From a virus (Duplodnaviria > Heunggongvirae > Uroviricota > Caudoviricetes > Demerecviridae): 30,744 bases of DNA. A program made the position numbers and the translations under genes. Below the pieces are notes generated by a model. That model searched no databases and was not told where the DNA came from. It worked only from the letters and a program-made list of their open reading frames with translations. Shown piece after piece: positions 1 to 30,744 of this stretch (position 1 is the first letter of the stretch; each line of letters begins with the position of its first letter). The stretch lies in the IMG/VR virus record IMGVR_UViG_2595698513_000001, positions 1 to 30,744 of that record. One strand, 5' to 3'.

Positions 1-99
1 GAACCTGCACTAGCTGGAGATAGAAAACGTAAGATTACTTATGGTACTGGTAATCCTACAGGCGGGTCTGACGGCGATATTTACATTCAATACAAGTAA
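1..99 (+). CDS. C-terminal end of a tail fibre-type protein (5' truncated by window)
   Basis: Frame 1 reads EPALAGDRKRKITYGTGNPTGGSDGDIYIQYK* (TAA 97-99). The P-x-GG-x-DGDI-x-IQY motif is common at phage fibre C-termini. Position matches the T5 tail module end next to dut. Confidence 0.6.
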   Translation, partial: EPALAGDRKRKITYGTGNPTGGSDGDIYIQYK

Positions 100-108
100 G
101 GAGGCGTT

Positions 109-663
109 ATGGATATAAGAATAGGCGGTAGCTGGAGAAAAGGAGTAGGGTGGGTTAAAGTAAGTGGCAAGTGGCGGAAAGGAATCGCCACTTGGATTAA
201 AGTTAATGGTGTATGGCGTAAAATGGCATATGCTTTCACTAAAATAGTATTTAGACAGCAGATAGTGGATACTTCTTATTTGGGAGCCAGTAGGTACGGT
301 ACAGTAGACATTACTAAATTCGATATTGATCCTAAAGACTACCCTTGTACTGCAATTAAGTTCTTCACCCTGCAAGAAGATAGGGCCTCTAGTCCTAGAG
401 ATGCCTGGATTGATATACAGGTAAAAAATAGTGTTGAAGAAAGTACACGATTATATAATACATTAACCCAAGGTAAAACTGGTATTATTCTAAAGGGCGT
501 CGGAACTACTAATGCGTGGTTTAATAGCTCTAATGCTACCTTTGTAAGATACTCCGCTACAGGTAACGTTAGGATTACTCCTAAAGATAAACGAATTCTG
601 TTTAATTTCTTAAGAGACAACAGAGGACGTACTATTGAAATGACAGTTAATATAAACGACTAA
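109..663 (+). CDS. putative tail fibre tip / adhesin protein
   Basis: GGAGG RBS at 100-104. N-terminus has three (I/V)-(R/K)-(I/V)-x-G-x-W-R-K repeats typical of fibre-associated proteins. Last gene before the terminator. Confidence 0.55.
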   Translation: MDIRIGGSWRKGVGWVKVSGKWRKGIATWIKVNGVWRKMAYAFTKIVFRQQIVDTSYLGASRYGTVDITKFDIDPKDYPCTAIKFFTLQEDRASSPRDAWIDIQVKNSVEESTRLYNTLTQGKTGIILKGVGTTNAWFNSSNATFVRYSATGNVRITPKDKRILFNFLRDNRGRTIEMTVNIND

Positions 664-688
664 AGGGAGCCAATTGGCTCCCTTTAGT
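659..688. terminator. bidirectional intrinsic terminator between convergent tail gene and dUTPase
   Basis: Perfect 30-bp palindrome ACTAAAGGGAGCCAATTGGCTCCCTTTAGT spanning the stop of 109..663 and lying just past the dut stop. Confidence 0.85.
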
Positions 689-689
689 A

Positions 690-1142
690 TTATTGACGAC
701 CGGATTCTCCGAATCCTGATTCGCCACGATTTGTTTCATCTAGTTCGTCAACAAACTCTAGGTTATTATGTACTACGTAGTGAGGTACGATAACCATTTG
801 ACATACACGTTCAAAGTCTTCTAAGAATACATCCTCATCACCGCAGTTGCGCATCTTAACCATGATTTCACCACGATAGTTAGAATCAATAACTCCAGTA
901 GTATTTGCCAATCGGATCTCATATTTGAATCCAAGACCTGAACGTGGCATAATAAGACCTACCCAACCTCTAGGGATCGCCATTTTAACGCCTGTACCGA
1001 AAGTGATTGATTCACCACGTAATAGTGGAGTAAACCCCTGTGCTGTCTCTATGTTCATACGTAAATCGATACCTGCGTCACCGTCTTTCATACAACGTGG
1101 TTCTGCTTTTTCGTTTAATAGTTTAATGCGGATTTTTTCCAT
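690..1142 (-). CDS. dut: dUTPase (trimeric)
   Basis: Motifs AGIDL, PRSGLG, GVIDSNYRGEI, RGESGFGESG. Confidence 0.97.
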   Translation of the reverse strand: MEKIRIKLLNEKAEPRCMKDGDAGIDLRMNIETAQGFTPLLRGESITFGTGVKMAIPRGWVGLIMPRSGLGFKYEIRLANTTGVIDSNYRGEIMVKMRNCGDEDVFLEDFERVCQMVIVPHYVVHNNLEFVDELDETNRGESGFGESGRQ

Positions 1143-2014
1143 TATGCTGCTCCTCGTAAATTATTGCAAACTTGTTCTAGATATAGTAGGTTCTCTGGAC
1201 TTGGAAAAGCAATTGCTTCCTTGTGGAAAGAACGTAAATCAACCAATTGGGTATTTAAAATCAACTTTTCTTCAGATTTATTTAATTCTTCGATGTACTT
1301 CTGCTTACCTTCAATCGGAAGTTGTGTAGCGATTTCTAGCGCATCGCCATACTGACGAACTAAGTTGTAAGCACGTTTTGCACCAATACCGTTAACACCG
1401 TATACAGAGTCACCTGGGTCGCCCATGATAGCTTTAATAGATGTGTACTCATCAGGGGTATCACACTGATGATATTCATAGAAGTTATCTAAATTATATT
1501 CTTTTCTAGTAGTGTAAGAGAAACGACTTACTTTCTCTCCAAGAAGTTCATCCCAGTCTTTATCGGTAGAGATTAACCAGATATGGTCAAAGTCATCTGT
1601 ATCTTCAAACTCTTCCACTAAGTATGCAGCAGTATCATCCGCTTCCACGCCCTCTAGCTTGATAACATGGAAGTTACACTCACAAAGCTCAATAGCTTTA
1701 TTAAAGTCTTCGAAAAATTGCTCTGCTGCTAGCTTCTCTTCTTCTGTCTGGTCAGCGAACTTAGCTTTACGGTCGAATTTATATTTAGGATGTAAGTCTT
1801 TTCTGAACCATGAGCCTTTGTAGTCTACTAGAATAACAATCTCACGAGCATGATAAGATTTAGCTAGAGAATTTACTGTTTTCACATAATCAGCAGCAAA
1901 GTCAGTAGTACCGCGATGTTTGTATCGGAATGCTAAGTTCAATCCATCGACTATCAGAAGATTATTCTTGGGCATCATTGCTTCTTCTGTTGCCATATTC
2001 CACATGTCCATCAT
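1142..2014 (-). CDS. D15: 5'-3' exonuclease / flap endonuclease (T5 D15-like)
   Basis: LIVDG-N motif, YKFDR, EADD, STDKDW, helix-hairpin GDPGDSVYGVNGIGAK. Synteny with dut. Confidence 0.93.
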   Translation of the reverse strand: MMDMWNMATEEAMMPKNNLLIVDGLNLAFRYKHRGTTDFAADYVKTVNSLAKSYHAREIVILVDYKGSWFRKDLHPKYKFDRKAKFADQTEEEKLAAEQFFEDFNKAIELCECNFHVIKLEGVEADDTAAYLVEEFEDTDDFDHIWLISTDKDWDELLGEKVSRFSYTTRKEYNLDNFYEYHQCDTPDEYTSIKAIMGDPGDSVYGVNGIGAKRAYNLVRQYGDALEIATQLPIEGKQKYIEELNKSEEKLILNTQLVDLRSFHKEAIAFPSPENLLYLEQVCNNLRGAA

Positions 2015-2499
2015 CGTACTATATCTCCCGTTTCAATCAGCGATAGGAACTGTTTAAAGTTAATCATGAAAACTGATCTATCACCTTTATTATAATTTAT
2101 CATCGGTTTTGCACTTGCTAATTTATCCGATAATTCTTGGTAATCAGATGCATCAATACATACAATCCAATCACCCCTGTCTTTTTTGAACACCAGCATA
2201 GGCTTAGCGTTCATTTGACCCGCCTCACGATAAGTCTGGTCTAGCCATTTATCTAATTGAGTACTAGTGGTCTTCATTATATTTGAGTTTAAGTGTTCGT
2301 CTTTATACCACTTAACTTCAATAGCAAACTTGGACATATGTCCAGTTGCGTGGGGTAGGTAGATGTCTCCCTTCAATCCGTGGGAGGCACCGAAGCCTCC
2401 CGAACCTGGGACACGTTCCCACTCCATCCCTGTCTTTTCTCTAAGTAAATCGCGGATTTGATATTCTCCGCGCTTACCTTTATCTCTTGAATCAGCCAT
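2011..2499 (-). CDS. D14: PD-(D/E)xK nuclease, Hjc-like Holliday junction resolvase (T5 D14-like)
   Basis: KGKRGE...RVPGSG...GDIY...IEVK pattern; position between D13 and D15. Confidence 0.85.
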   Translation of the reverse strand: MADSRDKGKRGEYQIRDLLREKTGMEWERVPGSGGFGASHGLKGDIYLPHATGHMSKFAIEVKWYKDEHLNSNIMKTTSTQLDKWLDQTYREAGQMNAKPMLVFKKDRGDWIVCIDASDYQELSDKLASAKPMINYNKGDRSVFMINFKQFLSLIETGDIVR

Positions 2500-2785
2500 T
2501 TACTACCTCTATTTTGTTTACCTGCACATTTAAAATAATATCGCGAGTAAGACCCTGCCCTAGGGTTAAATCCCCGGAGTCTATAAAAAGGTCTGGATCG
2601 TACTTATAGAGGTCTTTCAATGCTTGAGTTCTTTTTACAGTTGCTCGTAAATGGAAATTATCCCCTATACGAAGCAATTTCTCACATGAGTCTAGGAAAG
2701 AGCATAGTTCATCTCCTTCACTAGTTTTTACAAACAAAACGGCTGCTTTACCCGAATTTATCAATGTTAGGATGTATTTAGACAT
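2492..2785 (-). CDS. hypothetical protein (97 aa)
   Basis: ORF fills the gap and overlaps both neighbours by 8 bp; no recognisable motif. Confidence 0.65.
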   Translation of the reverse strand: MSKYILTLINSGKAAVLFVKTSEGDELCSFLDSCEKLLRIGDNFHLRATVKRTQALKDLYKYDPDLFIDSGDLTLGQGLTRDIILNVQVNKIEVVNG

Positions 2786-4652
2786 TTACTACCGTACTTA
2801 CTTTATTCCGCTTCTCCAAGCGAATATCTTTTGTTAGTGGATGATTATAACCATGACTAACAAGGAATGTATTTAAATGTGTTTCTTCTAGCAGAAGCTC
2901 TACTAATAAATCTCGGCTATCATCATCTAGCACCGAAATTACCTCATCTAAAAATAGAAGGTTAATATTAACGTCACTGATAGCACTCATAAGATTTCGA
3001 ATTGCTAGTAGCGTTGATACATTTACTTTACTTTGTTCACCACTAGATAGAGATTCCATTCCAACTTCAACACCATCATCATAGATGACAACCTTGAGTT
3101 TAGTAGAGTCTAACTCGAAACCTAGTGCGAATTGACCAGCAGTGAATTTTGAAAGATATTTATTTATTAATTCTTCAAAAACTTTAACACTACTTTCGAT
3201 TTTATAACTAATAAGTCCTTTAGACCCGAATGCTTTACAAAGAATATCTAAATCCGCAACTTCAAGCTCTGCCTCTTGTAGGTCAACCTGATATTTCTCC
3301 AACTCAATGCGATATTCCGAAGAGGTCTTTAAAATCTCCTCACGTTTTGCATTATTTACTAAGGCATCTGTATTATGTCGTTTAGCATTTTCTATGTCGG
3401 TTTTGAGCTTGTTTATATTATCACGTAGCTCTCGAATTTCCGCCTGTAGTAAATTAGTGTCGGATTTGCGCTTGTCTACAGAGCCTGGGTACTCAGGCAC
3501 TTGATAGGTATTAAACTCTAGTAGAGCATTATCCATCTTACGCTTCCAGTCTTGATACTCTTTATATAATGCTTGTTTATCTTCGAGCTTATCAAGCTCT
3601 TCTTGAAGTGCATCACGTAAAGGTTTAAGATTATAGAATCGTTTCTTAGCAGCATCACGAGCCTCTGCTTTCTGTGTTACGTCTAGTTCAGAACCACAAG
3701 TATGGCACTTAGTCATGCTAGCTTCGTTTTTAAATTTCTCGTAAGTAGTTTTCTCTACTCGCATCTCTGCTTGCTTATTTGCTAGGTCACGCGTAACACT
3801 TTGAATTTTTCCAGAAAAGTCCTCTGCTGGCGCAGGTTCATTTTTCTGTAGCTCCAACACTTTGGCATGTAGCTTATCTTTGTGTTGGGCTTTTGTATGG
3901 AAATAGTCAAGCTGTCTTTGTTGAGCGTCGATTTCTCTATTGTGAATCTCAGCGGTACGCAAATCTACGTTTTTCTCGTTGAGTTTCTCTTCTAAACCAG
4001 AGTCTAGTTCTGGAACGTCTACTAGCGACATTTCGTCTGGTATGATTGAGTTTCGTTTTAGCCATTTCTCAATTGTCTCCGTCTTACCTTTAACAGTGTT
4101 TAAGACAGAAGTGGCATTTTTTCTAGCTTCTTTTAGAGCAGCTTCGATTTCACCGTAGCCCTCCAAGCCTAGAAGTGAAACGAGGAACTTCTTACGGTTA
4201 GCATCTGTAGACGTTAGGAAGTCCATAGATGATACCATCGACTGGTATACCAGCTTGGTGAATGTTTTAAACTCGGTATCCCCAAGTATTTCTTTTATAT
4301 GCTTGTATGTTTGTGTAGCTGTATGACCACTTATATCTTCACTATTCTTATATAGTTTTACTTTGGCTGCTGATTTAACTTCTTTGTGGACAACATACTC
4401 ATCATCACCTATGAAGAAAGTAACTTCTCCCCACCAACCCTTGACGTCGGTGTAACGATTTGGTAACGATGCTTTCTTAATACCTCTAGAGTTATTGTTA
4501 TATAAGATTTCCTCTAGAACAACTGGTAAGGATGACTTACCTGAGCCATTCTTACCAATTAATTGATATACCGTATGGTCGTCAAGAATGAAATCAAACT
4601 CACCGTATGCTAGTACGTTATTACCACGTACTCGATGTAATCTAATCTGCAT
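2778..4652 (-). CDS. D13: SbcC/Rad50-like recombination ATPase (T5 D13-like)
   Basis: Walker A GKNGSGKS, coiled coils around zinc hook CHTC, signature LSSGE, Walker B FLDE. Confidence 0.95.
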   Translation of the reverse strand: MQIRLHRVRGNNVLAYGEFDFILDDHTVYQLIGKNGSGKSSLPVVLEEILYNNNSRGIKKASLPNRYTDVKGWWGEVTFFIGDDEYVVHKEVKSAAKVKLYKNSEDISGHTATQTYKHIKEILGDTEFKTFTKLVYQSMVSSMDFLTSTDANRKKFLVSLLGLEGYGEIEAALKEARKNATSVLNTVKGKTETIEKWLKRNSIIPDEMSLVDVPELDSGLEEKLNEKNVDLRTAEIHNREIDAQQRQLDYFHTKAQHKDKLHAKVLELQKNEPAPAEDFSGKIQSVTRDLANKQAEMRVEKTTYEKFKNEASMTKCHTCGSELDVTQKAEARDAAKKRFYNLKPLRDALQEELDKLEDKQALYKEYQDWKRKMDNALLEFNTYQVPEYPGSVDKRKSDTNLLQAEIRELRDNINKLKTDIENAKRHNTDALVNNAKREEILKTSSEYRIELEKYQVDLQEAELEVADLDILCKAFGSKGLISYKIESSVKVFEELINKYLSKFTAGQFALGFELDSTKLKVVIYDDGVEVGMESLSSGEQSKVNVSTLLAIRNLMSAISDVNINLLFLDEVISVLDDDSRDLLVELLLEETHLNTFLVSHGYNHPLTKDIRLEKRNKVSTVVNV

Positions 4653-5625
4653 TAGGAACTACCTGTTTATATTTACCTACTAAACGACTAACTGTATCTT
4701 TAGGCAGGTTCTCCACCTCTGTAAGATACAGAGCCAATTCTTCATCTGTTCCAGATTTATTAGTGAGGTCTAGTGCTGCGGGTTTGCCAACATTCTTATT
4801 GACTTTCTTATCTAATAGCTCAGAATCTTTTATTGTTTTAAGCTCTGAAATGTCACCTTCAACTTCATAGATAACTCTATCATGCTCATCCTTAACCATT
4901 TCTTCTCCGACTTGAATAGTCTTACGAATTAACTGAGGAAGCTGTTTAAAGTCATACCAAGTATAGTTGAGTGTCTCAGTGTTAATAACGATACATCCAT
5001 TAGTTTTATTAGTACGTTCTCTATGAAACGATGTAGTAAGCGGGCTACCTGGGTAAAGGATTGTAGTACCGTTTTCAGTCGATTGAGTATTTTGATAAGA
5101 GTGTAAGTCACCTGCGATAACTAAGTCATAGCAATCAAACTTAGACAAGTCAATTTCAGGTTTTACATGTGGAGGGATTTCACCACGAACATGTGTTAAG
5201 CAAAGACGAGAGTGTTGTTCTTTCCAAGATTTTTTATGAAGCTCTTTATAATCAACAATATCAAAATCTTTACTTCTATATATATCTGTGACAATTTCGA
5301 CAAGAGAGTTACAGCGATTTGTCTCTTCCGCAAGATTGTCTAGGACAGATTTCGTTTTAGACTTCATTTCATGGTTGCCAGTGTAAATCAATGTCTTATG
5401 GTTTAATCTAGCAACTAAATCAAAATAAAGCTCTATTTCTTCAGGAGTAGGGTCGAATCTGTCAAAAATATCCCCACCAATAACATGAATATCGCACTCA
5501 CTAGCTTCGAATCTTCTATTAAGCAAATCTACTAGAGAGTGGAATCGGTTGACTTGCCATAAAGTTGGGACATGTTTTTGCCCCAACTTAATATGCCAAT
5601 CAGCCGAGAATAAAAGTCTAGCCAT
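4642..5625 (-). CDS. D12: SbcD/Mre11-like metallophosphoesterase nuclease (T5 D12-like)
   Basis: ADWH, GGDIFD, GNHE and GDLH motifs; adjacent to the SbcC-like gene. Confidence 0.95.
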   Translation of the reverse strand: MARLLFSADWHIKLGQKHVPTLWQVNRFHSLVDLLNRRFEASECDIHVIGGDIFDRFDPTPEEIELYFDLVARLNHKTLIYTGNHEMKSKTKSVLDNLAEETNRCNSLVEIVTDIYRSKDFDIVDYKELHKKSWKEQHSRLCLTHVRGEIPPHVKPEIDLSKFDCYDLVIAGDLHSYQNTQSTENGTTILYPGSPLTTSFHRERTNKTNGCIVINTETLNYTWYDFKQLPQLIRKTIQVGEEMVKDEHDRVIYEVEGDISELKTIKDSELLDKKVNKNVGKPAALDLTNKSGTDEELALYLTEVENLPKDTVSRLVGKYKQVVPNAD

Positions 5626-6002
5626 TAAGTCTCGATTGGATACTTGACGGTAGTAGCTACTTGATCAGCCAGCTCTTTCACCAAGCCTTTTTCTTGGAAC
5701 TCTTTACTTAGGGTTTCAATATCAATTGCATCAGGGTCGTAAGGCTCATTGAACGGTTCAAATAGTTCATGAGCTAAATCCCATTGATCTTGCCAGTTTT
5801 TACAGTTCTGCATGAAGTATTGGTCAACTTCTGTAAGATACTCATTAACTCGTTCACGGATTATTGCAATTTCACGGCGAACATCTTCTACTTCTTTCCA
5901 AGTCTTATTTTCTACTGGATTGTCTAGAAATCCACCTGCTGCTTGAACAAGAGCACCTGTAAGTGAGCGTTTATCAAAGATGATTTTACGTTGTTCTATC
6001 AT
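5625..6002 (-). CDS. hypothetical acidic helical protein (125 aa)
   Basis: GGAG RBS upstream of ATG; TAATG coupling to D12; no motif recognised. Confidence 0.75.
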   Translation of the reverse strand: MIEQRKIIFDKRSLTGALVQAAGGFLDNPVENKTWKEVEDVRREIAIIRERVNEYLTEVDQYFMQNCKNWQDQWDLAHELFEPFNEPYDPDAIDIETLSKEFQEKGLVKELADQVATTVKYPIET

Positions 6003-6016
6003 TTATTTCTCCAAGT

Positions 6017-6040
6017 AAAAGGGGAAGCCATAGCCTCCCC
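6017..6040 (-). terminator. intrinsic terminator after D11
   Basis: Minus strand GGGGAGGC-TATG-GCTTCCCC followed by TTTT. Confidence 0.7.
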
Positions 6041-6048
6041 AATTGTTA

Positions 6049-6852
6049 TTAGTCTAGTTCATCCATTGCTTCTTGAGCAGCTTCGTTAGCAGTAGTTTCA
6101 CCTGCTTCATCTTCGTCACCGTGTAGGAACTTATGAACTTCTTCTTTTTGTTCTGCGTATGTTGGACGTGGGAACACTTCTTGGATTGGCTTCTTATCTT
6201 TCAAGATTTCAGCATCCGCTTCGAAGTTAGCCATCATAGCTTTGAACGCATCTTCGTCTAGTACGTTTTCCATTGTTTCAACAATGTCAACTTTGTACTT
6301 AGTACCTAGACCAGAACCTGATTTAACTAGGACAACATCAATGTCCATTGGGCTGTTAACAACATAGTCTGGGTCAGCAAAACGACGACGTTGTTTAGGG
6401 TCGCTAAGTTTAGCCATTAGCTCACCGATACCTGCAAGAGTGTCACCTTTAAGAGTAGCGTACTCATACTCACCAGAATCACGGTTGATGATTGGGAATA
6501 GGTATTGGCGTTGTGGTTTAAGTGGGACTGGTTGACCTTTCTTGTCAAACTCAGGATTACCTTGCCAGTCAGTGTTCTGAATACCTAGTTCTTTGATAGG
6601 GTCAAGAGCACCGTTAATGAACTTTTCAACACCTGGAGTAGCATCGAAAGATAGGCAATCGAAAGGAGCACTTAGTTTACGTGGTTTACCTTCGTCGTCG
6701 GTTTTAGTAGTTGACAACCAGTAAACGAATCGTGGTAGAATGTCACCAACGATACGGAATTTGTTAGCGCCAGCTTTGTACTTAGTGTATTTTTTCTCGC
6801 CGCCGTTGTCGCCCGCTGTTACAGTACCCCAGTTAGATGCAGTCATAGTCAT
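6049..6852 (-). CDS. D11: putative ssDNA-binding protein (T5 D11-like)
   Basis: NKFRIVGDILPRFVYW and DVVLVKSGSGLGTKY segments, acidic C-terminal tail, highly biased codons, synteny. Confidence 0.8.
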   Translation of the reverse strand: MTMTASNWGTVTAGDNGGEKKYTKYKAGANKFRIVGDILPRFVYWLSTTKTDDEGKPRKLSAPFDCLSFDATPGVEKFINGALDPIKELGIQNTDWQGNPEFDKKGQPVPLKPQRQYLFPIINRDSGEYEYATLKGDTLAGIGELMAKLSDPKQRRRFADPDYVVNSPMDIDVVLVKSGSGLGTKYKVDIVETMENVLDEDAFKAMMANFEADAEILKDKKPIQEVFPRPTYAEQKEEVHKFLHGDEDEAGETTANEAAQEAMDELD

Positions 6853-7211
6853 AAATTATTTTCCTCGTATTTGAATATTAGCTTTGTTTTGTTTAATGCG
6901 ATTAGTGGGTTTTCATCGACAACCTGCCGAGGAATATAGTCAGGGAAGTATTCCAAACCTAGATTAACCTCGCGGTATTGTTGATAGGATGCGTAGTTGC
7001 GTAAAGCACATAAACCTAGATACTCTGCCAACTTATGTTGTGGCAATCTCATAGGGTTATTAACTACGATTTCAGGATTGAGTATGAAGTTTGTTCCTTT
7101 TAGGAAGCGGTAATCAACTCGGTTGAGGTATAGATATTTAAAATATCTTAACATCAGTCTGGGCTGCCCACCTGAGAGCAGCCAGATTTTATTAAAGTCG
7201 TAAAGAACCAT
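6849..7211 (-). CDS. conserved T5-like hypothetical protein (120 aa)
   Basis: GTNFILNPE and EYLGLCALRNY segments recalled from T5-like genes between D10 and D11; ATGA overlap with D11. Confidence 0.75.
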   Translation of the reverse strand: MVLYDFNKIWLLSGGQPRLMLRYFKYLYLNRVDYRFLKGTNFILNPEIVVNNPMRLPQHKLAEYLGLCALRNYASYQQYREVNLGLEYFPDYIPRQVVDENPLIALNKTKLIFKYEENNL

Positions 7212-7230
7212 TTCTCAACTTTATGCGATT

Positions 7231-7259
7231 ATTATACAGAAATTTTAGTAGTTGAGCAA
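7231..7259 (-). promoter_or_regulatory. sigma70-type promoter
   Basis: TTGCTC-17 bp-TATAAT with an A/T-rich UP element upstream. Confidence 0.85.
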
Positions 7260-7268
7260 TTCAATTTT

Positions 7269-7667
7269 TTAACTTTGTGGAGCGAACCACTCACCTTCTC
7301 TGTCTGATTTATCACCGATAGCGTATACTACTTTGAGTTCTTCATTAGGCTGGATAGAAATCCAGTATACCTTGTAGCCTTTTGGTAGCTGCATTTCATC
7401 ACCAAATACTACTTCGATACCTTGAAGATCGAATGTATCAGGGTCAACTAACGTTGCATCTACCCAAGGAGAGTCATGCAGTGTAGCTGGCTCATCTAGT
7501 TTTGCACGAGTACACGCATACTTATTAAAGTAGCACATATCAAAGTCTCGATAGATTTTTAATCCCTTACCTACTTCTTCAATATGTTCTTGTGTTACAT
7601 AGAATCCAACGGAGCGCATACCTTCTGGAATTGACCCTTCGATTTTATAGCTTTCTACTTTATTCAT
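7269..7667 (-). CDS. hypothetical protein (132 aa), moron-like
   Basis: GAAGGAG RBS, own promoter immediately upstream; no motif recognised. Confidence 0.75.
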   Translation of the reverse strand: MNKVESYKIEGSIPEGMRSVGFYVTQEHIEEVGKGLKIYRDFDMCYFNKYACTRAKLDEPATLHDSPWVDATLVDPDTFDLQGIEVVFGDEMQLPKGYKVYWISIQPNEELKVVYAIGDKSDREGEWFAPQS

Positions 7668-7698
7668 AATCTTCTCTCCTTCTTCAGAATATGCATAT

Positions 7699-7728
7699 AT
7701 TATACTTTAAAATCTAGCAACTTAGCAA
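7699..7728 (-). promoter_or_regulatory. sigma70-type promoter inside the D10 3' end
   Basis: TTGCTA-18 bp-TATAAT. Confidence 0.7.
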
Positions 7729-9055
7729 GTGAATTTTTATTTGTAGCTACTAGCTTAGGGATTGACATTGGAATACATTGCCAACCATTCTTACCATAGA
7801 TAGCAGTACGAGCACGACGGTGTCTTCCACCAGTCCACCCTTCTAGCTTCAAATCTACCAGAACAGGGTCTAGTTTACCTTCTGCTTTCCTCATTATACG
7901 ACCTGCTAGTTGTTCTAATAGAGATTCGTTATCCCCAATAGGGCTTCCTAGAATCATACACGATAATTCATTTTGTGAAATACCTTCCGAGAATATATTC
8001 TGACTAGCATTGAATATATCTAATTTTCCGGCTGACATGTCTTTCTGTAGCTGAATACGGTCTTCAGTGGAGGTTTCTCCAATGAATAATGCCGAGCGTC
8101 CTTTCACATGTTCATGTATATATTTCAAAAATTCAATTCTATCACTCACAACGATAACTTTGTGACCCATCTTTATATAACAATTCGCAAGAGCGAGTAC
8201 TTGTTTTCTATAATGAGGGTTCTCCATCACAGCATTTACTTTGTTAGCCCAAGGTATCATTTGATTACCAGAAAGCTCAACATCAGTATCATATAAGTGA
8301 ATGGTTGGTGGGATAGTATTTGCTACCTCAGGTACGAATACCTTCATCCCGAAGAAGTCTTTAAATAAACATTCCAAGCCGTCCTTACGCTTTAATGTTC
8401 CCGATAGACCAATCTTATATCTAGCTTTACTTTCCATAAGAAGCTTAGTAAACGTAGATGCCGGAGTATGGTGCATCTCGTCTACAATCATAAGACCAAA
8501 TTGGTCTGCTAGTTTAATACCGTGTTTAGATAGTGTTTGAATGTTACCAATAGTAATTGGGGACTCATGATCAAACTGACCTGAGCCTATAATACCTGGC
8601 TCTATATCAAACCACTTACGTACTTCGTCAATCCACATATCACGGATTGCAGTAGTGGTACAAACTACAAGTGTTTTCTGTCCTAGCTTCCAAGCTAATG
8701 CTAATGCTAGAATGGTTTTACCGAAACCTGGCTTTGCGTTTATAATACAAGAATCATCAGCTTCATCAAATATTTCTTGCTGGTCTTCACGTAAAGTGAA
8801 CTTAGGTTCAGGAAAAGTCTCTGGTAAAATGGTACGCTTATCAATATACTCTACTTCATATCCTTGAAGCAAATCTAAGCGTGACACTGGAAGCCAGTAT
8901 GTTCCTTTAGCTACTAGCCCATAGTGTAAGATTAGTTTAGGTATTGAAGTCTTAGAGTGTGGCTCGAAGATTTGATAAGTCAAGTTCTTCTCTAGTCTTT
9001 CTCTTAATTGATCATCAGGCTTCAAATACGCTTTATTTGACAATACAACTTTCAA
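7700..9055 (-). CDS. D10: SF2 DExH helicase (T5 D10-like)
   Basis: Walker A AKPGFGKT, VDEMHH, GLSGT, SEGIS, QLAGRIMR. Confidence 0.93.
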   Translation of the reverse strand: MKVVLSNKAYLKPDDQLRERLEKNLTYQIFEPHSKTSIPKLILHYGLVAKGTYWLPVSRLDLLQGYEVEYIDKRTILPETFPEPKFTLREDQQEIFDEADDSCIINAKPGFGKTILALALAWKLGQKTLVVCTTTAIRDMWIDEVRKWFDIEPGIIGSGQFDHESPITIGNIQTLSKHGIKLADQFGLMIVDEMHHTPASTFTKLLMESKARYKIGLSGTLKRKDGLECLFKDFFGMKVFVPEVANTIPPTIHLYDTDVELSGNQMIPWANKVNAVMENPHYRKQVLALANCYIKMGHKVIVVSDRIEFLKYIHEHVKGRSALFIGETSTEDRIQLQKDMSAGKLDIFNASQNIFSEGISQNELSCMILGSPIGDNESLLEQLAGRIMRKAEGKLDPVLVDLKLEGWTGGRHRRARTAIYGKNGWQCIPMSIPKLVATNKNSLAKLLDFKV

Positions 9056-9573
9056 AGTTTCTTCCTAGATATGGCTTTCTTCTCATTAGTTACTTCATAG
9101 AGATAGAATGCACTACCTACTTGAATATAACCAACATAGTCTGCCACCTGCTCTGTTACAAATGCTACAGGAAGTTTTGTCATTAGCCTGTAGTATCCAT
9201 TCCATGTTCTGTCAACCCTTAATACTTTAACATATTTTATATGATAAAACTTGCTAGGCTTATACCTAACAATACAGCCCTCCGCATCTATAAACCATCT
9301 TCTTTTAGAGTTAGCTAGTTGGCTTAGAGAGGTGAATCTTTCTCTCAATGGGTATATCTTGAATTCCAATTGGTCTGCCACCCCTAGCAGTTTTACTCTA
9401 CGTTCTGCATAGTTTCCTTCCAATGCAGGACAGTCCAGTATGTATTCCCTATATTTGGAAGTTATTAGTATAAACTCCTCAAACTGTTTAATATCCTCGT
9501 ACGCCCTAAGAGCGTACAGAGGAAATTTAGCTTGGAACGGAGTTATGGCTTTGAACTTAGGCTGCAATGCCAA
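9052..9573 (-). CDS. conserved T5-like hypothetical protein between pol and D10
   Basis: Overlaps pol stop and D10 start. FPLYALR and FIDAEG segments resemble the T5 gene at this position (from memory). Confidence 0.75.
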   Translation of the reverse strand: MALQPKFKAITPFQAKFPLYALRAYEDIKQFEEFILITSKYREYILDCPALEGNYAERRVKLLGVADQLEFKIYPLRERFTSLSQLANSKRRWFIDAEGCIVRYKPSKFYHIKYVKVLRVDRTWNGYYRLMTKLPVAFVTEQVADYVGYIQVGSAFYLYEVTNEKKAISRKKL

Positions 9574-12130
9574 TATCCTGTAGCGACTCTAGAACCCATT
9601 CCCTGTAGTCATAGATAGCGCCCTCTTTAGGATTGACGTACTTACCTTTATCGTCTTTTTCAGGAGTCCACCCTTCCTTGATTTTCTCAAAGACTTCTTC
9701 TGCTTTAGCCTGCATTTCTGGACTATCGTACACAGAAATGAATGGGTATGCTTTATCCATCTTACCACAAGAGTAGTCACGAGAACCACCGTCCTCTGAG
9801 TCAGAGTCGATACCGATTGGACAACCTTTAATTGTCAACGGCTCATCATCCCAACCATTATAACGTAAATCCTGTACGTTACGGTCAATGATTTCATTGT
9901 ATTCATCAACTAAATCTTCGCGAACGATTGCAATAATCGAGTCGTGTACTAGACCGATAATTTCAGCGTCCATACCTTTAGCCATAATCTCTTTATCGGC
10001 CTCCATAACACCTACTAGTAGGCTGTCAGAAGATGCAGACTGGATAATAGCGTTAAATCCTGAACGTACTTCACCCGCTACAACACCACGGTCTGTAGAC
10101 TTGAAGTTACGTAGGCGACGTTTACGACCGTAGAAGTTGTAAATGAAGCCATATTGACGGATTTGCTCATGTGAAGAGTTAATCCAACGACGCAATTGTG
10201 GGAACTTACGGAAGTAAGTATCAATGTGTCCTTTCGCATCTTCAATAGTACAAGGTACAAATGGTTCGCCTGTCTCAAGTGATTGCTCTAGCAGTGCAAT
10301 GTTAACAGATTCTGCAACTTTAGCCGGGCCACTACCATACATGATACCGAACGTGATAGCTTTGGCTGCTTGACGCATTGCAGGGAACTTCTTCTTAACT
10401 TCATTAGGCTTACAAGGTAGGTTAAATACCATGTGAGCAATAGTTGAGTGGAAGTCGGCATATTTATCAGGCTCGTTAGTCATGTTGATAAATACTTGCT
10501 GTAGGTTACGGTCGCCAGATAGAACAGCAGCGTAGTAAACCTCAGCAGTTGTCAAGTCTTTTGCTACAACTTTATAGCCTTTTGGAGCTACGATACAACC
10601 TTTGATAATCGGGTTATCACGAGGAAGTTGCTGTGCGTTAAATGTACCAGATGAACTTAAACGCCCAGAAGTTGTACTAGTACACAAGAAGTTAGTACGA
10701 ATACGACCATCTGCATCAATATTATCTAGTAACTTGATAATAAATGAGTTAATCAACTTACTTGTCTTACGAATATCCAAGATAAGTTTAGGAATTGGGT
10801 GTTGCTCACCTAATTTCTCCAATACTTCCGCATCGGTAGAGTCAGCACCTGAGTCTGTCATTTTACCTGTAGGAGATAAACCTACAACATCAAACAATAG
10901 AGTACGAAGTTGTTGAGTAGAGTTCGGATTGAACTGTTTGTCAAGTAGCGCTTCACACTCTTTAACTTCTGGGAACTCATATAGTTTTTCTTGTAGCTGA
11001 CGTAGTTGTAGTTCTAGGTGCTCATGTGCACGATACAATCGTTTACGTGATAGTGGAATACCACGTTCTTCCATACGACCCAAGAAACGGGTAGCAGGCA
11101 TTAGTAGATTCTCATACAACCATTTAAGTTTGAATGAGGTATCGCGACATAGGATGTTCCAGAACTTATGGTAAAGACGAATAGTTGCGTCAGTATCGCC
11201 CGCAGCATATTGCCACATAATGTCAAACGGAATAAGGTCATAGGTGAACTCTTCCTGCTTGATTTTATGCTCTTTACAGTAGTTCTTCTTGAACTCGTCC
11301 AGTGCAAAGTCATAGTCACCCATATCGGTGTACTTCATCGCTAGGGACTTCAAGCCGTGTGTACCTTGACGTTCATCAAGTACATAGTGCATAACCATAG
11401 TATCGTGTAGACGACCTTCTTGGTGTGCTTTTTCGAAATTAGTACCGAAGTGGTAAGTCATAATGTGATCATCGAACTTAGAGTTGTGTAAAACAACGTT
11501 ACGCTTCGGTGTGTCAATAATTTTTTGTAATAGCTCCGCACATTCATCGTCAAAGTAATCTGCGTCCATGTACACACCTTGATGGGTTCTATGAGACATT
11601 GAAATACCTAGGGGTTGACATTTACGTGCTGCTAGACCTGTAGTTTCCGTATCGAGTGCGATAACAGGTACTTGCGCAACAGGTAACATGTACACAAGAT
11701 TTAGATATTCTAGGATACCTTCTGTACTTTGAATAGGGGCATAATCTACTTCTGCTTTAGCTTCTTTTGTACCGTCCATGATAGAACGGATCTCAGCTAC
11801 AGTTGCATCAAACGCAGGTTTAGTTTCTGGCTTAATAAACAACATCGCAGGGTTAGATGATACTAAGAAGTTTTTGTATGAACCATCTTTAGATTCTACT
11901 TGTTTACCTGAGTAATCTGTTACACGAGTATGACGTGTATATTGTTTTAGAGCTTCTGAGCCAACAAGAATAATCCAGTCGTAGTCATGCGGGTTTAGCT
12001 CTAGAGTAATATCAGCTTTCTTTAGACGCTGAACTTTCTTATCAGCTAGGTGTAGGACTTCTACTGGAAATCCGAAAAGTTTTTCGTAGTTTACCTTGTT
12101 AGGGCACTTATCAATAATAGCTACTTTCAT
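9557..12130 (-). CDS. pol: family A DNA polymerase with 3'-5' exonuclease and N-terminal degenerate UDG-like domain
   Basis: ExoI LDTETTGL, ExoII HNSKFD, ExoIII YAAGD; motif A DLTTAEV, motif B RQAAKAITFGIMYG, motif C VHDS. Start moved to MKVAIID (ATG 12130) because of the AAGGA RBS. Confidence 0.97.
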   Translation of the reverse strand: MKVAIIDKCPNKVNYEKLFGFPVEVLHLADKKVQRLKKADITLELNPHDYDWIILVGSEALKQYTRHTRVTDYSGKQVESKDGSYKNFLVSSNPAMLFIKPETKPAFDATVAEIRSIMDGTKEAKAEVDYAPIQSTEGILEYLNLVYMLPVAQVPVIALDTETTGLAARKCQPLGISMSHRTHQGVYMDADYFDDECAELLQKIIDTPKRNVVLHNSKFDDHIMTYHFGTNFEKAHQEGRLHDTMVMHYVLDERQGTHGLKSLAMKYTDMGDYDFALDEFKKNYCKEHKIKQEEFTYDLIPFDIMWQYAAGDTDATIRLYHKFWNILCRDTSFKLKWLYENLLMPATRFLGRMEERGIPLSRKRLYRAHEHLELQLRQLQEKLYEFPEVKECEALLDKQFNPNSTQQLRTLLFDVVGLSPTGKMTDSGADSTDAEVLEKLGEQHPIPKLILDIRKTSKLINSFIIKLLDNIDADGRIRTNFLCTSTTSGRLSSSGTFNAQQLPRDNPIIKGCIVAPKGYKVVAKDLTTAEVYYAAVLSGDRNLQQVFINMTNEPDKYADFHSTIAHMVFNLPCKPNEVKKKFPAMRQAAKAITFGIMYGSGPAKVAESVNIALLEQSLETGEPFVPCTIEDAKGHIDTYFRKFPQLRRWINSSHEQIRQYGFIYNFYGRKRRLRNFKSTDRGVVAGEVRSGFNAIIQSASSDSLLVGVMEADKEIMAKGMDAEIIGLVHDSIIAIVREDLVDEYNEIIDRNVQDLRYNGWDDEPLTIKGCPIGIDSDSEDGGSRDYSCGKMDKAYPFISVYDSPEMQAKAEEVFEKIKEGWTPEKDDKGKYVNPKEGAIYDYREWVLESLQDIGIAA

Positions 12131-12165
12131 ATAATTCCTTACAATTGCTATGGGATGTAACAACC

Positions 12166-12206
12166 AAAATAAAAAAGAGGTAATCCAGAAATCTCCGAAT
12201 TACCTC
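12166..12206 (-). terminator. intrinsic terminator between primase and polymerase
   Basis: Minus strand GAGGTAATTCGGA-GATT-TCTGGATTACCTC (13-bp stem with G.U pairs) followed by TTTTTTATTTT. Confidence 0.75.
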
Positions 12207-12209
12207 AGT

Positions 12210-12238
12210 ATTATATCAAAATCAGGATTACCTTGCAA
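12210..12238 (-). promoter_or_regulatory. sigma70-type promoter for pol
   Basis: TTGCAA-17 bp-TATAAT, overlapping the primase stop. Confidence 0.8.
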
Positions 12239-13100
12239 TTAGTTTTTCAATTTGAAATGCTAGTTTGTCCACTTCCTGTTGTGTGAGACAGCCCGGGTCT
12301 TTACCAGGTTCTAACATATAACTAATGTCTAAGGCTTCCATCTTAGTTTTCATACGTATAATATCTTCAATCTTCTTAGCTGCGTACCTACCTGCCTTAT
12401 CATTATCTAGAAGTATTAAGAATCTACGTACTCCTGAAATCATATAAGGTAATAGTTTATGGTATGCGTTTGAGAAGGTTAAGTTATGTGTACCAAAAAT
12501 ACACACGGAGTTTTCTATACCTTTATCATGTAGATTGAGCATGTCAAAAAGCCCCTCTGTAATTATCAAGGTATCAGAACCTTTTATAAAAGGAAATATA
12601 GGTATAACTGCTCTTTCTGGATATATTTTATACTTCGGTTTTACGTCCGAGTACATGTGACGACCGTTAAAGCATTGTATCTTACCAGTGGCATCGTATA
12701 TCGGGAAGATAATACGGTTTTCATAATCCTCATGCCCATAAGTAAATGCACCAAACTTTTTGTACGTCTCTGCGGAAATATCGCGGAAATCGTCAAAATA
12801 GTCACGGGCGCCAGCAGGGATTTCCATCCCACGAGTTTCTCTTTGTATCTCAGCGATTTTATCTTTAACGCTGTAAACTAAGTCATAAACAGGGCTTTGA
12901 TACTCTCCAAAGTGGACAAATATATTTCCGTGATAACCACAACTAAAACAGTTAAACTTCCCTGTTTCACTGTCAATCCGCATGGAAGGATTGGAATCAT
13001 CGTGTTCTGGATTAATACACTTGACAAGGAGATCTCTCCCCTTGTCTACGTAGTGTATATCTCTGTCTTTTAATAAATTTTCCACATTAGTCGAGTTCAT
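12228..13100 (-). CDS. DnaG-type DNA primase
   Basis: CHC2 zinc finger (CINPEH...CFSC), TOPRIM ITEGLFD and LDND.AG. Confidence 0.95.
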   Translation of the reverse strand: MNSTNVENLLKDRDIHYVDKGRDLLVKCINPEHDDSNPSMRIDSETGKFNCFSCGYHGNIFVHFGEYQSPVYDLVYSVKDKIAEIQRETRGMEIPAGARDYFDDFRDISAETYKKFGAFTYGHEDYENRIIFPIYDATGKIQCFNGRHMYSDVKPKYKIYPERAVIPIFPFIKGSDTLIITEGLFDMLNLHDKGIENSVCIFGTHNLTFSNAYHKLLPYMISGVRRFLILLDNDKAGRYAAKKIEDIIRMKTKMEALDISYMLEPGKDPGCLTQQEVDKLAFQIEKLIAR

Positions 13101-14487
13101 AACTAGCGTCCTGTACTGATGTTGAAACCTGTGCCTCTGCCTTACTTTGTTCCACTTCTTCTAAAGATACCTCTTTAGGGTCAATCTTCAGCGTATTCCA
13201 GTCAATACCTACATTAAATTGGCAAGGTGGCAGAGAACGTACTTTCTTGGCATTTAGTTGAATGATGCCTGCTTCATGGTCTGCATCTAAAGTCATGGCG
13301 ATATCCACCGGAACTAGTATAGATTTGGAGAATCTGGCTTCACCATTATCATTTAGCTGATACGGTGAAAATATAGCGCAGTCATGTTTACGTGCTAGGC
13401 GTTTTAGACCTCGTGATAGCTCTAATTGGTAAACCCAATCGTATGGATCACCTTGACCATCTAGTCTTACTTCGTTAATGTAGTCCACAACTCCCATAGT
13501 AAGTTTGTTACCGTATTGGGACTTGAATTTACTTAGACTAACATCAATAGTAGACATTCTAAGGTCTGAATCATCAACAATAATCAATGGATGCGTTTCT
13601 TCGTGATTACGCATCAACTGCTGATCTAGCTCAAAAAAGTCTGAGGCTTTAAGATGGTTTTTATTTCGTACAAAATTCTTATAGGCTTCTGCACCACCAT
13701 GAAACATTTTTGCTCTAGTTAACGCTAGTTTTAGTAGTTCTTCACCTTCAAGCGTTCCTTGCTTAACTTTCATAGCAGGTACCCCTGCCATAATAGCCAA
13801 CATACGTAGTAAGGTTTCTCTACCTGTCATCTCAATAGTATAGTACGGAGCAATATTCCCTGCATAATACTGTTGAACACATAGGTTAGAACAAAATACC
13901 GATTTACCAGAACCAATTTTACCGCCTAAGAAGATTACCTCTTGTCTACCTACACCACCAAACTCTGAGTCCCATCGGTTGGAAATACCAGTGTACATTA
14001 AGTCTAGCTGTGATTGCTCTTCTGTTTGGAATACTGGGATTTGAGAGGCAGTAAGAATACTCCCACTATGCTCAATCTTTTCCTCTAACTTCAGTGGTAG
14101 AGCACTGAGTCTATCAACTAAGTCCTCTGCGGTTAGCATTGTAATATCGTCTAATAAATCTCGGCTGATCATGGTCAACGCCTCTTGTTGGGCGTATTCA
14201 TTTCTAAGAGCATCGACTGCCATATCGAAGTCTATGTCTAATTCTTCTAGGTTCTTTAAGGCTGCTAGTGCCATTTGTAGGTTGTTATTACGACTAAACT
14301 TGATACTAAGCTCATCCATGCTTGGTATTTTACCATGTTCATCGTAATATTTAGCGATAGCCTTATGAATTGTACCGTAGGAACTAGAGAAGAAATGGGG
14401 CTTGATCTTGTCGAAGCAAGCTAGTGCTAATTCTTTATCAGTACAAGACAGGAGTAATTTTAATACAACTGCTTGAACGTTTATCAT
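13087..14487 (-). CDS. D6: DnaB-like replicative helicase (T5 D6-like)
   Basis: Walker A GGKIGSGKS, YYTIEM, VVDYIN, SPYQ, RFSKSIL, KVR. Confidence 0.9.
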   Translation of the reverse strand: MINVQAVVLKLLLSCTDKELALACFDKIKPHFFSSSYGTIHKAIAKYYDEHGKIPSMDELSIKFSRNNNLQMALAALKNLEELDIDFDMAVDALRNEYAQQEALTMISRDLLDDITMLTAEDLVDRLSALPLKLEEKIEHSGSILTASQIPVFQTEEQSQLDLMYTGISNRWDSEFGGVGRQEVIFLGGKIGSGKSVFCSNLCVQQYYAGNIAPYYTIEMTGRETLLRMLAIMAGVPAMKVKQGTLEGEELLKLALTRAKMFHGGAEAYKNFVRNKNHLKASDFFELDQQLMRNHEETHPLIIVDDSDLRMSTIDVSLSKFKSQYGNKLTMGVVDYINEVRLDGQGDPYDWVYQLELSRGLKRLARKHDCAIFSPYQLNDNGEARFSKSILVPVDIAMTLDADHEAGIIQLNAKKVRSLPPCQFNVGIDWNTLKIDPKEVSLEEVEQSKAEAQVSTSVQDASYELD

Positions 14488-14502
14488 TACTGCTCCGATA
14501 AT

Positions 14503-14534
14503 AAAAAAGGGAAGCTAATAGCCTCCCTCTTTTT
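14503..14534 (-). terminator. intrinsic terminator after D5
   Basis: Minus strand AGGGAGGCT-ATT-AGCTTCCCT followed by TTTTT; A/T tracts on both sides. Confidence 0.8.
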
Positions 14535-14547
14535 CACTTAATAAGAA

Positions 14548-15312
14548 TTACTCAGCTTTTTCAGCTTTAGCGTCTAGTTTTGCACGTTGTTTTTCACCGT
14601 TATGGTCTGCACAAGCTAAACCACGACGAGTTAGAGCGTTTTTAACACCGCGTTCTGACTTACCAACTTTCTCAGCGATTTGAGCAACAGTTAGGTCAGC
14701 CATTTCACCCATTACAGGTTCTAGCCAGTCCGCACGTACTGTAGCTTTGCTTTCTGCTTGATGAGGGATTTCGTTGATACGACCTTCACGATGTAGGCTT
14801 AGACCTTTACCACGTACAGATTGTAGTGGACGACCCATAGCTTCTGCGATTGCTTCTAGAGAATCACCAGCGTTAGCCATTTCGATGAATTTTGCTTCTT
14901 CTGCTTCAGTATAAGTACGTTTAGCAGCAACTTTTTCAGCTTTCTTCACAGCGTCAGTCATTTCTAGAGAAAGAACCTTACCTTGAATTTGCTTAGCAGT
15001 AAATTTACCACCTAGGAAAGTAGCAGCAACTTCATTGTAAGTCATTGTACCGTTGTGAGTGTTTAGGAAGTCAACTAGAGCAGCTTCTTCGTCTTCAGCC
15101 CATGCTGATTTGTTAGCGTCAGATGCTTTTTGAACTTCTAGAGATAGTTCACCAACTTTTACAAGTTGACGTAGTTTAGAACCGATACCACGAGCAGTGT
15201 GACCTAGCTCAGTAGCAATGTCTTGTAGCAATTCTTGTGATACTAGAGTAACACCTTCTACACGAGCTTTAAGTACAGATACGTTTTCTTCATTCCAAGC
15301 GAATTTAGCCAT
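14548..15312 (-). CDS. D5: DNA-binding protein with repeated HTH/Myb-like domains (T5 D5-like)
   Basis: W-x-EE helical repeats (AWNEEN, AWAEDEE, YTEAEE), RGIGSKLR, strongly biased codon usage, synteny between ligB and D6. Confidence 0.85.
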   Translation of the reverse strand: MAKFAWNEENVSVLKARVEGVTLVSQELLQDIATELGHTARGIGSKLRQLVKVGELSLEVQKASDANKSAWAEDEEAALVDFLNTHNGTMTYNEVAATFLGGKFTAKQIQGKVLSLEMTDAVKKAEKVAAKRTYTEAEEAKFIEMANAGDSLEAIAEAMGRPLQSVRGKGLSLHREGRINEIPHQAESKATVRADWLEPVMGEMADLTVAQIAEKVGKSERGVKNALTRRGLACADHNGEKQRAKLDAKAEKAE

Positions 15313-15316
15313 TATT

Positions 15317-16093
15317 TTATTCTCCGATAATATTAATTAATTCTTTGATTGATACGATAGGTAACTCATTTGCTAATGCTTTCTTGTAAGACGAAGATCC
15401 TTTCTTCGTATCATCTTCACAAATGAGATATTTAACTGATTTGGTAACACTGCCTTTAACAGAGATACCGTATTTAGATAAGTAGTCAGCAGCTTTTGAG
15501 CGACTAGCGAAGTCGTTAAGCTTGCCTGTGATACATACATCGAATTTGTGCTCTGTATTTTGTGTCGGTTTTGCGCTTACTTCCGAGAAAGTAATAAAAC
15601 CGTCCAGAGCTTCGATTGTATCCATACCCTCTAGTGATTTACACCATTCCATGAGGGACTCCGTAGCTTTCTCACCTAGACCTGCATCCTTACAGGCTTT
15701 AACAGTGATTTCCTGAAAACTATTGATTTTTGTAGCAAGCTTCTCAGCGGCTACTTTACCGATTAACTTAATACCTAGCGAGCCAAGAACAGTAGCAAAA
15801 TCGCTGGTTTTAGTTTTTTGTAGTTCGGTAAAGAGCTTCGAACCTACTTTATCACCAAGAACTGATGTGAGCCGCTGCTCTGTCAGGCTGTAAAGTCCCG
15901 ATATAGTAGATAGTTCTAGTTTGGTAATAGTTGCAGAGCCGAAACCCTTAATTTTCATTTTCTTACAGTAGTTCTCAACAAGTTTAGAACTCTGTGCGGG
16001 ACAAGCAGTTTTATTTCGACAGAATAATTGACCGTTAACGTTTTCAAGAGTTGAACCGCATGACGGACATTCTGTTGGAATCACTATTTGCAT
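15317..16093 (-). CDS. ligB: NAD-dependent DNA ligase, C-terminal subunit B
   Basis: C4 zinc finger CPSC...C...C, HhH motifs (IKGFG, LGIKLIG, GLGEK), BRCT CITGKL...GSVTKSVKYL. Confidence 0.92.
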   Translation of the reverse strand: MQIVIPTECPSCGSTLENVNGQLFCRNKTACPAQSSKLVENYCKKMKIKGFGSATITKLELSTISGLYSLTEQRLTSVLGDKVGSKLFTELQKTKTSDFATVLGSLGIKLIGKVAAEKLATKINSFQEITVKACKDAGLGEKATESLMEWCKSLEGMDTIEALDGFITFSEVSAKPTQNTEHKFDVCITGKLNDFASRSKAADYLSKYGISVKGSVTKSVKYLICEDDTKKGSSSYKKALANELPIVSIKELINIIGE

Positions 16094-16122
16094 TTAATTA
16101 TCTCCCTCAACTTTATGATAAT

Positions 16123-16152
16123 ATTATATCAAGAATTTTAGCAGTTGAGCAA
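16123..16152 (-). promoter_or_regulatory. sigma70-type promoter for ligB-D5
   Basis: TTGCTC-18 bp-TATAAT; near-copy of the promoter at 7231-7259. Confidence 0.75.
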
Positions 16153-16219
16153 TTAAGTTTTTAATCTTTTTGCTAAGTGGTAATTTAATTAATTAGCTTT
16201 CCCTCAATTCGTGATGACT

Positions 16220-16248
16220 AGTATATACTGATTTATGAAAATTGTCAA
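16220..16248 (-). promoter_or_regulatory. second sigma70-type promoter upstream of ligB
   Basis: TTGACA-17 bp-TATACT. Confidence 0.8.
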
Positions 16249-16249
16249 A

Positions 16250-16813
16250 TCAGTTTTCTAACATCTCTTCGAGAGTGGCTTTTAATTCGTAAAAGTCCTT
16301 GTCAAATCGCAAGTTAAAAGTAGGAATACCATAACTACGGGAGATTTCCACAGCAGTTCTAGTACCGCCCTTAACGATTCTTGCTTGTGATTCTTCAGCA
16401 CAGTAAACAGTCAGGTCTGCCATAGTCTCAGGACTTAGAGCAACGCCTAAAGCTTGGAATACATTTCGTGTATGCATAGCACGACCACCGCGTTTTAGAC
16501 GATCCCATGCAGGGTGGTGGTCTTCTGCAATCCTAGCAGCTTCCATTCGTAGTGCTTCTGGACAGCTTTCTAGCGATAGGAACTGTGCATTACCAGTTTC
16601 ATAACCATCATTATAGCCATTCCAAGGTAAGAAGTGCTGGACGAAGATATATTTATCCCACTCTTTATCATTGCCTAGAGCATTGCCAGATGCTCCTGTT
16701 ACTCCTAGTAAGAATAGTAGTTTACCAATAACCTGGATACGCTCCGCATCCTGCTCTGTTAAGGTTCGGGAACCCACCACACAAGCCCTGTGATTCTTTA
16801 GATTTAATTTCAT
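16250..16813 (-). CDS. SLOG superfamily (DprA/Smf/YspA-like) nucleotide-binding protein
   Basis: VVGSR, SGNALGND (SGGAxGAD-like), FLPWNGYN, HPAW, HTRNVFQ, GGTRTAVEISRSYGIPTFNL. Confidence 0.8.
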   Translation of the reverse strand: MKLNLKNHRACVVGSRTLTEQDAERIQVIGKLLFLLGVTGASGNALGNDKEWDKYIFVQHFLPWNGYNDGYETGNAQFLSLESCPEALRMEAARIAEDHHPAWDRLKRGGRAMHTRNVFQALGVALSPETMADLTVYCAEESQARIVKGGTRTAVEISRSYGIPTFNLRFDKDFYELKATLEEMLEN

Positions 16814-17018
16814 TCTTCAATGCCTCATACATTTTTGGTGTTACAATAATCTTGTCTTTATATATTAAAGCTTGATCATCAGGTATGGAACTTTCGTAAG
16901 TTACTCTGTGTAGCTTTACGTATCTTCTACCTACTTTGGATTTTGATATACCCCATCTAGTGAACTTTCTCACTTTTACGGGGTATTGTATAATTACTTC
17001 TAGCCCTTTAATTATCAT
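16722..17018 (-). CDS. hypothetical basic protein (98 aa)
   Basis: ATG overlaps the upstream gene end; 3' end overlaps the SLOG gene by 92 bp. Confidence 0.55.
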   Translation of the reverse strand: MIIKGLEVIIQYPVKVRKFTRWGISKSKVGRRYVKLHRVTYESSIPDDQALIYKDKIIVTPKMYEALKNEIKSKESQGLCGGFPNLNRAGCGAYPGYW

Positions 17019-17229
17019 CGTCTACCCTTACATACTTATGCCAGTTGCCACCATATTTAAGGTATAATGTATCAAGAGGAACTTCTTGTGGCATCATAGC
17101 TGCGGCACCTGTCTTTGGTCTGGGTTTTGGTGGCTCTTTTATGGGGCTTAAATCACTAGCCCCTTTAGCTGGCTCAAGTGTAGGGGCATACTCCCAGGAG
17201 CTGCCGAATACCATGCTCCAAAAACCCAT
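17008..17229 (-). CDS. hypothetical Pro-rich protein (73 aa)
   Basis: TAATG coupling to the ligA stop; GAGG RBS. Confidence 0.65.
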   Translation of the reverse strand: MGFWSMVFGSSWEYAPTLEPAKGASDLSPIKEPPKPRPKTGAAAMMPQEVPLDTLYLKYGGNWHKYVRVDDDN

Positions 17230-18197
17230 TAGAAAGCCTCCACAATCTTAGGTATAATACCACCAGCACGAATAACACGAACTTTCTGACCGATATGAGT
17301 AATACCCATAGCTTTCATATATTCTACGTTATTTAATGTAACACGAGTTACTTTTGCGTCTTCAAGGACAACTTCTTTAACAATAGCAACCGGAGTTACT
17401 TTACCAGAAGCGCCTACTTGCCATAGAACATCTTCAATCTCTGTGATTTCACCTTCATCGTCTTCCTTAACAGCGAATGCACCTTTAGGGAATTTAGAAG
17501 TAAAACCTGCCTTGAAGTAGTCGCGGTTACGACGTAGACGGAATACATAACCATCAGTCATAATTAAGCCTTGTTCTACAGCTTTCTTAACATTATCGCT
17601 AAGAATAGTATGGAAGCCAAGACTTTCTAGCTCTTTCATATCGTTGTCGTACATAGCACCTAAACAACTATCAGAGCTAGTTTGTACATTATATGCAATG
17701 AAGCGTAAACCACCTTCTACAAGGCGAGACATGAAGTCAGAACCTTTATCTAAGTTCATAGCGCCTGATGCAAAGTTACGGGCGTTATCAATATCTTTAG
17801 TAGTTACTACTTCACCCGTTACTTGCATAATAGGAGCGTAGTAGTTTACTTCTGCTGGTACTAGTTCTTTGAGGTTTTGGGTAATATCACGACCTTTTAC
17901 ACCGTCACCACGAGTCAAGCCCTGAACAAACTTACCATTAATATATAAACAATCAACAGCACACCCATCAAGTTTATCTGACTCAATGTAAGGTTCTAGG
18001 TTTGGTAATTCGTCACCACGACAAGGATATTTCTTCTCTAGCGACCACATACGGAAGATGTGTGCAGCTTCACCCTTATGACCAATAGTTACTTCTGCGT
18101 CTGGGAAGCGACGAATCAGAGCATCATACTCTTCATCGGAGATTAGAGGCTCACCTTCGTAGTACGCACGTTGTAGTTCTTTAATAAATTCTTTCAT
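17229..18197 (-). CDS. ligA: NAD-dependent DNA ligase, N-terminal subunit A (adenylation + OB domains)
   Basis: YYEG...ISDEEYD, KLDG, LTRGDG, GEV, RNFASG, DGYVF, WQVGASGKVTPVA, RAGGIIPKI. Confidence 0.95.
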   Translation of the reverse strand: MKEFIKELQRAYYEGEPLISDEEYDALIRRFPDAEVTIGHKGEAAHIFRMWSLEKKYPCRGDELPNLEPYIESDKLDGCAVDCLYINGKFVQGLTRGDGVKGRDITQNLKELVPAEVNYYAPIMQVTGEVVTTKDIDNARNFASGAMNLDKGSDFMSRLVEGGLRFIAYNVQTSSDSCLGAMYDNDMKELESLGFHTILSDNVKKAVEQGLIMTDGYVFRLRRNRDYFKAGFTSKFPKGAFAVKEDDEGEITEIEDVLWQVGASGKVTPVAIVKEVVLEDAKVTRVTLNNVEYMKAMGITHIGQKVRVIRAGGIIPKIVEAF

Positions 18198-18223
18198 TAA
18201 AATCTCCTTTAATTTATGAATAT

Positions 18224-18252
18224 ATTATACTTACATTCGACCTGAAACGCAA
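18224..18252 (-). promoter_or_regulatory. sigma70-type promoter for ligA
   Basis: TTGCGT-17 bp-TATAAT, then AAGGAG RBS. Confidence 0.8.
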
Positions 18253-18497
18253 GCCCATTTTTGAGGAATTGATACTTGTAGGTGTTTTTCAATTAATTCA
18301 GCAGACCCATTAGCTGAGAACCCGTACATAGTACATAGGAATACTCTAATTTGAGCCATCATAGTCTCATAGTCCTCGCCTTCTTCTAGCATTAAGATAT
18401 GTGACTTTTCTTCTGCTAGATCATCCGCTGCTCGTTTAGCTCGTTGGTGGAATGATTGTTGACGTTCTGCGATTGATTTTGGTTTACTATATTTCAT
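18231..18497 (-). CDS. hypothetical protein (88 aa)
   Basis: TAATG coupling with the upstream gene, AAGGA RBS. Confidence 0.7.
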   Translation of the reverse strand: MKYSKPKSIAERQQSFHQRAKRAADDLAEEKSHILMLEEGEDYETMMAQIRVFLCTMYGFSANGSAELIEKHLQVSIPQKWACVSGRM

Positions 18498-18862
18498 TAG
18501 TCTTCCTTTAAAAACTCTACTGGGGTTGCTTCATAGTCTGAGTGCGAGGTGGTTAGGCCATAGCTCATTACTTCAATATTGGTATGTACTAGTGTATCAG
18601 AGTCGGGTTCTACGTATGCATCTATAGAGCGGAAGGACGGTGCTACAAATAAGTCAGTAATATCTACAACTAACTCTCCAGACACAATTAATTTACCGTC
18701 TACTACTTCAGCATCTGTTACTCTGCCTACTACCCTACTTTGGTCATAGTTTACTAAAATAGGTTTTTCTAAGTTTTCGAACTTTTTGATAGATTCTAGT
18801 GTAAAAGCGTTACCATTTCTATCTGGCCGTATAGAGGATGCTACGCATTTAAATTTATTCAT
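18497..18862 (-). CDS. HK97 prohead-protease-fold protein, probably inactive
   Basis: Colinear similarity by eye to the Peptidase_S78 consensus (ASS..DRNGN, PILVNYD, VGRV, KLIVSGEL, PSFR); catalytic His and Ser positions are Tyr and Ala. Confidence 0.55.
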   Translation of the reverse strand: MNKFKCVASSIRPDRNGNAFTLESIKKFENLEKPILVNYDQSRVVGRVTDAEVVDGKLIVSGELVVDITDLFVAPSFRSIDAYVEPDSDTLVHTNIEVMSYGLTTSHSDYEATPVEFLKED

Positions 18863-19095
18863 TAGTTCACCTCTATAACAACATTGTCGAACTCTACGCG
18901 AGCAGTATCAAATGGTACACATTCGGCACGTAGTTCACCACCGTCTACAATAAAATGACCTTTGTCATCTTTTACGTAGCGTTCTATATACTTTTCTGTA
19001 GTATTAAGGTTTATAACACCATAAATTTCTTCATTGTCTATGAAGATTCTTATTGCGCCATTTGTGGCTCCAATAGTAGTGGAATTTACATTCAT
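18862..19095 (-). CDS. hypothetical protein (77 aa)
   Basis: Start reassigned to MNVNST (ATG 19095) after the AGGAG RBS; the track's longer start runs through a terminator. Confidence 0.7.
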   Translation of the reverse strand: MNVNSTTIGATNGAIRIFIDNEEIYGVINLNTTEKYIERYVKDDKGHFIVDGGELRAECVPFDTARVEFDNVVIEVN

Positions 19096-19110
19096 ATTTT
19101 CTCCTAGAAA

Positions 19111-19140
19111 ATAAAAAAGCCGAATCATTTACGACTCGGC
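19111..19140 (-). terminator. intrinsic terminator after the PC4-like gene
   Basis: Minus strand GCCGAGTC-GTAAAT-GATTCGGC followed by TTTTTTATTTT. Confidence 0.75.
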
Positions 19141-19430
19141 TCATAGTTAAGTTTATCTAAAACTTCATGTAACACTTCGCCCTTACTTAGAATCTTAGTT
19201 AACGCCCCGAATAGCGCACTTGTAGTATTTAGATTATAAGGGAAGGTAAATCCTTGTTTAGTTGGCATCCATGAGTCGTCTATGTCTATCACCCACTTTC
19301 GCATACCAAGGTACAGATTTCCTCTAAATTCTGAGACTGTAAGGCGAATCTGTATGTCCTTTTCATAGCTTTCATAGATGACCTCATCTAAGAGGTCATC
19401 ATGTCCATTGTAATTATCGGTTACGTCCAT
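19125..19430 (-). CDS. PC4/p15 (Whirly-like) ssDNA-binding protein
   Basis: IRLTVSEFRGNLYLGMRKW...WMPTKQGFTF matches the PC4 family pattern. Confidence 0.8.
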   Translation of the reverse strand: MDVTDNYNGHDDLLDEVIYESYEKDIQIRLTVSEFRGNLYLGMRKWVIDIDDSWMPTKQGFTFPYNLNTTSALFGALTKILSKGEVLHEVLDKLNYEPSRK

Positions 19431-19734
19431 TGCGTAACTCCGCTGCTAACGGAGACATACGACGAACATCTTTAGCACTTAAAATACGGAACTTATCGTT
19501 AGTCCAACTAAAGACTAAAACGTTATCCTGTTTATTAGCTTGTGCTTGCAATAGCTCTAATGATACATGTGCTGTAACACCTGCTTTACCAGTAGCCTGT
19601 TTTGCTTGGATGTATTTATTGTCGAAATCGCTAGTACCAACTAGGTAAGTTGTACCTTTGCCAGTATTTTTACGGTAATACATATAGAAATCACCGTGTT
19701 TTTCCGCCTGTTCAAGAATATGATTTAATTTCAT
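19414..19734 (-). CDS. conserved T5-like hypothetical protein (106 aa)
   Basis: HGDFYMYYRK...TYLVGTSDFDNKYI...FSWTNDKFR resembles the T5 gene after D3 (from memory). Confidence 0.75.
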   Translation of the reverse strand: MKLNHILEQAEKHGDFYMYYRKNTGKGTTYLVGTSDFDNKYIQAKQATGKAGVTAHVSLELLQAQANKQDNVLVFSWTNDKFRILSAKDVRRMSPLAAELRNGRNR

Positions 19735-19772
19735 AGCAACTATCCTATGTTAATTTAGAAGAGAGGGGACGA

Positions 19773-20183
19773 TTACTCGTCGCCCATAGTACGGATTGCA
19801 CCTGCTAGTGCTTGAGCAGCTTTACCAGTAAGCTTTTCGATAACTTCCATGAGTTCATCGTTTACTTCTGCGCCACCATCTTGAAGTGCTGATACTAGCT
19901 CTGCTTGAGCATCGGCTTTAGACATTTTCTTACCGCCAGTTGATGCTGCTTTAGCTTTTGGAGCTTTAGTTGCTTTTACATAAACTTGGTTGCCTTCTTC
20001 GTCAGTTGCACGTTGTAGAATAGCACGAACAGAGTTAACTGAGAAGCCTAGCTCATCTGCAATGCCTTTACATACTTCTGTAGAGTTTGCAGCTCGGTCT
20101 GCTTCATCATACTCAGCGATACGCTCAAGGTACATTTCAACAGCTTCGTTACGTAGTTCATCAGTCCACTTTGGTGTAGTCAT
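19773..20183 (-). CDS. D3: DNA-binding protein (T5 D3-like)
   Basis: KWTDE...IADELGFSVNSVRAILQR HTH, Lys/Ala linker, KLTGKAA C-terminal motif; strong RBS and promoter. Confidence 0.85.
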   Translation of the reverse strand: MTTPKWTDELRNEAVEMYLERIAEYDEADRAANSTEVCKGIADELGFSVNSVRAILQRATDEEGNQVYVKATKAPKAKAASTGGKKMSKADAQAELVSALQDGGAEVNDELMEVIEKLTGKAAQALAGAIRTMGDE

Positions 20184-20224
20184 AAATATTGTTTCCTTTT
20201 GGTTTTGTTTAACTTTAAGATTAT

Positions 20225-20253
20225 ATTATATATAGTTTTTAGCAGATTAGCAA
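20225..20253 (-). promoter_or_regulatory. sigma70-type promoter for D3
   Basis: TTGCTA-17 bp-TATAAT with an AAAAATTGAA UP element shared with 7231-7259. Confidence 0.85.
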
Positions 20254-20261
20254 TTCAATTT

Positions 20262-21092
20262 TTACTTACTTTTACGTGCTGCTAGTAAGGCTTTGTTTAG
20301 TAGTTCGACACAAGATGTGCCGTTTAAGAACGTACCACGACTAGAGATATTTACACCTAGCAATTCTAGGTGACGTAGAGAACCAATATCCCAGTACATA
20401 ATGTTAACATACTGGTGACGGTCAGGGTCTAGTAGGTACAGTTTGTAAGCTTTACCTTGTTTGCTAGGAATCTCATTAATAACTTCCGCAAGGCATTGGT
20501 ATCCAGGTAGCCAAACTACTTCACCTTTATGGTCAAGAGCACAATGTGGTTCCCACTTACCTGCTTGAGTACGTACATCAATAACATCCGACTGTTTCCA
20601 GCCTTTTTCTGACATGATACGTTTCTTTTGTGCTTCAAACTCAGCTAGAGAAGCGGCCTCAAAACTTACACGCTCACGACAACGGAAGTCAGGGTCTAAA
20701 AGAACACATTCTTCTGGCAACAGTGGAGGATTAAGAATGTTACGCTCACCACGGTCACGAATAAGAGCGCCTGCTAGTTCTAATTTGTGTTTAATGTATG
20801 CTGTAGAACGATAGAAGCGTTTTGATAGTTCATCAAAAGAAGAACCATCAAAGTAATCTTCAATCATATTAACAAGCTCTTGTGGAGTACAAGCCTGTTT
20901 ACGCTTCTCTTTACGCAAACGAGCAGAGGTAGCTTGATTATCTTTCCATTCTTGGATACGTGATTCCATAGTTTTGTTATTACCAACACCTAGAATCTCA
21001 CAAGCACCTTTCTTAGTACCACCATTATCTAACCAAGCAATAGCTTGTTTGAATTGTTCATCAGTAATATCCGCACGTTGACGTCTAGCCAT
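20262..21092 (-). CDS. D2: DNA-binding protein (T5 D2-like)
   Basis: NGGTKKGACEILGV, GSSFDELSKRFYRS, NPPLLP, VWLPGYQC, HLELLGV segments match my recollection of T5 D2. Confidence 0.85.
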   Translation of the reverse strand: MARRQRADITDEQFKQAIAWLDNGGTKKGACEILGVGNNKTMESRIQEWKDNQATSARLRKEKRKQACTPQELVNMIEDYFDGSSFDELSKRFYRSTAYIKHKLELAGALIRDRGERNILNPPLLPEECVLLDPDFRCRERVSFEAASLAEFEAQKKRIMSEKGWKQSDVIDVRTQAGKWEPHCALDHKGEVVWLPGYQCLAEVINEIPSKQGKAYKLYLLDPDRHQYVNIMYWDIGSLRHLELLGVNISSRGTFLNGTSCVELLNKALLAARKSK

Positions 21093-21101
21093 AATTAGCT
21101 C

Positions 21102-21305
21102 CTAATAGTTTGAACGACCACACTGAGAGCAGTATGGGCACGAGTTAGTTATCTTATTCCAGTTAAATAAAGTGAATAAGATATAGAATGGTAAATACAC
21201 GCCAAGAGTTACAATAGTAAGCACTGCGTGAATCCATAAAGATGGTGGTTCGTAGATTACATCATGCTCAGTTTCTTCATAACAGTAGTCACAGAACTTT
21301 ATCAT
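21102..21305 (-). CDS. small membrane protein, CxxC-hydrophobic hairpin-CxxC (LITAF-like)
   Basis: CDYC ... WIHAVLTIVTLGVYLPFYILFTLF ... CSQC. Confidence 0.7.
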   Translation of the reverse strand: MIKFCDYCYEETEHDVIYEPPSLWIHAVLTIVTLGVYLPFYILFTLFNWNKITNSCPYCSQCGRSNY

Positions 21306-21514
21306 ATACCAAACCCATTCTTACCAAATAAATCACCTAAAGGATTTGCTTTTTTATTTTCATACATTTTAGCAAGGAATGACAAGTTCTGCAATTGTTT
21401 TTGTAAATTTTCTTCACATTTACGGCAACGAACAACTGTACCTTTAGCTACTGCGCCATCATTGATAATTATGGCTGCTTTATTACATCCAGCACATAGT
21501 ATTTTACGTGACAT
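21302..21514 (-). CDS. small zinc-finger protein
   Basis: CAGC...CRKC; AAGGAG RBS; ATGA coupling to the next gene. Confidence 0.7.
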   Translation of the reverse strand: MSRKILCAGCNKAAIIINDGAVAKGTVVRCRKCEENLQKQLQNLSFLAKMYENKKANPLGDLFGKNGFGI

Positions 21515-21547
21515 GGTTAATCTCCTTTGTTCTCAATTTCTAAAGTT

Positions 21548-21576
21548 ATTATACGTACTTCCCTGTAACTTTGCAA
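21548..21576 (-). promoter_or_regulatory. sigma70-type promoter
   Basis: TTGCAA-17 bp-TATAAT. Confidence 0.8.
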
Positions 21577-21577
21577 A

Positions 21578-21709
21578 TTAATTTTCAATTTGATGAATCT
21601 CTTGCTCTAAAAAAGACCAATCTAATCCAATATCTCCGTGTTGCGAGTAATTATAGGCAGCAGCACAAAGAATACCTACTATTACGTTGAATATTAATAT
21701 CTTCCACAC
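21578..21709 (-). CDS. small membrane protein (43 aa), absent from the ORF track
   Basis: GTG start with GAGAGG upstream; MWKILIFNVIVGILCAAAYNYSQHGDIGLDWSFLEQEIHQIEN*; fills the gap exactly. Confidence 0.5.
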   Translation of the reverse strand: MWKILIFNVIVGILCAAAYNYSQHGDIGLDWSFLEQEIHQIEN

Positions 21710-22626
21710 GATAATATTACCTCTCGCAATTCTTTATCTGAAAGTTGTAAGACTTCAGTGCCACCGTCACCCTCTAATCGCACCTTGTTATTATAAAACT
21801 TATGTAGTATCTCTGTTTCTAACGTTACTGGTTGTTTTATGTTTCTATATATTAATATATTATACTCTACATTCCACTGTTTGGCACATTTTTTAATTCT
21901 ATTTATGCCTAGATGTGAGGTAGTAACACCTATTTTGTACATATCGGTACCAACTAAGTTCCATAGATATAATATATCATAGGGGTATTTACCACAACTA
22001 GGGCACCCAAAACCTCTAAGATGTAACTTTGGAGTTTGCTTAAATTCTCCGTGCTCTAGGCAAGTTATTCTAACTTTTGTATCTACGTTTTTATACACTA
22101 CATTATCGTAGTTGTATTTATCAGAGAAGATAGTTCTAGCTCTCTGAACAAACCTCTGCTTACCTAACTTTATGTTATTTGCACATTTAGGGCACCCTTG
22201 CCCAGTTAGGTGCATCGCAGGAGTTTGGAGGAAGTCTCCGTGTACTGGACAACTAATATGTACCTTTGTGTTATTATTTTTATATACTACATTATTGTAG
22301 CTATACTTGTCGGCATGTACTTGCACTGCTTTCAGTATAAAGTCTTTTGTTGATAGCCTTTGACTACCCCCACATTTTGGGCAGCCCCGACCAGTACAGT
22401 GTTTAGAGGCTACTTGTGTAAACACCCCATGATCAGGGCATATTATATCCACCCTATTTTTACTATTAGATACGTCTTCAACTAAAGAATAATCGTACCG
22501 ACTGCCGTGTTTTTCTTTTGCTCGTAGTAAAAACCAGGCTAATTTAATCTCTGGGAGTACCGTACATCTTATATTTCCAGACTTTCCTAAATATCCCTGT
22601 TTTTCGAACCACTCTCTAGTATCCAT
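21694..22626 (-). CDS. putative free-standing homing endonuclease: 3 Zn-ribbon repeats (DUF723/CapR-like) + C-terminal GIY-YIG/T5orf172-like domain
   Basis: Three ~63-aa repeats with C-x-x-HG-x-F-x-Q...H...GCPxC; C-terminal ILYLW...YKIGVT...R...E...GGTE. Confidence 0.8.
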   Translation of the reverse strand: MDTREWFEKQGYLGKSGNIRCTVLPEIKLAWFLLRAKEKHGSRYDYSLVEDVSNSKNRVDIICPDHGVFTQVASKHCTGRGCPKCGGSQRLSTKDFILKAVQVHADKYSYNNVVYKNNNTKVHISCPVHGDFLQTPAMHLTGQGCPKCANNIKLGKQRFVQRARTIFSDKYNYDNVVYKNVDTKVRITCLEHGEFKQTPKLHLRGFGCPSCGKYPYDILYLWNLVGTDMYKIGVTTSHLGINRIKKCAKQWNVEYNILIYRNIKQPVTLETEILHKFYNNKVRLEGDGGTEVLQLSDKELREVILSCGRY

Positions 22627-22778
22627 TTTTCCTCCAATTCTTGTGCTAGTCTTTCTGAGATTCTTCTTTCTAGTTTTTTATAATATATCTGAGGTCTGGT
22701 TGTAGTTTTTACAGGTTTAGGGAAGTCTAGTATCCAAGGTCTACGTGCCACTATTGGTGGCACTACTCTACATAACAT
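22587..22778 (-). CDS. small hypothetical protein downstream of the origin-binding protein
   Basis: AGGAG RBS after the obp stop; 63 aa; 40-bp overlap with the endonuclease. Confidence 0.65.
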   Translation of the reverse strand: MLCRVVPPIVARRPWILDFPKPVKTTTRPQIYYKKLERRISERLAQELEEKWILESGSKNRDI

Positions 22779-22790
22779 CTTTACACTCCT

Positions 22791-25580
22791 TTACAGTAAC
22801 AATACGTCTTTATCTCCTAGCATTGACAGCTCAAACTCAGTCATAAACTCAGTAGGAATCTGAATGCCCTCGATTTTACAGTAAGTACGATACCAGCTAA
22901 TAATGTTATCAAACTCACCAGGCTCTTCAATACCCATCATTTTAAAGTATCGTTTAATACGCCAAGGTTCTGTACGAACATCTAGACCCGTGCATTGATA
23001 CCAGTCACTAGGGAACTGTTTCAAATGCTGAACAAAGGGCTCAAAGTTGTGGGTACATGATTTGATAATCTTCCAGAAACGTTTATGTACTTTATGGAAG
23101 AATGCCGCACGGTCATGGGGCTTCTCTTTCAACCAACGTTCCACCATTTCTTCTGTAACATCACCTAGGTCATCCACATCATCGTAATAACGTGTAATAA
23201 ACTGTTTCACTTCCCAAGCATCGTTGTGACGCTGTAACTGGAAACTAGGTGTTGCTGATAGAATCGCGTTCACACGTTCTTCATGGTATTCTGCGTTAGC
23301 TGATTCAATGTTACCCCATTTACTAGGGTCTAGGGAGATTCGACAACCTTGGTCACGTAATAACATACGGAAGGTTGATTTATACTTTGTACATTCTTCT
23401 TCTCGTCGTTTAGCAAAGATTTTACGACAACGTTGTAGCCAGCCAAGTGATTCTTCATACTTATCTGCGCCTGCTTTAAACCCTTCCGTCTGTGGAGCGG
23501 TATAGTAGTATATAGTTTTAGCTCCACGGTCACGTCTAAGTGCCTGGAAGCGCAGGTTTGGGGAGTGGATACCCGAATCACGAGTTATTAGAAAGACAGT
23601 ATCAAAATAGCTAAAGTCCACCCCACTAGTAACAGAGGGGCTGCATAGAAGACCATCGACTCTCTGTTGTTGTAGAGAAGGGTTTCCATACGTGAGAATT
23701 TCTTTGATATCTGCATCTTTGGTAGAGTTTTTGTGGATTTCTTTGATATTAGCAGCAGTTACACTCCGTAAGGCTATACCTTTCTCGTTAAGCTCATCTG
23801 GTGAGCAGTCCGATACTAGTAAGCATTTTTCACCAATCTCTAACGCGCCCTGCATAGCAGCCCAAACAGATGCTTCATCGAACAGTTCGATAGCTTTAGC
23901 GTTAGCTAGCATCTTTCTGTCATGCTGATAAATCATTACTGGTTTTACAGGGTCACATAGCCTAGCATACGCTTCAATAGTTTCCGGTGAAATATCACCA
24001 TCCGACAGTACAACATACTTAGCTTCTTGCAAGATTAGTTTTAGGGTCTTAATACATTTGTCTTTTTCTTTGATAAGATCACTGAATAGAATATCATTCA
24101 TCACAGCATCACACTCATCTATAAAGACCATGCCTAAACCTTTTTGATTGATTGTATCGTAGAAGCGATGCAAAGAGTGGATAGTAGTAGACATACGATT
24201 AATCTTACCATCACGGAACTCGGTGTAATCTTTCAGTTTATTATAACATCCAGACTCAAGTTTCTTAGCGTTACCCTCTACTAGAGATACGGTGTTAGTA
24301 ATAGATAGAAAACGACCATCAAACAACCCACTAGACAACCATGTCTGTACTGTAGTTGTTTTACCTGTACCCAAACTAGCTTTAACAAATGTCAAACTAT
24401 CCTCTGGAGGTAAATGGTTAATTTTCAAAAACCTATCATTTACGTTACTATCTGTTTCAATATCCTTTACAGGCAACATACATGGAGCTGTAGGGTCAGT
24501 TGAAACATTAACATCGCCTTTTACTTTACGTAAACTACGAGATAGAACTATTTTAAGTGCTGCTTCCTTAGCGTTATTGATATAGGCTTCTGGTTCACGT
24601 TTCAAACCATTATACCCTTTGAGGATATTACGAACCTGTTCATCTAGCCAATTAATATCTACACCTTGTTCTACGGCTGCTGCATAAACAGAGATACTGT
24701 GTCGCATGAACACGTTATCCTTTGCCGTTTTTAGGTTTTCAATACGCTTTTCAAAATCTTTACTAGGATAATCATGGAATCCTTCAATATCCATAATATA
24801 TCCGAAGTGTTCTTTCTTCAAGGTATAAGATGCCATACCTTGGTACTCTGGCATAGTTTCTAGTAAATCCACCTTATCCCCGCCGACCAAAACCGCCCTT
24901 TCTTTATCCTTGAAAGGGTCTAATTCAGGATTCTCAAAAACTGGAGCAGCAGTATACATCAAGTGCACTTTATCATAGACAGACGTATCTAAAAGCTCAA
25001 AATCGTGTAATTCCTTACATTTACGGTTAATCTGATAGGCTAACCATTTTAGCTGTGCATTAGATACTGCCCTAGTTGCTTGCATATACATGTGCAAACG
25101 GATGCCAGGCTTAATTCCGGCACTACCACTAGCTTTCGCTATGTAAGCTGCTGTTTTTGGAAACATTTCTGGCTCTAACTCATTCAATAGTTCTACGCAC
25201 CATCGCCCTTGTTCTTCTATGGTCATATTGGCTCTAGGAGCCTCGATACCATCAATATCCATGTGAATTATACGCGAACGAACCGAGCAATTGAACGTCT
25301 CGGCGTTTCGTCGTATATTTCGGATACTAGACACTGGTGTTGCACGTACAAGAGCAATCTCCGGATTTCTTTGATACTCAGAAATTAGCTTATGTACTTG
25401 TTCTAGTGAGTTGGGATTAACTGACTCTATTACGTTAAAGAATTTAGGCATAGCAGGGTCTTTAGATTTACCATCTTTGTCAAAAACTTTTGCTAAACGA
25501 ACTTTCGCATTCGGGTCAGGTTGAATATACTCCAGACCTGAAAAGTAAGGCTTAAATACGCCTTCGATAAACGTTAGCAT
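22791..25580 (-). CDS. obp: replication origin-binding protein: N-terminal AEP-like primase domain + UL9-like SF2 helicase
   Basis: MDIDG (DxD), SGSAG...RLH, LLDTSVY; helicase ASLGTGKTT, IDECD, SDGD, SPSVTSGVDF, QALRRDR. Start set at MLTFIEG (GGGAG RBS). Confidence 0.85.
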   Translation of the reverse strand: MLTFIEGVFKPYFSGLEYIQPDPNAKVRLAKVFDKDGKSKDPAMPKFFNVIESVNPNSLEQVHKLISEYQRNPEIALVRATPVSSIRNIRRNAETFNCSVRSRIIHMDIDGIEAPRANMTIEEQGRWCVELLNELEPEMFPKTAAYIAKASGSAGIKPGIRLHMYMQATRAVSNAQLKWLAYQINRKCKELHDFELLDTSVYDKVHLMYTAAPVFENPELDPFKDKERAVLVGGDKVDLLETMPEYQGMASYTLKKEHFGYIMDIEGFHDYPSKDFEKRIENLKTAKDNVFMRHSISVYAAAVEQGVDINWLDEQVRNILKGYNGLKREPEAYINNAKEAALKIVLSRSLRKVKGDVNVSTDPTAPCMLPVKDIETDSNVNDRFLKINHLPPEDSLTFVKASLGTGKTTTVQTWLSSGLFDGRFLSITNTVSLVEGNAKKLESGCYNKLKDYTEFRDGKINRMSTTIHSLHRFYDTINQKGLGMVFIDECDAVMNDILFSDLIKEKDKCIKTLKLILQEAKYVVLSDGDISPETIEAYARLCDPVKPVMIYQHDRKMLANAKAIELFDEASVWAAMQGALEIGEKCLLVSDCSPDELNEKGIALRSVTAANIKEIHKNSTKDADIKEILTYGNPSLQQQRVDGLLCSPSVTSGVDFSYFDTVFLITRDSGIHSPNLRFQALRRDRGAKTIYYYTAPQTEGFKAGADKYEESLGWLQRCRKIFAKRREEECTKYKSTFRMLLRDQGCRISLDPSKWGNIESANAEYHEERVNAILSATPSFQLQRHNDAWEVKQFITRYYDDVDDLGDVTEEMVERWLKEKPHDRAAFFHKVHKRFWKIIKSCTHNFEPFVQHLKQFPSDWYQCTGLDVRTEPWRIKRYFKMMGIEEPGEFDNIISWYRTYCKIEGIQIPTEFMTEFELSMLGDKDVLLL

Positions 25581-25609
25581 TAAATATCTCCCATGTTGGT
25601 TGAACATTT

Positions 25610-26186
25610 TGTTTATAGTGCTTATTACTTTTACATGCTAATGCCGACAGTAATCCACCTACCCTAACTTATAGCTACGTATCTCAGCGTTTCAACACTA
25701 CGAAGGGCTCAAATGGGACTTATCTATGTGAGTGGCGATTCCCCGCTCCTATGCAGGACACACTGCTAGCCTGGCTCACGGCATCCACCAATCCTTTGAT
25801 GGCGGCAAGTTGTCTATAGCCAGCTCTCCCCTGATTACACCATAGACGCTTAGTTCCAATAATAGTTCACTCTTACGCCGAGCTTTGTAGTTTCATGACT
25901 GTTGCCTACCACAAGAGGATCCTGGGCTAGGTCACTACCTCTACTCCACTGTACAATTTATAACCCTATCTTTGACAGACACTACATTGCCGGTTACTTC
26001 CATTCTCAGGGTACTAGTAAAACTAGCGTTTCATCTTTTAGATTCGGGTGTGTACCTACGTGCTTGAGCGTCACACGCAGTGCGAGTTATGTTTATAGAC
26101 ACTCATAGAATGCCCATAAAGATAACGGGGTAGAGGGCACTACCCCAGGAGAAGCGTAATATGGAAATCGACTCTTTCGAATCAAT
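25610..26186 (-). ncRNA. candidate large structured RNA / 5' leader of obp
   Basis: About 600 nt without a credible ORF between a strong promoter and obp; many stems, several with GNRA loops and with G.U pairs that only work on the minus strand. Confidence 0.5.
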
Positions 26187-26192
26187 ACACAT

Positions 26193-26221
26193 ATTTTATA
26201 ACATTTGGTTAACAATGTCAA
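26193..26221 (-). promoter_or_regulatory. sigma70-type promoter driving the leader RNA/obp
   Basis: TTGACA-17 bp-TAAAAT; predicted +1 near 26186. Confidence 0.8.
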
Positions 26222-26245
26222 ATCAAAAACTTTAGATGTTACATG

Positions 26246-26560
26246 CTAACTGATTCCAAGCATACTACAACCGAGTTCCATCTTTAACTCTTTAGCGATT
26301 TGTTTGCCTTGGCCAGTCACGAAGTGCTTATAATTATTAGGGCGAACGATGTGATGCACATCATGTACTTTTCCATCATAATAGACTTCTGCACTAACTT
26401 TTATTTCGGGGAACTCTGCCAGTAAGTCTACTTTCTCCTGTAGATTGCACTGACGGATATTATGTGGGCGACCGTTAGGTTCTACCGCTGTAACCGAGAC
26501 GTGAGATACCAGGTGTTCTAATATCTCCGTCAAATAACGTACTTTATCCTGCATATTCAT
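26246..26560 (-). CDS. hypothetical protein (104 aa)
   Basis: Start reassigned to MNMQDK after the AGGA RBS; promoter immediately upstream. Confidence 0.7.
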   Translation of the reverse strand: MNMQDKVRYLTEILEHLVSHVSVTAVEPNGRPHNIRQCNLQEKVDLLAEFPEIKVSAEVYYDGKVHDVHHIVRPNNYKHFVTGQGKQIAKELKMELGCSMLGIS

Positions 26561-26592
26561 TAAAACTTTCCTACATTTCTGAAACTGCATAC

Positions 26593-26622
26593 ATTATATG
26601 ACAAATTGGGGCAGTTTGGCAA
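26593..26622 (-). promoter_or_regulatory. sigma70-type promoter (leftward)
   Basis: TTGCCA-18 bp-TATAAT. Confidence 0.65.
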
Positions 26623-26751
26623 ATACATTTTTGTTTTACTGCCAAACTCGTTCGCCCATAATATAAGTATGATGTCAATTACCATATTTTAGGGAAACTT
26701 GTCAACTTAAATTTTACAACAAAACTCATAGCAGAAACTTTAAAATTTTAT

Positions 26752-26780
26752 TTGATATAGATCAAGTATTTTGCTATAAT
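26752..26780 (+). promoter_or_regulatory. sigma70-type promoter for nrdD with overlapping FNR box
   Basis: TTGATA-17 bp-TATAAT with TGn extension; TTGAT-ATAG-ATCAA at 26752-26765. Confidence 0.85.
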
Positions 26781-26833
26781 ATATGTCCAGTTTGGGAATT
26801 TTAAATGACATTTCCGTCCCTCGGAGGAGAAGT

Positions 26834-28987
26834 ATGATTGTAATTAAAAGAGATAATACACGACAGGCTTTCAACCTGCACAAGATTTATGAGGCAGTCT
26901 TTATGTCTGCTAGTGATGCTGATTGTGAGTATGAAGAAGCCAGTCAAATTGCAAATGACGCTACTCAACTAGTCATTCATAACCTGCAAGAGCAGGGCAA
27001 GGAAGAAGCAACCGTATACGAGATTGAAACTTTGGTTGAAAACGTCCTTATGTCTAGTTGTTGGAAAGATGTAGCACGTAAATACATCGAGTACCGTCAT
27101 GATCGCCAGCAGGCGCGAGATTTAGAAAGTGACCTGCACAAAAATATTGTTGGTTTGGTAGACCAAACTAACCCTGATATTCTGCATGAAAATGCAAATA
27201 AGGAATCAACCGTATTCCATGTCCAGCGTGACCTATTGGCGGGTGAGATTTCTCGCCACTACGCATTGAATTACCTATTACCACGAGAAGTTGCACAAGA
27301 GCATATCGCAGGTAATATACACTTCCACGACCTAGACTACTTCCCTATGATGGGTATGACTAACTGCTGTCTAGTAGATTTGGAAGGTATGTTGTCTAAC
27401 GGGTTTAAAATGGGTAATGCTCGTATTGAACAGCCTAAGTCTATTCAAACAGCAGCCACAGTTGTGTCTCAAATCGCAGCAGCGGTAGCAAGTTCACAGT
27501 ATGGCGGTACTAGCTTTGATCGTCTGGACGAAGTCCTAGCACCTTACGTAACTAAGACTTATGAGAAAAACATTCGTCTAATGAGCGAACTAGCAGGATA
27601 CTTTGGTGGTGAAGACTCTAGCAAAGTAATTGAATTAGCTAAAGAAAAGACTGAAAAAGACGTATTCGATGCTTGTCAGACTCTAGAATACCAAGTAAAT
27701 ACTATTTACTCAACTAATGGTCAGACTCCGTTCTTGACATTTGGATTCGGTCTAGGTACTTCTTGGGAAGCTAAACTAGTTCAGAAAGGTATTCTACAGA
27801 ATCGTATTGCTGGTCTAGGTAAAGAAGGTACTACTCCGGTATTCCCTAAGCTAGTATTTGGTCTCAAAGATGGGGTAAACCTGAAGCCAGAAGACCCTAA
27901 CTACGATATTAAGCAGCTTGCATTAGAATGTGCTACTGTTCGCATGTATCCAGACATACTTAACTACGATAAGACTGTTGAAATTACAGGCGGATATAAA
28001 GCACCTATGGGCTGTCGCTCATTCTTGTCTACTTGGTATGATGAAGACGGTAAAGAAACATATGCAGGTCGTAATAACCTTGGTGTGGTTTCTCTGAACA
28101 TTCCTAAGATTGCGCTAGAAGCTCAGCTAGACTATGATAAGTTCTGGACATTGCTAGATAATTACTGTGAGATTGCTCATCGTGCTCTACAATACCGTTT
28201 AGAACGCCTGTCAACCGTAAAAGCTAAATCCGCGCCGATTATGTATATGGAAGGAGCGCTAGGCTTACACCTAGATCCAGAAGAGTACGTTCTTCCACAC
28301 CTGTTGAAGCGCGGAGCTAGCATCTCTTTAGGCTATATTGGCCTGGAAGAGGCAGCTAATGCAATGCTCGGTAGTGTAATTCACACGTATGATGAGCCTG
28401 AAAAGCAACAGTTCGTTCTAGATATTGTCAAGTTCCTTGACAAGAAAGCTAAAGAATGGAAAGAAGCGGAAGGTGTTGGTTATTCAATCTATGCCACTCC
28501 TAGCGAATCTTTATGTAACCGATTCTGTAAAGCTATTGTTCGTGAGTATGGGGAGTTCGAAGGAGTAACTGACAAAGGTTACTTAACAAACTCATTCCAC
28601 TTAGACGTACTGAAGAAGGTAAACCCGTATGATAAAATCGACTTTGAAGCGCAATTCATCCCATACAGCTCCGGTGGTCATATCTGCTACGGGGAATTCC
28701 CTAATATGCGCCACAATATTGAAGCACTCGAAAATGTGTGGGATTACGCCTACACCAAAGTCCCATACTACGGCACCAACACACCAATTGATGAATGCTA
28801 TAGCTGCGGATTCAAAGGTGAGTTCAATTGTACAAGCAAAGGTTTTGAGTGTCCTAACTGCGGAAACCACGACCCAGAGAAATGCTCTGTCACCAGACGA
28901 GTGTGTGGCTACCTAGGTAATCCTGGTACTCGTCCATTCAATGCAGGTAAACAGTCAGAAATGACTAAACGTGTAAAACATCTTTAG
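26834..28987 (+). CDS. nrdD: anaerobic (class III) ribonucleoside-triphosphate reductase
   Basis: N-terminal ATP cone MIVIKRD (GGAGGAG RBS, ATG 26834), HFHDLD, NCCL, MGCRSFL, ATPSESLCNRF, two CxxC, glycyl-radical RVCGYLG. Confidence 0.97.
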   Translation: MIVIKRDNTRQAFNLHKIYEAVFMSASDADCEYEEASQIANDATQLVIHNLQEQGKEEATVYEIETLVENVLMSSCWKDVARKYIEYRHDRQQARDLESDLHKNIVGLVDQTNPDILHENANKESTVFHVQRDLLAGEISRHYALNYLLPREVAQEHIAGNIHFHDLDYFPMMGMTNCCLVDLEGMLSNGFKMGNARIEQPKSIQTAATVVSQIAAAVASSQYGGTSFDRLDEVLAPYVTKTYEKNIRLMSELAGYFGGEDSSKVIELAKEKTEKDVFDACQTLEYQVNTIYSTNGQTPFLTFGFGLGTSWEAKLVQKGILQNRIAGLGKEGTTPVFPKLVFGLKDGVNLKPEDPNYDIKQLALECATVRMYPDILNYDKTVEITGGYKAPMGCRSFLSTWYDEDGKETYAGRNNLGVVSLNIPKIALEAQLDYDKFWTLLDNYCEIAHRALQYRLERLSTVKAKSAPIMYMEGALGLHLDPEEYVLPHLLKRGASISLGYIGLEEAANAMLGSVIHTYDEPEKQQFVLDIVKFLDKKAKEWKEAEGVGYSIYATPSESLCNRFCKAIVREYGEFEGVTDKGYLTNSFHLDVLKKVNPYDKIDFEAQFIPYSSGGHICYGEFPNMRHNIEALENVWDYAYTKVPYYGTNTPIDECYSCGFKGEFNCTSKGFECPNCGNHDPEKCSVTRRVCGYLGNPGTRPFNAGKQSEMTKRVKHL

Positions 28988-29007
28988 AGGGCAATTGCCC
29001 TCTTTTT
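28986..29007 (+). terminator. intrinsic terminator/hairpin after nrdD
   Basis: Perfect palindrome AGAGGGCAATTGCCCTCT followed by TTTT. Confidence 0.75.
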
Positions 29008-29025
29008 AACCCTAGGAGAAAGAAT

Positions 29026-29238
29026 ATGAAATTATTTATGGCATCATGGTGTAAGTACTGCCAACCAGTAAAAGAGCTAATAAAAGAAAAAGGACTGGAT
29101 GTGCAACTAGTGGATATTGACCACTCATTCGAATTAGCATCAAAACATAGAATCACACAGATTCCAGCTTTACTATTGGATGATGATACAGTAATGTTAG
29201 AATCACTGGAGATTATGCGCTACTTGGAGACTTTATAA
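29026..29238 (+). CDS. glutaredoxin/thioredoxin-like protein
   Basis: WCKYC active site, IPALL cis-Pro motif, AGGAG RBS; upstream of nrdB. Confidence 0.9.
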   Translation: MKLFMASWCKYCQPVKELIKEKGLDVQLVDIDHSFELASKHRITQIPALLLDDDTVMLESLEIMRYLETL

Positions 29239-30230
29239 TGCCGGTACGTTGTCAGACATTTAAAGAAGCCTATACCTTCGATTATCCAGAGGCAGTTGCA
29301 TTCGCAGATGCCCAAAATTCAGTTATTTGGTTCCACCACGAAATCAATGTAGAAAAAGACATTCAAGATATTCGCGTTAATATGACCCCAGCAGAGTCTC
29401 ATGGTGTTATTACCACCTTGAAACTATTTACTCTGTATGAGCTAGTATTAGGTAATGAATATTGGGGCGGACGATTTAAGCGTATGTTCCCTCGTCATGA
29501 CTTCCGTCAGATGGGTAATTCGTTCTCGTTTGCTGAAATCAATATTCATGCACCTTTCTACAACAAGATTAATGAAGCTCTGATGCTAAATACGGACGAA
29601 TTCTACACTAGTTATGTAGACGATCCAATCCTGAAGTCTCGTATGGAGTTTGTAGAGTCTCTGGTTTGTGACCCAGATGATCTAGTATCTGTCGGTGCAT
29701 TTAGTATGATTGAAGGTGCTGTACTGTATAGTGCATTCGCATACCTAAAACACTTCCAAGCACAAGGTAAGAACAAAATATTAAACATTGTTCGTGGCAT
29801 TAACTTCTCAGTACGAGATGAAAACCTACACTGCGAAGGGGGTGCTTGGGCATTCAATACTTTACGCCGTGAATTGGAGCGTGGAGGTGAGCTTACATTC
29901 TCAAAATTCAATAAAGTAGCTAAGCGACTACAAAGTGCAGGTCGTCAAGTATACGAACACGAGGCACGTATTATTGATATGATGTTCGAAAAAGGCGAAA
30001 TTGAAGGCTTCCATGCAGAAGACCTTAAAACTTTCGTTAAATCTCGTATTAACCTATGTCTAGGTCATTTACGTATTGCTCCAATCTTTGAAATTGGTAA
30101 TAACCCAATTGCAGAGTGGTTCTACGACAATATTAACGCACTGAAATTCCACGATTTCTTTACAGGTACAGGCTCAGAATATAACCGTGATTGGGATGAA
30201 TCACGACTAAGATGGAAGGTGAAAGCATAA
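29238..30230 (+). CDS. nrdB: class I ribonucleotide reductase beta subunit
   Basis: W-FHHE, LFTLYE, EINIHAPFY, IEGAVLYSAF, RDENLH, C-terminal FF...EY. Confidence 0.95.
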   Translation: MPVRCQTFKEAYTFDYPEAVAFADAQNSVIWFHHEINVEKDIQDIRVNMTPAESHGVITTLKLFTLYELVLGNEYWGGRFKRMFPRHDFRQMGNSFSFAEINIHAPFYNKINEALMLNTDEFYTSYVDDPILKSRMEFVESLVCDPDDLVSVGAFSMIEGAVLYSAFAYLKHFQAQGKNKILNIVRGINFSVRDENLHCEGGAWAFNTLRRELERGGELTFSKFNKVAKRLQSAGRQVYEHEARIIDMMFEKGEIEGFHAEDLKTFVKSRINLCLGHLRIAPIFEIGNNPIAEWFYDNINALKFHDFFTGTGSEYNRDWDESRLRWKVKA

Positions 30231-30744
30231 TGTCAAGTATTTACGAAAAATTAGGTGCTGAACGAAAAGAAGGTCAAGCAAACGGTACTATTCCTGAGTG
30301 GATGACTACTGCGGGCTTTCAGCTATTAAAACAAAAATATCTAGCTGGTGAGACAGTATGGGATCGTTATCGTACTATCGCAGCAACAGCAGCAAAACAC
30401 ATGCCGTCCAGACAAGAACAGTGGGAAGAGCGTTTCTTCGAATTATTTTGGAGGGGTTGGTTAGCAGCATCAACTCCTGTATTAGCAAATATGGGTACAA
30501 ATAAAGGTATGCCTGTTAGTTGTTCTGGTGGGTATATTGACGACTCTATTCATGGTTTCTACGACACATTACATGAAACAGCAATGCTAACTAAGAATGG
30601 TTTTGGTACATCGGGCTATCTTGGTGATATTCGTCCTCGTGGAGCTAGTATTTCAATTGGTGGTACAGCAGCAGGTGTTATGCCTGTAATCGAAGATTAT
30701 GTACAATGTATGCGTGATGTGGCTCAAGGTGCTACACGTCGTGG
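30230..30744 (+). CDS. nrdA: class I ribonucleotide reductase alpha subunit (3' truncated by window; no ATP cone)
   Basis: TAATG coupling; MSSIYEKLG...STPVLANMG...PVSC...GFGTSGYLGDIRPRG...GV-P; open to the window end. Confidence 0.9.
   Translation, partial: MSSIYEKLGAERKEGQANGTIPEWMTTAGFQLLKQKYLAGETVWDRYRTIAATAAKHMPSRQEQWEERFFELFWRGWLAASTPVLANMGTNKGMPVSCSGGYIDDSIHGFYDTLHETAMLTKNGFGTSGYLGDIRPRGASISIGGTAAGVMPVIEDYVQCMRDVAQGATRR

Follow-up and report, generated by a model that had tools for sequence, protein, structure and literature searches.

What function maintains a gap of several hundred nucleotides directly upstream of the replication gene obp, amid the tightly packed genes of a T5-like phage? 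The window, by which we mean the whole stretch of 30,744 nt that was analysed, derives from a Vibrio phage VPT02-like genome (Demerecviridae, Ermolyevavirinae), and the region in question is 99.7% identical to that of VPT02. Parts of the region are matched by 50 Vibrio phage records, and the candidate RNA region occurs in a single copy in its own genome. The locus is organized as follows.

Gap, minus strand: 665 nt between a hypothetical ORF of 104/114 amino acids (stop at 26246) and the obp start codon ATG at 25580-25578.
26193-26221, minus strand: sigma-70 promoter TTGACA-17-TAAAAT, matching the consensus at 11 of 12 positions, with a +1 predicted near 26186.
22791-25580, minus strand: obp, encoding 929 amino acids, PHROG 3712 'replication origin binding'.

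The promoter, which the earlier note on this DNA had proposed, was found as described (26221-26193); in eight related phages, the -35 box does not vary and the -10 box resembles the consensus. The predicted transcript upstream of obp would be about 605-609 nt long. In the OBP protein itself, residues 28-223 weakly match a primase and the middle part is helicase-like; the OBP sequence retrieved no match from Pfam or PDB, and 'origin binding' is therefore a label by annotation.

Comparison of the sequence types described below revealed no open reading frame in the gap that is conserved across them, in agreement with the earlier note, which had seen no credible minus-strand ORF in the stretch. 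An antisense ORF of 172 amino acids in phage VF16 is split into two frames in the closest relatives of this phage, and a frame of 38-42 amino acids that crosses the 5' part of the transcript starts within the -35 box. Within the gap, GenBank records list several small 'hypothetical proteins' that probably do not correspond to genes. The G+C content, likewise predicted to exceed that of other spacers, amounts to 0.445-0.50 over positions 25600-26100 compared to about 0.295-0.32 in the divergent-promoter spacer at 26600-26800, while that of the neighbouring genes is approximately 0.40.

The gap very probably encodes a conserved structured RNA. Our preferred reading, to which as a whole we would tentatively assign a probability of roughly 45%, is that of a multi-domain RNA of about 605 nt on the minus strand which acts as a cis leader of obp. 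Such a leader would consist of a near-invariant 5' domain of three hairpins, a type-specific central part and a helical 3' body of two domains.

The obp-upstream regions of the related Vibrio phages were sorted into four sequence types, which cannot be aligned by sequence beyond the first 135 bp.

Type A: the window and VPT02; gap of 665 nt, RNA of 609 nt.
Type B: Wyman, KIT04, Pontus and Pylo; gap of about 840 nt, RNA of about 780 nt.
Type C: VF16, VPG01, PVo5, IW18, Chazly21 and others; gap of about 712 nt (805 nt in Ceto), RNA of about 655-750 nt.
Type D: phi 3 and JSF10; gap of about 1100 nt, RNA of about 1060 nt.

Only 5-20% of the central and 3' bases of the window align to types C and D. 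Five short islands (RUAAGAGU, ACUAAGYG, GCUAGCAGU or ACUAACCRA, ACRUAGANA, and UCGGYAYUAG) recur in an identical order in each of the four types, and their spacing is alike across types with the exception of one expandable interval. Whole helices are inserted in a modular fashion between types.

The 5' domain is predicted to fold into three consecutive hairpins.

26167-26186, minus strand: P1, a predicted 8-bp hairpin AUUGAUUC-GAAA-GAGUCGAU that starts at the predicted +1.
26126-26147, minus strand: P2, a G+C-rich hairpin of 7-8 bp followed by UUAUCUUUAU (26116-26125), with a terminator-like score.
26086-26126, minus strand: P3, a predicted 18-bp hairpin with three G-U pairs and one U-G pair.

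All stems listed in the earlier note occur where it had placed them, and both P1 and the stem GGGGUAG/CUACCCC of P2 (26127-26146) are predicted as it had described. The first 101 nt (26186-26086) have a folding z-score of -5.62, a stability reached by none of 200 shuffled sequences, and the three-hairpin fold makes up 48% of the structural ensemble predicted for nucleotides 1-101. In the 5' domain of 13 relatives from types A to C, pairing is kept in 99.4% of the cells, and not a single pair is changed on both sides, which means that this part displays no true covariation. Changes at paired positions of P1 are exclusively wobble-preserving (U-G to U-A, U-A to U-G), apart from KIT04, in which the C-G pair that closes the loop has become a C-U mismatch. 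The paired positions of P2 are invariant in the 13 relatives, and the variation in P3 affects the 3-nt loop, a 1x1 internal loop or is of the wobble type, with an A-C mismatch in Pylo as the exception. Taken over the whole 5' domain, about half of the variable columns are unpaired or lie in loops, and nearly all others show wobble-type changes that keep the pair. Between the window and most relatives of types B and C, identity over the promoter and the 5' domain is 97-98% (KIT04, 89%), compared to 61-88% for the upstream ORF and 72-81% for obp of these phages. At the DNA level, the promoter-proximal 135 bp are nearly invariant. The 5' end of type D differs, yet it opens with a hairpin of like design (GGCUC-UGAA-GAGCC). 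A scan of viral contigs with the 5' domain motif yielded just two matches, both of them known relatives.

The second hairpin bears on the fate of the transcript. It had been stated that no terminator precedes obp; P2 with its U-rich tail nevertheless scores as terminator-like, 40 nt into the transcript, and by its sequence looks like an intrinsic terminator or attenuator. This tail is also the 5' strand of P3, and a conserved antiterminator, i.e., an alternative fold exclusive with the terminator-like P2, was not identified. Two other pairings involving P2 were considered and dropped, namely a pseudoknot between its loop and GGGCA, which is invariant and weakened in KIT04, and a long-range pairing with 25920-25947, which is absent in type C. 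No terminator occurs between P2 and the start of obp in the window, and the predicted RNA would therefore form the 5' part of the obp messenger. Accordingly, we infer transcription from 26186 into obp.

Outside the 5' domain, folding energy is uninformative. The minimum free energy of the whole transcript corresponds to z = -1.07, with 14 of 100 shuffled sequences folding equally well, and four other pieces outside the first 101 nt range from z = -0.14 to +0.96. The density of stems that the earlier note saw over the whole transcript is thus within chance, and only the first 101 nt are exceptional. The 3' domains that covary (see below) also have an ordinary folding energy relative to shuffled sequences. 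Between them and the 5' domain lies the least conserved portion of the RNA.

25889-26085, minus strand: type-specific central part, predicted to fold no better than shuffled sequence.

Just 5-17% of the bases of this part align with other types, and the type of the window offers a single sequence for comparison. The proposed stem CUGCGUG/CACGUAG is present but sits within it, and comparative support for this stem was not found. Similarly, the complementarity of the proposed long-range helices UGUAGU/ACUACA and CGGCAA/UUGCCG, which also involve the central part, is real, but consistent equivalents were not found in types B to D, and the small hairpin GCGG-GGAA-UCGC (25735-25746) is lost in the relatives of type B.

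What the 3' body retains are its short islands and its base pairing, not the sequence. Three covariance models were used to compare it. R1 was built from a type B seed alone and spans islands 4 to 6 (140 positions, 32 pairs), its structure having been derived by eye from the comparison of types; R2 was built from the alignment that resulted from R1; and R3 was built from types A and B and spans islands 2 to 4 (17 pairs). The elements defined by these models in the window are the following.

25761-25888, minus strand: I2-I4 domain (R3).
25869-25876 and 25847-25854, minus strand: islands GUAAGAGU and ACUAAGCG, respectively, of the I2-I4 domain.
25840-25847 with 25812-25819, minus strand: helix Ha (R3).
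25831-25834 with 25820-25823, minus strand: helix Hb (R3).
25799-25802 with 25785-25788, minus strand: helix Hc (R3).
25636-25771, minus strand: I4-I6 domain (R1, R2).
25765-25770 with 25637-25644, minus strand: helix Px, which closes the I4-I6 domain (R1, R2).
25755-25758 with 25747-25750, minus strand: helix H1 (R1, R2).
25720-25729, minus strand: island ACAUAGAUAA of the I4-I6 domain.
25711-25716 with 25655-25660, minus strand: outer helix H2 (R1, R2).
25704-25707 with 25662-25665, minus strand: inner helix H2 (R1, R2).
25695-25702 with 25678-25690, minus strand: helix H3 (R1, R2).
25674-25676 with 25666-25668, minus strand: helix H4 (R1, R2).

R1 matches the window at 25636-25771 with 94.3 bits (E = 8.5e-24). 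It also matches every type C locus along its entire length and at the corresponding position, the E-values being 2e-5 to 6e-4 in a broad search and 6.8e-6 to 2e-4 in a smaller one. R2 matches type D at the expected place (E = 0.0046), and R3 matches type C with E-values between 8.5e-4 and 0.055. In the resulting alignments, 94.1% of the cells pair in the I4-I6 domain and 100% in the I2-I4 domain, values that are inflated since the models fit the alignments to the structure. The check for covariation in obp-upstream regions that the earlier note had suggested turned out positive: 11 of 32 pairs in the I4-I6 domain and 10 of 17 in the I2-I4 domain, and hence 21 of the 49 pairs across 25636-25888 (approximately 250 nt), are changed on both sides, although with only four types few independent events lie behind these counts. 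The best covarying helix of the region is the proposed stem GUCUAUGG/CUAUAGAC with its inner UCAG/CUGG (25812-25847), corresponding to Ha and shown here together with the outer helix H2.

Ha: type A, GUCUAUGG/CUAUAGAC; type B, GAGUAUAG/CUAUAUUC; type C, GUUC-GUUG/CAAC-GAAC; type D, GUUAUUUGA/UCAGAUAAU.
H2 outer: type A, CCAUUU/AGGUGG; type B, CUUAAU/GUUAGG; type C, GCUARU/GYUAGU; type D, GCUAU/GUAGU.

Several controls were applied to these counts. None of 500 shuffles reached the observed values of the covariation score and of doubly changed cells, for the I4-I6 as well as the I2-I4 pair counts. When the 3' partners were slid by 1-3 columns, pairing in the I4-I6 domain was 26-54% with 0-3 doubly changed pairs, and the slid I2-I4 controls gave 0-2 doubly changed pairs. 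As a control for alignment bias, sequence-only profiles were built from the same seeds. In the I4-I6 domain, type C scored 3.5-11.7 bits with the sequence-only profile compared to 23.7-28.9 bits with the covariance model, and in the I2-I4 domain less than 3 bits compared to 16.6-23.7 bits, indicating that the structure adds roughly 12-24 bits per domain. Sequence-only profiles made from the model alignments (nhmmer) did not reach type D or the gaps of T5-like phages.

Many G-U pairs, some of them invariant, occur in the 3' body and the 5' domain. As the opposite strand would carry A-C mismatches in their place, they fit the orientation of the promoter, and the argument that the G-U pairs suit only the transcribed strand holds for many of them. 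At the level of sequence comparison, these data demonstrate selection for pairing on the strand of the promoter and a 5' domain that is near-invariant and predicted to be very stable. The notion of a structured RNA of approximately 600 nt is therefore borne out for about 350 of 605 nt, by covariation in the 3' approximately 250 nt and by stability in the 5' 101 nt, but not by the energy of the whole transcript. A candidate 11-nt tetraloop receptor at CUAAG..UAUGG was discarded because its spacing is wrong.

The RNA matches no catalogued class. Rfam 15 (4227 models) yielded no match at gathering thresholds over the whole window, and a search of 25400-26400 at E-values up to 10 returned three weak matches far below threshold, two of which lie outside the transcript. 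ARAGORN found neither a tRNA nor a tmRNA. These searches agree with the earlier note, whose author did not recognize the RNA as tRNA, tmRNA, RNase P or a group I/II intron; a likeness to RNase P suggested by the words GUAAGAG and ACAGAAC was dropped as no model matched. Neither Rfam nor the searchable literature contains the element.

How might such an RNA act? As a cis leader, transcribed from the strong host-type promoter at 26221-26193 as the 5' part of the obp messenger, it would set the amounts of the obp message and of the OBP protein. P1 at the extreme 5' end may shield the message from degradation, and P2 may, with its U-rich tail, halt a fraction of the transcripts early. The folded body, together with a small hairpin beside the ribosome-binding site, could provide a docking platform for a factor of the phage or the host (perhaps OBP) that tunes translation.

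25593-25607, minus strand: hairpin AUGUU-CAACC-AACAU, adjoining the obp Shine-Dalgarno sequence GGGAGA (25587-25592).

This hairpin is conserved in types A-C, and a similar element, AACCAACAU-AGGAG, precedes obp of the T5 type. The mechanism is our leading guess and is drawn solely from the position of the RNA. Related arrangements are known from the 5' UTR of E. coli rne and from the operators of T4 genes 32 and 43, which likewise lie in the 5' UTR of a gene for replication or RNA metabolism and have a hairpin at the 5' end and another adjoining the ribosome-binding site. In contrast to these leaders, the RNA of the window is several times larger and contains two multi-helix domains. A body of 600-1060 nt by far exceeds the needs of known leaders, which counts against a role in cis. 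Three further ideas were tried and rejected: sequestration of the ribosome-binding site by UCCCAU and UAGAUA, which is specific to the window; its sequestration by UCUCCU, an invariant motif within the 5' domain, as a match of six bases is expected by chance; and a second promoter, TTAGCA-18-TATAAA, which fails the criteria of the promoter scan.

Alternatively, the folded body would be released from the obp message or outlive it and act in trans as a free-standing large non-coding RNA, a possibility that we regard as rather unlikely. Such an RNA might form a particle with OBP or a host protein, serve as a decoy against host defence, or belong to the self-assembling 'ornate' RNAs of the ROOL/GOLLD kind. 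Like GOLLD, ROOL, OLE, HEARO and raiA, it is hundreds of nucleotides long, phage-borne and rich in covarying helices, and it shares with the ornate RNAs short invariant islands as well as helices gained or lost between lineages. Its size and the modular insertion of whole helices between types are typical of large functional RNAs, and the invariant single-stranded islands between covarying helices point in the same direction. In addition, a Proteus phage relative has a near-consensus promoter between the RNA region and obp, and in BF23 a promoter is annotated at the corresponding place by a prediction program; expression of obp therefore need not depend on the predicted transcript. However, ornate RNAs are usually free-standing genes, and the RNA described here differs from them in the absence of an Rfam match, in its fixed place before obp and in its apparent co-transcription with this gene. 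Neither a terminator nor a recognizable processing site was found before obp in the window, the position upstream of obp is strictly fixed across the family, and no known family of large RNAs matches.

Judged by the first 1000 nt of obp, the phages fall exactly into the RNA types (identity of 81-100% within and 66-76% between types), whereas the upstream ORF follows the genus, Wyman (type B) and IW18 (type C) sharing 97% identity there and VF16 (type C) sharing 90% with the window (type A). Thus, RNA body and obp travel together, and the putative crossovers of the past fall, as judged from this sorting, in or near the conserved 5' domain. Adjacency could by itself produce such a pattern, which would also be expected for a matched pair of initiator and origin or of regulator and target. 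One might speculate that the origin of T5-like phages is defined jointly by OBP and a matching RNA, which would act either as an R-loop primer of the first round or as an RNA-protein particle that loads the primase-helicase. We consider this doubtful; if true, the type-specific body would confer an origin specificity of its own on each obp allele, and the exchange of RNA body and obp between genera as one module would follow.

A transcript that remains partly hybridised to its template as an R-loop beside obp and serves, directly or after processing, to prime the first round of replication, in the manner of ColE1 RNA II, is similarly improbable as an explanation of the locus. Priming by an R-loop or a transcript is the mode of ColE1 RNA II and of the promoter-dependent origins of T4 (oriF, oriG) and T7, all of which share with the locus a promoter-driven, structured transcript of about 0.6 kb beside the replication machinery. 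ColE1 RNA II is approximately 600 nt in length, as is the RNA of the window, which adjoins an initiator gene and has a strong promoter at its start. Also reminiscent of RNA II are the three stem-loops at the 5' end, here under extreme sequence constraint, and the co-inheritance with the initiator gene: the RNA body is passed on with the obp allele as one module with crossovers in or near the 5' domain, as the replication modules of lambdoid phages are likewise inherited as units. Adjacency alone, however, accounts for this co-inheritance. Furthermore, no promoter-like site was found on the plus strand within 26086-26186 from which an antisense RNA of the RNA I kind could arise, and the region, with a G+C content of 0.45-0.50 that lies above its surroundings, contains no AT-rich unwinding element. 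Another difference to RNA II is the primase-like domain of the initiator OBP itself, and a transcript primer is thus not obviously needed.

It is very unlikely that the region acts as a DNA element, that is, as a replication origin that works through protein sites and hairpins or cruciforms and is transcribed only incidentally. The name 'origin-binding protein' of the neighbouring gene, the near-invariance of the promoter-proximal 135 bp as DNA and the fact that P1 to P3 are inverted repeats in DNA as well would be in line with such an origin. However, the region lacks iterons, with short repeats in two copies only, and has no excess of DnaA boxes (a single DnaA-like site with a mismatch, such sites being fewer in the whole window than expected by chance), and its G+C content is above the local average. 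Moreover, the 3' body keeps nothing but pairing, including many G-U pairs that are A-C mismatches on the other strand, and branched helices over 250 nt are unlike protein-binding DNA. That the gap is a functionless spacer or holds decayed genes, its conservation being an artefact of structure-fitted alignments, is barely credible, since, even though most pieces fold no better than shuffled sequences and model-fitted alignments lean to their own structure, the matches across types are significant, full-length and in the same place, the structure terms are worth about 12-24 bits, conservation of the 5' domain exceeds that of the genes beside it, and the gap persists throughout the family amid tightly packed genes.

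T5-like phages serve as classic models and are often proposed for phage therapy; the start of their replication is poorly defined. A conserved RNA of 600-1000 nt before obp provides a testable handle on the control of obp or on the function of the origin. It also joins the few large structured RNAs to which no role has been assigned, and it explains a persistent 'empty' gap in the annotations.

The obp-upstream RNA of the window appears to be the Vibrio-phage form of a family-wide feature. Of the Demerecviridae loci examined that have at least 42% OBP identity to the window, nearly all contain an ORF-free gap of about 530-890 nt in front of obp, while in a distant group (OBP identity of about 33%) the gap is mostly absent and a few loci have one of 287-831 nt. 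A strong promoter is located at the 5' end of the gap in those representatives of the T5-like, Proteus and D124-like phages that were read. The gaps of T5-like phages resemble that of the window in position and character; with regard to the fold, R2, applied without filters to T5-like, Proteus, D124-like and metagenomic loci, returned non-significant matches only, and R3 gave no significant match to the T5-like gaps, both models having a short reach as they were built from Vibrio-phage types only. By eye, the island CUUAGCGG / CUAACCGA apparently forms a hairpin loop in the T5 types and a helix strand in the window. A scan of metagenomes for relatives of obp recovered only five loci.

No description of the region upstream of obp was found in the literature, including the papers on BF23 and T5 transcription. 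A search for RNA sequencing runs that contain the sequence of this phage listed none. Contigs from RNA libraries of T5 provide a weak hint at transcription of the equivalent region, for T5 only, and the ends of transcripts cannot be read from contigs. In two runs, the whole region is covered, which could be explained by carry-over of DNA. In two runs from other studies, the contigs break between the upstream terminator and a point 35-55 nt past the predicted promoter and resume after this break, continuing through the gap into obp. The anti-retron 'Rad' of T5 sits in a different region of the genome.

The central part of the RNA is specific to each sequence type, and in the type C relatives (VF16, IW18, Chazly21 and others) it includes a long-range helix.

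L004-L011 (type C obp loci), about nt 255-270 and 385-400 of the RNA: GAGUCUU-CUGU / ACAG-(AGG)-AAGACUC, long-range helix

A compensatory change from U-A to C-G distinguishes this helix in VF16 and IW18, and a local hairpin of type C, CACAC/GUGUG, is changed to CACAU/AUGUG in IW18. These sequence changes show that the central part is structured in the relatives. In the window, the central part contains a second segment resembling the G+C-rich hairpin P2 (GGUAGUGACCUAGCC versus GGUAGUGCCCUCUACC).

25920-25947: near copy of P2 (26127-26150); inverted repeats I2, I3; direct repeat D8

Because of this resemblance, the segment could act in the window as an alternative pairing partner of P2, a pairing that is absent from type C.

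In the type B RNAs the H3 hairpin module (ACGU..UGUUGAAAC..GAGA.ACGUAG) occurs a second time, upstream of the conserved motif island 2.

L002:1500-1560, with counterparts in L003, L079 and L080 (type B obp loci): second H3 hairpin module

The copy is matched by the type B sequence profile with E = 7e-6 to 4.5e-4, and its presence points to growth of the RNA by module duplication.

Small proteins have been annotated within the RNA region in GenBank.

L008:1176-1615, opposite strand to the RNA: Chazly21 gp72 and gp73, 'hypothetical proteins'
L006:1481-1615, opposite strand to the RNA: IW18 gp69, 'hypothetical protein'

As their frames are interrupted or missing in close relatives, these annotations probably do not correspond to real genes.

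The obp Shine-Dalgarno sequence is immediately preceded by a short motif, AAC(C/U)AACAU, which in the window makes up the 3' side of a small hairpin.

25593-25607 (window, small hairpin) and about 2385-2405 of locus L013: AAC(C/U)AACAU

Since the motif is common to the Vibrio phages and the T5-like phage BF23, it may be a translational operator.

The obp-upstream gaps of distant relatives (L052 and L070/L071; OBP identity about 33-34%) are unlike those of the Vibrio-phage types A-D, as they hold two copies of direct repeats of about 80 nt together with repeated GUUAACCCGAGG-type units, and thus could contain iterons in this lineage.

Two further open reading frames and a control region were noted around the replication module of the window.

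21694-22626, minus: 310-aa ORF downstream of obp
22587-22778: 63-aa ORF between obp and the 310-aa ORF
26593-26780: divergent control region, AT-rich (about 0.30 G+C)
26622-26593, minus: promoter-like site toward the 114-aa ORF
26752-26780, plus: promoter-like site toward nrdD

The combination of DUF723, treble-clef zinc finger and MUG113 matches in the 310-aa ORF suggests a homing-endonuclease-like gene next to the replication module. Both promoter-like sites of the control region match at 11/12 positions.
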